From Candidatus Kerfeldbacteria bacterium (lineage in GTDB: Bacteria; Patescibacteriota; Patescibacteriia; UBA10025; JAHIVO01): DNA of 42,696 bases. Every line of letters begins with the position of its first letter. Positions within the stretch are counted from its first letter, which is position 1. A model generated the notes under the pieces. That model searched no databases and was not told the origin of the DNA. It saw only the letters and a list, made by a program, of their open reading frames with translations. Shown piece after piece: positions 1 through 42,696 of this stretch. The stretch spans positions 529,818 through 572,513 of the forward strand of contig CP181398.1 of the NCBI GenBank assembly GCA_047946875.1, read 5' to 3'. The translations under genes were made by a program, and so were the position numbers.

Positions 1-42
1 TACTTAACTGTTAATTTTAAACTAACTAAATATTAATAAGAT

Positions 43-726
43 ATGAAGAAAAAAATATTATACCTATTTCTATTTGTCGTTATTGGATTCGTTTTAATAA
101 ACATACCATTTACCAATATTATTGGTTCAGGACAAAAATTTTCTGTATTTGATTTTTTTGCTCCTACTATTGGGATGTTTCTTGCTTCTGCTTGGGGTGC
201 TATCTCTGTCATTGTTGTTAAATTAATCAGTGCCTTAGTTAATGGCCAAAGTTTAGACACTGCTACAATCATCAGATTTTTCCCATTAGCACTAGCCGCA
301 CTTTATTTTGGAGCTAGAAAATATAAATTTATAGTTGCAACTATTCCACTAATTTGTATGGCACTATTTATTATGCATCCGGAAGGTCGTGGCGCTTGGT
401 ATTACTCTTTATACTGGTTAATCCCTATAGTTGCAGTTTTTAATAAGAAAAGTTTGATAATGAACAGTCTTGGTGCTACCTTCACTGCCCATGCTATAGG
501 TAGTGTAGCTTTTCTTTTCGCTTTTAACTTACCTAGTGCAGTTTGGATCGGATTAATCCCTATTGTATTTTTAGAGAGAATGCTATTTACTGGCGGGATT
601 GCTGTAAGTTATGTTGTGATGAATACCGCAGTTGATAAATTAGCTAAATTTTTAGAAAACAATTCTTTAGGTAGAATGGTTAACAAAGATTATGTCTTTT
701 CAAAAAGACTTTCGAAGAACCTATAA
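43..726 (+). CDS. polytopic integral membrane protein, function unknown
   Basis: 227-aa ATG-initiated ORF with about 6 hydrophobic helices (LYLFLFVVIGFVLINIPF, IGMFLASAWGAISVIVV, IVATIPLICMALFI and others). A hairpin terminator follows. No catalytic motif recognised. Confidence 0.6.
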   Translation: MKKKILYLFLFVVIGFVLINIPFTNIIGSGQKFSVFDFFAPTIGMFLASAWGAISVIVVKLISALVNGQSLDTATIIRFFPLALAALYFGARKYKFIVATIPLICMALFIMHPEGRGAWYYSLYWLIPIVAVFNKKSLIMNSLGATFTAHAIGSVAFLFAFNLPSAVWIGLIPIVFLERMLFTGGIAVSYVVMNTAVDKLAKFLENNSLGRMVNKDYVFSKRLSKNL

Positions 727-740
727 ATCATCAATTAAAA

Positions 741-770
741 AAAACCGTTAATAATATAACGGTTTTTTGA
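741..770 (+). terminator. rho-independent terminator after the membrane-protein gene
   Basis: Stem aaaaccgtta (741-750) pairs with taacggtttt (757-766) around a short loop, followed by a T-run. Confidence 0.7.
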
Positions 771-836
771 TATTCAAATTTTCGCTTTATTCTATCTATT
801 ATTATATAATTAACTTATAAATAGTAAGCATAATCT

Positions 837-2711
837 ATGTTCTGCGAAGTAATTTTATCACAACGTTTCCCAAAACATTTAGGTATTTTTGACTACAAAG
901 TACCTGATGATGTTGTTAGTGAAATAAAAATTGGACAACTTGTTTCAATCCCTTTTCGTAGTTCAGAAAAAGAAGGAATCATTATTAAAATAAAGAAAAC
1001 CAGCACCATTAATAAAAAAATAAAATCAATAGTCAAAATTATTCAAGATAAACCTATTATCACTTCAGAACAAATTCAGCTTGCTGAATGGATGGCTAAT
1101 TATTATTCTGTATCACTGGGAACAATTATAAAAACCATGTTACCCCCCGTCCTTAAAAATAAAATGCAACTAAAAATAAACGAAGTCGAATCATCGGGAA
1201 CACCTAATAAAATTAATCTTAACTATACAAAACAAATATTAGAAAAAAAAGTTGGCAAATATTATTTTACTCCCGAAAATATCCAAGAAAAAAATGCCCT
1301 AATATATGCATTAACAAAAAAAGTTAAGGGGCAGATACTAATAATAGTTCCTACTATAAAAGATATTGATAATCTAGTTAATGCATTTCCTAAATCAGTT
1401 CAAGAAAAAATTGCAATAATTAAAAGTGGCCTTAATAAAACTCAATATCATAGCGCCTGGCAATCTATTTTAAATAATAAAAAGAAAATAATCATAGGCA
1501 CAAAACTTGCATTATTTAGTCCTCTTATTAAACCAGAATTATTAATATTAGATCAAGAGGATAGCCAAAATCACAAACAGGCAGAACAAAATCCTAGATA
1601 TGACAGTCGACAAGTAATACATAAAATGTCAGAAATATACAAAACAAAACTATTACTATTAAATCCAGCGACTACTATAAATTCATATTTCAATATTTCA
1701 AATAATACAATTTCTAATATTAAAGAGGTTGGTAAAAATATCCATCAATCTATGGATATTGTAGATATGAAGAATGAACAAAAAATTCAAAATTATTCTT
1801 TATTCTCAGAAAGATTACAAGAATCAATAAATAAAACTTTATCCGATAAAAAACAAATACTATTATTTATTAATAAAAGAGGAGGATCATCATCGGTTAT
1901 ATGCAAAGATTGTGGAGAAAATCTAAATTGTAGTAATTGCGACCAACCTCTCACTTATCATACTAAAGATCAATTTCTTTATTGTCATCAATGCAACCAA
2001 AAGCATGCACTACCAAACTTATGTCCAAAATGTCATGGACCAAACTTTAAATTCATTGGTACTGGAACACAAAAAGTTGAAATTGAAACAAGAAAATTAT
2101 TTTCAAAGGCAAAAATCGCCAGACTGGACACTGATGATAATAATATTCAAAACCTAAACAGTCAAGATATTATTATTGGAACAGAGCTAGCACTTTCCCA
2201 TATGAACTGGGACAAGATTGGCTTAGTAGGTGTAATTTCTGCAGATACTTTTTTATATTTACCTGACTACTCATCTACGGAAAGAACTTGGCATTTATTG
2301 AATAAATTATTATTTTTATGTAATACAGAAATAATCATCCAAACATATTCTACTAGAAATCCAGCCATTAAATATTTAAATCAGACAAATCAAGAATTAT
2401 TTTATGAGAGCGAATTATCAGACCGTGAATCATTAAACTATCCCCCATATTCTAAGATTATACAGTTAATATACTCAAATAAAGATAAATCAATCTGCCT
2501 TAATGAAACAAAAGGATTATACTCTAAATTGAAGTCAAATAGCCTAAAAATAGCTATAATAACGCCTCTAAGGCCTTTTTTAAACAATAAGTGGCAAATG
2601 TACATTATTATTAAATTCAACTTAGAAACAGAAGAAAATAACATATTAAAATTAATGACTCAAATTCCTGAAAATTGGACAATTAATAGAGATCCAATCA
2701 ATTTACTTTAA
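837..2711 (+). CDS. priA: primosomal protein N' (PriA) homolog with degenerate helicase motifs
   Basis: The PriA-type N-terminus (FDYKVP) and the 8-Cys zinc module CKDCG..CSNC..CHQC..CPKC (aa 357-399) are present, and overall collinearity with PriA holds. The Walker A position reads PENIQEKN instead of GxxGSGKT, DEEH reads DQED, and the motif VI arginines are absent. Confidence 0.8.
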   Translation: MFCEVILSQRFPKHLGIFDYKVPDDVVSEIKIGQLVSIPFRSSEKEGIIIKIKKTSTINKKIKSIVKIIQDKPIITSEQIQLAEWMANYYSVSLGTIIKTMLPPVLKNKMQLKINEVESSGTPNKINLNYTKQILEKKVGKYYFTPENIQEKNALIYALTKKVKGQILIIVPTIKDIDNLVNAFPKSVQEKIAIIKSGLNKTQYHSAWQSILNNKKKIIIGTKLALFSPLIKPELLILDQEDSQNHKQAEQNPRYDSRQVIHKMSEIYKTKLLLLNPATTINSYFNISNNTISNIKEVGKNIHQSMDIVDMKNEQKIQNYSLFSERLQESINKTLSDKKQILLFINKRGGSSSVICKDCGENLNCSNCDQPLTYHTKDQFLYCHQCNQKHALPNLCPKCHGPNFKFIGTGTQKVEIETRKLFSKAKIARLDTDDNNIQNLNSQDIIIGTELALSHMNWDKIGLVGVISADTFLYLPDYSSTERTWHLLNKLLFLCNTEIIIQTYSTRNPAIKYLNQTNQELFYESELSDRESLNYPPYSKIIQLIYSNKDKSICLNETKGLYSKLKSNSLKIAIITPLRPFLNNKWQMYIIIKFNLETEENNILKLMTQIPENWTINRDPINLL

Positions 2712-2755
2712 TTCCATTAACTTAATACCAAATTATATAAAATAATCAAAAATAT

Positions 2756-2786
2756 AAGAGAGTATTTAAAGCACTCTCTTTTTTAT
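2756..2786. terminator. hairpin between convergent genes (possible bidirectional terminator)
   Basis: aagagagt (2756-2763) pairs with actctctt (2773-2780). T-run follows on plus and an A-rich run precedes. It lies between the priA stop and the stop of the convergent gene. Confidence 0.55.
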
Positions 2787-2792
2787 TCAAAT

Positions 2793-3032
2793 TTAATTTG
2801 TTGCGTCAATCTTCTTAGCTAAATCAATATCTCTATCTGTAACCTTCCTAACATCATGACTGGTTAAGGTAATTATCACATTCTTATAATCAAAAATTAA
2901 TATATCAGGATGATGCCCTGCTTCTTCTGCTAAGTCTCCTACTTTATTTACAAAAGATATTGCTTCTTTAAAATTATTAAACCCAAATTCTTTACCAATT
3001 TTTCCTTTTTTTTCTTTCCAGTTATCTTTCAT
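2793..3032 (-). CDS. pterin-4a-carbinolamine dehydratase (PCD/DCoH family)
   Basis: 79 aa with the family core AEEAGHHPDILIFDYKNVIITLTSHD. Size is typical of the family. Confidence 0.85.
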   Translation of the reverse strand: MKDNWKEKKGKIGKEFGFNNFKEAISFVNKVGDLAEEAGHHPDILIFDYKNVIITLTSHDVRKVTDRDIDLAKKIDATN

Positions 3033-3035
3033 ATT

Positions 3036-3590
3036 TTATTCCTTATCACAATTAGTTTCTAAATAGTTATTATATTCGTCAATCTTATTATCATGCTCTT
3101 CTATACTTCCTTCAGAAGCAATAATTCTAGCATCTAGAGCATCAGATTTCTCATTATAAGTATCTACTTTTATATTATAGGCATCTATGGATTCCTGTGA
3201 ATATTCATCTACATACATATTCTCTAGTTCATACCATAATGCATCCAACTCAACAATATCATTAGTGTAATCAAAGTTTGTAAATAAAGTATCAGCATAA
3301 GTAGCATCTTCATCTGAACAATAATAATCACCCACGCTAGTTAAATTACTATCAGAATTTGTATCTTCTGATTTATCACCAAAATTAGTAAAAACTGCAA
3401 TTCCAATAATTATAATAATTGGTATTACAACACTGATAATACTTCTAAATCCAGTTTTTTTAATTTGTTCTCTTTGCGACATACTTGGATCGATAGGTTT
3501 AGTTGAGATCTTGACGTCGTTTTTTGTACCACATTTAAGACAAACTACAGCATCTTCACTAATTTGTTTTCCACATTGTTTACAATACAT
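3036..3590 (-). CDS. zinc-ribbon membrane-anchored protein, function unknown
   Basis: N-terminal CxxC..CxxC ribbon (MYCKQCGKQISEDAVVCLKCG), one TM helix (IISVVIPIIIIIGIAVF) and an acidic C-terminal domain. Confidence 0.6.
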   Translation of the reverse strand: MYCKQCGKQISEDAVVCLKCGTKNDVKISTKPIDPSMSQREQIKKTGFRSIISVVIPIIIIIGIAVFTNFGDKSEDTNSDSNLTSVGDYYCSDEDATYADTLFTNFDYTNDIVELDALWYELENMYVDEYSQESIDAYNIKVDTYNEKSDALDARIIASEGSIEEHDNKIDEYNNYLETNCDKE

Positions 3591-3711
3591 ATTATTAATT
3601 ATAATAATTAGATATTTTAATTATAGCATGAAACTCTAACTATTTTCTATTTATTTACGATAATTGTTGTGGCTGTGAAATAACTTGTTATTTCCATAAA
3701 TACATATATTG

Positions 3712-4599
3712 TTAATCTAAAAATTCCATTATTGATTGTGCCGTTTGCATACCTTCATTATATAATTTTTTTAATTTGTTTTCATCCAATATCCATGATT
3801 GTACTAGATTATCTTTAGAAGGGTGGACTATCATTATTCTCTCTTCTTTCATTGCTAAGGCTAAACTTTTTCTAACGCTATTCTCCCTCTGCATGAAACA
3901 TTCGGAGAAGGTTCCTGGATACATCGGATTCGAAACAACCCCCTCTATAAAATTTTTAAGTTGGTGACCAAAATGTCTATGAATAGTAAGATTAAAAACT
4001 GCAATAATTTTCGAATTAGGGTTTTGTTCTAAAATATAATCCAGACCTAATGGTTCTTTGATTGCAGCATCAACATAGTGACCATTATCAGGCGAGGGAT
4101 AATAATATGGTATTGCACTAATTCCTGATTTCAATAAACTGAATATATTATCTTCATCCCTTGCATCATGATATTCAATCTTCATATTTTGAGTATTGAG
4201 TAATTTTACAAATAATGTGATTGGTTGATTCTTAAGAAATGCAATATTTAACTTTTTTTTATTTTTAACAACATCAATTACTTTACCAGGATCCATAGCA
4301 TTAAGCATAGAATCATGTTTAATTGGCGCAACATATCCATGCCAAAGCCTTTGTATAGCTCCAATAGGAATATTTCTTCTTCTTATAAAACCATGAGCTA
4401 GCTCTTCCCAAAAAATTGATGCACCATATTTAGTTTGATGAGTCAAAAAAAATGCACCATTTAAAGTTCCTGCGGAACAGCTATAAACTGATTTTAATTT
4501 ATTATATATATTAGCCTGTTCTAGACCTGTCACTACGCCTCCTCCAAAAACGCCTGACATACCTCCCCCTCCGAGATACAAGACTGCTTTTTCACTCAT
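3712..4599 (-). CDS. patatin-like phospholipase family protein
   Basis: Gly-rich oxyanion loop LGGGGMSGVFGGG, a nucleophile elbow CSAGT (GxSxG-like) and a distal Asp motif YVDAAI. Confidence 0.7.
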   Translation of the reverse strand: MSEKAVLYLGGGGMSGVFGGGVVTGLEQANIYNKLKSVYSCSAGTLNGAFFLTHQTKYGASIFWEELAHGFIRRRNIPIGAIQRLWHGYVAPIKHDSMLNAMDPGKVIDVVKNKKKLNIAFLKNQPITLFVKLLNTQNMKIEYHDARDEDNIFSLLKSGISAIPYYYPSPDNGHYVDAAIKEPLGLDYILEQNPNSKIIAVFNLTIHRHFGHQLKNFIEGVVSNPMYPGTFSECFMQRENSVRKSLALAMKEERIMIVHPSKDNLVQSWILDENKLKKLYNEGMQTAQSIMEFLD

Positions 4600-4602
4600 A
4601 AA

Positions 4603-5040
4603 TTATTTTTTGTTTTTAATATAATATTTATTTTTAAGATAACATTCTACACTCATCCTACTAGCATCAAAATGAGGTAATGGTAATTCTTTTGGATCTA
4701 TCCATAACCACTTTTCACATTTCTCTGGCTCCATTATTTTTAACTCACCCGAGAATTCTTTTACCATTAAAGCAATAGAAATATAATGTTTACCTTCTTT
4801 ATGATAGGTCTCTAAATTATTAGTAACAGCTATAACATCTGGGTTTTTTATATCAAGACCAGTCTCCTCTTTTATTTCTCTAACTGCTGCTTGTTCGAAA
4901 GTCTCCCCAAGATCAAGATGTCCACCAGGTATAGAATAAAATTGTGCAAGACTCCCTTTGCGTTTACCTACTAGAATATCTCCATCTTTATTCACGATAA
5001 TAACTCCAATACCTACTTTTGGAATATTTTTTATTTTCAT
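4603..5040 (-). CDS. NUDIX hydrolase
   Basis: Complete Nudix box GGHLDLGETFEQAAVREIKEETGL. Confidence 0.85.
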   Translation of the reverse strand: MKIKNIPKVGIGVIIVNKDGDILVGKRKGSLAQFYSIPGGHLDLGETFEQAAVREIKEETGLDIKNPDVIAVTNNLETYHKEGKHYISIALMVKEFSGELKIMEPEKCEKWLWIDPKELPLPHFDASRMSVECYLKNKYYIKNKK

Positions 5041-5411
5041 TAATCTAGTACTTTATCATTTTTTAGTATTTCTCTTTTATTTTTTCCTGATAATAAATGT
5101 TTTATTACCAAAAATTCCACATCTTTTCCAGAATTATTTGTAAATGTATGCGGTGATTTTTCCGTCTCTATAAGATCGCCAGTTTTTACAATTACAGAAT
5201 TCAATTTATCATTATCTTTCCATTCAGCTAATAACTCTCCATTAATAATGTAAATAGTTTCTGAAATTTTTTCATGATGGTGCCAATCTTGAACTGCACC
5301 TGAAATTTGTTTATTATAATGAACCTCATATTCATCTCTTAAATAATAATCAACCGATATTCCGACTTCTTTATCAACATGAATTGAATCTTTATTTGTA
5401 AAAATTTTCAT
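5040..5411 (-). CDS. cupin-domain protein
   Basis: 123 aa with a His cluster (WHHHEKISETIYIINGEL) and a later H (SPHTF), arranged as in cupin metal sites. Start overlaps the upstream stop by 1 nt. Confidence 0.55.
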   Translation of the reverse strand: MKIFTNKDSIHVDKEVGISVDYYLRDEYEVHYNKQISGAVQDWHHHEKISETIYIINGELLAEWKDNDKLNSVIVKTGDLIETEKSPHTFTNNSGKDVEFLVIKHLLSGKNKREILKNDKVLD

Positions 5412-5416
5412 AATTC

Positions 5417-5992
5417 TTAATAATTTTCTACAAAAATTTCAAAATGTGCTTGTGGATGTTGGCAAGCTGGACACATGTCCGGAGCTTCATTACTTTCATG
5501 TAAATAGCCACAATTATCACATTTCCATATTACTTTTCCATCTCTTTTAAATACCATCCCATTTTCTAAATTATCATACAATTTTCTATATCTTTTTTCA
5601 TGAGCTTCTTCTACTATAGCAATAGATTTATAAGCTCCAGCAATTTCATGAAATCCTTCCTCGTCAGCTACTTTAGCAAACTCTGGGTAAAGCTCTGTCC
5701 ATTCTTCTTTTTCTCCATCAGCAGCAGCTTTAAGATTTTCTAGAGTTGTTCCTATCTTACCAGCTGGATATGTAGCTGTGATTTCTACTGGCCTGCCTTC
5801 AAGAAATTTAAAAAATCTTTTTGCATGCTCTTTTTCATTAAGAGCTGTTTCTGCAAAAAGATTAGATATCTGCACCAATCCCTCTTTCTTTGCTGCTTTG
5901 GAAAAATAATCATACCTCATTCTTGCTTGAGATTCACCAGCAAAAGATTTTAGTAAATTTTGTTCAGTTTTTGAACCTTCTAATTTTTTCAT
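5417..5992 (-). CDS. rbr: rubrerythrin
   Basis: N-terminal ferritin-like di-iron domain (EQNLLKSFAGESQARMRY, EKEHAKRF, EEAHEKRY) plus a C-terminal rubredoxin CxxC..CxxC (CDNCG..CPAC). Confidence 0.9.
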   Translation of the reverse strand: MKKLEGSKTEQNLLKSFAGESQARMRYDYFSKAAKKEGLVQISNLFAETALNEKEHAKRFFKFLEGRPVEITATYPAGKIGTTLENLKAAADGEKEEWTELYPEFAKVADEEGFHEIAGAYKSIAIVEEAHEKRYRKLYDNLENGMVFKRDGKVIWKCDNCGYLHESNEAPDMCPACQHPQAHFEIFVENY

Positions 5993-6025
5993 ATTATTAT
6001 TTTTAGTTAGTATAAATAAACTTAA

Positions 6026-6412
6026 TTAATCTAAATATATATCAAAGAATACTTCCAAGGCTATTAAATCTTGCTTCTCTGACTCATATACATGGGTTTG
6101 GATTCCAACCGACCTAGCACTTTCTGCGGCTTTTTCATCATGTTCAAAATATACTACATCTTCTGCCTTCAAATTTAATTTATCTAGGAGTGTTTTATAA
6201 TATTTTGGGTCTGTTTTTTCGGGATCATGCTTCATAGTAAAAACTTCGTAAGGCATTTTATCCAAACCAAATTTTTCCATTTCCTCATCGTTAGCCCCTG
6301 TTAGAATAATTTTCTTGTTTGGATATTTATCAAGCATCTTATATAAACTTTTAAAAATACCTTCCTCTTTAATAACGAAGCAATTAATTGCATCTACTAA
6401 TATTGTTTTCAT
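6026..6412 (-). CDS. small HAD-like hydrolase (weak assignment)
   Basis: 128 aa. ILVDAIN at the N-terminus and VYFEHDEKAAESARSVGI near the C-terminus resemble HAD motifs I and IV, but the second Asp of DxD is missing. Confidence 0.45.
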   Translation of the reverse strand: MKTILVDAINCFVIKEEGIFKSLYKMLDKYPNKKIILTGANDEEMEKFGLDKMPYEVFTMKHDPEKTDPKYYKTLLDKLNLKAEDVVYFEHDEKAAESARSVGIQTHVYESEKQDLIALEVFFDIYLD

Positions 6413-6435
6413 ATTTATATTTATAATTTTTAGGT

Positions 6436-6717
6436 TTATTTTTTTGGCGGTGTAGTATAATAACTTTTGTTTTTATTATATTTATGTTCTAATCGTTCTA
6501 TTTGTGTAGTGCTCGATGGTTTAATATGATATATAGCTTCAAATATTTCTACCATATTTCTCATACTAGCAGCCCATAATTTTGGATCTTTTTTAAATAT
6601 TTCCTTGGCGTGTTTTATTATATGCTTTTTTACTCCCAACTCTGTCGAACTTTTATTTTTAGAAATCTTCTTAATCCATTTAGCTAAAAAAACATCCTTC
6701 TGATTTTTTGTTTGCAT
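6436..6717 (-). CDS. hypothetical basic protein
   Basis: 93-aa Lys-rich ORF in a co-directional gene string. No motif recognised. Confidence 0.4.
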   Translation of the reverse strand: MQTKNQKDVFLAKWIKKISKNKSSTELGVKKHIIKHAKEIFKKDPKLWAASMRNMVEIFEAIYHIKPSSTTQIERLEHKYNKNKSYYTTPPKK

Positions 6718-6722
6718 ATATT

Positions 6723-7043
6723 TTACTTTTTATTAACCCATTCTCTAGTAATCCATTTCTTGACTACTGCTTCTTCAAGATCAATATTTAAATTATTAGC
6801 AATAACTAAAATAATACCCAATACATCAGATAACTCTTTCGACATTTCTTTTTTAGATTTTTGGGTTGATAAGTATTTTTCCGGTCGACAACGCTTCTTA
6901 TGTATTACATATGATTGGACAAACTCACCAAGCTCTTCTGTAAGCTTTAACATTAAATAATCATCATCTACCTTAATATTGTCTCTTTTTGCATTATTAA
7001 GAAATATCTTTGAAATCTTTTTTTGTATTGTTTTTATCTCCAT
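6723..7043 (-). CDS. MazG-like nucleotide pyrophosphohydrolase domain protein
   Basis: 106 aa with the EELGEF..ELSDVLGIILVIANNLNIDLEEAV pattern typical of small MazG/YpjD-like all-alpha NTP pyrophosphatases. Confidence 0.6.
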   Translation of the reverse strand: MEIKTIQKKISKIFLNNAKRDNIKVDDDYLMLKLTEELGEFVQSYVIHKKRCRPEKYLSTQKSKKEMSKELSDVLGIILVIANNLNIDLEEAVVKKWITREWVNKK

Positions 7044-7142
7044 AATATTATTTTACTAGTTCGTTTATTATATCAAAAAATAGCTATATTATCGAATCAT
7101 CACATATATAAGTACAATTTAACTATATTAATGATTATACCC

Positions 7143-7171
7143 TTGACAAATAATAAATAATACTATATTAT
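7143..7171 (+). promoter_or_regulatory. near-consensus sigma70 promoter on the plus strand (TTGACA-17-TATTAT)
   Basis: TTGACA at 7143-7148, a 17-nt spacer and TATTAT at 7166-7171. It points away from all neighbouring genes, which are on minus, and into an ORF-free region. Confidence 0.7.
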
Positions 7172-7177
7172 AACAAG

Positions 7178-7526
7178 TTATTTTCATAACATATTGCTCT
7201 TTCATCTATCTGGTGTAATATATCCAGATAAATTAATATATATTGCCCCAAAACGCCAACGGAGGACAAATGTTCCGTAACTTTCAATTCTTCTGAATAA
7301 ACTGATACTCAACAACCAACGTTTAGCGTATTACAGCCGTAAGGCCACGAAAGCTCATTTCAGGGGCATGAAACTCGCGTAATCGTGAAGAACCGGTATT
7401 TACCCTAATAGTATGATACCACCTCAATAACGCACAAGAGACACACCCTGCACCACTATAGTGGTAACCGAGCATAATCCGTCATATTAATCATAGCAAT
7501 TTGCTTAGATATGATGGATTTTTTTA
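7178..7526 (+). ncRNA. candidate stand-alone structured RNA, about 350 nt, family not identified
   Basis: Bracketed by the promoter at 7143-7171 and the terminator at 7479-7526. No ORF over 8 codons. The core at 7240-7480 is visibly GC-enriched against roughly 30% GC flanks. It has GNRA-capped hairpins (gcc-gtaa-ggc, c-gaaa-g), long-range pairings TGCCCC 7244-7249 with GGGGCA 7363-7368 and ACGCCAACG 7251-7259 with CGTTTAGCGT 7319-7328, and local hairpins at 7208-7231, 7395-7420 and 7451-7465. Confidence 0.6.
7479..7526 (+). terminator. rho-independent terminator of the plus-strand RNA
   Basis: A 9-bp stem ccgtcatat (7479-7487) with atatgatgg (7509-7517) plus an inner agca/tgct stem, followed by 7 T (7519-7525). 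There is no T-run in the minus orientation. It overlaps the 3' end of the convergent ORF 7505-7894. Confidence 0.7.
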
Positions 7527-7894
7527 TTCAAATAATTAATTTCTTCTCTCCGATCTATCAATTGATGAGCTTGTTCCATTTCTTCCGGAGTGTAAATATA
7601 AACGATTTTAAATTTACCAGAAGTATTCTGCTTATCATTATCATGGACTGTTTCAATGATATTAATTAGCCCCCAATATAACCATTTACCATCAATATTA
7701 TGTACTAGGAAATTACGCACTGGTGGTTGTTGGTATAGTCTTACTTTTTGCTTATCTTTGAACTCAAAAACATTATCCTCAAAATCCTCAGCCGTAAATG
7801 GCTTGGCTTTATGCTTTTCATAATCTAACTCAGCAGGAAAACCCTGTTCTGAAGTAATTTGTAATGTGTCGTTAATTTCGAAAATACTACCCAT
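7505..7894 (-). CDS. hypothetical protein (129 aa)
   Basis: ATG-initiated ORF with normal composition for this genome. No motif recognised. Confidence 0.55.
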   Translation of the reverse strand: MGSIFEINDTLQITSEQGFPAELDYEKHKAKPFTAEDFEDNVFEFKDKQKVRLYQQPPVRNFLVHNIDGKWLYWGLINIIETVHDNDKQNTSGKFKIVYIYTPEEMEQAHQLIDRREEINYLNKKIHHI

Positions 7895-7963
7895 ATTATT
7901 TATATTTATTATTAAATTTCTCTTACTACTCTTACAAAAATATTATAATTTTACTTTTCATAT

Positions 7964-8482
7964 TTATTTTGTATATATTGAACCAAATTTACCCTCTGAT
8001 AATAATTTAATAATTTCATCAGGAACAAAAATTCTACCATTTACACAAGCGTATATCCCTTTTGAAAGATCTTGTGATTTTGCAAAAGCATAGCCAATAT
8101 TAAATCCAGCATCAGTTGGCGTAAAACCAACTAATGGAATCATAGAACATACAAAAATAATTACTTTATTATTATTCTTTAAATTAGCCTTCAAGTATCT
8201 TGCTGTATCAGGTAATGTATAAGTTCCATGGGTAATTATTATTCTTTTTGATTTACTTTTCTTAACCTCATTAAGAATGTCTTTTCTGTCATCATCATTA
8301 ATACTTCTACTATCTTTCATACATACTTCTGTAAACTCATACTCATCATATAATTTTAAAATTTCAATAAACTTAGGTAGAACTGATTTTTCATTTGGAA
8401 GTGCTGTATCTTTAGTGCCGTCGTAGTATGAATCAATAGTTCCTCCTGTGATTATAAAGTGTACTTTTTCTTTTTTTGTCAT
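7964..8482 (-). CDS. asparaginase N-terminal-domain-only protein
   Basis: HFIITGGTIDS matches the asparaginase TGGTIA nucleophile motif. ITHGTYTLPDTARYL aligns with ITHGTDTMEETAYFL. At 172 aa the C-terminal domain of type I/II asparaginases is absent. Confidence 0.65.
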   Translation of the reverse strand: MTKKEKVHFIITGGTIDSYYDGTKDTALPNEKSVLPKFIEILKLYDEYEFTEVCMKDSRSINDDDRKDILNEVKKSKSKRIIITHGTYTLPDTARYLKANLKNNNKVIIFVCSMIPLVGFTPTDAGFNIGYAFAKSQDLSKGIYACVNGRIFVPDEIIKLLSEGKFGSIYTK

Positions 8483-8522
8483 ATAATATATTTAGTTTAT
8501 TCTTACTTATTATTATATCAAA

Positions 8523-8774
8523 TCAAAGCTTTGCTGTCTTGATCAGTGATAACTTTTCTATACGTGATAATTTTTTCATTTTTACTTCAGCTCGTGTCGC
8601 TGTTGAACGATTACGAAATTTCTTTTGATAAACTAGTTTTACTGGTCTCCTAGCTTTTGTATACCTAGCACCAAGATCAGACATATTATGTTCTGTAATT
8701 CTTTTTTTTACATCTTTTGCTATGCCGATGTAAAGTGTTTTATCTGCACATCGGACAATATATAAACAATACAT
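8523..8774 (-). CDS. small GIY-YIG nuclease superfamily protein (UPF0213/YhbQ-like)
   Basis: MYCLYIVRCADKTLYIGIAKDVKKRITEHN followed by a conserved Arg/Glu region (ATRAEVKMKKL). The track ORF extends to a GTG at 8798 that overlaps the upstream gene. The ATG at 8774 gives the canonical family N-terminus. Confidence 0.75.
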   Translation of the reverse strand: MYCLYIVRCADKTLYIGIAKDVKKRITEHNMSDLGARYTKARRPVKLVYQKKFRNRSTATRAEVKMKKLSRIEKLSLIKTAKL

Positions 8775-8784
8775 AAATTTAACA

Positions 8785-9969
8785 TTATCCCGCTTCACTT
8801 TCTACCAGACAACCTGGTTTAATATAAGCAGATTCATCGTAAATACTACTATCCCCTTTGTATGTTTCCCAGTCACTCATTAGAGTGTTTAAACTTGTAC
8901 TAAAAGTTGCCTTCAAAGAAGTACTAAAAAAATTATATGGACAATATGCCATTGAACCACCACCGTCTACAGATCTAAAGATCATAAGCTCAACCATATA
9001 TGAATTACCCCAAGGACTTGCATGCCCCAAATATTGACCAGCTGTAATACTAGCTCCTTCAACTATTGCAGAACTTAGATTTTGAATATGATCAAAACTT
9101 ACTACCCAAACATTATCAGTTGAGGATTGAGTATGAATCTCATAATCAGAAGTTGATTCTTGATAAATAACTCCTGTAACCACAGCGTTCATAGGAGCAA
9201 CTATATCAGCGTTTGAAGAAACGAAATAATCAAAAGATGGTAATGTTTTAGGTCCATCTGGTCCTGAAACTGTTCTTCCAAATCCTCCGAAAACCTTATC
9301 AGTATAAGGTTCAAAATAATAATCACCCGCCATCCCGGTCTCAGAATTATATGTTCCAAAATTTACCATAAAATTGGTTAGTATAGGTTGTGTCTCATCT
9401 GGAACAGACTCAGGTTCTGATTCGGGATCTTCTGATTCTTCAGGTGTGTTATCTGGAGTGTTATCTTCTGTAATAAGATCCATAGATGAAGAATCGGTAG
9501 TAATTTGTCCTAAATCATTATCAGTAATTCCAAGTCCTAACTCACGCATAATATCAAAAGCATCAGCAGGTCGTCCTAAATAATAACGTTGAAGATTACT
9601 AGGATTTACATACCACGCCTCACCATTTTGTTCTACTTGAAGTAATATATATCCAGAGAGTCGTTCTTGTAAAACTCCATCTCCAGAATCATTAGAACCA
9701 GCTACTGAAATCCTGCTTAAGTCAGCATCAGTAATTCCTAATCCTCTATATCTCATAATATCAAATGCATGAGTTGGTCGTCCTAAATAAAACTTTGTTT
9801 GCGTAGAAGGGTACACATACCACGATTCACCATTTTGTTCTACTTGTAAAAGAATCCTACCATTTAAGCGCTCTGCCATAGTAGCGCTACTTGCTACATA
9901 AGAAGTAAACAAAATTCCTCCAAAAATTATTAAGACAGTTAATGTGTAGATGTATTTTTTATATTGCAT
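8785..9969 (-). CDS. secreted protein with two tandem N-terminal repeat modules, an acidic linker and a C-terminal globular domain
   Basis: Signal/anchor helix (IYTLTVLIIFGGILFTSYV). The roughly 58-aa module RL.G.ILLQVEQNGE.WYV.PS....YLGRP..AFDIMR..GLGITD.DL occurs twice (nt 9694-9876 and 9496-9669). A DNTPDNTPEESEDPESEPES linker follows. Confidence 0.6.
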   Translation of the reverse strand: MQYKKYIYTLTVLIIFGGILFTSYVASSATMAERLNGRILLQVEQNGESWYVYPSTQTKFYLGRPTHAFDIMRYRGLGITDADLSRISVAGSNDSGDGVLQERLSGYILLQVEQNGEAWYVNPSNLQRYYLGRPADAFDIMRELGLGITDNDLGQITTDSSSMDLITEDNTPDNTPEESEDPESEPESVPDETQPILTNFMVNFGTYNSETGMAGDYYFEPYTDKVFGGFGRTVSGPDGPKTLPSFDYFVSSNADIVAPMNAVVTGVIYQESTSDYEIHTQSSTDNVWVVSFDHIQNLSSAIVEGASITAGQYLGHASPWGNSYMVELMIFRSVDGGGSMAYCPYNFFSTSLKATFSTSLNTLMSDWETYKGDSSIYDESAYIKPGCLVESEAG

Positions 9970-10011
9970 ATTGTTGTATTGCTTTCATTTGAATTATATC
10001 AAAAAAATCTA

Positions 10012-10857
10012 CTATTTACATGAGGTCCTACCACCTTCTAAATCATAATCCATTTTCAACCAACTAAATTTCATATTATTAGCTTGATCACAAAAATCAG
10101 TTGTCTCAATTTCATACTCTACTCCTAATACCGCTTTACCTTGATTAATAAATGGCAACAACAATTCACATTCATCATATTCAAAACACTGCTCATTAAC
10201 TGCAAAATCAAATTGACCAACCAGATCATTAATCTGATCTAAATCATTCTTAAGTCCAATACTTAATCCTCTATCATGAGCTTGTTCAGCTAACCACTTA
10301 TTGTAAATCAATTGATCATTTGATGTTAGCTTAAAACCACTTATATTTTGATAACCATCTACATTATCTGGTTCGACCGCATCACATCCTTTCTCAACAG
10401 CCAGATCCAACCTAGCTTCAATAATACTAGAAAATTCCGTGTAGCTAGACACATCTAACCATTTTTCGTTTTCCCATCCATCCAAAGTTTTTCCTAATAC
10501 ATTTTCAGGGAATTCATCAGCATCGGTTCGAAAGTCTTCCCAACTACCAGCACTAAAATAACAAATCACTTTGATACCCTTACTATGCAATATATCAATA
10601 ATGCTTTGAGGAGAATTTACTAAATCTATATCAAAAATATCTACATCATATTCTGTATTAATAGTTCCTGATAATTGCCATTGCCAAGTATCCTCTTGAG
10701 TAGGTACCCACCAATCTCCCTTCACAATATCCGTGTCCAGAATATTACTAACAGTATTATCTTCTTCATTTTCTGAAAAATAATAACTCTCTACAAAATA
10801 TCCAACTACTAATAAAATTAATATACTTAATGTAATTAATACTATTTTTCTTTTCAT
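10012..10857 (-). CDS. GH114-like (endo-alpha-1,4-polygalactosaminidase / TM1410-type) putative glycosidase
   Basis: N-terminal TM helix, then WQWQLSG..DIFDIDL..KVICYFSAGSWEDFR..GWENEKWLD..CDAVEPDNVDGY, the TIM-barrel pattern I associate with family GH114. Assigned from memory of the family motifs. Confidence 0.6.
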   Translation of the reverse strand: MKRKIVLITLSILILLVVGYFVESYYFSENEEDNTVSNILDTDIVKGDWWVPTQEDTWQWQLSGTINTEYDVDIFDIDLVNSPQSIIDILHSKGIKVICYFSAGSWEDFRTDADEFPENVLGKTLDGWENEKWLDVSSYTEFSSIIEARLDLAVEKGCDAVEPDNVDGYQNISGFKLTSNDQLIYNKWLAEQAHDRGLSIGLKNDLDQINDLVGQFDFAVNEQCFEYDECELLLPFINQGKAVLGVEYEIETTDFCDQANNMKFSWLKMDYDLEGGRTSCK

Positions 10858-11195
10858 AAGTCTTTTTGGTACTTATTGTTTTCATCTACCAAAATAATTT
10901 TTGGTTTTATTTGATCATCTGTTAATTCAAAACCCATAATAATGATTTCCTCACCTACTTTTATTTTATGAGCTGCAGCACCATTCATGCAAATAATTCC
11001 ACTATTTTTTTCTCCTTTAATAACATATGTTTCTAGACGTTCTCCAGAAGTCTTACTAACTACCGCTACTTTTTCTCCAGGCCATAAACCAACTCGCTCC
11101 ATTAAATCTTCATCAATAGTAATACTACCAATATAATTTATATTAGCTTCAGTTACTACTGCTTTATGAATTTTTGATCTTAATAATGATCTCAT
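10854..11195 (-). CDS. panD: aspartate 1-decarboxylase proenzyme
   Basis: MRSLLRSKIHKAVVTEANINYIGSITID contains the Gly-Ser self-processing site. NGAAAHKIKVGEEIIIMGF matches the PanD C-terminal core. Confidence 0.9.
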   Translation of the reverse strand: MRSLLRSKIHKAVVTEANINYIGSITIDEDLMERVGLWPGEKVAVVSKTSGERLETYVIKGEKNSGIICMNGAAAHKIKVGEEIIIMGFELTDDQIKPKIILVDENNKYQKDL

Positions 11196-11224
11196 ATCTA
11201 TTGAATTTATAAAATAATTATACC

Positions 11225-11256
11225 AAAAAACACCCCAAATATCGAGGTGTTTTTTA
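11225..11256 (-). terminator. rho-independent terminator after the surface-protein gene
   Basis: aacacc (11229-11234) pairs with ggtgtt (11246-11251), flanked by an A-run and a T-run, so it is usable in both orientations. Confidence 0.65.
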
Positions 11257-11271
11257 TCTATTGATTTATTA

Positions 11272-12870
11272 TTAAATATGTACTGGTTCTTCCGTAACCA
11301 TCTTACGTAAGAATTTGAAAGTAAATACTATTACTAACCATGCACCCAATACATATACTACAACTGGTAATTTAGCACCAGTTACTGGTAACTGACTATC
11401 TTCAGCTCCCAATACGATCGGTTCCACATCATCGATCTCTTCGCCTAATACGACAGGTATTTTTACTTCTACAGAAACAGTATCAAGTACATTATCAATA
11501 TTATCTGCTTTGGCTACCGCATAATTATTATAAATACCTGGGAAAATGTCACCACCTATTCGTACATCATAAGAAATAATTACAGAATCATTTATATTAA
11601 GGTCACCTAAATTCCATGTATAATTATCATATTTCGGGTCAACAAAAGTCAAGCCGATTGGTAATGTATCAGCCATTCTTACATTTTCTGCAATAGCTGT
11701 TCCATTATTTGTAATAACTACTGTATAAGTTATAACTTCTCCTGGATTTACAATTTCTATATTTACTGATTTATCGATAGTCAGAGAAGGTTGACCTACT
11801 TCTTTTTTAATTTCAATTAATGTAGTAGCAGCTGATTGTACTGGCTCAGTTTGATCAGTGGTGACAACAGCAATATTAATTATATCCGTATCTGCAGGAG
11901 TATCATTATTTATAGATACTTCATAAGTTATTATACCGGATGCACCGATAAATAAATCCCCAATATTCCAGGTCAAGATATCACCATTATCACTATTAGC
12001 TTCATGTTGTGTAACTGTTACATATTGTTGAGGATAATTGTCAGTAATAATTACATTGGTTAAATCTATTGTCCCTGTATTTTCATAATTTAATTGGTAA
12101 ACAATACTTCCATTAGTAGTTAAAACCGAAGATTCAATTGTTTTGACCAAAGTTATTTCAGGTATATATTCCAATAAATTACATTGAGCATTACATGATT
12201 GGTTATCACCAACACCGTCTGTACCATCACATATTTCAGAGTCTTGGTTAACTATTCCATCACCACAATATGGTAAGTTTTCAATAGTACATTCTAAAGT
12301 ACATAATTGGTTATCACTAACACCGTCTGTACCATCACATATTTCAGAGTCTTGGTTAACTATTCCATCACCACATTTAGGTAATACTTTTGTTTTAGCA
12401 GTGACCGGACCAGCAGAATAATCATCAGACACAACTGAAGCAGTGTTTGTCCACTCACCGACTGTAATGCCTATAACGTCTACAATAATAGTTTTAACTT
12501 CATTTTTTTCTACTGTACCCAAGTCCCATACTAGTTGTTGACCAACTATACTTGTAGGTGTAGGATTTGCGCTAACATAAAAAACACCATCTGGCAGTAT
12601 ATCTGTCAAAACGACATTTGTTTCAGCATACCACTGTAAATTAGTTACTGTTACCGTATATTGGGTAGCATCATTCAAATAAATGATTGATAAGTGCCCA
12701 TCACTTGTTTGTTTGGCAATTCTAAGTTCATGATGACATGCTGCTGCTTCTTGTGGAATCAACACGCCAACCATAGACGTATTCATCACCAATGTCACCA
12801 TCATTACGAAATACAGTGTTTTAAATGTTGTTTTTTTGACCTCTTTTTGAGGTAACAGATTAATTTTCAT
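11272..12870 (-). CDS. LPXTG-anchored cell-surface protein with DUF11-type repeats and two Cys-rich repeats
   Basis: N-terminal signal. Repeated T.TVT..N.G beta-sandwich modules (YTVTVTNLQ, ITYTVVITNNGTA). Two CGDGIVNQDSEICDGTDGV.DNQ.C repeats (aa 166-232). C-terminal LPVTG (nt 11377-11391) followed by a hydrophobic helix and a basic tail. Confidence 0.75.
   Translation of the reverse strand: MKINLLPQKEVKKTTFKTLYFVMMVTLVMNTSMVGVLIPQEAAACHHELRIAKQTSDGHLSIIYLNDATQYTVTVTNLQWYAETNVVLTDILPDGVFYVSANPTPTSIVGQQLVWDLGTVEKNEVKTIIVDVIGITVGEWTNTASVVSDDYSAGPVTAKTKVLPKCGDGIVNQDSEICDGTDGVSDNQLCTLECTIENLPYCGDGIVNQDSEICDGTDGVGDNQSCNAQCNLLEYIPEITLVKTIESSVLTTNGSIVYQLNYENTGTIDLTNVIITDNYPQQYVTVTQHEANSDNGDILTWNIGDLFIGASGIITYEVSINNDTPADTDIINIAVVTTDQTEPVQSAATTLIEIKKEVGQPSLTIDKSVNIEIVNPGEVITYTVVITNNGTAIAENVRMADTLPIGLTFVDPKYDNYTWNLGDLNINDSVIISYDVRIGGDIFPGIYNNYAVAKADNIDNVLDTVSVEVKIPVVLGEEIDDVEPIVLGAEDSQLPVTGAKLPVVVYVLGAWLVIVFTFKFLRKMVTEEPVHI
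12198..12375. repeat. tandem duplication inside the surface-protein gene (period 108 bp)
   Basis: The 70-nt cores 12198-12267 and 12306-12375 are 69/70 identical. They encode the two Cys-rich repeats. Confidence 0.85.
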
Positions 12871-12908
12871 AGTAATTTCAATTACTTATTAAATAAATAT
12901 AACCTAAT

Positions 12909-12937
12909 ATATTAACACCCTTATTATAATTTGTCAA
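12909..12937 (-). promoter_or_regulatory. sigma70-type promoter for the surface-protein gene (TTGACA-17-TAATAT)
   Basis: Reverse complement of 12932-12937 is TTGACA and of 12909-12914 is TAATAT, with a 17-nt spacer, about 35 nt upstream of the ATG at 12870. Confidence 0.6.
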
Positions 12938-13011
12938 GAGATATCATGTGAGAATTAAATACTAGTTAAATAAAAATATGAAATCAATACAAATAAACCA
13001 AAATAAACGTT

Positions 13012-13039
13012 TTGACAATACCCCTAAAACTGCTATAAT
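13012..13039 (+). promoter_or_regulatory. consensus extended -10 promoter for def-fmt (TTGACA-16-TGcTATAAT)
   Basis: TTGACA at 13012-13017 and TGCTATAAT at 13031-13039. The def ATG is at 13058. Confidence 0.75.
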
Positions 13040-13057
13040 TGGCCATATAATAACTAT

Positions 13058-13543
13058 ATGGCTATACTAAAAATAATAACAAATCCACATCAGACACTCC
13101 GTACAAAAGCAGAAGTAATAGACCTTAAAGATTTAAAAAATCTCCAAGATTTTATCCATGATATGAAAAAAACAATGATCAAGAAAGATGGCTTAGGTTT
13201 AGCAGCAAATCAAGTGAATGTGCCAAAAAGATTATTCATTATTAATACTAAAGATGGTCCTTTAGCTATTATTAATCCAACTCTACATAACAAATCTTTT
13301 GCAAAACAATGGTCAGAAGAAGGTTGTTTATCAATACCTAATACATATGGACAAGTTAAGAGACATCATCATTTAATAGTAAAAGGTTTTGATCAAAAAG
13401 GTAAAAAATTGCAAATGAAAGTAGAGGGACTTTTTGCAAGAATTGTTCAACATGAAGTAGACCACTTAGATGGTATTCTTTTTATCGATAAGGCAAAAAA
13501 AATAGTTACTCATGAATCAAAAAACATCTATGAAGACTTATAA
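13058..13543 (+). CDS. def: peptide deformylase
   Basis: All three signature motifs are present: GLAANQV, EGCLS and HEVDHLDG. Confidence 0.92.
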   Translation: MAILKIITNPHQTLRTKAEVIDLKDLKNLQDFIHDMKKTMIKKDGLGLAANQVNVPKRLFIINTKDGPLAIINPTLHNKSFAKQWSEEGCLSIPNTYGQVKRHHHLIVKGFDQKGKKLQMKVEGLFARIVQHEVDHLDGILFIDKAKKIVTHESKNIYEDL

Positions 13544-14468
13544 TACATTATTTTTTGGTACTCCTGATTTTGCAGTACCAGTTTTAGATACATTAATTAA
13601 ACTACCGTATATTAATTTAAAAGCTGTCATTACTCAACCTGATAAGCCAATAGGTAAAAAACAAATAATCACTCAACCTCCAATTAAAACATTTGCATTA
13701 AAAAACAATCTTATAGTATTGCAACCCACTACAATAAAAAGTAGTAAATTTATTAAATCCATAATAAAACTCAAACCTGATGTTGTTATTATTATCGCTT
13801 ATGGCAAAATTATAACAAAAAATTTATTAGAAATTCCCAAGCATGGTTGGCTAAATATCCATGGCTCACTATTACCTAAATACCGTGGTGCCTCACCAAT
13901 CCAAGCAGTAATTCTATCTGGTGAAGAAAAAACTGGTGTAACTTTAATGAAGATTGATGAAGGTTTAGACACTGGTCCATTAATAGCAAATGAAAATATC
14001 ACAATTAATCATACTGATAATTTTGAAATATTACATGACAAACTTGCAAAGTTAGGCGCAATAATAATTGAAAAGAATTTAAAAAAATACTTAGAAAATA
14101 AAATTTTTGCTATACCGCAGGAAAAAACCACTACAGAAATTACTAAAACCATTAGTAAAGAAGCAGGCAAAATTAATTGGGAAAACCCAGCTGATTTAAT
14201 TGAAAAACAAATAAGAGCTTACACACCTTGGCCAGGTACATACACTTTTTGGAATAATAAAAGATTAAAAATAATTGATGGAGAAATAATAGTGCTACCT
14301 AATAATATACAATCGGGCTCAGTATTCCCCCATGAAAATAAAATATACGTTGGGACAGGAAATAATGCAATTAAATTGAATACTTTACAACTAGCTGGAA
14401 AAAAACCTACAGATATCCAATCTTTTATAAAAGGCTATCCTGATTTTGTTAATGCTAAATTAAACTAA
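13512..14468 (+). CDS. fmt: methionyl-tRNA formyltransferase
   Basis: FFGTPDFAVPVL, HGSLLPKYRGASPIQ and the C-terminal Fmt domain. The true start is probably the ATG at 13530 (MKTYNTLFFGTP). Either start overlaps the def stop. Confidence 0.9.
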   Translation: MNQKTSMKTYNTLFFGTPDFAVPVLDTLIKLPYINLKAVITQPDKPIGKKQIITQPPIKTFALKNNLIVLQPTTIKSSKFIKSIIKLKPDVVIIIAYGKIITKNLLEIPKHGWLNIHGSLLPKYRGASPIQAVILSGEEKTGVTLMKIDEGLDTGPLIANENITINHTDNFEILHDKLAKLGAIIIEKNLKKYLENKIFAIPQEKTTTEITKTISKEAGKINWENPADLIEKQIRAYTPWPGTYTFWNNKRLKIIDGEIIVLPNNIQSGSVFPHENKIYVGTGNNAIKLNTLQLAGKKPTDIQSFIKGYPDFVNAKLN

Positions 14469-14516
14469 ATATCATTTAATCATAATTCCCGCCTTTAACA
14501 GAAAAAAAGTAGTTTT

Positions 14517-16010
14517 TTATTTTCTTACTTTTTTAGTAACATGAAAACTAAGATATTTCCCAAGCATTAACCTTGTTTGTGCATCAATGGCAGGAAATGA
14601 TCCAAAAAGTATAAGAGTGATTGGTACTAGTACCCATTGTAATATCATCCAAATAAAACGCCATGGCTTATGATGTTTTGGCCTTCCTGGTAATAAAGTG
14701 GAGCTTAATATTGCCTGTACCACTAAGCCAACCATACCTGCGGTCATTAAAAATTGTAATATCTCTGGGGCATTCTGAGCAGCTACAGAAGTTAAACCTC
14801 TTGTATTTGCAATCCAAATAGGTAAATAACCCAATACAAATATTAATAATGGTGCTGTTGACCAAGAATATATTCCTTCTGATTGATTAAAAATATACCT
14901 AAACTTCTTAATAAACGGCATTTTTTTGTTATGTCCAAAATTCCAAACCATATAAGGAAAATTCTCAACACCATAAGCCCAACGTCGTTGTTGAAAATAT
15001 TGAGCTTTTACAGTTTCCCAAAAAGTAGATCCCAATACAACATCCATAGACACAGGTAATGGTAATGCAACTACCTCGTAATCACCATCATATTCCATTA
15101 CACATTGCATAGATATTCGTGAGTCTTCTGTAACTATATCACTCTGCCAAAAACCAACATCAACTAAGGCCCGAAAACTCATACTATGTGATGAAAAAGT
15201 AAACATTCTTTCTGGGCGTGATTGCTCAGTCATTAACCAAAAAGTAGTACTATAGGATATAACTCTAGTAAGAGCTGGTGAATCCCAAACATTATTATTA
15301 AAAAATGCTAAAGGTTGAAAACTTACCCTTGTTGGATTTGGATGAGTAATATATCTATAAGTTAGATATGTAAAATATTGATGATGTACATATGTATCCG
15401 AATCAAATGAAGATACTATAATATTTTCATATGGTATCTCCCATCTATCAACCATCTCTCGTAATTTTTTACCTGCGTAGGCAATATTTGAACCTTTACC
15501 AGCTACTTCACCAGGTTGATTAGCGGGATGTATAGTAATAACAAATTTGAAAAATTTGTTATTAAACTCTTCCTGCAGTCTTTTTGATATTTTCAAAAAG
15601 TTTTCCTTATCTTTTTCCTCCCCCGCTAAAACTACTATTAATTTATCTAAAGGATATTTATTATTTTCTAATGAACGTAAAGCTCCAACCAACACTTCGT
15701 ACGGCTCTTGAAAAGTAGGTAAAAATACTAAGTGATAATATTTATTCCAATTTTCTTTTTCTTGAACTTTTTGCAACCAATCTACTTTTATTGTCTTTCG
15801 ATATCTTACATATGAAATAATCATAAATAAGAGCATATAACCAATTCTTATTACCCAATATGTATCAAATACTATAATAAAATATATCGCCCACATTGGC
15901 TGAATAAATGAAAGACCAATAGTAATAGCAAAAGTACCCCACATAGCAACTCCCGGAATAATTTCCAGAAATCTGTATTTTCTATAATCTGTTAATTCAA
16001 ATGGTTTCAT
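14517..16010 (-). CDS. membrane-embedded processive family-2 glycosyltransferase (cellulose/chitin-synthase-like)
   Basis: N- and C-terminal TM bundles flank a GT-A domain with a D, DxD-like FDSDT, TED (VTEDS) and the processive-synthase signature QQRRWAYG (Q(Q/R)xRW). Confidence 0.8.
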   Translation of the reverse strand: MKPFELTDYRKYRFLEIIPGVAMWGTFAITIGLSFIQPMWAIYFIIVFDTYWVIRIGYMLLFMIISYVRYRKTIKVDWLQKVQEKENWNKYYHLVFLPTFQEPYEVLVGALRSLENNKYPLDKLIVVLAGEEKDKENFLKISKRLQEEFNNKFFKFVITIHPANQPGEVAGKGSNIAYAGKKLREMVDRWEIPYENIIVSSFDSDTYVHHQYFTYLTYRYITHPNPTRVSFQPLAFFNNNVWDSPALTRVISYSTTFWLMTEQSRPERMFTFSSHSMSFRALVDVGFWQSDIVTEDSRISMQCVMEYDGDYEVVALPLPVSMDVVLGSTFWETVKAQYFQQRRWAYGVENFPYMVWNFGHNKKMPFIKKFRYIFNQSEGIYSWSTAPLLIFVLGYLPIWIANTRGLTSVAAQNAPEILQFLMTAGMVGLVVQAILSSTLLPGRPKHHKPWRFIWMILQWVLVPITLILFGSFPAIDAQTRLMLGKYLSFHVTKKVRK

Positions 16011-16025
16011 TATTTGTATAAATAA

Positions 16026-16056
16026 AAAGGCGGAATAAATTTCCCGCCCTTTTTAG
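16026..16056 (-). terminator. rho-independent terminator after the cupredoxin-like gene
   Basis: ggcgg (16029-16033) pairs with ccgcc (16044-16048), flanked by an A-run and a T-run. Confidence 0.6.
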
Positions 16057-16062
16057 TAAATT

Positions 16063-16494
16063 TTATTCAACAATTATTGTGCCCTTACTAATTGGGTTCA
16101 TATGATCATGGTAAAACCACTCTCCCAACTCATCAAATGTATAAGTATAATCATCTCCTAGAATAAGTTCATCTGATTCTAAACCTGGTAATGCAGAATG
16201 ACTAGGGTGAGGATCTGATGCAACCAATCTTGTTAGATCATCTTTATTTACCCAAGTGATTGATTCGCCTGCAGAAATTGTTATTACAGATGGATTAAAA
16301 TTACCGTCAATAATCCATACAGTATTTGTTGCTGGTTTCTCAACTACATTATTAACTGCGGCATCAGAATTAGTAACAACGCTAGTATTAGTTGTTACAA
16401 CTTCTGTATCATCTTGTATGAAATACCAAGCTAGCAAACCGCCAACTAGTACCAATACCACGATAACAACCATCAATATATTTTTTTGTGACAT
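16063..16494 (-). CDS. membrane-anchored cupredoxin-like domain protein lacking the Cys ligand
   Basis: N-terminal TM helix, then a beta-sandwich pattern ITISAGESITWVNKD ... FYHDHMNPISKGTIIVE. It resembles the plastocyanin-like C-terminus YYCxxHxxMxGxIxV but has His in place of Cys. Confidence 0.5.
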   Translation of the reverse strand: MSQKNILMVVIVVLVLVGGLLAWYFIQDDTEVVTTNTSVVTNSDAAVNNVVEKPATNTVWIIDGNFNPSVITISAGESITWVNKDDLTRLVASDPHPSHSALPGLESDELILGDDYTYTFDELGEWFYHDHMNPISKGTIIVE

Positions 16495-16514
16495 AGTATT
16501 TTCCTCTCCTAATA

Positions 16515-17501
16515 TTATTTAATTAAATTTTTTATATTACTACTAATCTTTTTGGAAATTTTTGTCTTTTGCAACAAACCATTCTTTGCACCAATTTCTC
16601 TGACTACTGCAGCAGAATTCTTCACACCTAGATCTAAAGCACTATAAATATTTCCTTTACTTTTGATATACCCTGCCAAAAAACCTGAACCAAAAGCATC
16701 TCCAGCACCAGTCATATCAACAGATTTCACTGGCTTTATTATAACATGCTTCATTACATTGTCCACGATAGTATAAAGACCATGTTCACCCTCTGTAATT
16801 AATATAATACTGTTAGGACAATTTTTTTTCATCTCTTCTAGCATCCCTTTTATATTACTAAAAGCTCGACCAGAAATTAAGCTCGCCTCTTCTCTATTAA
16901 ATAAAATAATTTCTGAGTTTTTAAGTACTTTTAGTAATCTTTTTTTATATTTTACTATCTCATTCTTACCCGGATTGATCATGATCTTCTTGCTAAATTT
17001 TTCTGCTAATTTGCTTATCCTTTCTAGTGTAGCGATATTACCACCAAGTGATGTTAAGTATAACCATTTTGTATTTTTTATATAATTTTCTTTTATTTCT
17101 GAAGCTTTAAAATCATTTGTAGCTCCTCGATAAACTAATACAGTTTTTTCACCAGACCTTCCTAAAAAAAATACGCCACGTCCTGTTCGATTATTTTTAT
17201 CTACAATAAATATGTCTTTTATTCCATAATTTTTAATTCTCTTTCTCACATCAACGCCTGTCCCATCATCTCCAATTCTAGCGATACATGCTGTTTTAAA
17301 TCCTTGATTTTTGAATGTAAATGCTGCATTGGAAGCTCCTCCGCCAACACCTATAAAAATATCATCCAACTCAATTTTTGTTCCAAATTCAAAATATTCA
17401 GATTTACCTGAAGTTTTTCTTGGATCAGCATGGACACTAAATTTATTACTAAAAACATATATATCCTGTATAGCTGATCCTATTGTAGTTATGTCGTACA
17501 T
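16515..17501 (-). CDS. PfkB-family carbohydrate kinase (ribokinase-like), substrate unknown
   Basis: GVGGGASNAA Gly-rich lid region and the C-terminal anion-hole motif DMTGAGDAFGSGFLAG. Confidence 0.8.
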   Translation of the reverse strand: MYDITTIGSAIQDIYVFSNKFSVHADPRKTSGKSEYFEFGTKIELDDIFIGVGGGASNAAFTFKNQGFKTACIARIGDDGTGVDVRKRIKNYGIKDIFIVDKNNRTGRGVFFLGRSGEKTVLVYRGATNDFKASEIKENYIKNTKWLYLTSLGGNIATLERISKLAEKFSKKIMINPGKNEIVKYKKRLLKVLKNSEIILFNREEASLISGRAFSNIKGMLEEMKKNCPNSIILITEGEHGLYTIVDNVMKHVIIKPVKSVDMTGAGDAFGSGFLAGYIKSKGNIYSALDLGVKNSAAVVREIGAKNGLLQKTKISKKISSNIKNLIK

Positions 17502-17503
17502 AA

Positions 17504-19345
17504 TTATTTTATCTTTAATACTTCTTTTATAATAGCACGTTTTGAGATCTCTTCGTAATCTAATAATTGATCCATTTTACCAGTCTTAGGCATTTTTCTT
17601 ACGGCTAATGAGATTACTGGCTTATTCGTACTTATTACACTTTTGACTGCTTCACCTATACCGCCTTCTGGATAATGATCTTCAACAATTATCAAAGCAG
17701 AAGTTTCTTTTAGTGATTTTTCTATAGTTTTTTTATCAATTGGTTTAATACTATATAGATCAATAATTCTAATATTAATATTTCTTTTTGACAAATCTTC
17801 ATAAGCTGCTAAAGCCTCGTGTACAGTAATACCTGCAGTAATGATTGTAACTCTATCATTCTTACTCTTTTTTAATACTTTACTTCCACCAATTTTAAAT
17901 CTATCATTCTTTTTATATAGATTAGGTGTTTTACTTCTAGTAGTTCTGAGATATACTATTCCTTTTTTTCTAGCAGCTAGTTCTACTAATTTGTCAGTTG
18001 ATATTGCATCACTAGGATATAAAACTGTACTTCCAAACAATGCTCTGAACATGCTAATATCTTCTAGTGCCATCTGTGACGCACCATCTTCCCCTATAGA
18101 AACGCCTGCATGTGAACCAACAAATTTTATATTTGATTCTGAATATTGACTCATTCTAATTTGGTCATATGCTCTACTAAAAAATGCAGCAAATGTTGAG
18201 ACAAATGGAATTTTATTTCTTTTTGACAATCCAATAGCTGCTCCAACCATATTTTGCTCTGCAATAAACATTTCAAAAAAATTCTTTGGATATTTATTAT
18301 TGAATATCTCTGCAAAAGTTGAATTACTTACTTCTGCATCTAACGAAACTATATTTGGAAATTTATTAAAAATCCTGACTAAAGAATGACCATAAGCTTC
18401 GCGTGTTGACATTTCATTTTGTACTGAAATTGCTTTTTTAACAGACTTACTTTTGTATTTCTTTAATAACAATTTTTTTGGTACTAACATTTTACCTTCA
18501 ATTTTTTTATCAATATTCCCTAACTCTAATAATGCTTTTTTTAATTGTTCTGATTTTAATGCTTTACCGTGCCAATTGTTTTTATTTTCTAATAACTTAA
18601 TACCTTTACCTTTTAATGTTTTAGCTATTATCATAACGGGCTTCTTTTTTTCTTTTCCAGCTTGTTCATAAGCATTATTAATCTCCTCCCACGAATGCCC
18701 ATCAATCGTTATAACCCTCCATCCAAATGATTTTACTCTTTCTGCATAAATTGAGATCTTATGACCCAACATTGTCTCTCCTCTTTGACCCAATCTATTA
18801 ACATCTATAATACCTATTAAATTATTTAGTTTATAATAGGCTGCTAACTGCATTGCTTCCCAGTTAGAACCTTCTGCCATTTCACTATCACCTAATAACA
18901 CATAAGTTTTATATGGTAGTTTATCGATATACTTAGCATTCAAAGCCATTCCTAAGCCTATGGACAAACCTTGGCCCAAAGAACCAGTAGCTGCCTCTGT
19001 ATAAGGAAACTGCATGGTTGGATGTCCTTCTAATTTACTACTAAACTTTCTTAGAGTTAATAGCTCTTTATATGTAACTTTACCAGCTGCCGCCCAAAGA
19101 GAATAAAATAGTGGAGCAGCATGACCTTTAGAAAAAATTAACCTGTCATTATTATGATAATTTGGTTTATTTTTTTCAAACCTAAAAAAACCACCGAACA
19201 TTAGACCAACCATCAAATCCGTAGCCGATAATGAAGATGTTGGATGACCACTACCTGCCTTAGTAGTTGATTGAAGGATGAAATACCTTACCAACTTGGC
19301 TAGTTTATTTAATTCGCCAATCTTATCTTGGTTTAATTTTTTCAT
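17504..19345 (-). CDS. tkt: transketolase (single polypeptide)
   Basis: GSGHPTSSLSATD TPP motif, GDSEMAEGSNWEA, and complete pyrimidine-binding and C-terminal domains in 613 aa. Confidence 0.92.
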   Translation of the reverse strand: MKKLNQDKIGELNKLAKLVRYFILQSTTKAGSGHPTSSLSATDLMVGLMFGGFFRFEKNKPNYHNNDRLIFSKGHAAPLFYSLWAAAGKVTYKELLTLRKFSSKLEGHPTMQFPYTEAATGSLGQGLSIGLGMALNAKYIDKLPYKTYVLLGDSEMAEGSNWEAMQLAAYYKLNNLIGIIDVNRLGQRGETMLGHKISIYAERVKSFGWRVITIDGHSWEEINNAYEQAGKEKKKPVMIIAKTLKGKGIKLLENKNNWHGKALKSEQLKKALLELGNIDKKIEGKMLVPKKLLLKKYKSKSVKKAISVQNEMSTREAYGHSLVRIFNKFPNIVSLDAEVSNSTFAEIFNNKYPKNFFEMFIAEQNMVGAAIGLSKRNKIPFVSTFAAFFSRAYDQIRMSQYSESNIKFVGSHAGVSIGEDGASQMALEDISMFRALFGSTVLYPSDAISTDKLVELAARKKGIVYLRTTRSKTPNLYKKNDRFKIGGSKVLKKSKNDRVTIITAGITVHEALAAYEDLSKRNINIRIIDLYSIKPIDKKTIEKSLKETSALIIVEDHYPEGGIGEAVKSVISTNKPVISLAVRKMPKTGKMDQLLDYEEISKRAIIKEVLKIK

Positions 19346-19352
19346 AATTATG

Positions 19353-20000
19353 TTATTTAGGAATTTTATCCCAATCTTCTAGAAACTTCTTAATCCCCTT
19401 ATCTGTTAATTCATGCCTATACATCTGTACTAATAATTTGAAAGGTATTGTAATAGCGTCTGTACCTGTTAAAGCACATTCTTCAATATGCTTTACACTA
19501 CGTATTGATGCAGCTAAAACTGATGTTTCAATATTATATTTCTTAAATATTTCTACTGTTTGTTTAACTACTTCGATACCACTTTTTTTTGAATCATCTA
19601 ATCTACCAAGAAAAATACTTACAAATGTAGCTCCTGCTCTTGCAGCCAACATGGCTTGAGCTGCACTAAAAACCAAAGTGACATTAGTTTTGATCCCTTT
19701 AGTTGTTAAAGCACGTACAGCAATCATCCCCTCATCAGTCATTGGAATTTTTACTACCACATTTTTTGCCAATTTTGCGATTTCTTTAGCTTCCTCAATT
19801 ATTTCATCAGCATTTTGAGAAACAGCTTCAATACTTACTGGTCTATCTTTAATAATTCTTAAAATGTCATTAACTACTTCTGATAATTTTCTATCAGTTT
19901 TATTTAAAAGGGTAGGATTTGTTGTAAGTCCATCAAGTAAATCCCTTTCTTCTGCCCATTCTATCTCTTTGATAATTGCTGTATCAATAAATATTTTCAT
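19353..20000 (-). CDS. tal: short-type transaldolase / fructose-6-phosphate aldolase family
   Basis: 215 aa with MKIFIDTA..GLTTNPTL and a Schiff-base Lys context VVVKIPMT. Typical of the TalC/FSA subfamily. Confidence 0.9.
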   Translation of the reverse strand: MKIFIDTAIIKEIEWAEERDLLDGLTTNPTLLNKTDRKLSEVVNDILRIIKDRPVSIEAVSQNADEIIEEAKEIAKLAKNVVVKIPMTDEGMIAVRALTTKGIKTNVTLVFSAAQAMLAARAGATFVSIFLGRLDDSKKSGIEVVKQTVEIFKKYNIETSVLAASIRSVKHIEECALTGTDAITIPFKLLVQMYRHELTDKGIKKFLEDWDKIPK

Positions 20001-20004
20001 AATA

Positions 20005-20637
20005 TTAACTTAATAGTTTTTTAAATTGATTAATGTTGTCTGTAATATTGTTATTATTAAAAATAGCAGAGCCAATACTAATATTATCCACTCCACTACT
20101 TAATATATCCATAAAATTACTGATATTGACTCCTCCATCTATAGCTATCAAGTGATCAGGAAATTCATTATAAAATTCATCGATCTTGGGGAATACTTCA
20201 GGGTTAAAATCTTGCCCCTGTAAACCTGGCTCTACAGACATAAACAAAATACTATCAACTCTATCAGCATGTTCTCTAATAGCGCTAATAGGCGTATCAA
20301 TATTTATAGCTAAACCAGCTTCTATATCATTTCCACGAATATCTACTATTAAATCACCTGGTTCCGGTAATGCTTCAATATGAAAATAAACCCGTTTGAA
20401 TATATCAGGATTAAGATACTTGATCCATTCTTCAGGTTTCCTAACCATTAAATGCACTTCTAAATTTAAATTTGTTTGTAATGAATTTAGTTTCTCAGGT
20501 GACACTAATATGTTATCCACAAAATCACCATCAGCCAAATCAATCTGAACCCAATCTACCAAATCAGAAAGTGAATCCAATTTTTTTTGAATCTCAGAAA
20601 TATCTTTTTCCAAAATTGCTGGAATTATTTGTGCCAT
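20005..20637 (-). CDS. rpe: ribulose-phosphate 3-epimerase-like protein
   Basis: IIPAIL..VQIDLADGDFV..EVHLMV..DGGV..IGSAIF follows the Rpe TIM-barrel motif order. Somewhat divergent. Confidence 0.75.
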   Translation of the reverse strand: MAQIIPAILEKDISEIQKKLDSLSDLVDWVQIDLADGDFVDNILVSPEKLNSLQTNLNLEVHLMVRKPEEWIKYLNPDIFKRVYFHIEALPEPGDLIVDIRGNDIEAGLAINIDTPISAIREHADRVDSILFMSVEPGLQGQDFNPEVFPKIDEFYNEFPDHLIAIDGGVNISNFMDILSSGVDNISIGSAIFNNNNITDNINQFKKLLS

Positions 20638-21065
20638 TTGTCTATTATTTTAAATCTTCTTATTCTTCTTGCTAATGGTTTAAATTTTGTATTAAACCAC
20701 GCATTAATTATTTGATTTGCGAAAGAGCCCTTTGTATTCCAAGCAGATAAACATAATACATTAGAATTATCATAAATCATAGAATTCTTAGCTTGTTTCT
20801 GATCATAAGCAAGGACTGCTCTTATTTTTTTAAAACGATTAGAACCAATAACCATACCAAATCCAGTCCCACAAATTAATATTCCAAAATTTTTATTTGA
20901 TCTTTGAATTGGTCTAACTACAGGAGGAATAAAATCGGTAAAATCATTTTTCACTTTTTCTGAGTCTGTACCAACATCAACATAAGCTACTTTTTTTAAA
21001 TCCAAATATTTTTTTATAGACTCTTTTAATTTATAACCAGCATAATCAGCTCCTATATATATCAT
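20625..21065 (-). CDS. rpiB: ribose-5-phosphate isomerase B
   Basis: IGADYAGYKLKE..ILICGTGFGMVIGSNRFKKIRAV..YDNSNVLCLS matches the RpiB/LacAB family core, including the catalytic Cys context. Confidence 0.85.
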   Translation of the reverse strand: MIYIGADYAGYKLKESIKKYLDLKKVAYVDVGTDSEKVKNDFTDFIPPVVRPIQRSNKNFGILICGTGFGMVIGSNRFKKIRAVLAYDQKQAKNSMIYDNSNVLCLSAWNTKGSFANQIINAWFNTKFKPLARRIRRFKIIDKWHK

Positions 21066-21071
21066 AAATTT

Positions 21072-22715
21072 TTATTTTAAATTAAATGTTTCATCAATTC
21101 CATTCCAATTCATACAATACTGACCATATTCCAATAAATACTTATCGCTAAATATATAAACATATTCACCACTACATAGACCTGGACCAGGCTCTACAAT
21201 TATTTTTTTGTTCCCGTTATCATCAGTTGTTTCAGTTAGGGTGTCACTCCATTCCCCAACGAAATCATAATTTTCATTTAATTGATCAATTAAATCTTGA
21301 TATTCAACAACTGGTTTTAATTTAATATAAGAACTATTAAATGGCCCGCTTCCACCTTCAAACCCCCCTAAATGTCTTGGGTGAACATAAAAATTCATGA
21401 TACCACCATCTTCGTCATCATAATAAAAATAAAAATTATCTGGATATCTAAAAGTAAAACCATCTTGTGAATAAATTGACCAATCCACATTTGGCGGTAA
21501 AGCGGTATTACCACATCTCACTTTCAGATATTCATTATAAAAAGTTATAAATTTTTCACTTTCTCCGGTTTGAAGTGGTTTATCAACATCAGTATCCCAA
21601 ATACTACATTGCTCTTTAAACCCTGTATAAAAATATCTATCTCCTGAATATCTAAAAGTTCGCGTATCAAAATATCTATATTTATCATTTTTTTCGTCTA
21701 CTTCACAATTAATCGTTAGGTACTCTCCGTCTCTAACACCAAATTCACATTTTTTAACACCACTTTCAATAATCACATCGTAAGGCTTATTATAATTTTG
21801 ATTAATTATTAAATTTGATCCATCTACTAAACTATTTACCTGTAATTGGAAGCAATCAACACATTCTTTTCGCTCTCCATCAATTCCTGCTTGATATGAA
21901 TCTGTAGGGACTATCACAAAAAATCTTTTTTGAGGGTTACTATTCGTAGCCAAACATAAATCAGAAAAATTTCTATCAGTGAACCCAATTGAATTTAATA
22001 AATTATTCAAACTTTCATCATTTATTAACATGGTTGGTGAAAAACATTCTAACAACTTGTCACTATCGATAGTTAGTATTGGTATAACTTGTTCAGCATT
22101 CGTATTTGTATTTTGAGTATTTAAATTAATATTAGCATTGGAAACAATACTTTCAGGATCAAAAAAATCAAAAGATAACATCATAATTTCAATATTTGAA
22201 AAATCATCAACTTTTTCAGTCCAAAGATTATAAATAAGGTTATTTTTTTGAACCATGAAATATGCTTTTTCTGTTCCATCACCTTCTGTTATGAGTAATC
22301 TATGTCCTGCTTCTCCGCCAACACCAGGAGAACTTTCTTTCATTTTCCATCCATCTCCTTCAATAGAATCCTCTATTCGTTTTTTAGTATTATTATAAGT
22401 ATCATGTGAAATTTCCAAATAAATATTACCTGGATTATCAGTACTTGAACTACCATAAATATGATAACTAAATCTACTGTCAGCTAAATTTGTTTTCTTA
22501 AATGTAGAAGGATAATTAATTCTAAACCCAAACACTTCATTCTCATGTATTGGCCACTTAGATAAATCATTCGCATTAAAATCTGGATTTACACCATTAA
22601 TATTTGTACTCTCTTTATTTTCATACCAATACCAAGCCAAAACTGACAAACCGACAGCCATTATCGTTATTAATATTACTACCATCAAATATGTAAAAGC
22701 TTTTTGATTGATCAT
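21072..22715 (-). CDS. membrane-anchored extracytoplasmic protein, function unknown
   Basis: 547 aa with one N-terminal TM helix (FTYLMVVILITIMAVGLSVLAWYW). No motif recognised. Cys-containing C-terminal half. Confidence 0.55.
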   Translation of the reverse strand: MINQKAFTYLMVVILITIMAVGLSVLAWYWYENKESTNINGVNPDFNANDLSKWPIHENEVFGFRINYPSTFKKTNLADSRFSYHIYGSSSTDNPGNIYLEISHDTYNNTKKRIEDSIEGDGWKMKESSPGVGGEAGHRLLITEGDGTEKAYFMVQKNNLIYNLWTEKVDDFSNIEIMMLSFDFFDPESIVSNANINLNTQNTNTNAEQVIPILTIDSDKLLECFSPTMLINDESLNNLLNSIGFTDRNFSDLCLATNSNPQKRFFVIVPTDSYQAGIDGERKECVDCFQLQVNSLVDGSNLIINQNYNKPYDVIIESGVKKCEFGVRDGEYLTINCEVDEKNDKYRYFDTRTFRYSGDRYFYTGFKEQCSIWDTDVDKPLQTGESEKFITFYNEYLKVRCGNTALPPNVDWSIYSQDGFTFRYPDNFYFYYDDEDGGIMNFYVHPRHLGGFEGGSGPFNSSYIKLKPVVEYQDLIDQLNENYDFVGEWSDTLTETTDDNGNKKIIVEPGPGLCSGEYVYIFSDKYLLEYGQYCMNWNGIDETFNLK

Positions 22716-22720
22716 AATTT

Positions 22721-23092
22721 TTAATAATAATTAATTGGTTGCTCCCCAACATCCACAATAGAACATGCTTCAATAATATTTAGATTTAGTTTTTTTGCTT
22801 TATTTAATAATTCTTCACTACTTGCACCTGGATTTACAAAAACTTCATCAGGTTTTATTTTTGCAATATCATTTAATATTTTAATTCCTTGTTCAGGATG
22901 TAAATATATACTAACTCGATTTACCGACTCTTTTATATCAAGTATACTTTGATAACTATCTAGCTCCTCTATTTTAACAGCTTTAGGATTAACTGGAAAT
23001 ACTTTCCAACCTTGCTTCTGATGAGCTCTGACTGATTTATTACCAAATTTTTTCCTATCTGCAGATGCACCGATAATTGCTACAGTTTTCAT
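22721..23092 (-). CDS. CoA-binding domain protein (YccU/YneT-like)
   Basis: KTVAIIGASADRKKFGNKSVRAHQKQGWKVFPVNPK is the canonical Rossmann-like CoA-binding start. Confidence 0.75.
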   Translation of the reverse strand: MKTVAIIGASADRKKFGNKSVRAHQKQGWKVFPVNPKAVKIEELDSYQSILDIKESVNRVSIYLHPEQGIKILNDIAKIKPDEVFVNPGASSEELLNKAKKLNLNIIEACSIVDVGEQPINYY

Positions 23093-23200
23093 ATATTTAA
23101 ATAAATTTATATAATCAAACTAGAATCTATTTCCTTTTTATTATACCATAATACTACTCTATTTTTCAAAACGAGTATTTAATTAAATATAAGTTTTTTA

Positions 23201-23746
23201 TTACGTTCTTGACTCTAAACTATATTTACATCCACAATAGTCTTGCCGATAAAAATTTTCACATTTACTAATATCCATTGCTTTTTTAAAGCCATCCTTT
23301 TTCTTGAAATTTGCTTCCAAATACTTTACATTCATTGATTCAGACAACTTATTACCAATACTATTCAGACGTTCAGCGTCTTTATGCGGACTTATACTTA
23401 AATCTGTACCAAAATAGTCAAATCCATTTTTTTTTGCATACTGAGCCGTTTTTTGAAGCCTCATACCATAACAAATTGTACATCGATCACCTCTTTCTAA
23501 ATCATCTTCGTGACCTTTTGTTAAATCAAACCACCTATCTTGATCTGGTTCCTCCTCAATAAAAATAATATTATTATTTTTACAAAAATTTTTTGCTTCT
23601 TCAAAACGTATTTTATATTCTGACTCCGGATAAATATTTGGATTATAATAATACGCGGTCACGTCATAATTACTTTCAAGTTCTTTTAAAACGTAAGCCG
23701 CGCATGTTGCGCAACAAATATGTAATAATAATTTTTTTAGTATAAT
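23201..23746 (-). CDS. queH: epoxyqueuosine reductase QueH (DUF208)
   Basis: CTICYGMRL and DYCGCKYS motifs. The conserved N-terminal LLLHICCATCAAY block is in frame upstream of the GTG chosen by the ORF track (23662), so the gene must start near 23740-23752, where only ATT/ATA codons are available. Confidence 0.75.
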   Translation of the reverse strand: MILKKLLLHICCATCAAYVLKELESNYDVTAYYYNPNIYPESEYKIRFEEAKNFCKNNNIIFIEEEPDQDRWFDLTKGHEDDLERGDRCTICYGMRLQKTAQYAKKNGFDYFGTDLSISPHKDAERLNSIGNKLSESMNVKYLEANFKKKDGFKKAMDISKCENFYRQDYCGCKYSLESRT

Positions 23747-23748
23747 AT

Positions 23749-25134
23749 CTATTTTTTACCTTCATCAATGGGCATCAGCACTGTAACATCTGTCCCTTTG
23801 TTTTCTAAACTATCTACAAATATTTCTCCGCCCATTAACACAATTATTTCTTTAGTTATCCAAAGACCCAACCCAGTACCAACAATTTTGTCAGTTTTTT
23901 CATTTTGGATACGATAAAATTTTTGAAATAACTTTTCTCTATCTTTAGCGGCTATACCCATACCAGTATCAGAAATCTTAATTTTTACCATATCTATTTT
24001 ACCAATAACCAATTCTGCTGAAATATTAACTGAACCACTCGGGGTATATTTTATTGCATTACTGGTTAAATTCACAAGAATTTGTTTTATTCTACCTTCA
24101 TCAGCATAAATATTTTTTAAATTATCTTGGATAGATGATGTTAACTTTAAACCTTTACTTGTCGCTTGTTGAGAAAAATTATTAATTATTTCTTGGACTA
24201 TCGGTGATAATGAAACTGACATTAATTTTAAATTTGTTCTACCTTGTTGGATCCTAGAAACTTCTAATAAATCTTCGACTAAATCATTCAATCTATTTGC
24301 TTCTTCGGATACCATTTGTAATTTTGCATTTGCTTCTAACGGAAGTTCACCAAATGTATTATCTAATATCATTGATAAATATCCCTTAATACCAGTTATT
24401 GGAGCACGTAATTCATGAGAGGCCATTGATATAAATTCATCCTTCAATTCATCAATTTCTTTTAATTTTTTGAACCTAACTGCCGATTTAAATAAACTTA
24501 TATTATTGAATATTAAGAGAATAATAATTACCAAAGTAATAACCAATACAATTAACCCATTCATCAAATTGTCTTGAACTAATTGATCAATTACGGATGA
24601 AGAAAGTTTTATTGATACCAATGCGACTTTATTACCTTGTTCATCTAAGACAGGATTAACAACTACCCAAAATTTTTCATCACTTATTGGTATTTCACTT
24701 ATTGTTGAAGTGGCATTAGAATTTGTTTCAAATGATATTGGCTCACCACCACGCCAAGCTAATGAATGATAATACAATTTAGTATCTGAACCAATTTGCT
24801 CCAAATCCATACTTGCAATCAAACTATAATCATCTCCATTTTGGATTAAGACATCAAGCGCTTTAATTTCACTATTTGAATTAACTGTATTTACTAATAA
24901 CTTTTGGAGTTGTTCAATATCATTTAAAAAAGATGGGACACTAACTGTAAAAATATCACTAGCCAAATCTGCTTTCTTATTCATTTCTACCTTCATTACC
25001 TTCTGAGTATTATTAAAAAATAAATAGGTATTAATAATAAGAGCACCAGGTATAACTATCAAAAGAGCTGCCGTATATACAAGTTGGGCATTGTCTCTAA
25101 AAAAATTCTTACTATCTTTTGGTAGAAATTTCAT
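23749..25134 (-). CDS. sensor histidine kinase (two TM helices, extracytoplasmic domain, HisKA, HATPase_c)
   Basis: H-box SHELRAPIT, N-box LVNLTSNAIKYT, G1 DTGMGI and G2 GTGLGL. Confidence 0.85.
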   Translation of the reverse strand: MKFLPKDSKNFFRDNAQLVYTAALLIVIPGALIINTYLFFNNTQKVMKVEMNKKADLASDIFTVSVPSFLNDIEQLQKLLVNTVNSNSEIKALDVLIQNGDDYSLIASMDLEQIGSDTKLYYHSLAWRGGEPISFETNSNATSTISEIPISDEKFWVVVNPVLDEQGNKVALVSIKLSSSVIDQLVQDNLMNGLIVLVITLVIIILLIFNNISLFKSAVRFKKLKEIDELKDEFISMASHELRAPITGIKGYLSMILDNTFGELPLEANAKLQMVSEEANRLNDLVEDLLEVSRIQQGRTNLKLMSVSLSPIVQEIINNFSQQATSKGLKLTSSIQDNLKNIYADEGRIKQILVNLTSNAIKYTPSGSVNISAELVIGKIDMVKIKISDTGMGIAAKDREKLFQKFYRIQNEKTDKIVGTGLGLWITKEIIVLMGGEIFVDSLENKGTDVTVLMPIDEGKK

Positions 25135-27206
25135 TATACTTGTTTTTTTCTATTAGCTACAAAAACTCCACCAAAAACAAGTACTAATACTCCTACCATA
25201 ATTAATGCAGGGAGAATAAAATTATTAACTACTTCAGACCTATCCGTATCAATATTAACATCACCCCTTAAGTACTCTTCTTCAGTAACAGCCTGTGCTC
25301 TTCTAACAAAGAAAGTAAATGGTGCACTTTTTTCTTGAATTTTACCATTATCGTCAGTAATAGTTACATAAACTTCGTGTTCCCCATCTAGTAAATTTTT
25401 ATCAAGAGTGTAAGTAAAATTACCATTCTCATCAGTTTTGGTAGTTACCACAATTGGATCAGAATAAATATAAATAGTGACATAAGAATTTGGCGGTCCT
25501 ATACCACTAAAAACTAAATTATTTGTTCCAATTTTTGGTGAAATATTATCAACTTTATTAACCTTTAATTTTTCTGATGCTAATTGACCACTTTTTGTTG
25601 GTTGATCAAAAACAATTTTTGAATATTTTTCTTTTAAGATTTTTGCTTGCTCTTGATTAATATCTCCAGCTATTACTTGTTGATCAATAATTGCATCAAT
25701 GTCTTCACTTGCATTTATTTCATTTGGAACATTTGGATTTAAATTTAATAATCCTTCATCAGTGTTAGAAAAAACATCACCATCATCATTGATAAATTCA
25801 TCAGGTATATCTTCTTGAGGGTCAGGGATGATAGTATTATCACTATTATGATCAATAGTAATTAAAGTAAAATTACTTTGATAACTATAAGTCCCATCTA
25901 CTATTCCCCTTGCAAAAACATAATATTCACCACTTGGTATATCATCAGTATTCCAAGGTCGTTGCCAAATTTCATCATTGGTTGTAGAAACGGTAGCTTG
26001 CCCAATATGATTTTCTATACCTGCTTCTCTATTCCTATATACAAAACTTAGCTGATCAATACTTCCCTGCACCCGTGCTTTCAAAATTACGGCTCCACTA
26101 ACAGTATCTCCTTGGCTTGGATATCTCATATTAATTATTGGTGGTGTTGTTGAAGGTAGAGGTATATTAGTAGAAGTATTAGTATTTGTTGGTATACTGG
26201 TATTAGTATTTGTACTTGAATCAATATAAATACATACTTGTTCTTCGATCTTAGTTTCTGTAATTGGGCAATCAGTAGAAATACAAGTTCTAGTTAAAAT
26301 CTCAGTAGAGGGACATTCAGTAGGCCAATCATCACATGTCCAATTCGTTGGCTCACATGGACTAGGCTCAACGACACGTACAATAGTATTATTTATTTCG
26401 AAGTATCTAGAAGCAACATCATTTTTTATAATACCCCCGATAGTTTGATAATTTAATTCAACAACATAAGATCCATTTACTAATTTTGTTGAATCCCATT
26501 CAGCATTCCAATATGAAGGTGTTCCAACTCCATTATTATTTTCTGGAGTTGTTACTATTACAGTTTCTGTTGTTCCGTTTGTCGTATCTGTACTATAAAT
26601 AAAAAAACTAACCCATTCAACTAAACCTAGTAAACTTGCAGAAAAAGCTGTAGTACTTTCAACTATTGCATTATTATATGGTTGTATAATTACACTATCA
26701 TTTTGAAAATGTATCAATCCAAAAATTGGGATACCATTATGAACACTATTATTCAAAGAATATTCTTCACCATTATTGGAATAAGCATGTATTTTAATAT
26801 AATAATTGCCATTATCAAAAGTCATGGTATCGGCTCTAACATGCCAAGTCCAATCTTGTTCTGGATCATGCCAATGACTCCCTATGATATCTAAAAACCC
26901 AAGAGAAGGTCCACTAATACTTTCAAATACCTCTAAACCAAAATGACTTAAATCAATAAGAGGGTCACTACCAGTTCTATCAAAAAAATTCATAATAAAT
27001 TCTGACTGCCCGTATATAATTGGTACATCTGTTGCTGAAATCGCAGGTTGTGTTAAAAAAACATCAATCTCTGATGTTGGAGGGGGGTTTGTTGCCCCTT
27101 GTGCACCTAAATAATCAACATTAAATAAAAAAATATTAGCTATTAAAAAACAGCTAATAAATATTACTAAAATAATAGATTTTTTTGAAAAAATGTTTTT
27201 TTTCAT
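25134..27206 (-). CDS. large cell-surface protein (signal peptide, Ig-like modules, Cys-rich segment, C-terminal TM anchor)
   Basis: 690 aa with an N-terminal signal, a Cys cluster PCEPTNWTCDDWPTECP..CISTDCP, an NTNTS low-complexity linker and a C-terminal helix plus RKKQV tail. Its stop overlaps the kinase start. Confidence 0.6.
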   Translation of the reverse strand: MKKNIFSKKSIILVIFISCFLIANIFLFNVDYLGAQGATNPPPTSEIDVFLTQPAISATDVPIIYGQSEFIMNFFDRTGSDPLIDLSHFGLEVFESISGPSLGFLDIIGSHWHDPEQDWTWHVRADTMTFDNGNYYIKIHAYSNNGEEYSLNNSVHNGIPIFGLIHFQNDSVIIQPYNNAIVESTTAFSASLLGLVEWVSFFIYSTDTTNGTTETVIVTTPENNNGVGTPSYWNAEWDSTKLVNGSYVVELNYQTIGGIIKNDVASRYFEINNTIVRVVEPSPCEPTNWTCDDWPTECPSTEILTRTCISTDCPITETKIEEQVCIYIDSSTNTNTSIPTNTNTSTNIPLPSTTPPIINMRYPSQGDTVSGAVILKARVQGSIDQLSFVYRNREAGIENHIGQATVSTTNDEIWQRPWNTDDIPSGEYYVFARGIVDGTYSYQSNFTLITIDHNSDNTIIPDPQEDIPDEFINDDGDVFSNTDEGLLNLNPNVPNEINASEDIDAIIDQQVIAGDINQEQAKILKEKYSKIVFDQPTKSGQLASEKLKVNKVDNISPKIGTNNLVFSGIGPPNSYVTIYIYSDPIVVTTKTDENGNFTYTLDKNLLDGEHEVYVTITDDNGKIQEKSAPFTFFVRRAQAVTEEEYLRGDVNIDTDRSEVVNNFILPALIMVGVLVLVFGGVFVANRKKQV

Positions 27207-27249
27207 AAATTAGTTACAACTATCACTTACTTGTTTAACTTTATAATAT

Positions 27250-27278
27250 ATGATAACACATTTTTAAGTATTTGTCAA
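27250..27278 (-). promoter_or_regulatory. sigma70-type promoter (TTGACA-17-TATCAT) for the surface-protein/kinase/queH unit
   Basis: Reverse complement of 27273-27278 is TTGACA and of 27250-27255 is TATCAT. It lies about 45 nt upstream of the ATG at 27206. Confidence 0.6.
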
Positions 27279-27309
27279 ACTAAAAAAATATAATTATCAA
27301 CTATTATTT

Positions 27310-27690
27310 TTATTCAACTTTTTTTAGTACTTTATTGACCTTTTCTATAATCTCTAATAGTGGTGTGTCTGCCTTAATAATATAATCTACTGCACCTAAT
27401 TTTTTTGCCTCATTAATATCATTTTCCTGCCCAAGATTTGAGGCAACTATAACTGGAGTATTAATATTATTATTTTTTAATTCTCCTAATAAAGTGAATC
27501 CATCCATTACCGGCATCATTAAATCTAAAATTAATAAATCATATTCCTCTTTTTTAAGTTCATGTAGAGCTTCCTGTCCATTAAATACGGACTTAGCTAT
27601 GAATCCATTATTATTAAATTTATATGTAAGAGCTTTTGCCATCGGTTTTTCATCTTCTGCAATTAGTATCTTATACTTTTTATCTGCCAT
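27310..27690 (-). CDS. stand-alone response-regulator receiver (CheY-like)
   Basis: 126 aa with acidic pocket AEDE, phospho-acceptor context LLILDLMMPVMDG, VIVASN and a conserved Lys (IIKA). No output domain. Confidence 0.85.
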   Translation of the reverse strand: MADKKYKILIAEDEKPMAKALTYKFNNNGFIAKSVFNGQEALHELKKEEYDLLILDLMMPVMDGFTLLGELKNNNINTPVIVASNLGQENDINEAKKLGAVDYIIKADTPLLEIIEKVNKVLKKVE

Positions 27691-27694
27691 ATAG

Positions 27695-28075
27695 TTATTT
27701 ATTTAATTTATTATTTATTACTTTAATAATATCATTCAATTCCCAATCCGTTTTTACTAAATAATCATACACTCCCTGACTCATTGCTTGAGATACCTCT
27801 TCTCCAGTGCTCAAATTGGTTAATATTACAACCGGCACTTTACTTCCCCAAAGATCCTTTCTTAATTTTTTCAATGTAGCTATTCCATCCATAACAGGCA
27901 TAATCAGATCCAACAAAATAAGATCCGGCTTCTTTTCAAAGGCAACTTCAAGACCCTCCTGACCATCAAAGGCAGTAAACACCTCAAAACTCTCTCTTTT
28001 TAACTTGTCTGATATTGCTTTTGATAATGACTTATCATCTTCAATTATTAATATTTTTTTTTCTTTATTGTCCAT
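27695..28075 (-). CDS. stand-alone response-regulator receiver (CheY-like)
   Basis: 126 aa with IEDD, LILLDLIMPVMDG, VVILTN and YLVKT. No output domain. Confidence 0.85.
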   Translation of the reverse strand: MDNKEKKILIIEDDKSLSKAISDKLKRESFEVFTAFDGQEGLEVAFEKKPDLILLDLIMPVMDGIATLKKLRKDLWGSKVPVVILTNLSTGEEVSQAMSQGVYDYLVKTDWELNDIIKVINNKLNK

Positions 28076-28093
28076 TGTTTTATAATTATTTGC

Positions 28094-28468
28094 TTAAATA
28101 GACTGATTGATTTCCATAATAATATCTTCAAGCTTATTATTTGCTTTTGTAAAAAAATTATTTATTCCTAATTTTATATAAGTTCTAACCTTCTCTGGGC
28201 TAGCGGTATTAGATACTACAAATATTGGAATTTTTTTATTTTCTTCATCATTTTTTAACTTAGTAACAAAATCCAAACCATTTTCCTCCCCAAGCAAATA
28301 ATGATCTAACCAAATTACAGATATAGTTTCATTTTTTAATACTTTGAATGCTCCCTCAACATCTCTGGCCGTATAAACTACAAAATCATTATTCTTCATT
28401 TTAATTTTTATTGCATTTTGCAACGGCAGCTCGTCTTCGATAATTAATATACTTTTAATTTTATCCAT
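28094..28468 (-). CDS. divergent stand-alone receiver domain
   Basis: 124 aa with IEDE and VIWLDHYL (Asp retained). The loop after the acceptor Asp (LGEENG) and the K region (FFTKA) are atypical. Confidence 0.7.
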   Translation of the reverse strand: MDKIKSILIIEDELPLQNAIKIKMKNNDFVVYTARDVEGAFKVLKNETISVIWLDHYLLGEENGLDFVTKLKNDEENKKIPIFVVSNTASPEKVRTYIKLGINNFFTKANNKLEDIIMEINQSI

Positions 28469-28490
28469 TTTATTTTAATTATTTAATTTA

Positions 28491-30905
28491 TTATTTTGTA
28501 TTAGATTCTAATCCCTTTGTCCCTTCTGTTGCTTTCATACCACTCAAAGGCAAAGAAATATAAAAAGTAGTTCCCTTATTTTCTTCAGAATCAAACCATA
28601 CTTTACCCCCAGATTGCTCAGCTATTGATTTAACTATATACAGACCCAAGCCGGTACCTTCTGTATCAGTTTTTCTAATGTTATCTGCTCTAAATAACTT
28701 AGTAAAAATTTTGTCTTGTTGATTTTTTGGTATACCATATCCATTATCAGACACGGATACCGTAATATACTTTTTATCTTTTTTTATTACTACCTCCACT
28801 TTACCATTAGCAGGAGTATATTTAACAGCATTACTGATAAAATTTTGAAATATTATTCTAACTAATTTTCTATCTGCTGAAATTATCGGAATATTTTTTG
28901 CATAATCAATATTTATTTTAATTTCTTTTTCTTTAGTCTGCGGTATCATTTCTTTTATAACACTATCACATATTTCGGTAAATTTAACATCTTCAAGTTC
29001 TACTGCCATTGTACCTAAATCAATTCTAGAAACATTTAATAACGCTCCAACAAGATCAACCATTCTTTTATTTCCATCATATATCTCATTCATGTACTCT
29101 TTTTGCTCTTTGTTTAATTTACCAACATCTTCATCTAAAAGCATTTCCGAATACCAATTAATAGTTGACAATGGAGTACGCAATTGATGTGAGGCCAATG
29201 AAACAAACTCAGTCTTAGCCTTATCTATTTGTTGTTCCTTAGTTACGTCCCGCTCAATCCCTACAAAAAACTGAACATTTCTAAGGTCGTCCAAAACTGG
29301 AGAAATACTTCCATAAGCAATATATTTTTCACCATTTTTCCTTATATTATTCACTAACCCAGAAAATGTTTTTTTCTCAATTTTAATTGTTTTCCAAAAT
29401 TTTTCGTAAAAATCTTTTGACATTAATCCTCCCCACAAATCTTTAGCTCCTGCTTTTTTGCCAACCACCTCTGCTCTAGTAAACCCTGTGATCTTCTCAA
29501 CTGCTTTATTGGCATATAATATAATTCCATCTACATCCGTGATAACTATATGATCAGAAGCATAATCTACTGCTAATTGAAACTTCTTTAAATCATCTGC
29601 TAGCTCCTCCGATTTTGTTTTCTCTTCTTCAACATCTTCAAGAATATTCAATACGGCTTTTTGTTGCTGATTTGCAAATTCATTCTTAGTTACTAATTCT
29701 TTTGTTTGTTCCTTAACTTTTGTTTCAATCTCCTGGCGTGAATTCTTAACCTTCATAATCATATCATTAAACGACTTTGAAAGTTTTAACAAATCAGAGC
29801 TACCTTCTTTTAAATCAATGCTTATATCAAAATCTCCTTCACCGACACTAATTGCAGCTTCTTCAATTTTACTTAGTGCCTTTAAGCTCCTATTAACAAT
29901 AATATAAACTAATAATCCAGTAGCAAGGGCTGCAAATAACACCATAATACTTATAACATAAGAAATATTTAAAGCTGAAGCTGTAATATTATCAGCATCT
30001 TGTTCAAAAACTATGAAGTACGAACTATTATTTATTCTGGCTATACTAACAATCTCATTTTCATCATCTAACTCATCATAAAGCTCATATACTTGCGCTT
30101 CAACGATACTATTAAAACTATCTTGCATTGTCTGATATTTAAGTGGTGCAATATTAATTCCATCAAATCTTTTTGAACTAATTATATCAGCCATATCTTG
30201 ATCGCTGATAATACCAAGACTTTTGTAAATAATACTTGGGTCATCAGAATATATAATTATTCCCTCCTTATCAACAAGCATCAAACGACTCCCAATTTTA
30301 TCTAACTTTGATACAACAAACTGATTAACATATTCTGGGTTCATTTTCATCACTGCTACACCAATTATTTCATCAGAATCATTAACTATCGGATACGAAA
30401 AGTAATACCCCAATTTCTTACTTGTCGCTCCTAATACGACATCACTACCAGCATCTCCTTCCATTGCCTGTACAAAATAATCTCGATATCCATAATTATT
30501 TCCGACAAAACTCTCTACGGTAGAAGCTACTGTCAAACCCTTTGAATCCATAATATATATTGCTGAATATATTTCATCAATACTATAATGTTCCAAATGT
30601 TCTAGAATATATTCATCTTGCAATTCCATCTCATCATTGTCTAAATATTCTATAATTGCTTCTTGAGAAGATAATTCTTCTACAATTGCCTCAGCAAAAT
30701 TAAAAATTTGTCCAATTTCATCAGATAGCTCAACAGTAACTATTTCAAAATTTTCTTTTTCAGTTTCTGTAATTGTATTCTTGGTATAGAAAAAAACTGC
30801 AACTGTTGCTAAAATTCCAAATAAAAAAATTAAACTAATCACTGAAATTGTGATTCTAGTTTTTAGTGTTATTCCTTTTTTAATATTTTTTTTATCACTT
30901 TTCAT
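28491..30905 (-). CDS. sensor histidine kinase (TM, Cache-like extracytoplasmic domain, TM, HAMP, coiled coil, PAS, HisKA, HATPase_c)
   Basis: Two TM helices bracket a roughly 270-aa domain. A HAMP-like segment is followed by AVLNILEDVEEEK, a PAS domain (DHIVITDVDGIILYANKAVEKITGF), H-box SHQLRTPLS, N-box NFISNAVKYT and GTGLGL. Confidence 0.85.
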   Translation of the reverse strand: MKSDKKNIKKGITLKTRITISVISLIFLFGILATVAVFFYTKNTITETEKENFEIVTVELSDEIGQIFNFAEAIVEELSSQEAIIEYLDNDEMELQDEYILEHLEHYSIDEIYSAIYIMDSKGLTVASTVESFVGNNYGYRDYFVQAMEGDAGSDVVLGATSKKLGYYFSYPIVNDSDEIIGVAVMKMNPEYVNQFVVSKLDKIGSRLMLVDKEGIIIYSDDPSIIYKSLGIISDQDMADIISSKRFDGINIAPLKYQTMQDSFNSIVEAQVYELYDELDDENEIVSIARINNSSYFIVFEQDADNITASALNISYVISIMVLFAALATGLLVYIIVNRSLKALSKIEEAAISVGEGDFDISIDLKEGSSDLLKLSKSFNDMIMKVKNSRQEIETKVKEQTKELVTKNEFANQQQKAVLNILEDVEEEKTKSEELADDLKKFQLAVDYASDHIVITDVDGIILYANKAVEKITGFTRAEVVGKKAGAKDLWGGLMSKDFYEKFWKTIKIEKKTFSGLVNNIRKNGEKYIAYGSISPVLDDLRNVQFFVGIERDVTKEQQIDKAKTEFVSLASHQLRTPLSTINWYSEMLLDEDVGKLNKEQKEYMNEIYDGNKRMVDLVGALLNVSRIDLGTMAVELEDVKFTEICDSVIKEMIPQTKEKEIKINIDYAKNIPIISADRKLVRIIFQNFISNAVKYTPANGKVEVVIKKDKKYITVSVSDNGYGIPKNQQDKIFTKLFRADNIRKTDTEGTGLGLYIVKSIAEQSGGKVWFDSEENKGTTFYISLPLSGMKATEGTKGLESNTK

Positions 30906-30938
30906 TTTGACTTTTTATATCTCGAAACTCTTTAACAA

Positions 30939-31361
30939 TTAGAATAAACCCCAATAAGCGTAAACTCCAGCCTCTTCAGTTTCAATTCTTAAACCCAAAG
31001 TATCAATAATTGCTGGTAATTCATTTTTTAAACTATCAATTTGTGCCTTTATTTTTTCTTCACCTTTAAACTTATTTAAAAACTCCATTACTACAATTGC
31101 AATATCATTCATCTCAGCAATAAACTTTTCAGTCTTGGTAGTGTCCTGTCCTTTTTCTTTCATGACTTTTAATAAATTCACATAAAAAGTATCGTTCTCT
31201 AATTTCAGATGTTCGGTTAAATTAACAGAGAATTCTTCTAAACATTCATTAATTTTTGAAATTTCTGGGAGTTCGATCTTTAGCTGATCAGCTACACACT
31301 TAAGATTATTTTGTAATTCTCTATGCTGTGCGACTAAAGTGGTAATTAGATTTTTTTTCAT
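30939..31361 (-). CDS. helical protein, possibly hemerythrin-like (HHE) domain
   Basis: 140 aa, all-helical by eye, with spaced H/E pairs (AQHRELQ, LTEHLKLEND) reminiscent of HHE cation-binding repeats. Weak assignment. Confidence 0.4.
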   Translation of the reverse strand: MKKNLITTLVAQHRELQNNLKCVADQLKIELPEISKINECLEEFSVNLTEHLKLENDTFYVNLLKVMKEKGQDTTKTEKFIAEMNDIAIVVMEFLNKFKGEEKIKAQIDSLKNELPAIIDTLGLRIETEEAGVYAYWGLF

Positions 31362-31389
31362 ATGATTTTTATAAATAATTAGTTACTAT

Positions 31390-32646
31390 TTATTTCTTTG
31401 ATTTATTTTTTAATTCAATAATTTCTTTTTTTAATTCTATCATCTTTAACTCGCGACCAATCATTGATTTATTTAGATCTTCTAAATCCTTGGTGCGTTC
31501 TTCTACCTTTTGATTTATGTTGGATCTTGATTTTTTAATGGATGCTGTCATTTTATCAAAAGATCTGGATAGCTGACCAATTTCATCTTTCGAATTTGTA
31601 CCAACCTTATAATTCAAATTTCCTTTTTCAATAGCTTCTGTTCCGTGGTATAAGACTAAAATCGGATTAGTTACAAGCCTGGCGATCAAGTATGTAACAA
31701 TAAAAAATATAAATAAAACAATTAAACTCCTTATAATAGAAAAAAATAATAGCTGTCTCGTCGAATCCAATGCCTCTGACTCATCAATTTCTGCTAATAG
31801 GCACCAATCCATTTGAGAAATATATACATGGGAACCTAAAACATCAACTCCTCTATAATCTTGAAATGTATCTATTATCCTATGTGATATATTTAACTCT
31901 TCTCTTTTATGTTCATCTAAACCGGCTGTAGCAAAACAGCTTCTTGAATTTAGAGTATCAACTTTTTGATTTAAAAAAACATCATCTACTAACCTCGAGG
32001 AAGTTAACATTAAATAATCATTATTTAACAAATAAATTTCTCCTGTTTCACCTAAACCAGTATGACTACTTATAGCATTCGTCAATGTAGCTCCATCAGA
32101 AGCAACAGCCACAACCCCAAGAAATTCTCCATCTAAAATTAAAGGTCCAGATGTATGAAGTAAGACATCTTCAGTCTCACCTTTCTCCAGATTTGAAATA
32201 GTATAATCTTTTTTCCCCTTTAAAAAATAATCTTTATCAGAGATATCATTACCTACAATGTGCTTCAAGGTAGAAATAATAATTTGGCCTCGAGGGTTAG
32301 TTATTTCAATGTGTTTAAACTTTGGATTTTCTGTTTGAACATCTACAAGAATCTCTTCTATTTTTTTTATATATTCCTGATCGTCAGTCTCATAGTAACT
32401 CTTTAAATACCTGCGCATCCAAGTTTTGCTCGTGAGCAATCTTGCTCTTTGTTCATACATTCTCAAAACGGTATCAACATGATCCGCTCTTGATTGCACC
32501 ATTGTTTCCAAGTTTTGACCTACTGATACTTCTAAGTTTTTAACATTAAAATAGTAAGAATAAAAAGATGCTGCTGAAAGTACTATTACAGCAGAAGTAA
32601 TAATTGGTAAAATTATTTTTGTCCTTATTTTGAGATTTTTAAACAT
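31390..32646 (-). CDS. output-less sensor: TM, Cache-like domain, TM, HAMP and a short C-terminal coiled coil
   Basis: Two TM helices. HAMP segment PILVLYHGTEAIEKGNLNYKV..DEIGQLSRSFDKM. It ends 40 aa later with MIGRELKMIELKKEIIELK and has no kinase, MCP or cyclase domain. Confidence 0.65.
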   Translation of the reverse strand: MFKNLKIRTKIILPIITSAVIVLSAASFYSYYFNVKNLEVSVGQNLETMVQSRADHVDTVLRMYEQRARLLTSKTWMRRYLKSYYETDDQEYIKKIEEILVDVQTENPKFKHIEITNPRGQIIISTLKHIVGNDISDKDYFLKGKKDYTISNLEKGETEDVLLHTSGPLILDGEFLGVVAVASDGATLTNAISSHTGLGETGEIYLLNNDYLMLTSSRLVDDVFLNQKVDTLNSRSCFATAGLDEHKREELNISHRIIDTFQDYRGVDVLGSHVYISQMDWCLLAEIDESEALDSTRQLLFFSIIRSLIVLFIFFIVTYLIARLVTNPILVLYHGTEAIEKGNLNYKVGTNSKDEIGQLSRSFDKMTASIKKSRSNINQKVEERTKDLEDLNKSMIGRELKMIELKKEIIELKNKSKK

Positions 32647-32662
32647 AAATAATTTACTACTA

Positions 32663-33163
32663 TTACTTTTTTAATTTAACTATTTCCTTTTTTAGTTCCA
32701 TCATTTTCAATTCACGACCGATCATTAGTTTATTCATCCTCATAAGTTCTTCGTTATGATTAAATTTATTTCCTTCTATTTTTCTTTGTTCTGTTACATT
32801 TGCAATAATTGCAAAATCAAAAATTACTTTACCTTGACTATCACATACAGGGACTGCTGAAATCAAACCTATAAATTCATTTCCTTTTTTATCAGTAAAT
32901 ATTAGGTCATATGGTAGAACTTTTTTACCTAGCATTCTTTGAGCAAACTTTTTTAATACCTTAGCTTTACTCGCTATAGTTAAAAAAGGAATATTTGCCA
33001 TATTTTTACCCTCTACTTCTTCTTTTTTATACCCCAACCAATCTGTAACCCTATCATTAACTCTTATTATATTTCCTTTAGTATCTATTAAAAGCATAGC
33101 TTCAGGAGAAACCTCGAAAATTTTCTTAAATACTTCTTGAGATTCTAATAATTCGTTAGACAT
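32663..33163 (-). CDS. output-less cytoplasmic PAS-domain protein with the same C-terminal coiled coil
   Basis: PAS core (SPEAMLLIDTKGNIIRVNDRVTDWLGYKKEEVEGK), ending with LMIGRELKMMELKKEIVKLKK. Confidence 0.65.
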   Translation of the reverse strand: MSNELLESQEVFKKIFEVSPEAMLLIDTKGNIIRVNDRVTDWLGYKKEEVEGKNMANIPFLTIASKAKVLKKFAQRMLGKKVLPYDLIFTDKKGNEFIGLISAVPVCDSQGKVIFDFAIIANVTEQRKIEGNKFNHNEELMRMNKLMIGRELKMMELKKEIVKLKK

Positions 33164-33176
33164 AAATTTTTACAGA

Positions 33177-33203
33177 TAAAAAAACCAGCTATCTTACTAG
33201 CTA
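33177..33203 (-). terminator. weak terminator-like hairpin located between a promoter and the PAS gene start
   Basis: In minus sense TAGCTA-gtaaga-TAGCTG (6 bp including one G-U) is followed by GTTTTTTTATC. It lies downstream of the 33260-33288 promoter and 14 nt upstream of the ATG at 33163. Confidence 0.4.
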
Positions 33204-33259
33204 ATCAATTAGTAATTAAACTGTTGTGTATTTTTATATATTCCTCCATACTTTATATA

Positions 33260-33288
33260 ATTATACACTATTTTTACACTTTTGTCAA
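33260..33288 (-). promoter_or_regulatory. consensus sigma70 promoter (TTGACA-17-TATAAT) heading the sensor gene string
   Basis: Reverse complement of 33283-33288 is TTGACA and of 33260-33265 is TATAAT, with an exact 17-nt spacer. Confidence 0.75.
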
Positions 33289-33299
33289 ACTAATAAAGC

Positions 33300-34424
33300 T
33301 TAAAAATCGTCCAGCCAGCCAGCAGACTTATTAATCTTTCTAGAAAATAATTTACCCATATTCTTCGCTAATTTAGCATGATGATATTTAAAATACATCC
33401 TACCTTTACTAATCCCAACAATCTCAATCTTTCCTGTGCGATGCGACATAATAAATTTCAGACGCTTACATATAATATGTCCTTTAATATTTTTCTTTGT
33501 TGCTTCAAATATTTGTAATCCTCGATATAATGATACTTGAAAATGATGCTTTACTCTTTTGACTGGACGACATTGAAATAAATAATATGGTAAGATATCA
33601 ATTTTTATCAACTGGTTAAATAGCTCGACCAAAATTTTTGACTTATCATTAACTCCTTTTAACAAAACTGATTGATTATGAACTTCAACATTAGATTTTT
33701 TTAATATATCTACTGCCTGTTTTGAATATTTTGTAATCTCATTAGGATGATTAAAATGTGTGACTACATAAATTTTCCTTCCTTGGATTGAATATTTTTT
33801 TAAGAGTCTTGGTAATTTTTTATCATTAATTATTCTCTGAGGAAATGTCACTGGAGTCCGGGTAGCAAAGCGTATAAAATCAATATGCTTGATTGGTGAT
33901 AACTTTTTTAGAAACTGCTCAATCACTTTAGTGGGTAACATAAATGCATCTCCCCCACTAATCAAAACATTATTTATCTCTTTATGTTTTTTTATATATG
34001 AAACTGCTTTATCAAATCTATCCAATATTTCTGAAGTATCTAAACCTACTAACCTTTTTCTAAAACAATATCGACAATATGCAGCACAACGATTGGTAGA
34101 TAATATCAAAGCAGTTTGCTTATATTTATGTTGTAACCCAGACATCTTAGTATTTTGTGCCTCTCCACTAGTATCATAAGAGCCCTCCGTAAAAATCTCA
34201 TCTTTTGATGGAATAATCATTTTTTTTATTGGATCATTTCTATCATTCTTTTTAATCAAAGACAAATAGTACTTACTAATAAGCATTGGGTGAATATCTA
34301 TAACCTTAGCAATATCCTTTTCCTCACGCTTAGACAAATTTATGTACTTCTTCAACTGATCTATTGTACAAATACTTCCGTGTAATTTATTCTTATTTAA
34401 ATCTAATGTTTCCATATGCACCAA
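33300..34424 (-). CDS. KamA-family radical SAM aminomutase (lysine 2,3-aminomutase/EpmB-like)
   Basis: CAAYCRYCFRKR is the CxxxCxxC cluster in the KamA context. ISGGDAF and the rest of the fold order fit. The track start is TTG at 34424, and an ATG at 34415 is an equally plausible start. Confidence 0.85.
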   Translation of the reverse strand: MVHMETLDLNKNKLHGSICTIDQLKKYINLSKREEKDIAKVIDIHPMLISKYYLSLIKKNDRNDPIKKMIIPSKDEIFTEGSYDTSGEAQNTKMSGLQHKYKQTALILSTNRCAAYCRYCFRKRLVGLDTSEILDRFDKAVSYIKKHKEINNVLISGGDAFMLPTKVIEQFLKKLSPIKHIDFIRFATRTPVTFPQRIINDKKLPRLLKKYSIQGRKIYVVTHFNHPNEITKYSKQAVDILKKSNVEVHNQSVLLKGVNDKSKILVELFNQLIKIDILPYYLFQCRPVKRVKHHFQVSLYRGLQIFEATKKNIKGHIICKRLKFIMSHRTGKIEIVGISKGRMYFKYHHAKLAKNMGKLFSRKINKSAGWLDDF

Positions 34425-34660
34425 AAATTCGGGGGTCTTTAAATCCTTATAATATATTGATTAATTGTGCTATCCAAGAAAAGTATTACATTTTAATATA
34501 GTTTGGTCAAATATAATTTAACAAACAAATTTGAAACTAGCAGTATTAAAATTGTGTCTAACCTGAAGTAGGTACTAAATGAGTACCATTTTTTAAAAAC
34601 CTTTAATCACTTTCCTCACTTGCACGAAACTCTGCCCCCAACTTATATATAATATATACG

Positions 34661-35608
34661 TTATTTTAAATTTGTTCTTACATCTTCCAATTGTCCAGCA
34701 CTACCCAACATTCTATTTTTATGAATTATATAATTTGCATATTCATCCATAAAAATTTCTCCAGGCTTCCTAAGATCAAATTCTTTAGGATTGTCTCTAA
34801 AATATTCCCGATGTACTCTGCACCAAACTAATCTGCCATCAGTATCAATATTAATTTTTGTTACACCAAGTTCAGACGCACGTTTGAACTGTGTTTCGTC
34901 TACTCCTTTTGCTCCTCCTAAATCACCACCAGCCTCATTAATTCTTTTTACCTCCTCTTGAGGCACCGAACTAGAACCATGCATAACCAAAGGAAAATTT
35001 GGCACTAATTTTTGTATTTCTTCTATCACATCAAAATGTAAACCTTGTTTAGTAGTAAATTTATATGCTCCATGACTTGTACCAATTGCGCATGCTAAAC
35101 TATCACATCCTGTCTTTTCGATAAATTCTTTCGCTTGTTTAGGATCTGTTAGCGCTGCATGTCCTTCATCTACTGAAATATCTTCTTCTACTCCACCAAG
35201 TTGTCCAAGTTCCGCTTCTACGACAATTCCTTTTGCATGAGCAGCGTCTACTACCCTTTTGGTTATTGCCATATTCTCTTCAAATTCCTGGTCACTTGCA
35301 TCAATCATAACCGAACTATAAAAACCACTCTCAACACAATCCATACAAGCTTCTTCGTCTCCATGATCAAGGTGTACTGCAAAAATTGCATCTGGAAAAA
35401 TTATATCTGCTGCTCTTATCATTGATTCTAGCATCAATTTATTTGTATATTTTCTTGCTCCTTTTGAAATCTGTAAAATGAATGGAGCTTTGCTATCTAA
35501 ATTTCCTTTGAACAATCCCATTGTCTGTTCGGCATTATTAATATTGTAAGCACCTATAGCATACTTACCATATGCGTGCTTAAATAATTCTTTAGTTGTA
35601 ACAATCAT
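34661..35608 (-). CDS. fba: class II fructose-1,6-bisphosphate aldolase
   Basis: AIGAYNINN, VHLDHG, GTSHGAYKF and MHGSSSVP are the zinc and substrate motifs of class II FBA. Confidence 0.92.
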   Translation of the reverse strand: MIVTTKELFKHAYGKYAIGAYNINNAEQTMGLFKGNLDSKAPFILQISKGARKYTNKLMLESMIRAADIIFPDAIFAVHLDHGDEEACMDCVESGFYSSVMIDASDQEFEENMAITKRVVDAAHAKGIVVEAELGQLGGVEEDISVDEGHAALTDPKQAKEFIEKTGCDSLACAIGTSHGAYKFTTKQGLHFDVIEEIQKLVPNFPLVMHGSSSVPQEEVKRINEAGGDLGGAKGVDETQFKRASELGVTKINIDTDGRLVWCRVHREYFRDNPKEFDLRKPGEIFMDEYANYIIHKNRMLGSAGQLEDVRTNLK

Positions 35609-35623
35609 ATATTATTATTTAAA

Positions 35624-36829
35624 TTAATAAATTCTATCAATTTGTCCATTTAATTTTTCAGTTTTTGCTTTGAAATCTTTTCTCACTCTTCCAAAACAAA
35701 ATCCTAATTGTTCATAAATTTCTACTTGTTTTAGATCTACATATCTTTGTTTAATGGCCTCAGCTATATCCATATAGTTAATTTTATTATTTTTATATCC
35801 GCTAACTGTTACGCCATCAATCCCCTCTATTAATAAATATACAGCAGATGCTCCAGCCTCCATACCAAAATTAACATCATAAGAAGAGGTAAACCCACAT
35901 CTTACCAAATGACTTGGTCTAATACTTCTAATCTCGGGTAGTGCGTATTGACCATCAATATACATACCTTGATCAATCATAAATTTATTTATCTCTTTAT
36001 CATCTTTTAACAATTTTTTTAATTCTTGGGCAACATACTCACCTGCCCCTGCTAATTTTTTGTGGCCAAATGCATCTTTTACAGATGACTCATCGTACAA
36101 CTCTTCTCCACTTACATCTTTAATCCCTTCTGAAACCACAATAGTATAAGTACCGGCATTAACATCACTTTCCTGAACTCTTTTTGTATATACTTTTTTT
36201 ATATGCCTATATAATTCTTTAAAATCTACTGGTATTTCTGGTATTAATATTGCATCAGCCTCACCAGATACACCACCTCGAAAAGCGGTATGACCAGCAT
36301 TTCTTCCAAAAATCTCTAATACCATAATTCTATTATGCGTTTGTCCTGTTGTTTTTAGATCTCTTGAAAAATCTGCAATTCTTTCAATAACAGAATCTCC
36401 CCCTACAGAATATGGCATTAGATCCAAGTCCATAGTTTTAGGCACATGGACACATTTGATTCCATTTTTACTTAGGTCCAAAACAACACTACCAGTATCA
36501 TCACCACCACTAATAACTAAAGCGTCAAGTTTAAATTTTTTTAGACCTCGTTTAATTTTGTCATACTTCTCCTCATCATCTATCTTTGAAATCTTTACGC
36601 GTGAATGTCCTGCTTCTGAACCAGCCACATTAATACTAAATGTGTCCAATCGCTTATCTGTTAATTCAGTCAATGAATCTAAATCTTCTAAATTATAAAG
36701 TCCTGCGTAACCGTTTGGGATCACAAAAGTTTTTATTCTACTTCGAATAGCCATTTTAGCCACCCCCTTAACAACAGCATTCAATCCGCCACAATCTCCG
36801 CCACTGGTGATTATGCCAATATTTTTCAT
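35624..36829 (-). CDS. pfk: 6-phosphofructokinase with PPi-type signature residues
   Basis: GIITSGGDCGGLNA, ISGGDDTGS and VPKTMDLD. Asp and Lys occupy the positions equivalent to E. coli PfkA G104 and G124. Confidence 0.88.
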   Translation of the reverse strand: MKNIGIITSGGDCGGLNAVVKGVAKMAIRSRIKTFVIPNGYAGLYNLEDLDSLTELTDKRLDTFSINVAGSEAGHSRVKISKIDDEEKYDKIKRGLKKFKLDALVISGGDDTGSVVLDLSKNGIKCVHVPKTMDLDLMPYSVGGDSVIERIADFSRDLKTTGQTHNRIMVLEIFGRNAGHTAFRGGVSGEADAILIPEIPVDFKELYRHIKKVYTKRVQESDVNAGTYTIVVSEGIKDVSGEELYDESSVKDAFGHKKLAGAGEYVAQELKKLLKDDKEINKFMIDQGMYIDGQYALPEIRSIRPSHLVRCGFTSSYDVNFGMEAGASAVYLLIEGIDGVTVSGYKNNKINYMDIAEAIKQRYVDLKQVEIYEQLGFCFGRVRKDFKAKTEKLNGQIDRIY

Positions 36830-36877
36830 GATTACTTTCTTAAATAATTAAATTTCATTTTCAGTTCTGCCGGACCT

Positions 36878-36931
36878 GTCGTAAACCACTAAAGGGTTCA
36901 CGACACCCTATTTCCTTCAGTGATATAGGGT
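36878..36931 (-). other. 54-nt double-hairpin insertion in the T-stem of the outer tRNA copy
   Basis: In RNA sense ACCCUAU-13nt-AUAGGGU (7 bp) is followed by GUCGUGAACC-7nt-GGUUUACGAC (10 bp including one G-U). It is absent from the intact copy. Confidence 0.8.
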
Positions 36932-36951
36932 GGATTCGAACCAGGATACTC

Positions 36952-36992
36952 GGCTTCCTCGCCAGAGGCGAGTCCGCCTATGGCGGAAAAGG
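36952..36992. repeat. 41-bp perfect direct repeat, left copy (tRNA nt 30-40 plus the 30-nt insertion)
   Basis: ggcttcctcgccagaggcgagtccgcctatggcggaaaagg is identical to 37365-37405. It contains the 30-nt insertion (36958-36987), made of two GC hairpins: UCCGCC-AUA-GGCGGA and CUCGCC-UCU-GGCGAG. Confidence 0.95.
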
Positions 36993-37015
36993 TTTTCATT
37001 TGTTCACTTTCAGTT

Positions 37016-37086
37016 CTGCCGGACCTGGATTCGAACCAGGATACTCGGCTTCAAAGGCCGATGTCCTACCATTAGACGATCCGGCA
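37016..37086 (-). tRNA. tRNA-Gln (anticodon UUG), intact, no encoded CCA
   Basis: Hand-folded cloverleaf: acceptor UGCCGGA/UCCGGCA (U1-A72, discriminator G, as in E. coli tRNA-Gln), D arm GUCU-AAUGGUA-GGAC, anticodon arm UCGGC-CUUUGAA-GCCGA, 4-nt variable loop, and T arm CCUGG-UUCGAAU-CCAGG. Confidence 0.93.
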
Positions 37087-37103
37087 GAGCTAAAAACGAT
37101 TAT

Positions 37104-37346
37104 TTATTTTAACTTTTTATCCAACCACTTCCTACCTTGTCCCGACTTTAAAAAACTTTCGCGAATGTAAGATTCTTTTTTATTTTTATATACTTCTGTA
37201 TAAATTAATTTCCATGGTTGATGCCCTCTTGTAAATTTACTTTTATTACTATTATGTTCCTCTATTCTTATATTAGCATCTTTTAGTGTGACTCCAATAT
37301 ACCTCATTCCATCTTTCTGACTTTTTAATATATAAACTGTATACAT
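37104..37346 (-). CDS. small GIY-YIG nuclease-family protein (80 aa) embedded in the tRNA-Gln locus
   Basis: MYTVYILKSQKDGMRYIGVT..RIEEHN..PWKLIY..RESFLKSGQGRKWL gives GIY/YIG, a conserved Arg and a Glu in canonical order. The stop lies 17 nt upstream of the intact tRNA. Confidence 0.8.
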   Translation of the reverse strand: MYTVYILKSQKDGMRYIGVTLKDANIRIEEHNSNKSKFTRGHQPWKLIYTEVYKNKKESYIRESFLKSGQGRKWLDKKLK

Positions 37347-37364
37347 ACATGATTATAAATTAAT

Positions 37365-37405
37365 GGCTTCCTCGCCAGAGGCGAGTCCGCCTATGGCGGA
37401 AAAGG
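37365..37405. repeat. 41-bp perfect direct repeat, right copy
   Basis: Identical (41/41) to 36952-36992. It includes the second copy of the 30-nt insertion (37371-37400). Confidence 0.95.
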
Positions 37406-37421
37406 CCGATGTCCTACCATT

Positions 37422-37442
37422 TTTTAATCCGCCTCTGGAGGA
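37422..37442 (-). other. 21-nt insertion in the D-loop of the outer tRNA copy
   Basis: In RNA sense UCCUCCAGAGGCGGAUUAAAA. It forms an imperfect UCCUCC-AGA-GGCGGA hairpin. Its CCAGAGGCG is the exact complement of CGCCUCUGG in the 30-nt insertion. Confidence 0.8.
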
Positions 37443-37559
37443 AGACGATCCGGCAGAGCTAAAAACGATAATTTGTATTACTATAAAAATGCCTAAATAC
37501 TGAATAAGAGAAGGTTATTAATATATTTTAATCAAAATTACGATAATGTCAACTATAAA

Positions 37560-38498
37560 TTATACGCGTAAATATCTTCCAATAGCTATACTAGAACTAA
37601 TTATGTTTAATACTATTACAAATGCTAATTGCCAAGCAATAATCTGTATTAAATTAGTATTAAAATAACTAATTATATCTAAATTATAACCTTCAAAAAA
37701 AATATTAACTTGTGGAGTAATTACACTAAGCAAAGGATACAATAAAGCTAAAGTTATTGCGACTGACAATACAGCATATAACATACTCTCTACCAAAAAT
37801 GGTGCTCGAACAAACCAATTAGTAGCTCCAACTAGTTTCATAATTCCAATTTCTTCACGGTGTGTGTAAATGTTAATACGAATAGTATTAAATACTATCA
37901 ATATTGCAATAATTATAAATACTATACTAACTATAATACCGATTCGTTCTAGCTGATTTGAAAGTTCTGACAATCTATTGATAACAGATTCATTGTTATC
38001 AAAATTTCTATCGCTGATTATTGCAGTATAATCAGGATTTTCTAATACTGTTAAAATATTTGGATAATCATCAATAGTATTAGCTTTAATAACTAACGTT
38101 GCACTTAATGGATTTTCATCAAGCTCATTAATAGATTCCAAAATTATTTCATCATCTTTATGTTTTTCCTTAAAATTATCCAACGCAACCGATTTAGAAA
38201 TATAATTAACTTCTTTAACCTCTGATAAACTTTCTAATCGATACTGTACATTAATAATATCCTCTTCTAAGGCATCAGGTTTAAAATATACTGAAACGTC
38301 AACTTTTTCTTTTACCGAATCAATAGCTTTCTCTGCTACAAAATTAATACCAGCAACCATAGTCACTGAAAAAATCATTAATATCAAAATAATTATAGTT
38401 ACAATTGATAACCAAATATTTCTAATAAATCCTTGTAATGCAAATTTGATTGTCCTAGTAAAAAATACAAACATAATATTATAATATATACTTCCCAT
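37560..38498 (-). CDS. ftsX: cell-division ABC transporter permease-like protein FtsX
   Basis: TM1, a large extracytoplasmic loop and three C-terminal TM helices. It lies immediately downstream of ftsE. An internal ATG at 38474 (MFVFFTRTIKFALQG) may be the real start. Confidence 0.85.
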   Translation of the reverse strand: MGSIYYNIMFVFFTRTIKFALQGFIRNIWLSIVTIIILILMIFSVTMVAGINFVAEKAIDSVKEKVDVSVYFKPDALEEDIINVQYRLESLSEVKEVNYISKSVALDNFKEKHKDDEIILESINELDENPLSATLVIKANTIDDYPNILTVLENPDYTAIISDRNFDNNESVINRLSELSNQLERIGIIVSIVFIIIAILIVFNTIRINIYTHREEIGIMKLVGATNWFVRAPFLVESMLYAVLSVAITLALLYPLLSVITPQVNIFFEGYNLDIISYFNTNLIQIIAWQLAFVIVLNIISSSIAIGRYLRV

Positions 38499-39159
38499 TT
38501 TTTTGATCAGAGATTACTGAACCCTGATCAATAGTAATAACCCTCTTCCTTAACGAATTAACAATCTCTCTATTATGTGTAACCAAGACTACTGTGGTGC
38601 CATATTCATTAATTTTTTTCAGTAGATTAATAATTTCTTGTGAATTAATTGAATCCAAATTTCCAGTAGGCTCATCTGCCACTAATATCTTAGGACGATG
38701 AACTAATGACCTAGCAATAACGGCGCGTTGCTGTTCTCCTCCAGATATTTGATGCGGGAATCTTTCTTGCTTATTACCCAGACCAACAATTTTAAGAACT
38801 TGCGGAACAATTTCTTTAATCCTCTTATAATTAAGACCAGCTACCTCCATACCAAAAGAAACATTTTCGAAAATAGTTTTGTTAGGTAGCAATTTAAAAT
38901 CTTGAAATACTACACCAATTTGTCTTCTCAAAATTGGCACCTCCCGTGTTTTTATATTTGTTATATCCCAATCCCCGATTATAACTCTACCTTTTGTTGG
39001 TTTTTCTTCGGCGATTATCATCTTGATAACTGTAGTCTTACCCGTACCTGATTGACCTACTATAGATACAAATTCTCCAGCCTCAATATTAAAACTTACG
39101 TTTTTTAACGCATAAGTTTCTGGCTTATATATTTTGGTCACATTCTTAAAACTGATCAT
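38479..39159 (-). CDS. ftsE: cell-division ATP-binding protein FtsE
   Basis: MISFKNVTKIY, Walker A GQSGTGKTT, signature ISGGEQQRAVIARSL and Walker B ILVADEPTGNLD. Confidence 0.9.
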   Translation of the reverse strand: MISFKNVTKIYKPETYALKNVSFNIEAGEFVSIVGQSGTGKTTVIKMIIAEEKPTKGRVIIGDWDITNIKTREVPILRRQIGVVFQDFKLLPNKTIFENVSFGMEVAGLNYKRIKEIVPQVLKIVGLGNKQERFPHQISGGEQQRAVIARSLVHRPKILVADEPTGNLDSINSQEIINLLKKINEYGTTVVLVTHNREIVNSLRKRVITIDQGSVISDQKNGKYIL

Positions 39160-39197
39160 CTAAATATAGCTATTAAAAATTAACACAAAATCCCCCT

Positions 39198-40514
39198 CTA
39201 CTCATATTTTAACGCATCTATCGGATTTAGTCGAGCCGCACGTACTGCAGGAGCTACACCAAAAACCATTCCAATAACAGCTGTAAATCCAAAAGCAACT
39301 AATACTGATTGAAGAGTAATAGTCGGTGAAAATCCAAACTGAGTATCCATAATAAAACTACCCAATAATGCAAATAATATTCCTATTGCCCCACCCAAAA
39401 ATGTTAAGAAAATTGCTTCAACTAAAAATTGTATCAAAATATCAGAACCAGATGCACCAATAGCTTTACGTAAACCAATTTCTTTAGTTCTTTCAGTTAC
39501 GGAGACAAGCATTATATTCATAACCCCTATACCACCAACCAATAAAGAAATTGCCGCAATACCACCAAGCATAGTTGTTAACACTCCTAATATCTGATCA
39601 AACATATCAAGTAACTCTTCAGAATTTACAATCGAAAAATCTTCCACTCCCTCATGTGCCTCTAATAAAGCTAATCTAATATTTTCTTGAATTTCTTCTA
39701 CAGCTTCTGGGTCATTAACAGTAACGGCAAATTGATTAATGCTTGTTGTATCGGATAATTGTTTAGCTGCAGTCAAAGGTATTATTGCCATTTGGGACAT
39801 ACCTGGATCTTGTAATAAACTTTCTTCTTCCATAGGTTGCTGAGCTCCAATAATATCAAATTCTTCTTTACCAATAAAAATTGTTTCTCCAATTATATCT
39901 TCAGCATGTTTGTCTGGAAATAATATTTCTACTGCCCCTGCTTGTAATGATGCTACTTTTGCTGCACTTTCATACTCAGACTGATTAAACATTCTTCCAT
40001 ATGATTCACCGGATGCTATATCAGATCCAGCAAATGCTTTTTCTACATCGTTAGTACTACCAAATACTACTACTTGTCTTTGTGATTGAGAAAACCCACC
40101 AGTAGACTCAGCTGAATCTTCTGTTTCCGATACTGTTGGAATCTCAAAGTTTTCAACATCAGATGGAGCGACAGGTGCAGTGAGTAATACAGGTAACGGC
40201 ACTATTGCCATAGGAATAACATATTCAATTCCTTCAACCTCCTTAATAGTGTCAAAATCTTCATCATTAAATCCACCGCCACCACTTATAGGTCCCCCAC
40301 CAAATCCACCAGCTCCTGGCATAATCATAATTATATTGGAACCCAAGCTTTCAAATTGACCTGTTACCTCATCTTTTACTCCCTCACCAATACCTGTCAA
40401 TAATACGATAGCAAAAACACCAATAATTACTCCTAACATAGTAAGAATCGATCTTACTTTCTTACCCCAAATTGATTTTACTGCTAATTTAATATTTTCT
40501 ATGAATTTATACAT
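39198..40514 (-). CDS. MacB/FtsX-family ABC transporter permease
   Basis: N-terminal TM helix, a large periplasmic-type domain and a C-terminal FtsX domain (TERTKEIGLRKAIGAS, PAVRAARLNPIDALKYE). Confidence 0.85.
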   Translation of the reverse strand: MYKFIENIKLAVKSIWGKKVRSILTMLGVIIGVFAIVLLTGIGEGVKDEVTGQFESLGSNIIMIMPGAGGFGGGPISGGGGFNDEDFDTIKEVEGIEYVIPMAIVPLPVLLTAPVAPSDVENFEIPTVSETEDSAESTGGFSQSQRQVVVFGSTNDVEKAFAGSDIASGESYGRMFNQSEYESAAKVASLQAGAVEILFPDKHAEDIIGETIFIGKEEFDIIGAQQPMEEESLLQDPGMSQMAIIPLTAAKQLSDTTSINQFAVTVNDPEAVEEIQENIRLALLEAHEGVEDFSIVNSEELLDMFDQILGVLTTMLGGIAAISLLVGGIGVMNIMLVSVTERTKEIGLRKAIGASGSDILIQFLVEAIFLTFLGGAIGILFALLGSFIMDTQFGFSPTITLQSVLVAFGFTAVIGMVFGVAPAVRAARLNPIDALKYE

Positions 40515-40518
40515 AAAT

Positions 40519-41190
40519 TTATTTTTCTATCTTCCCATCATTAATTTTTATCACCTTTTTCGTCTGATCAGCAATCTTCTGGTCATGAGTAACTACAATT
40601 ATAGTAACTCCTTTTTCATTTAATTTTTTTAATATATCCATTACTTGTAAACCACTTTTAGAATCCAAATTACCAGTAGGCTCATCAGCTAATAAAACTG
40701 CCGGTTCATTAATCAAGGCTCTAGCAACCGCAACTCTCTGTTGTTCACCACCAGATAACATACTTGGTCTATGTCTTACTTTATTTGCTAAACCAACATC
40801 CTCTAATAATTGTTTAGCTTTTTTCCTTCGTTCTTTTGGACGAACCCCTTTATATACTAAAGGCAACTCAACATTACTAACTGCTTGAGTTCTTGGTAAT
40901 AAATTAAAATTTTGAAATATAAATCCAATTTTATTCCTTCTAATTTTTACTAATTCATTTTGGCTCAATTTATCAATTTCTTGTCCATCAAGCATATAAA
41001 ATCCAGATGTTGGCTGGTCTAAGCATCCAATTATATTCATTAAAGTAGATTTTCCTGAACCAGAGACTCCCATTATTGATACAAAATCACCCTTTTCAAC
41101 TACCATGTCAATCCCATCTATTGCTCGGAATTCATTTTCTTCGCCTTGATCGTAAATTTTTTGTATATTCTTAATTTCTATTAATGCCAT
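40519..41190 (-). CDS. MacB/LolD-type ABC transporter ATP-binding protein
   Basis: Walker A GVSGSGKST, LSGGEQQRVAVARAL and LLADEPTGNLD. Confidence 0.9.
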   Translation of the reverse strand: MALIEIKNIQKIYDQGEENEFRAIDGIDMVVEKGDFVSIMGVSGSGKSTLMNIIGCLDQPTSGFYMLDGQEIDKLSQNELVKIRRNKIGFIFQNFNLLPRTQAVSNVELPLVYKGVRPKERRKKAKQLLEDVGLANKVRHRPSMLSGGEQQRVAVARALINEPAVLLADEPTGNLDSKSGLQVMDILKKLNEKGVTIIVVTHDQKIADQTKKVIKINDGKIEK

Positions 41191-41192
41191 AT

Positions 41193-42696
41193 TTATATAT
41201 TGCTTAAGCCATAATTAATTAAATCATTTGTTTCATTATACCTCATATTTGAATCATTCGCACCTAAAATAACCGAAATAACATTTCCTTCTCCACTACC
41301 CCGACTAGCTTTTAACATAAAGCAATAACCTGCCTCATCAAGATAGCCAGTCTTCATCCCAGTAATAAACAATGAGGAATCAATAGTGCCATTAGTCACT
41401 CCTTTTGCACTACTTTTGATAGTATGAGCTTCATCAGTATTTATGGTTCTAAATGAATATACTGTCGTTGTAGTTCCTTGTAGCATCCTAAAATCATTTA
41501 AAATATACTTTGCCATCAAGGCAATTTCATACACTGTTGATACATTATTAGTATTTAATCCACTAACACCAGCGAATTTTGTATGAGTTAGACCCCAAGC
41601 CTGTGCTTTATCGTTCATTTTCTGTACAAATTCCTCAGTTGATAACCCAGTTGACCTTGCGAGTGCATTAGCTGCATTGTTGGCCGAACCTACTAGTGTA
41701 GTATAAAATAAATCTTTGACTGTTAAAGTTTCTCCATTATTAATGCGTAACCTTGATCCAACGGCATCATCTTCAGCCAAATATGTTACGACTTTATCAA
41801 ATGACGTACCAGTATCCAAAAAGACTGAAGCGGTCATAAGTTTTGTCAAACTGGCTATTGGTAATACGGTATCGTAGTTTTTTGAATATAAAATTTTGTT
41901 TGTTTTTTCATCAATAGCAATAGCAGCGGTAGACTGTGGATGAGGTTCAGGAACTCCAGACTCTACTTGTGGTACTGGAGCTACATGCGTACTGTCGTCA
42001 TGTTCATCAAAAGAATAAGTCTCTACTCCCAATACTTTTATTCCGTCTCCTATTGGCCAAACTTGTACCCTAACTAAACCCTTCCAAGTATCTTCAATCT
42101 GCGCAAAGGCTGTTTTACTTAAGTCTATAATTCGACGTTGGCTAAAATCAACAAAAGGTCCGGTAGAATAAACAGTAACATCAACTGTCTTCCCATTATT
42201 TACATTCCTTACTCTTAATTTTGTCCCCATCGGATAATCATTACTAGCAACTCCATCACGATGACTTGGCCAACTTAAAAAACTTGCTTTACCTTCTAAA
42301 CTATAACTATTCACATCAGCTGTATCTTCAAACACTGCAATTCTAGAAAATGGTAAATGAGTATAAGCTCTAACGTATTGATTATCATAATCAGCTGACG
42401 AAGGCAGAGCAACCCAAGATTCACTAATACTATTCCAATAGTATATTCTTTTTCTATAATAATTTTTTATTCCATCAAATTTCAGAGCTAAAACAAATGG
42501 CTTATTAAGAATCAAAGGATCACTATTACTTGGGTCCGTTCTTAATATGTCATAAATATAATAATCGCTAACTCTGGTCGTCCCTGGGGGATTTGGTAAA
42601 TTATCATCAAATGGTTTAACTTCAAAAGTAACTTCTTCATTAACTAAGTTTGGCAAAACGCCCACTCTCAAATCTCCCCATTCTGGGTGAGTTGTT
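41193..42696 (-). CDS. RlpA-like DPBB domain fused to an S11 D-alanyl-D-alanine carboxypeptidase (5' end outside the window)
   Basis: DPBB-type block GKASFLSW..GTKLRVRNVNNGKTVDVTVYSTGPF..RRIIDLSKTAF, then the PBP5 motifs SLTKLMT (SxxK), SGLN (SxN) and KTG. The frame stays open to the window edge upstream of the TTG chosen by the track. Confidence 0.85.
   Translation of the reverse strand, partial: TTHPEWGDLRVGVLPNLVNEEVTFEVKPFDDNLPNPPGTTRVSDYYIYDILRTDPSNSDPLILNKPFVLALKFDGIKNYYRKRIYYWNSISESWVALPSSADYDNQYVRAYTHLPFSRIAVFEDTADVNSYSLEGKASFLSWPSHRDGVASNDYPMGTKLRVRNVNNGKTVDVTVYSTGPFVDFSQRRIIDLSKTAFAQIEDTWKGLVRVQVWPIGDGIKVLGVETYSFDEHDDSTHVAPVPQVESGVPEPHPQSTAAIAIDEKTNKILYSKNYDTVLPIASLTKLMTASVFLDTGTSFDKVVTYLAEDDAVGSRLRINNGETLTVKDLFYTTLVGSANNAANALARSTGLSTEEFVQKMNDKAQAWGLTHTKFAGVSGLNTNNVSTVYEIALMAKYILNDFRMLQGTTTTVYSFRTINTDEAHTIKSSAKGVTNGTIDSSLFITGMKTGYLDEAGYCFMLKASRGSGEGNVISVILGANDSNMRYNETNDLINYGLSNI

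Follow-up and report, generated by a model that had tools for sequence, protein, structure and literature searches.

A putative selfish nuclease-plus-hairpin cassette carrying a spare tRNA-Gln gene in a Candidatus Kerfeldbacteria bacterium

How can a tRNA gene come to harbour a nuclease gene together with a complete copy of itself? This question is raised by a locus at positions 36867 to 37455 (minus strand) of the window, the 42,696-nt stretch of Candidatus Kerfeldbacteria DNA analyzed here, in which an open reading frame (ORF) and an intact tRNA-Gln(UUG) gene are enclosed by two parts of a second tRNA-Gln copy, with positions 1-40 on the 5′ side and positions 30-71 on the 3′ side. A first-pass annotation had read this layout from the sequence, and its coordinates, sequence identities and perfect 41-bp direct repeat were all reproduced by recomputation. 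The D-loop and T-arm inserts had no separate entries in it, and the 30-nt insert was not recognised as a conserved module.

Along the minus strand, the outer tRNA-Gln copy begins with positions 1-13 (37443-37455), which cover the acceptor stem and the 5′ side of the D stem and match the inner tRNA sequence. It is then interrupted in the D loop by M2 (37422-37442), a 21-nt insert made of one imperfect hairpin (TCCTCC-aga-GGCGGA) and TTAAAA, and continues with positions 14-34, up to the second anticodon base (37401-37421). Between the second and third anticodon bases lies the upstream copy of M (37371-37400), a 30-nt GC-rich double hairpin (TCCGCC-ata-GGCGGA, CTCGCC-tct-GGCGAG). The GAAGCC that follows (37365-37370) represents tRNA positions 35-40, where the tRNA homology ends. 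After an 18-nt spacer comes the 80-aa ORF (37104-37346, minus strand), which encodes a predicted stand-alone GIY-YIG nuclease of the Slx1/UPF0213 type with a C-terminal FLKSGQGRKWL motif. A further 17-nt spacer leads to the intact tRNA-Gln(UUG) (37016-37086, minus strand), presumably the functional gene, which was detected by ARAGORN and by Rfam (RF00005, 66.3 bits).

The 41-bp direct repeat recurs after a spacer of 23 nt beyond the intact tRNA (36952-36992), and this second copy contains the downstream M (36958-36987). The first copy (37365-37405) consists of five tRNA bases, M and six tRNA bases, and the two copies are 100% identical with a spacing of 413. The outer tRNA then resumes at about positions 35-61, from the third anticodon base to the T arm (36931-36957, minus strand; 27/27 identical to the inner tRNA), is interrupted in the T arm by a 54-nt AT-richer double-hairpin insert (36877-36930, minus strand; DNA fold -11.7 kcal/mol, z -4.25), and ends with positions 63-72, the 3′ acceptor strand (36867-36876, minus strand). 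Wherever the outer pieces derive from the tRNA, they agree with the inner copy base for base, and the flanks are duplicated as well (38-nt repeat, 92% identity; 25-nt repeat, 96% identity). Since M stands both in the upstream 5′ partial copy and in the downstream 3′ partial copy, the ORF and the intact gene appear nested in a split gene; this description is equivalent to that of an intact gene lying between two hairpin-disrupted partial copies.

The neighbours of the locus are ftsX and pfk. The outer 3′ acceptor strand is followed by the duplicated flank, and pfk starts 37 nt further. Right behind the ftsX stop codon, a promoter-like site (TTGACA-16 nt-TAAAAT, 37525-37552, minus strand) matches the consensus at 11/12 positions, and relatives carry TTGACA in the same position behind ftsX. 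It is probably the original tRNA-Gln promoter, which would now serve the whole locus. Because of this upstream site, and because no minus-strand terminator was found at the locus, co-transcription with pfk-fba is plausible.

Perfect repeats are a typical source of misassembly, and the NCBI MAG contig, concordant with the window up to its own end, stops inside the locus, within a repeat at window position 36931. The first-pass annotation had considered an assembly chimera of two alleles, as well as a single trapped repair intermediate. Either is hardly credible. An independent 1,971-nt JGI metagenome contig covers all four junctions with 100% identity, and the same architecture is found in many species, including genomes whose FtsX proteins are only 36-71% identical, and at other tRNAs, where locus L047 provides a twin with a perfect 41-nt repeat.

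The ORF product matched PF01541 (GIY-YIG) in Pfam with an E value of 1e-13 over profile positions 1-71 of 78. Residues Y5, Y16, R27, H31 and E63 were invariant in 26 homologues, and the ORF thus has both the domain and the catalytic Tyr, Tyr, Arg, His and Glu of the GIY-YIG superfamily. When its profile was compared with the PDB, 1zg2 and 1ywl were retrieved at E values of about 2e-9, followed by SLX1, and no match to I-TevI, Seg or UvrC was obtained at E ≤ 1. A Foldseek search with the AF2 model (pLDDT 96) likewise returned 1zg2 and then the Slx1 entries 6seh, 7cq2 and 4xm5 (TM 0.66-0.68 for Slx1), and I-TevI only at E 0.26. The entire 80-aa ORF is taken up by the catalytic domain: Pfam gave no second domain, and the separate DNA-binding domain of I-TevI/Seg-type enzymes (NUMOD, zinc finger or HTH) is absent. 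By these profile matches and the model, the protein is a minimal Slx1/UPF0213-type domain lacking a DNA-binding domain, rather than a homing enzyme of the I-TevI/Seg type. The earlier idea of a homing-type GIY-YIG cassette survived in its architecture, a broken tRNA copy with an intact copy beside the ORF, but not as regards a classical homing endonuclease.

The best matches by sequence and by structure, bacterial Slx1-like/UPF0213 proteins (1zg2, 1ywl) and eukaryotic Slx1, share with the ORF product the same minimal domain, described for Slx1-like proteins as lacking an auxiliary domain (PMC1564403). The bacterial Slx1-like branch has been judged mostly vertically inherited and repair-related, and the selfish members of the superfamily were attributed to the UvrC/I-TevI lineage (PMC1564403). 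Unlike these repair enzymes, the present subfamily is linked to tRNA genes and hairpin modules, shows presence/absence polymorphism and has its own C-terminal motif, FLKSGxGRKWL. The protein family comprises 15,632 clusters at 50% identity; NCBIfam and PHROGs offered no meaningful family for the ORF.

Known types of tRNA insertion did not account for the locus, in agreement with the first-pass annotation, which had set aside a group I intron, an integrase island and an IS element. A ribozyme or group I intron was rejected since Rfam, searched at E ≤ 5 over window positions 36700-37650, returned the intact tRNA only; L009 served as positive control (RF00028, 49.4 bits). An integrase-type tRNA island would bring a tyrosine or serine recombinase gene, but the sole ORF between the repeats is the 80-aa GIY-YIG gene. 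IS200/IS605 or REP/RAYT elements share the hairpins, but no HUH (Y1) transposase is present and the only protein is the GIY-YIG one. A six-frame motif scan and the ORF list provided no other protein candidate.

The 30-nt module M (DNA fold -12.4 kcal/mol, z -4.75) belongs to a conserved family found upstream of homologous ORFs, and is the key conserved cis element, travelling with the ORF. Its distance to the ATG is tightly constrained, mostly 10-25 nt, at dozens of unrelated loci, and after M the tRNA sequence typically resumes for 4-12 nt at the other loci. The M-to-tRNA-end distance varies from ~12 to 56 nt between clades, and an I-TevI-like fixed cleavage-insertion distance was therefore dropped. 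None of the hairpin motifs of the locus was found elsewhere in the 42.7-kb window, nor in shuffled sequences. With the motifs confined to the locus within the whole window, M was rejected as a genome-wide dispersed REP here.

The pairing of M was assessed on modules chosen by their GCCNNNGGC core only, which makes the test unbiased; a set chosen by pairing was dropped as circular. The outer bases were complementary at 3/3 positions in 192/279 cores, against a chance expectation of 1.6%, and comprised 14 different outer triplets. Moreover, L032, L035 and L068 each showed compensatory changes between their two M copies. These results demonstrated that the hairpin structure is under selection. 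A snap-back or P-nucleotide origin of the hairpins was rejected, the GCC/GGC core being invariant across phyla. The stem mismatches (T:G 10 vs C:A 9) have no strand bias and are uninformative as to an RNA or a DNA level of action. The two M loops are roughly complementary to each other, which makes both DNA strands look alike. In other genomes, fragments of tRNA-Gln and tRNA-Asn carry M2 at this D-loop site too, always in a single orientation (14 vs 0).

The layout of the window locus recurs at the same ftsX locus in L004/L005, L006, L007 and L013, in the order ftsE-ftsX, hairpin-bearing tRNA-Gln 5′ fragment, ORF, intact tRNA-Gln and 3′ remnants. A survey of 80 species-level genome loci, with 63 full ORFs among them, extended it to other tRNAs. 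A same-strand tRNA lay at most 40 nt from the ORF in 37/63 cases, and the tRNAs concerned were Asn, Gln, Ser, Lys, Met, Val and Pro, with Cys in L008. For 48/63 full ORFs, a GC hairpin lay no more than 60 nt ahead of the ATG, and 41/48 of these hairpins were double. Typically, a partial tRNA copy interrupted by M is followed by the ORF, which abuts a co-oriented tRNA and at some loci overlaps it. ARAGORN calls within arrays that used M as a tRNA arm, such as the second 'tRNA-Val' of L029 and the first 'tRNA-Lys' of L060, were excluded as intact genes. Most loci have just one partial copy, either 5′ or 3′, with the intact copy beside the ORF. The nested arrangement is repeated in L047, where a perfect 41-nt repeat (GTTC+M+GAATCCC, spacing 399) encloses the ORF and a tRNA-Gln(CUG), the site being the T loop; it is similar in L032, L035, L068 and L013. 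Family members occur mostly in Patescibacteria/CPR, and also in Omnitrophota, Ignavibacteria, Bacteroidota and others. The window locus is a single member of an extensive family of small tRNA-gene cassettes, found mainly in Patescibacteria.

Empty sites and ORFs beside other disrupted tRNAs, whose search the first-pass annotation had suggested, were both found: besides the many tRNAs of the survey, L106, L100 and plain ftsX loci lack the cassette ORF, and most ftsX relatives have a plain tRNA-Gln. The exact difference between L109 (filled) and L106 (empty) is the ORF, cggttc, M and a duplicated 19-nt tRNA 3′ end. L006 (filled) and L100 (without the ORF) have flanks roughly 95% identical, as judged by eye from the alignment; M2 is present in the former and absent from the latter. 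Some family ORFs are degenerate, being frameshifted, truncated or interrupted by nonsense codons. Presence/absence at a defined site together with degenerate copies, the behaviour by which selfish nuclease elements are recognised, is therefore seen here; the filled/empty pairs could reflect loss through repeat-mediated deletion instead of gain.

In one MAG, two different tRNAs each host a copy (L031, L078), and tandem arrays occur in L063, L067, L087, L072 and L104, one-sided and built of partial, not intact, tRNAs. The ORF clades track the local target motif, since Val and Pro D-loop sites sharing 'cagtt|gg' fall inside the Asn 'gcagtt|g' clade, a correlation which would also follow if specificity sat in co-inherited homology arms. 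At the ftsX locus, the GIY-YIG proteins are 70/62/63/48% identical where FtsX is 71/71/65/36% identical. The ORF there looks, from these comparisons, like a long resident rather than a fresh arrival: its divergence in parallel with FtsX fits long vertical residence, and would suit a host function too.

Taken together, the filled and empty sites, tandem arrays, degenerate ORFs and clades tracking a target motif point to a mobile, recombination-prone cassette. The locus is probably a selfish cassette of nuclease gene and hairpin that resides in tRNA genes and would spread and rearrange by nuclease-triggered recombination, always leaving one intact tRNA. Its parts are a gene of ~80 aa for a stand-alone Slx1/UPF0213-type GIY-YIG nuclease, the 30-bp GC-rich double hairpin M interrupting a partial tRNA copy at a clade-specific site, and, beyond the ORF, a full copy of that tRNA, which points the same way as the ORF and probably shares with it a transcript started at the tRNA promoter. 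We infer that the nuclease breaks DNA at or next to the tRNA/M site and that the breaks are mended by homologous recombination, with tRNA sequence as homology arms. Such repair could copy the cassette into naive tRNA alleles in a homing-like manner, duplicate or delete partial copies, giving tandem arrays, nested layers or precise loss, and homogenise copies; only arrangements with one intact tRNA would survive. M might either disable the site in the dead copy or form a branched DNA structure on which the Slx1-like enzyme acts.

A simple model in which the enzyme cuts the naive tRNA site leaves self-immunity unexplained, because the site at which M breaks the partial copies is present, uninterrupted, in the intact tRNA beside the ORF. 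The 80-aa domain also lacks a DNA-binding module such as known homing enzymes use for long sites, which speaks against the proposed mechanism. A rather unlikely variant would make M the working part. M would pair with the naive strand or extrude as a cruciform, giving a four-way junction of two hairpins and two flanking tRNA duplexes; the Slx1-like nuclease would read this shape, its cutting would bias repair toward copying M, the ORF and the spare tRNA, and specificity would come from the homology arms and not from protein-DNA readout. If true, the smallest known nuclease domain would here power a structure-guided, homology-addressed gene drive, and the 'repair' GIY-YIG branch would have turned selfish along a new path.

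The mini Slx1-like nuclease and the hairpins could instead serve the host, as a vertically transmitted device that maintains or regulates tRNA loci under heavy transcription. It might process stalled forks, R-loops or hairpins, for instance, or control tRNA/ORF expression, and the tRNA fragments would be by-products that play no part in spread. Such a domesticated function would agree with ORF divergence that parallels FtsX and FtsE at the same locus, with strictly conserved catalytic residues and with the compensatory changes that preserve the hairpins; furthermore, eukaryotic Slx1 maintains rDNA repeats and the bacterial branch was considered mostly vertical and repair-related (PMC1564403). 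It is nevertheless unlikely, as the cassette is patchy among equally close relatives, with ftsX-tRNA-Gln loci mostly plain, its presence differs between close relatives, a genome may hold several copies at different tRNAs, some ORFs are degenerate, and targets switch between tRNAs with a common short motif. That the hairpins are autonomous REP/MITE-like palindromes in tRNA-like DNA, the duplications products of slippage or unequal crossing-over, and the ORF a bystander, for instance one exploiting the tRNA promoter, seems improbable. Hairpin-bearing tRNA fragments without an ORF do occur in L100, L103, L104 and the L063 array, and double-hairpin elements of mitochondria, like GC-rich palindromes at the flanks of tRNA genes, have been described with no nuclease of their own (PMC2800124 and its references 12 and 17). 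The ORF-less cases can, however, be explained by ORF loss or action in trans, and a bystander ORF would not account for the constrained M-ATG distance, the confinement of M to the locus, or the L109/L106 difference, in which ORF and M go together.

Two further readings place the action at the RNA level. If the ORF encoded a tRNA-cleaving RNase, the transcribed M-bearing tRNA fragments could serve as pseudo-substrates or antitoxin RNAs, as in type III toxin-antitoxin systems. Repeat arrays do lie immediately upstream of the small nuclease gene, M is located in tRNA loops, and a TrmH fusion once hinted at an RNA link for bacterial Slx1-like proteins (PMC1564403). This is a very improbable reading all the same: characterised GIY-YIG enzymes work on DNA, the stem mismatches lack an RNA-specific wobble bias, the roughly complementary M loops make both DNA strands alike, and a DNA mechanism would still be needed for the duplications and the presence/absence pattern. 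Scarcely believable, to judge from the sequence, is a functional outer tRNA-Gln from which the inserts, ORF and inner tRNA included, are removed as introns or by split-tRNA-type processing. It would fit the outer pieces in that their tRNA-derived bases are all intact and agree with the inner tRNA; yet no ribozyme or intron model matches, the inserts disrupt the D loop and the T arm and split the anticodon, most loci have one partial copy only, from which a full outer gene cannot be rebuilt, fragment and intact gene have different anticodon stems in L006, and an intact copy adjoins the ORF in most loci.

If the selfish-cassette reading is correct, it would describe a very common element, with thousands of protein clusters, that shapes tRNA loci in small genomes, often with single-copy tRNAs. 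It would also mean selfish behaviour in the Slx1/UPF0213 branch, previously regarded as vertically inherited repair machinery, and would raise the question of how an 80-aa domain without a DNA-binding module chooses its site, and whether the double hairpin is a specificity or immunity device. A spare gene would then be a third way to make an insertion into an essential RNA gene harmless, besides RNA splicing and integrase-mediated 3′-end restoration. Fragments of tRNA genes, false tRNA calls with hairpins as arms, and contig breaks beside such ORFs would be explained as well.

In the literature searched, outside which most subscription journals lay, the combination of a bacterial GIY-YIG gene, a double hairpin and tRNA fragments was not described and only analogues were found. 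In phages T4/T6, the GIY-YIG enzyme SegB lies in a tRNA cluster, cleaves the DNA of tRNA genes and gives rise, through recombination, to tandem copies of a tRNA+segB unit; these repeats have short homology at their boundaries, and the nuclease gene and adjacent tRNA are inherited or amplified together (PMC2330249; PMC13096335). The family described here likewise has a GIY-YIG gene adjoining tRNA genes, and the SegB repeats resemble the 413-bp unit of the window and the L063 and L067 arrays. In contrast, SegB belongs to the I-TevI/Seg branch, is much larger and has a DNA-binding part, its loci have neither a conserved double-hairpin module nor hairpin-interrupted tRNA fragments, and its host is a phage and not a bacterial chromosome. 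Short, conserved GC-rich hairpins are known as Allomyces double-hairpin elements and as Neurospora palindromes at tRNA genes, which look mobile and are kept in transcripts (cited in PMC2800124). Their resemblance to M is one of form only. They are organellar, dispersed in intergenic regions and rRNA, not inside tRNA copies and without an adjacent nuclease gene, whereas M is locus-specific in the window and coupled to one ORF family.

Like the tRNA-targeting integrative elements, the cassette enters a tRNA and keeps the gene intact by a duplicated tRNA segment, as with the 19-nt 3′ end in L109/L106. Unlike them, it measures about 0.4 kb, has no integrase and has a dead copy interrupted by a hairpin module, and the duplicated part may come from either end of the gene or from its middle. 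In the 'fractured genes' reportedly formed by split-intein gene halves around a free-standing endonuclease gene, and said to be rejoined at the protein level by trans-splicing, a host gene is also in two with a nuclease gene between; in the present cassette the halves seem to be dead, and an entire substitute gene comes along. Group I introns in tRNA anticodon loops are similar in their anticodon-loop insertion and associated nuclease ORF, but the window locus has no ribozyme, and it is a spare DNA copy, not RNA splicing, that preserves the gene function. Both kinds of insertion meet in L009, where the tRNA with a group I intron directly adjoins a member of the family.

The tRNA-Gln/GIY-YIG locus, as read from the sequence, occupies 37552 to 36830 on the minus strand, with macB-like, ftsE and ftsX genes upstream and pfk and fba downstream. 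Directly past the ftsX stop lies a predicted promoter-like site (TTGACA-16-TAAAAT), and 69 nt beyond it begin positions 1-13 of an outer, split tRNA-Gln copy. They are followed by M2, a 21-nt D-loop insert (37422-37442; TCCTCC-aga-GGCGGA plus TTAAAA), by positions 14-34, which end after the second anticodon base, and by M, a 30-nt insert made of two adjacent hairpins with 6-bp stems and 3-nt loops (TCCGCC-ata-GGCGGA and CTCGCC-tct-GGCGAG). Six tRNA bases 3' of M (GAAGCC) and an 18-nt spacer lead to the 80-aa GIY-YIG ORF (37346 to 37104), a 17-nt spacer to an intact tRNA-Gln(UUG) (37086 to 37016), and a 23-nt spacer to CCTTT, a second copy of the 30-nt M and outer positions 35-61. A 54-nt insert in the T arm of the outer copy (36877-36930) also folds as a double hairpin, and the final ten tRNA bases end 37 nt before the pfk start. 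The T-arm insert is AT-richer than M and unlike it, and other inserts occupy the same place in relatives (e.g. the ftsX locus L004). Window GC is about 30%, and the hairpin motifs were found neither elsewhere in the 42.7-kb window nor in shuffles. Across the window (1-42696), the minus strand encodes almost all gene-like ORFs of at least 70 aa, with negative GC skew throughout, a pattern that fits a single replichore of a small genome.

Re-reading of the sequence bore out the nesting described in the first-pass annotation, in which the intact tRNA-Gln and the ORF lie inside a split copy of the same gene. A repeat search recovered the perfect 41-bp direct repeat, the tRNA-derived bases of the outer copy are all identical to the inner copy, and the flanks are indeed duplicated, over about 24 nt upstream and about 14 nt downstream. 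The ORF protein is also encoded on two further assemblies: a 1,971-nt JGI contig covers the entire structure at 100% identity, excluding the chimeric assembly that had been considered, and an NCBI MAG contig agrees up to its end, inside a repeat. That the locus is an artefact is unlikely. It is also unlikely that the outer copy is a functional interrupted tRNA. The inner tRNA-Gln was the sole tRNA detected at the locus by ARAGORN and Rfam. The exclusion of a group I intron holds, as Rfam matches the inner tRNA only and no ribozyme, and so does that of an integrase island or IS element, since the cassette has neither integrase nor transposase.

The same arrangement occurs after ftsE-ftsX in the homologous loci L004/L005, L006, L007 and L013, whose ORFs are 70%, 62%, 63% and 48% identical to that of the window. 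In all of them the ORF comes after a tRNA-Gln 5' fragment with the same kinds of insert and before an intact tRNA-Gln, beyond which lie 3' remnants. Divergence of the host proteins runs parallel to that of the ORF (FtsX 71/71/65/36%, FtsE 88/83/84/55%), and the ORF therefore appears to be a long-standing resident of the ftsX locus. Older fragment layers with a different acceptor stem are present in L006 and L007. The proposed search for empty sites found a plain tRNA-Gln, with neither ORF nor hairpins, in most ftsX relatives. The nearest ORF relative (81% identity; L003, 2890-3274) lies behind dnaX rather than ftsX, with an M2/M-bearing tRNA-Gln fragment upstream, on a contig that stops 19 nt past the ORF.

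A homologue search placed relatives of the window ORF in Patescibacteria, and the protein family comprises 15,632 50%-identity clusters at E<=1e-3. An ORF-alignment scan of one genome per species yielded 80 loci, 63 with a clean full-length ORF. Most hosts in the scan are Patescibacteria; the others include Omnitrophota, Ignavibacteria, Margulisiibacteriota, Verrucomicrobia and Bacteroidota. Of the 63 full-length ORFs, 37 lie within 40 nt of a tRNA on the same strand, and 48 have their ATG preceded within 60 nt by a GC hairpin, which is double in 41 of these 48. Both counts are lower bounds, since 14 contigs stop within 350 nt of the ORF and tRNAs with introns escape detection. The adjoining tRNA (Asn, Gln, Ser, Lys, Met, Val, Pro, Tyr or Cys) is mostly directly downstream of the ORF and sometimes overlaps its stop codon. 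Looking for the ORF at other disrupted tRNAs, as had been suggested, thus revealed partial M-bearing copies of several tRNA types. The common design consists of a partial tRNA copy with M at a clade-specific point (loop or stem edge), 4-12 more tRNA bases, an AT-rich spacer and the ATG, with an intact tRNA beyond the ORF on the side opposite the partial copy. Four loci (L008, L109, L098, L052) show the mirror form: intact tRNA, ORF, short tRNA piece, M and tRNA 3' end. Nested forms with M on either side of ORF and tRNA, as in the window, also recur. In L047, from an unrelated lineage, a perfect 41-nt direct repeat (GTTC+M+GAATCCC; 1448-1488 and 1847-1887, spacing 399) encloses ORF and tRNA-Gln(CUG) with the window geometry at another site, the T loop; in the nested loci L032, L035 and L068 the repeats are 33-51 nt long with 88-91% identity. 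The nuclease ORF and the structured DNA module form one unit, which always lies within duplicated tRNA sequence, with one copy of the tRNA left intact.

M interrupts the Gln anticodon loop (ggccttt/M/gaagc), the Asn anticodon stem (gcagtt/M/gRctgt), D loops (tagct/M and cagtt/M/gg), the Ser D loop and anticodon loop, and the T loop (ggttc/M/gaWtcc). Its structure was examined starting from the bare core GCCNNNGGC, the outer pairs then being scored. All three outer base pairs were complementary in 192 of 279 core occurrences (1.6% expected by chance), with 14 different outer triplets; control cores gave 0-16%. L032, L035 and L068 each carry two copies of M, and the differences between the two are compensatory. 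This pattern indicates that the M hairpin is selected as a structure. M2, a single hairpin plus YTRAARA (21-22 nt), is found in D loops of Gln/Asn fragments at many loci, in one orientation only.

Relatives differ by the presence of the ORF-M unit, as gain or loss, and loci expand into arrays. Compared with its relative L106, L109 contains exactly one additional block, made up of 21 nt, the ORF, cggttc, M and a duplicated 19-nt tRNA 3' end; the flank ATTAAT downstream is kept. The close relatives L006 and L100 are near-identical in ftsX end, promoter and outer fragment, and L100 is devoid of the fragment-M-ORF block and of the 21-nt M2 (2736-2757 in L006). ORF clades track the local target motif, and Val/Pro D-loop sites (cagtt/gg) fall within the Asn clade (gcagtt/g), which implies that the ORF has jumped from one tRNA to another where their short motifs resemble each other. 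One MAG carries ORF copies at both tRNA-Gln and tRNA-Asn. On a 1.3-Mb polished contig, L063 (1855-2530) holds seven tandem units of M plus tRNA-Asn 29-74 (period 103 nt) after an intact tRNA-Asn, beside an N-terminally truncated ORF. In an Ignavibacteriales chromosome, L067 (1419-2720) holds four units of tRNA-Ser 1-21, M, positions 22-30 and a 108-aa ORF (period 326 nt) before an intact tRNA-Ser; upstream of these, at 78-410, four hairpin pairs form an array of their own (period 101). Units of tRNA-Gln 22-35, M and 36-72 are repeated in L104 (3560-3814), and tRNA-Gln fragments interrupted by hairpins lie downstream of ftsX in L100 and L103; no GIY-YIG ORF was found in the available sequence of these three ftsX-tRNA-Gln loci.

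The window protein is GIY-YIG by Pfam, with catalytic residues invariant among 26 homologues. A profile search against the PDB matched the UPF0213 proteins 1zg2 and 1ywl (E about 2e-9), then SLX1, and no I-TevI, Seg or UvrC. The AlphaFold model (pLDDT 96) best matches 1zg2 and Slx1, I-TevI appearing only at E 0.26. Bacterial Slx1-like proteins are minimal domains held to be vertically inherited repair enzymes, and the selfish GIY-YIG enzymes known so far stem from the UvrC/I-TevI lineage (PMC1564403). The proposal of a homing-type GIY-YIG cassette stands in part: filled and empty sites in relatives and the broken plus intact tRNA copies agree with it, but the protein, having no DNA-binding domain, falls outside the I-TevI/Seg enzymes as structurally defined. 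In behaviour the cassette resembles free-standing homing endonucleases, above all T6 SegB, for which GIY-YIG- and recombination-dependent tandem amplification of a tRNA-plus-nuclease unit was shown experimentally (PMC2330249; PMC13096335); in outcome it resembles tRNA-targeting islands, and in its hairpins mitochondrial double-hairpin elements (PMC2800124). No earlier description of this bacterial GIY-YIG/hairpin/tRNA arrangement was found in the literature searched.

Taken together, the locus is best read as a selfish nuclease cassette that is set apart by its cis module and by a nuclease of unexpected lineage. The nuclease would cut at the tRNA/M site, and homologous recombination with the tRNA pieces as arms would repair the break. 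A naive tRNA, once cut, would pair through its left end with the 5' partial copy of the donor and through its right end with the donor's 3' part, and everything between would be copied in; this would reproduce the nested form and account for the match of the outer pieces to the local tRNA. Arrays, or a precise loss such as that in L100, could arise by recombination between repeats. Target half-sites always lie on both sides of M, which suggests that M either inactivates the site within the dead copy or is a branched structure recognised by the Slx1-like enzyme. The intact tRNA carries the same target site that M interrupts in dead copies, and either the protein or the co-inherited arms may determine site choice.

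A domesticated locus-maintenance function would match the vertical signal at ftsX, but the patchiness, the multiple copies and the ORF decay (several family ORFs have frameshifts, truncations or nonsense codons) make it rather unlikely. We consider it more improbable still that the palindromes are autonomous, with duplication by slippage and the ORF an innocent neighbour: the ORF-less fragments fit such an origin, whereas the fixed spacing from M to the ATG and the joint presence or absence of M and ORF do not. An RNA decoy or toxin-antitoxin system is also unlikely. Among M stem mismatches no RNA-type wobble bias was seen, and the first loop of M is A-rich and the second T/C-rich, so that they are roughly complementary and M is alike on both DNA strands; these features mildly favour a DNA-level role for M.

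Some family loci show further particularities. In L031, L038 and L087 (ORFs at about 1501-1745), an in-frame TGA stands where homologues have a conserved Gly or Trp, which may reflect host UGA reassignment rather than pseudogenes. In a Moranbacteria locus (L009, 2779-2992), the tRNA directly downstream of the ORF was missed by ARAGORN because it has a group I intron in the anticodon loop (RF00028, 49.4 bits, E 2e-11); a second GIY-YIG ORF of 99 aa lies 2 kb away. At eight tRNA-Asn loci (L028, L037, L039, L046, L059, L066, L075, L078), the stop and last codons of the ORF lie about 10 nt inside the tRNA 5' end, and RNase P processing would therefore strip the stop from the mRNA.

What the first reader, a model, noticed from the sequence alone, without database searches (positions are those of the whole stretch)
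36878..37442. Three GC-rich hairpin insertions at the D-loop, anticodon and T-stem of the outer tRNA copy, with the exonic bases perfectly conserved
Relative to the intact copy, the split copy carries three insertions:
- 21 nt after position 13, in the D-loop (37422-37442).
- 30 nt between the second and third anticodon bases (36958-36987 and 37371-37400).
- 54 nt inside the 3' strand of the T-stem (36878-36931).

All are far more GC-rich than this roughly 30% GC genome and fold into strong hairpins:
- UCCGCC-AUA-GGCGGA
- CUCGCC-UCU-GGCGAG
- UCCUCC-AGA-GGCGGA
- ACCCUAU...AUAGGGU
- GUCGUGAACC...GGUUUACGAC

The D-loop insertion contains CCAGAGGCG, the exact complement of CGCCUCUGG in the anticodon insertion (9 bp). 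Because the anticodon-insertion hairpins are near-palindromic, the two copies could also pair with each other.

Multiple short structured insertions at non-canonical positions, and halves held together by GC-rich helices, are known from archaeal multi-intron and split tRNAs. I know of no bacterial counterpart.

Three explanations are possible:
- Intron-like elements removed from RNA.
- Miniature palindromic mobile elements.
- Target-site spoilers that make this copy immune to the adjacent nuclease.

Zero substitutions in the tRNA-derived bases argues against an old, decaying pseudogene.
Basis: partly seen in the sequence, partly recalled or inferred. Interest (0 to 1): 0.7.

Follow-up and report, generated by a model that had tools for sequence, protein, structure and literature searches.

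The report
Palindromic mini-elements in a split tRNA
The three hairpin inserts are not tRNA introns but small palindromic mobile DNA elements tied to a tiny nuclease gene cassette that split the resident tRNA-Gln gene and brought its own intact copy; the cassette type and the 30-bp element both recur widely in candidate-phyla-radiation (CPR) bacteria and I found no published description.

Summary
On the minus strand, an outer tRNA-Gln(UUG) copy is split around an 80-aa GIY-YIG gene plus an intact tRNA-Gln. It carries inserts of 21, 30 and 54 nt, and its remaining bases match the intact copy 73/73.

Comparative data change the interpretation:
- The 30-nt insert is a "twin hairpin" (TH): two 15-nt GC-rich palindromes.
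- A TH lies 10-69 nt upstream of the start codon in 52 of 76 related GIY-YIG loci. It always interrupts a partial copy of the tRNA whose intact copy follows the gene.
- The same TH occurs alone in at least 120 metagenome stretches. It sits at TT|RA sites and is often in frame inside housekeeping proteins (peptide SAxGGSASGG), so there it is translated, not spliced.
- Related genomes carry the same locus without the nuclease gene. The 21-nt insert and the TH are present only where the cassette is.
- No bulge-helix-bulge motif and no group I core are present.

Best reading: DNA-level selfish elements belonging to a homing-type cassette that replaces the gene it disrupts. The outer tRNA halves are relics.

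Not resolved: whether the TH immunises the relics, or is itself the substrate of the Slx1-like nuclease.

The parts
37525..37552 (-). Promoter-like site TTGACA-16-TAAAAT (11 of 12 matches), about 65 nt upstream of the outer 5' half. Probably the resident tRNA promoter, now driving 5' half, ORF and tRNA.
   Evidence: This is a consensus match only. No comparable minus-strand site lies between it and the ORF.
37443..37456 (-). Outer tRNA-Gln piece e1 (the base before the tRNA plus positions 1-13)
   Evidence: identical to the inner copy.
37422..37442 (-). i1: 21-nt insert after position 13. One 15-nt palindrome unit (TCCTCC-AGA-GGCGGA, one stem mismatch) plus TTAAAA.
   Evidence: The same 21-nt module (YCCGCC-NNN-GGCGGA-YTRAAR) lies at the same site in L003, L006, L008, L071 (Gln) and L022 (Asn). 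It is absent from the intact tRNA of the ORF-less allele L239.
37401..37421 (-). Outer piece e2 (positions 14-35, ending CCTTT)
37371..37400 (-). i2 copy A: 30-nt twin hairpin (TH), TCCGCC-ATA-GGCGGA + CTCGCC-TCT-GGCGAG, inserted at CTTT|GAA between anticodon bases 2 and 3. Junction module directly upstream of the ORF.
   Evidence: z -4.75; TH 10-69 nt upstream of the ORF in 52 of 76 loci.
37365..37405 (-). Left copy of the perfect 41-nt direct repeat (CCTTT + TH + GAAGCC)
   Evidence: family D1.
37104..37346 (-). 80-aa GIY-YIG nuclease gene: a bare catalytic domain of the UPF0213/Slx1 branch
   Evidence: Pfam PF01541, E = 1e-13. Conserved residues and the C-terminal motif FLKSGQGRKWL. PDB profile hits UPF0213 then SLX1. 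AlphaFold2 pLDDT 96 and Foldseek Slx1 TM 0.67.
37015..37087 (-). Intact tRNA-Gln(UUG), presumably the working gene, with copies of the native upstream (about 24 nt) and downstream (about 12 nt) flanks
   Evidence: families D2, D8.
36952..36992 (-). Right copy of the 41-nt direct repeat. It contains i2 copy B (36958-36987).
36932..36957 (-). Outer piece e3 (positions 36-61)
36878..36931 (-). i3: 54-nt insert in the 3' strand of the T-stem, made of two 27-nt hairpins (stems 7 and 10 bp)
   Evidence: z -4.28. A related unit lies in the L006 3' relic with its loop inverted. A 27+27-nt (18-aa) twin-hairpin class sits in frame in RtcA homologues.
36866..36877 (-). Outer piece e4 (positions 62-73 plus one base)

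Best explanation
**What it is.** The locus is a resident tRNA-Gln gene invaded at its anticodon (CTTT|GAA) by a small selfish cassette. The cassette consists of a 30-bp twin-hairpin palindrome (TH), an 80-aa GIY-YIG nuclease gene, and a replacement tRNA-Gln with copies of the native flanks. The outer tRNA halves are the displaced, non-functional remains of the resident gene. They now serve only as promoter-proximal leader and as homology arms.

**The three inserts act as DNA, not RNA.**
- i2 is the cassette's conserved junction module.
- i1 is a half-unit derivative that travels with the left arm.
- i3 belongs to a longer 27+27-nt class and sits in the right arm.

**Inferred mechanism.**
1. 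The nuclease breaks an unoccupied tRNA gene at a TTY|RAA site in a loop-coding segment.
2. The break is repaired from a cassette-bearing copy, using the tRNA halves as arms. This copies TH + ORF + tRNA (or only the 5' tRNA part) into the recipient.
3. The host keeps a working tRNA, so the insertion is tolerated.
4. In the displaced pieces, the palindromes split the cut site and chop the homology with the live tRNA into short blocks (14, 21, 26 and 12 nt of tRNA sequence). This should limit re-cleavage and recombinational loss of the cassette.
5. The intact inner copy stays cleavable. Out-of-register repair then gives the nested relics and perfect tandem arrays seen in relatives.
6. Solo THs elsewhere, including in-frame copies in essential proteins, are the non-autonomous spread of the same palindrome family.

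**Shown:** the architecture, its recurrence, presence/absence polymorphism, the TH's target preference, and translation of the TH in proteins.

**Inferred:** the cleavage site, the homing itself, and the protective role of the inserts.
For: **Recurrent architecture**
- In the 80 genome loci of relatives of this nuclease (mostly CPR; also Omnitrophota, Ignavibacteria and others), 45 have a tRNA 0-160 nt after the ORF and 8 have one just before it.
- At least 7 more have a tRNA-Asn interrupted by a group I intron.
- A 5' fragment of the same tRNA lies about 100 nt upstream, ended or interrupted by a TH.
- A TH lies 10-69 nt before the start codon in 52 of 76 loci. Another 11 have a single unit.

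**Insertion sites**
- All are loop-coding T-rich|R-A sites: Gln CTTT|GAA, Lys CTTTT|AAGC, T-loop GGTTC|GAATCC, Ser D-loop GGTT|GAATC.

**Presence/absence at the orthologous locus**
- L239/L240 and L237 (same FtsE-FtsX/PFK neighbourhood) have an intact tRNA-Gln and old relics but no ORF.
- In L006, the partial copy carrying the exact 21-nt i1 and the TH sits where L239 has its intact tRNA.

**Active DNA-level dynamics**
- Perfect tandem arrays: 7 x 103 nt [TH + tRNA 29-74] in L052, and 4 x 326 nt [tRNA 1-21 + TH + ORF] in L056.
- Nested relics in L006, L008 and L003.
- ORF-less relics in L128, L205 and L167.

**The TH is a mobile palindrome family**
- 132 true twin palindromes were found. Flanks are T at -2 in 103 of 131 and A at +2 in 106 of 131.
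- 58 lie inside ORFs, 37 of them in phase 0, giving SAxGGSASGG.
- The hosts are real RtcA, Asd, Tgt, KsgA, LysRS and similar proteins.
- RtcA homologues with and without the element at the same TTT|GAA site show polymorphism.

**The nuclease**
- Catalytic residues are conserved.
- The nearest relatives are UPF0213 and the structure-specific Slx1, not I-TevI.

**Strong local enrichment**
- All hairpin units in the 42.7-kb window lie in this one locus.

**Precedent**
- T4 SegB, a GIY-YIG homing enzyme among tRNA genes, recognises the tRNA T-psi-C motif (PMC2330249).
Against: - The inner tRNA is identical to the outer exons. A nuclease that reads tRNA-Gln DNA would also cut its own genome's working copy. 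Immunity of the occupied allele, a hallmark of classical homing, is not evident.
- The protein has no DNA-binding domain, so recognition of a long specific site is hard to picture.
- No cleavage, homing or expression data exist.
- Most THs (about 95% of those sampled) are not next to a GIY-YIG gene, so the nuclease-TH link could be indirect.
- GIY-YIG divergence between syntenic loci (62-70% identity) is similar to FtsX divergence (65-71%). That fits long vertical residence at least as well as frequent homing.
- The origin of the 41-nt duplication and of the 3' outer half is not explained uniquely. ORF-less relatives already carry 3' relics.
Confidence: 0.58

Rival explanations
1. The TH is the nuclease's own DNA substrate, and TH-cargo-TH is a transposon-like unit. 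The Slx1-like enzyme recognises the extruded hairpin or cruciform (or the 30-bp palindrome as a dimer) and cuts at its base. The ORF + tRNA travels between two THs, and solo THs are the minimal non-autonomous form. The 41-nt repeat is then a terminal repeat or target duplication, not a spoiler.
For: - The closest structural relatives are structure-specific nucleases for branched DNA (Slx1), and the protein is a bare catalytic domain.
- The TH is nearly a perfect 30-bp palindrome, perfect in L016. It reads the same on both strands, purine-rich loop first and pyrimidine-rich loop second, which suits a symmetric DNA-level recognition.
- THs flank ORF + tRNA with 40-44-nt repeats in the window, L036 and L021.
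- Insertion occurs at the centre of TT|RA with no target duplication.
- Solo copies greatly outnumber ORF-linked ones, as for MITEs.
Against: - Most cassettes have a TH on the ORF's upstream side only.
- GIY-YIG enzymes are hydrolytic nucleases with no known strand-transfer activity (own knowledge).
- Cutting at the element itself would favour its loss rather than its gain, unless it is coupled to a copying step.
- There is no direct evidence of excision.
Confidence: 0.22
2. The palindromes are passive. They are an independent genome-wide MITE-like family, mobilised by something other than the GIY-YIG protein, that piles up in the tRNA relics because these are neutral DNA with suitable TT|RA sites.
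For: - About 95% of sampled THs have no GIY-YIG gene nearby.
- They occur in many contexts, including proteins and CRISPR repeats.
- Several palindrome size classes use the same hotspot.
Against: - A TH at a fixed distance (10-69 nt) upstream of the ORF in 52 of 76 loci is not what neutral accumulation predicts.
- In the window, all units lie within about 600 bp, with none in the other 42 kb.
- i1 recurs at the identical position with the same 21-nt design in different species and even in a different tRNA (Asn, L022).
- The TH coordinate coincides with the cassette junction in every tRNA type.
Confidence: 0.1
3. RNA-level role: the inserts are intron-like and are removed from a transcript to give a second functional tRNA-Gln (as in archaeal multi-intron or split tRNAs). 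Alternatively, they are structured leader elements that stabilise or regulate the nuclease mRNA.
For: - The outer exons are perfectly conserved in this window.
- The hairpins are stable.
- The likely promoter lies upstream of the outer 5' half, so the 5' half and the TH are probably transcribed as leader of the ORF.
Against: - No bulge-helix-bulge motif and no ribozyme core are present.
- The two halves are separated by an ORF and a complete tRNA.
- The outer pieces are decayed in relatives (L006, L008, L004) while an intact copy is always present.
- The same element is retained and translated in proteins with a phase bias.
- The strand symmetry of the TH has no rationale for an RNA signal.
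- Tandem arrays and ORF-less relics are DNA-level phenomena.
Confidence: 0.05

Closest known systems
Free-standing GIY-YIG homing endonucleases of T-even phages, especially T4 SegB (PMC2330249)
   Same: - A GIY-YIG nuclease gene sits among or next to tRNA genes.
[quoted passage not shown]
- Here some cassettes are inserted exactly at GGTTC|GAATCC.
   Different: - SegB is a phage protein.
- The present protein is only 80 aa, a bare catalytic domain nearer to UPF0213/Slx1.
- It is chromosomal, in CPR and other bacteria.
- It splits the target gene and supplies a replacement copy.
- It is bounded by a palindromic twin hairpin.
Integrase-mediated islands and prophages that integrate into tRNA genes and carry a replacement 3' end (own knowledge; tRNA fragments in prokaryotes are discussed in bioRxiv 10.1101/2022.07.05.498093, listed but not read)
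   Same: - The element disrupts a tRNA gene but restores an intact gene with its own copy of part of it.
- A displaced partial tRNA is left as a repeat.
   Different: - There is no integrase; the whole cassette is about 0.4 kb.
- The replaced part is usually the 5' part plus the upstream flank.
- The junction carries a palindrome.
- Insertion points lie in the D, anticodon or T loops at TTY|RAA.
Rickettsia palindromic elements (RPEs) (PMC10969869)
   Same: Palindromic repeats that insert in frame into unrelated housekeeping genes and are translated as extra peptide segments (compared).
   Different: - RPEs are about 150 bp and specific to Rickettsia. The TH is 30 bp (with 15-, 21- and 54-nt relatives).
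- The TH occurs in CPR and other phyla.
- It is inserted at TT|RA without target duplication.
- It is physically linked to a nuclease gene family.
GC clusters of yeast mitochondria and double-hairpin elements of Allomyces mitochondria; the mobile GIY-YIG ORF in Allomyces atp6 that carries a duplicate gene end (own knowledge; GC clusters: PMC4478555, listed but not read)
   Same: - Short GC-rich hairpin elements spread in AT-rich genomes.
- A mobile endonuclease ORF brings a replacement for the gene segment it displaces, leaving the old segment as a pseudogene.
   Different: - Those are organellar and eukaryotic, with different sequences.
- The resemblance is recalled from memory and was not tested here.
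Archaeal multi-intron and split tRNAs
   Same: Short structured inserts at non-canonical tRNA positions, with the tRNA in pieces.
   Different: - No bulge-helix-bulge motif.
- A bacterial host.
- An intact copy lies adjacent.
- The inserts belong to a DNA repeat family that is translated in proteins.

Membership tests
Protein-spliced (archaeal-type) tRNA introns | Bulge-helix-bulge motif spanning both exon-intron junctions | tested here: not met
   The junctions are CCUUU|UCCGCC and GGCGAG|GAAGCC. Both hairpins are self-contained and no exon-intron helix forms (and direct reading).
Protein-spliced (archaeal-type) tRNA introns | The interrupted gene is the functional copy of that tRNA | tested here: not met
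   An intact tRNA-Gln(UUG) lies inside the locus, as in every related locus. The outer pieces are decayed in relatives.
Protein-spliced (archaeal-type) tRNA introns | Splicing endonuclease (EndA) and ligase (RtcB) encoded in the genome | not tested
   Only a 42.7-kb window was available, and its ORFs were not screened for EndA or RtcB.
Protein-spliced (archaeal-type) tRNA introns | The insert is removed from the RNA | not testable with these tools
   Indirect evidence against: the same 30-nt element is kept in frame, with a phase bias, in conserved proteins.
Group I introns in bacterial tRNA anticodon loops | Group I catalytic core detectable (Rfam RF00028) | tested here: not met
   No hit in the window at the gathering threshold or at E <= 1. 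Positive control: RF00028 is found in the tRNA-Asn of L013, L019, L023, L025, L029, L058 and L059.
Miniature palindromic in-frame elements (RPE-like / MITE-like) | Many dispersed copies of one short palindromic sequence family | tested here: met
Miniature palindromic in-frame elements (RPE-like / MITE-like) | Presence/absence polymorphism at homologous sites | tested here: met
   The RtcA site CLIAEF|ENT is empty in P0034, P0060, P0069 and P0121, carries a TH in P0033 and P0039, and carries other palindrome classes in P0038, P0047, P0050 and P0057. i1 and the TH are absent from the L239 tRNA and present in L006.
Miniature palindromic in-frame elements (RPE-like / MITE-like) | Length a multiple of three and insertion in frame in coding genes | tested here: met
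   Lengths are 30, 21 and 54 nt. 58 of 132 THs lie inside ORFs, 37 in phase 0. Pfam domains span the insert.
Miniature palindromic in-frame elements (RPE-like / MITE-like) | Target-site duplication, as in classical MITEs | tested here: not met
   The tRNA gives the exact empty site: removing the insert restores the sequence with no duplicated base. The flanks TT and RA belong to the target.
Free-standing GIY-YIG homing endonuclease genes (Seg-like) | GIY-YIG catalytic domain with conserved catalytic residues | tested here: met
   PF01541, E = 1e-13. Y5, Y16, G18, R27, H31 and E51 are invariant in 26 homologues. The fold is confirmed.
Free-standing GIY-YIG homing endonuclease genes (Seg-like) | Separate DNA-binding domain giving a long recognition site | tested here: not met
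   The protein is 80 aa, all of it the catalytic domain plus two C-terminal helices.
Free-standing GIY-YIG homing endonuclease genes (Seg-like) | ORF present or absent at an otherwise orthologous locus | tested here: met
   L006 compared with L239/L240, and the window compared with L237.
Free-standing GIY-YIG homing endonuclease genes (Seg-like) | The enzyme cleaves the ORF-less allele, and the occupied allele is immune | not testable with these tools
   Sequence gives no sign of immunity for the inner tRNA, which is identical to the outer exons. Perfect tandem arrays suggest repeated breakage and repair.
Integrase-type tRNA-targeting islands | Tyrosine or serine integrase encoded by the element | tested here: not met
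   The segment between the 41-nt repeats is 372 nt (413 nt from one repeat start to the next). It holds only the 80-aa ORF and the tRNA.

The most novel reading that the evidence does not exclude
An 80-aa Slx1/UPF0213-like GIY-YIG nuclease and the 30-bp twin-hairpin palindrome form a previously undescribed two-part mobile system.
- The nuclease cuts at or next to TTY|RAA or hairpin DNA.
- The palindrome is what gets inserted.
- The autonomous form lives inside tRNA genes by carrying a replacement tRNA segment.
- The non-autonomous 30-bp form has peppered CPR and other genomes, adding 10-residue Gly/Ser/Ala linkers to essential proteins and even entering CRISPR repeats.
Probability: 0.3. Interest if true: 0.85.

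Novelty: new variant of a known kind. Interest (0 to 1): 0.75.

Why it matters
- It would add a new design to the catalogue of selfish DNA: a nuclease cassette under 0.5 kb that neutralises its own damage by bringing a spare copy (or spare 5' part) of the tRNA gene it splits, without intron, intein or integrase.
- It links that cassette to a very short palindromic repeat family that inserts in frame into housekeeping proteins of CPR bacteria. The link bears on what mobilises such repeats, which is unknown for RPEs (own knowledge).
- It bears on annotation. Partial tRNA hits and 10-, 5- or 18-residue Gly/Ser-rich insertions in CPR proteins, and contig breaks at tRNA loci, may often stem from these elements.
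- A minimal nuclease with a defined short DNA partner is also an attractive object for biochemistry.

Tried and rejected
**Alternatives rejected**
- Assembly artefact: rejected. Identical sequence occurs in an NCBI and a JGI assembly, and the same architecture occurs in long-read contigs (L052, L056).
- Archaeal-type intron: no bulge-helix-bulge motif.
- Group I or other known RNA family: nothing apart from the tRNA.
- Integrase-mediated integration: no integrase.

**Searches that gave nothing**
- NCBIfam, PHROGs and PADLOC gave no hit for the nuclease.
- i3-like elements in all 240 held loci: only L006 shares a 15-nt loop/stem core, in inverted orientation, so the i3 family remains poorly sampled.
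- Nine literature searches found no description of tRNA-embedded mini GIY-YIG cassettes, and no paper containing the TH sequences.

**Tests that were uninformative**
- Loop orientation as a test between RNA and DNA function: the reverse complement of a TH again has the purine-rich loop first.
- The hypothesis that inner and outer tRNA copies differ systematically at the cut site (sequence immunity): not seen.

**Not attempted**
- A whole-genome census.
Full report
**1. The observation**

Reading the minus strand as tRNA sense, the locus runs as follows:
- promoter-like site, 37552-37525
- outer piece e1, 37456-37443
- i1 (21 nt), 37442-37422
- e2, 37421-37401
- i2 (30 nt), 37400-37371
- GAAGCC, 37370-37365
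- 18 nt of spacer
- an 80-aa ORF, 37346-37104
- intact tRNA-Gln(UUG), 37087-37015
- 22 nt of spacer
- CCTTT, then a second i2 copy, 36987-36958
- e3, 36957-36932
- i3 (54 nt), 36931-36878
- e4, 36877-36866

The joined outer pieces equal the inner tRNA 73/73. CCTTT + i2 + GAAGCC is a perfect 41-nt direct repeat around ORF + tRNA. The inner tRNA also carries copies of about 24 nt of upstream and 12 nt of downstream flank.

The four i2 units are the only perfect GC-rich hairpins in the 42.7-kb window. i2 and i3 fold far better than shuffled sequence. i1, which has a stem mismatch, does not. Two other public assemblies hold the identical sequence.

**2. The neighbour gene**

The ORF is a GIY-YIG catalytic domain and nothing else (Pfam E = 1e-13). 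Its homologues are 80-85 aa proteins, mostly from Patescibacteria/CPR. They share invariant catalytic residues and a C-terminal FLKSGQGRKWL motif. A profile search of the PDB finds UPF0213 proteins and then the structure-specific nuclease SLX1. A confident AlphaFold2 model (pLDDT 96) superposes better on Slx1 (TM 0.67) than on I-TevI or UvrC.

**3. The architecture recurs**

Three syntenic loci (FtsE-FtsX upstream; nuclease 62-70% identical) show the same order. A tRNA-Gln 5' half carries a hairpin insert after position 13 and a twin hairpin after CCTTT. Then come the ORF, an intact tRNA-Gln, and decayed 3' pieces with GC-rich hairpins.

A scan of one genome per species gave 80 loci:
- 45 have a tRNA within 160 nt after the ORF, and 8 have one just before it.
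- At least 7 more have a tRNA-Asn split by a group I intron.
- The tRNAs are Asn, Gln, Ser, Lys, Met, Pro, Val and Tyr.
- A 5' fragment of the same tRNA precedes the ORF. It is ended by a 30-nt "twin hairpin" (TH) of two units NNNGCC-NNN-GGCNNN.
- A TH lies 10-69 nt before the start codon in 52 of 76 loci, and a single unit in 11 more.

The hairpin arms change in a compensatory way (TCAGCC/GGCTGA, CCAGCC/GGCTGG, TGCGCC/GGCGCA; and TCCTCC/GGAGGA in L003).

The TH coordinate differs by cassette type but is always a loop-coding T-rich|R-A site: CTTT|GAA, CTTTT|AAGC, GGTTC|GAATCC, GGTT|GAATC. After the TH, 4-13 nt of tRNA continue before the ORF.

**4. The 30-nt insert is a repeat family of its own**

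Of these hits, 132 sites are true twin palindromes. Only about 5% lie near a GIY-YIG gene of this family.

Their flanks show T at -2 (103 of 131) and A at +2 (106 of 131). This is the same TT|RA context as in the tRNA, which also shows that there is no target duplication.

Fifty-eight sites lie inside long ORFs, 37 of them in phase 0, encoding SAxGGSASGG. The hosts are genuine RtcA, Asd, Tgt, KsgA, LysRS, nucleotidyltransferase, DnaE and IleRS proteins, with domain matches spanning the insert.

Among RtcA homologues the site CLIAEF|ENT (DNA TTT|GAA) takes several forms:
- empty;
- a TH;
- a 5-aa unit;
- a 9-aa unit;
- an 18-aa (54-nt) twin hairpin of 27-nt units, the size class of i3.

All three insert lengths in the window (21, 30, 54 nt) are multiples of three. 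These facts show a mobile, DNA-level family that is translated where it lands in genes. That is strong evidence against removal at the RNA level.

**5. Presence/absence of the cassette**

FtsX homologues led to orthologous loci without the ORF.
- L237 has promoter, intact tRNA-Gln and a 3' relic with hairpin inserts.
- L239/L240 have an old 5' relic, an intact tRNA and a 3' relic. Their first 90 intergenic bases are identical to L006.

In the alignment, the partial copy in L006 sits where L239 has its intact tRNA. It differs by exactly the 21-nt i1 and by TH + ORF + new tRNA. So i1 and the TH belong to the cassette side of the polymorphism, not to the functional gene.

**6. Signs of ongoing DNA dynamics**

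- L052 (a 1.3-Mb contig) has seven perfect 103-nt units [TH + tRNA 29-74 + flank] after its tRNA-Asn.
- L056 has four perfect 326-nt units [tRNA 1-21 + TH + ORF] before its tRNA-Ser.
- L235 has tandem 3' relics.
- L006, L008 and L003 hold nested older halves whose acceptor arms differ from the live tRNA.
- L128, L205 and L167 are ORF-less relics.
- Outer 5' exons usually match their own inner tRNA (0-1 mismatch). L006 is the exception.

Such patterns are what repeated breakage of the intact copy, followed by out-of-register repair between the repeats, would give. Slippage alone cannot be excluded.

**7. Interpretation**

The best-supported reading is a homing-type selfish cassette that splits a tRNA gene at a TTY|RAA loop site. 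It compensates by carrying a replacement tRNA, or just the 5' part with its flank. This is analogous to the replacement 3' ends carried by integrase-borne islands. Like T4 SegB, it is a GIY-YIG enzyme associated with tRNA genes; SegB recognises the tRNA T-psi-C motif (PMC2330249).

The outer halves are relics. The "zero substitutions" argument is weak. The flanks differ at 4 of 36 positions and the tRNA bases at 0 of 73 (hypergeometric p about 0.01, my own arithmetic). That fits a copy from a diverged donor whose tRNA is conserved, or gene conversion between the copies.

The inserts are palindromic mini-elements. i2 is the junction module, and i1 and i3 lie in the arms.

What they do for the cassette is inference. 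I favour two effects:
- disruption of the cut site in the relics;
- fragmentation of homology with the live tRNA into blocks of 14, 21, 26 and 12 nt.

The main rival is that the TH is the actual substrate of the Slx1-like nuclease, so that TH-cargo-TH behaves like a transposon. The strand symmetry of the TH, the 40-44-nt TH-containing repeats in three loci and the nuclease's relatives speak for it. The one-sided TH in most loci speaks against it.

The unsolved weak point of any homing model is that the inner tRNA is not protected by sequence.

**8. Novelty**

Each ingredient has precedents:
- free-standing GIY-YIG homing genes;
- tRNA-targeting elements with replacement segments;
- in-frame palindromic repeats such as RPEs (PMC10969869);
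- mitochondrial GC clusters and double-hairpin elements (own knowledge).

Nine literature searches found neither the combination nor the TH family. I rate it a new variant of known kinds, of high interest to mobile-DNA and CPR genomics specialists. All mechanistic steps still need experiment.

Noticed in passing
L013, L019, L023, L025, L029, L058, L059 (about 1400-2450 in each): The intact tRNA-Asn(GUU) downstream of the GIY-YIG ORF is interrupted after ...CTGT in the anticodon loop by a group I intron (Rfam RF00028, 54-90 bits). ARAGORN therefore misses these tRNAs. Group I introns and GIY-YIG cassettes coexist in the same tRNA gene.
   Followed up: partly
L134:845-1130: In a type I-C-like CRISPR array (repeat GTCGCTCCCCGCGCGGGAGCGTGGATTGAAAC), two repeats at one end of the array (one intact, one degenerate) carry a TH inserted at GGATTG|AAAC.
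   Followed up: partly
L052:1843-2563 and L056:1400-2703: Perfect tandem arrays occur: 7 x 103 nt [7 nt of tRNA + TH + tRNA-Asn 29-74 + flank], and 4 x 326 nt [tRNA-Ser 1-21 + TH + complete GIY-YIG ORF]. Zero divergence between units implies very recent amplification.
   Followed up: partly
window 36931 (end of contig SWBY01004800.1 = L001): The 58-kb NCBI contig that is otherwise identical to the window ends exactly at the e3|i3 boundary. This may reflect population heterogeneity (with or without i3) or repeat-induced graph branching.
   Followed up: no
Proteins P0033-P0152 (RtcA homologues), site VKIxP|SKLK: A second insertion hotspot in RtcA carries other variable in-frame inserts (LLRQGFGGQAS, LLRPAKRDSREKAS, AKPAPYRTCSGAG and others). 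Protein lengths step up from 339 aa in increments of roughly ten residues. This suggests further palindromic insert families in CPR proteins.
   Followed up: no
L017, L026, L028, L035, L048, L064 and others (ORF end about 1737-1749): In many tRNA-Asn cassettes the ORF overlaps the start of the tRNA by about 10 nt, apparently ending in the TAG of ...GGTAGCTC.... The packing is extremely compact.
   Followed up: no
L003:2180-2290, L004:2360-2425, L006:2217-2300, L239:3480-3590, L235/L237 3' relics: A different hairpin family (CCCCG...CGGGG, about 20-30 nt) recurs in the oldest tRNA-Gln relics, after AATGG in the D-loop and after GCCTT in the anticodon region.
   Followed up: no
L234:3416-3524 versus L003:2740-2774: Two contigs from the same run (SRR26901924) end in the same 30 nt (agttaaaataaataattgttttcagttctg), leading into tRNA-Gln. 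One comes from FtsX without the ORF, the other from the ORF's 3' end. Either both alleles coexist in the sample, or the ORF's last codons derive from the native tRNA upstream flank.
   Followed up: no
L164:1201, 3820, 8420: Three identical THs with about 60 nt of similar upstream sequence lie within 10 kb. The TH appears to be embedded in a larger repeated unit of unknown nature.
   Followed up: no
L208-L233 (IMG/VR contigs): 26 viral contigs carry the TH pattern, most as true twin palindromes. Whether these are CPR phages or misclassified cellular contigs was not examined.
   Followed up: no
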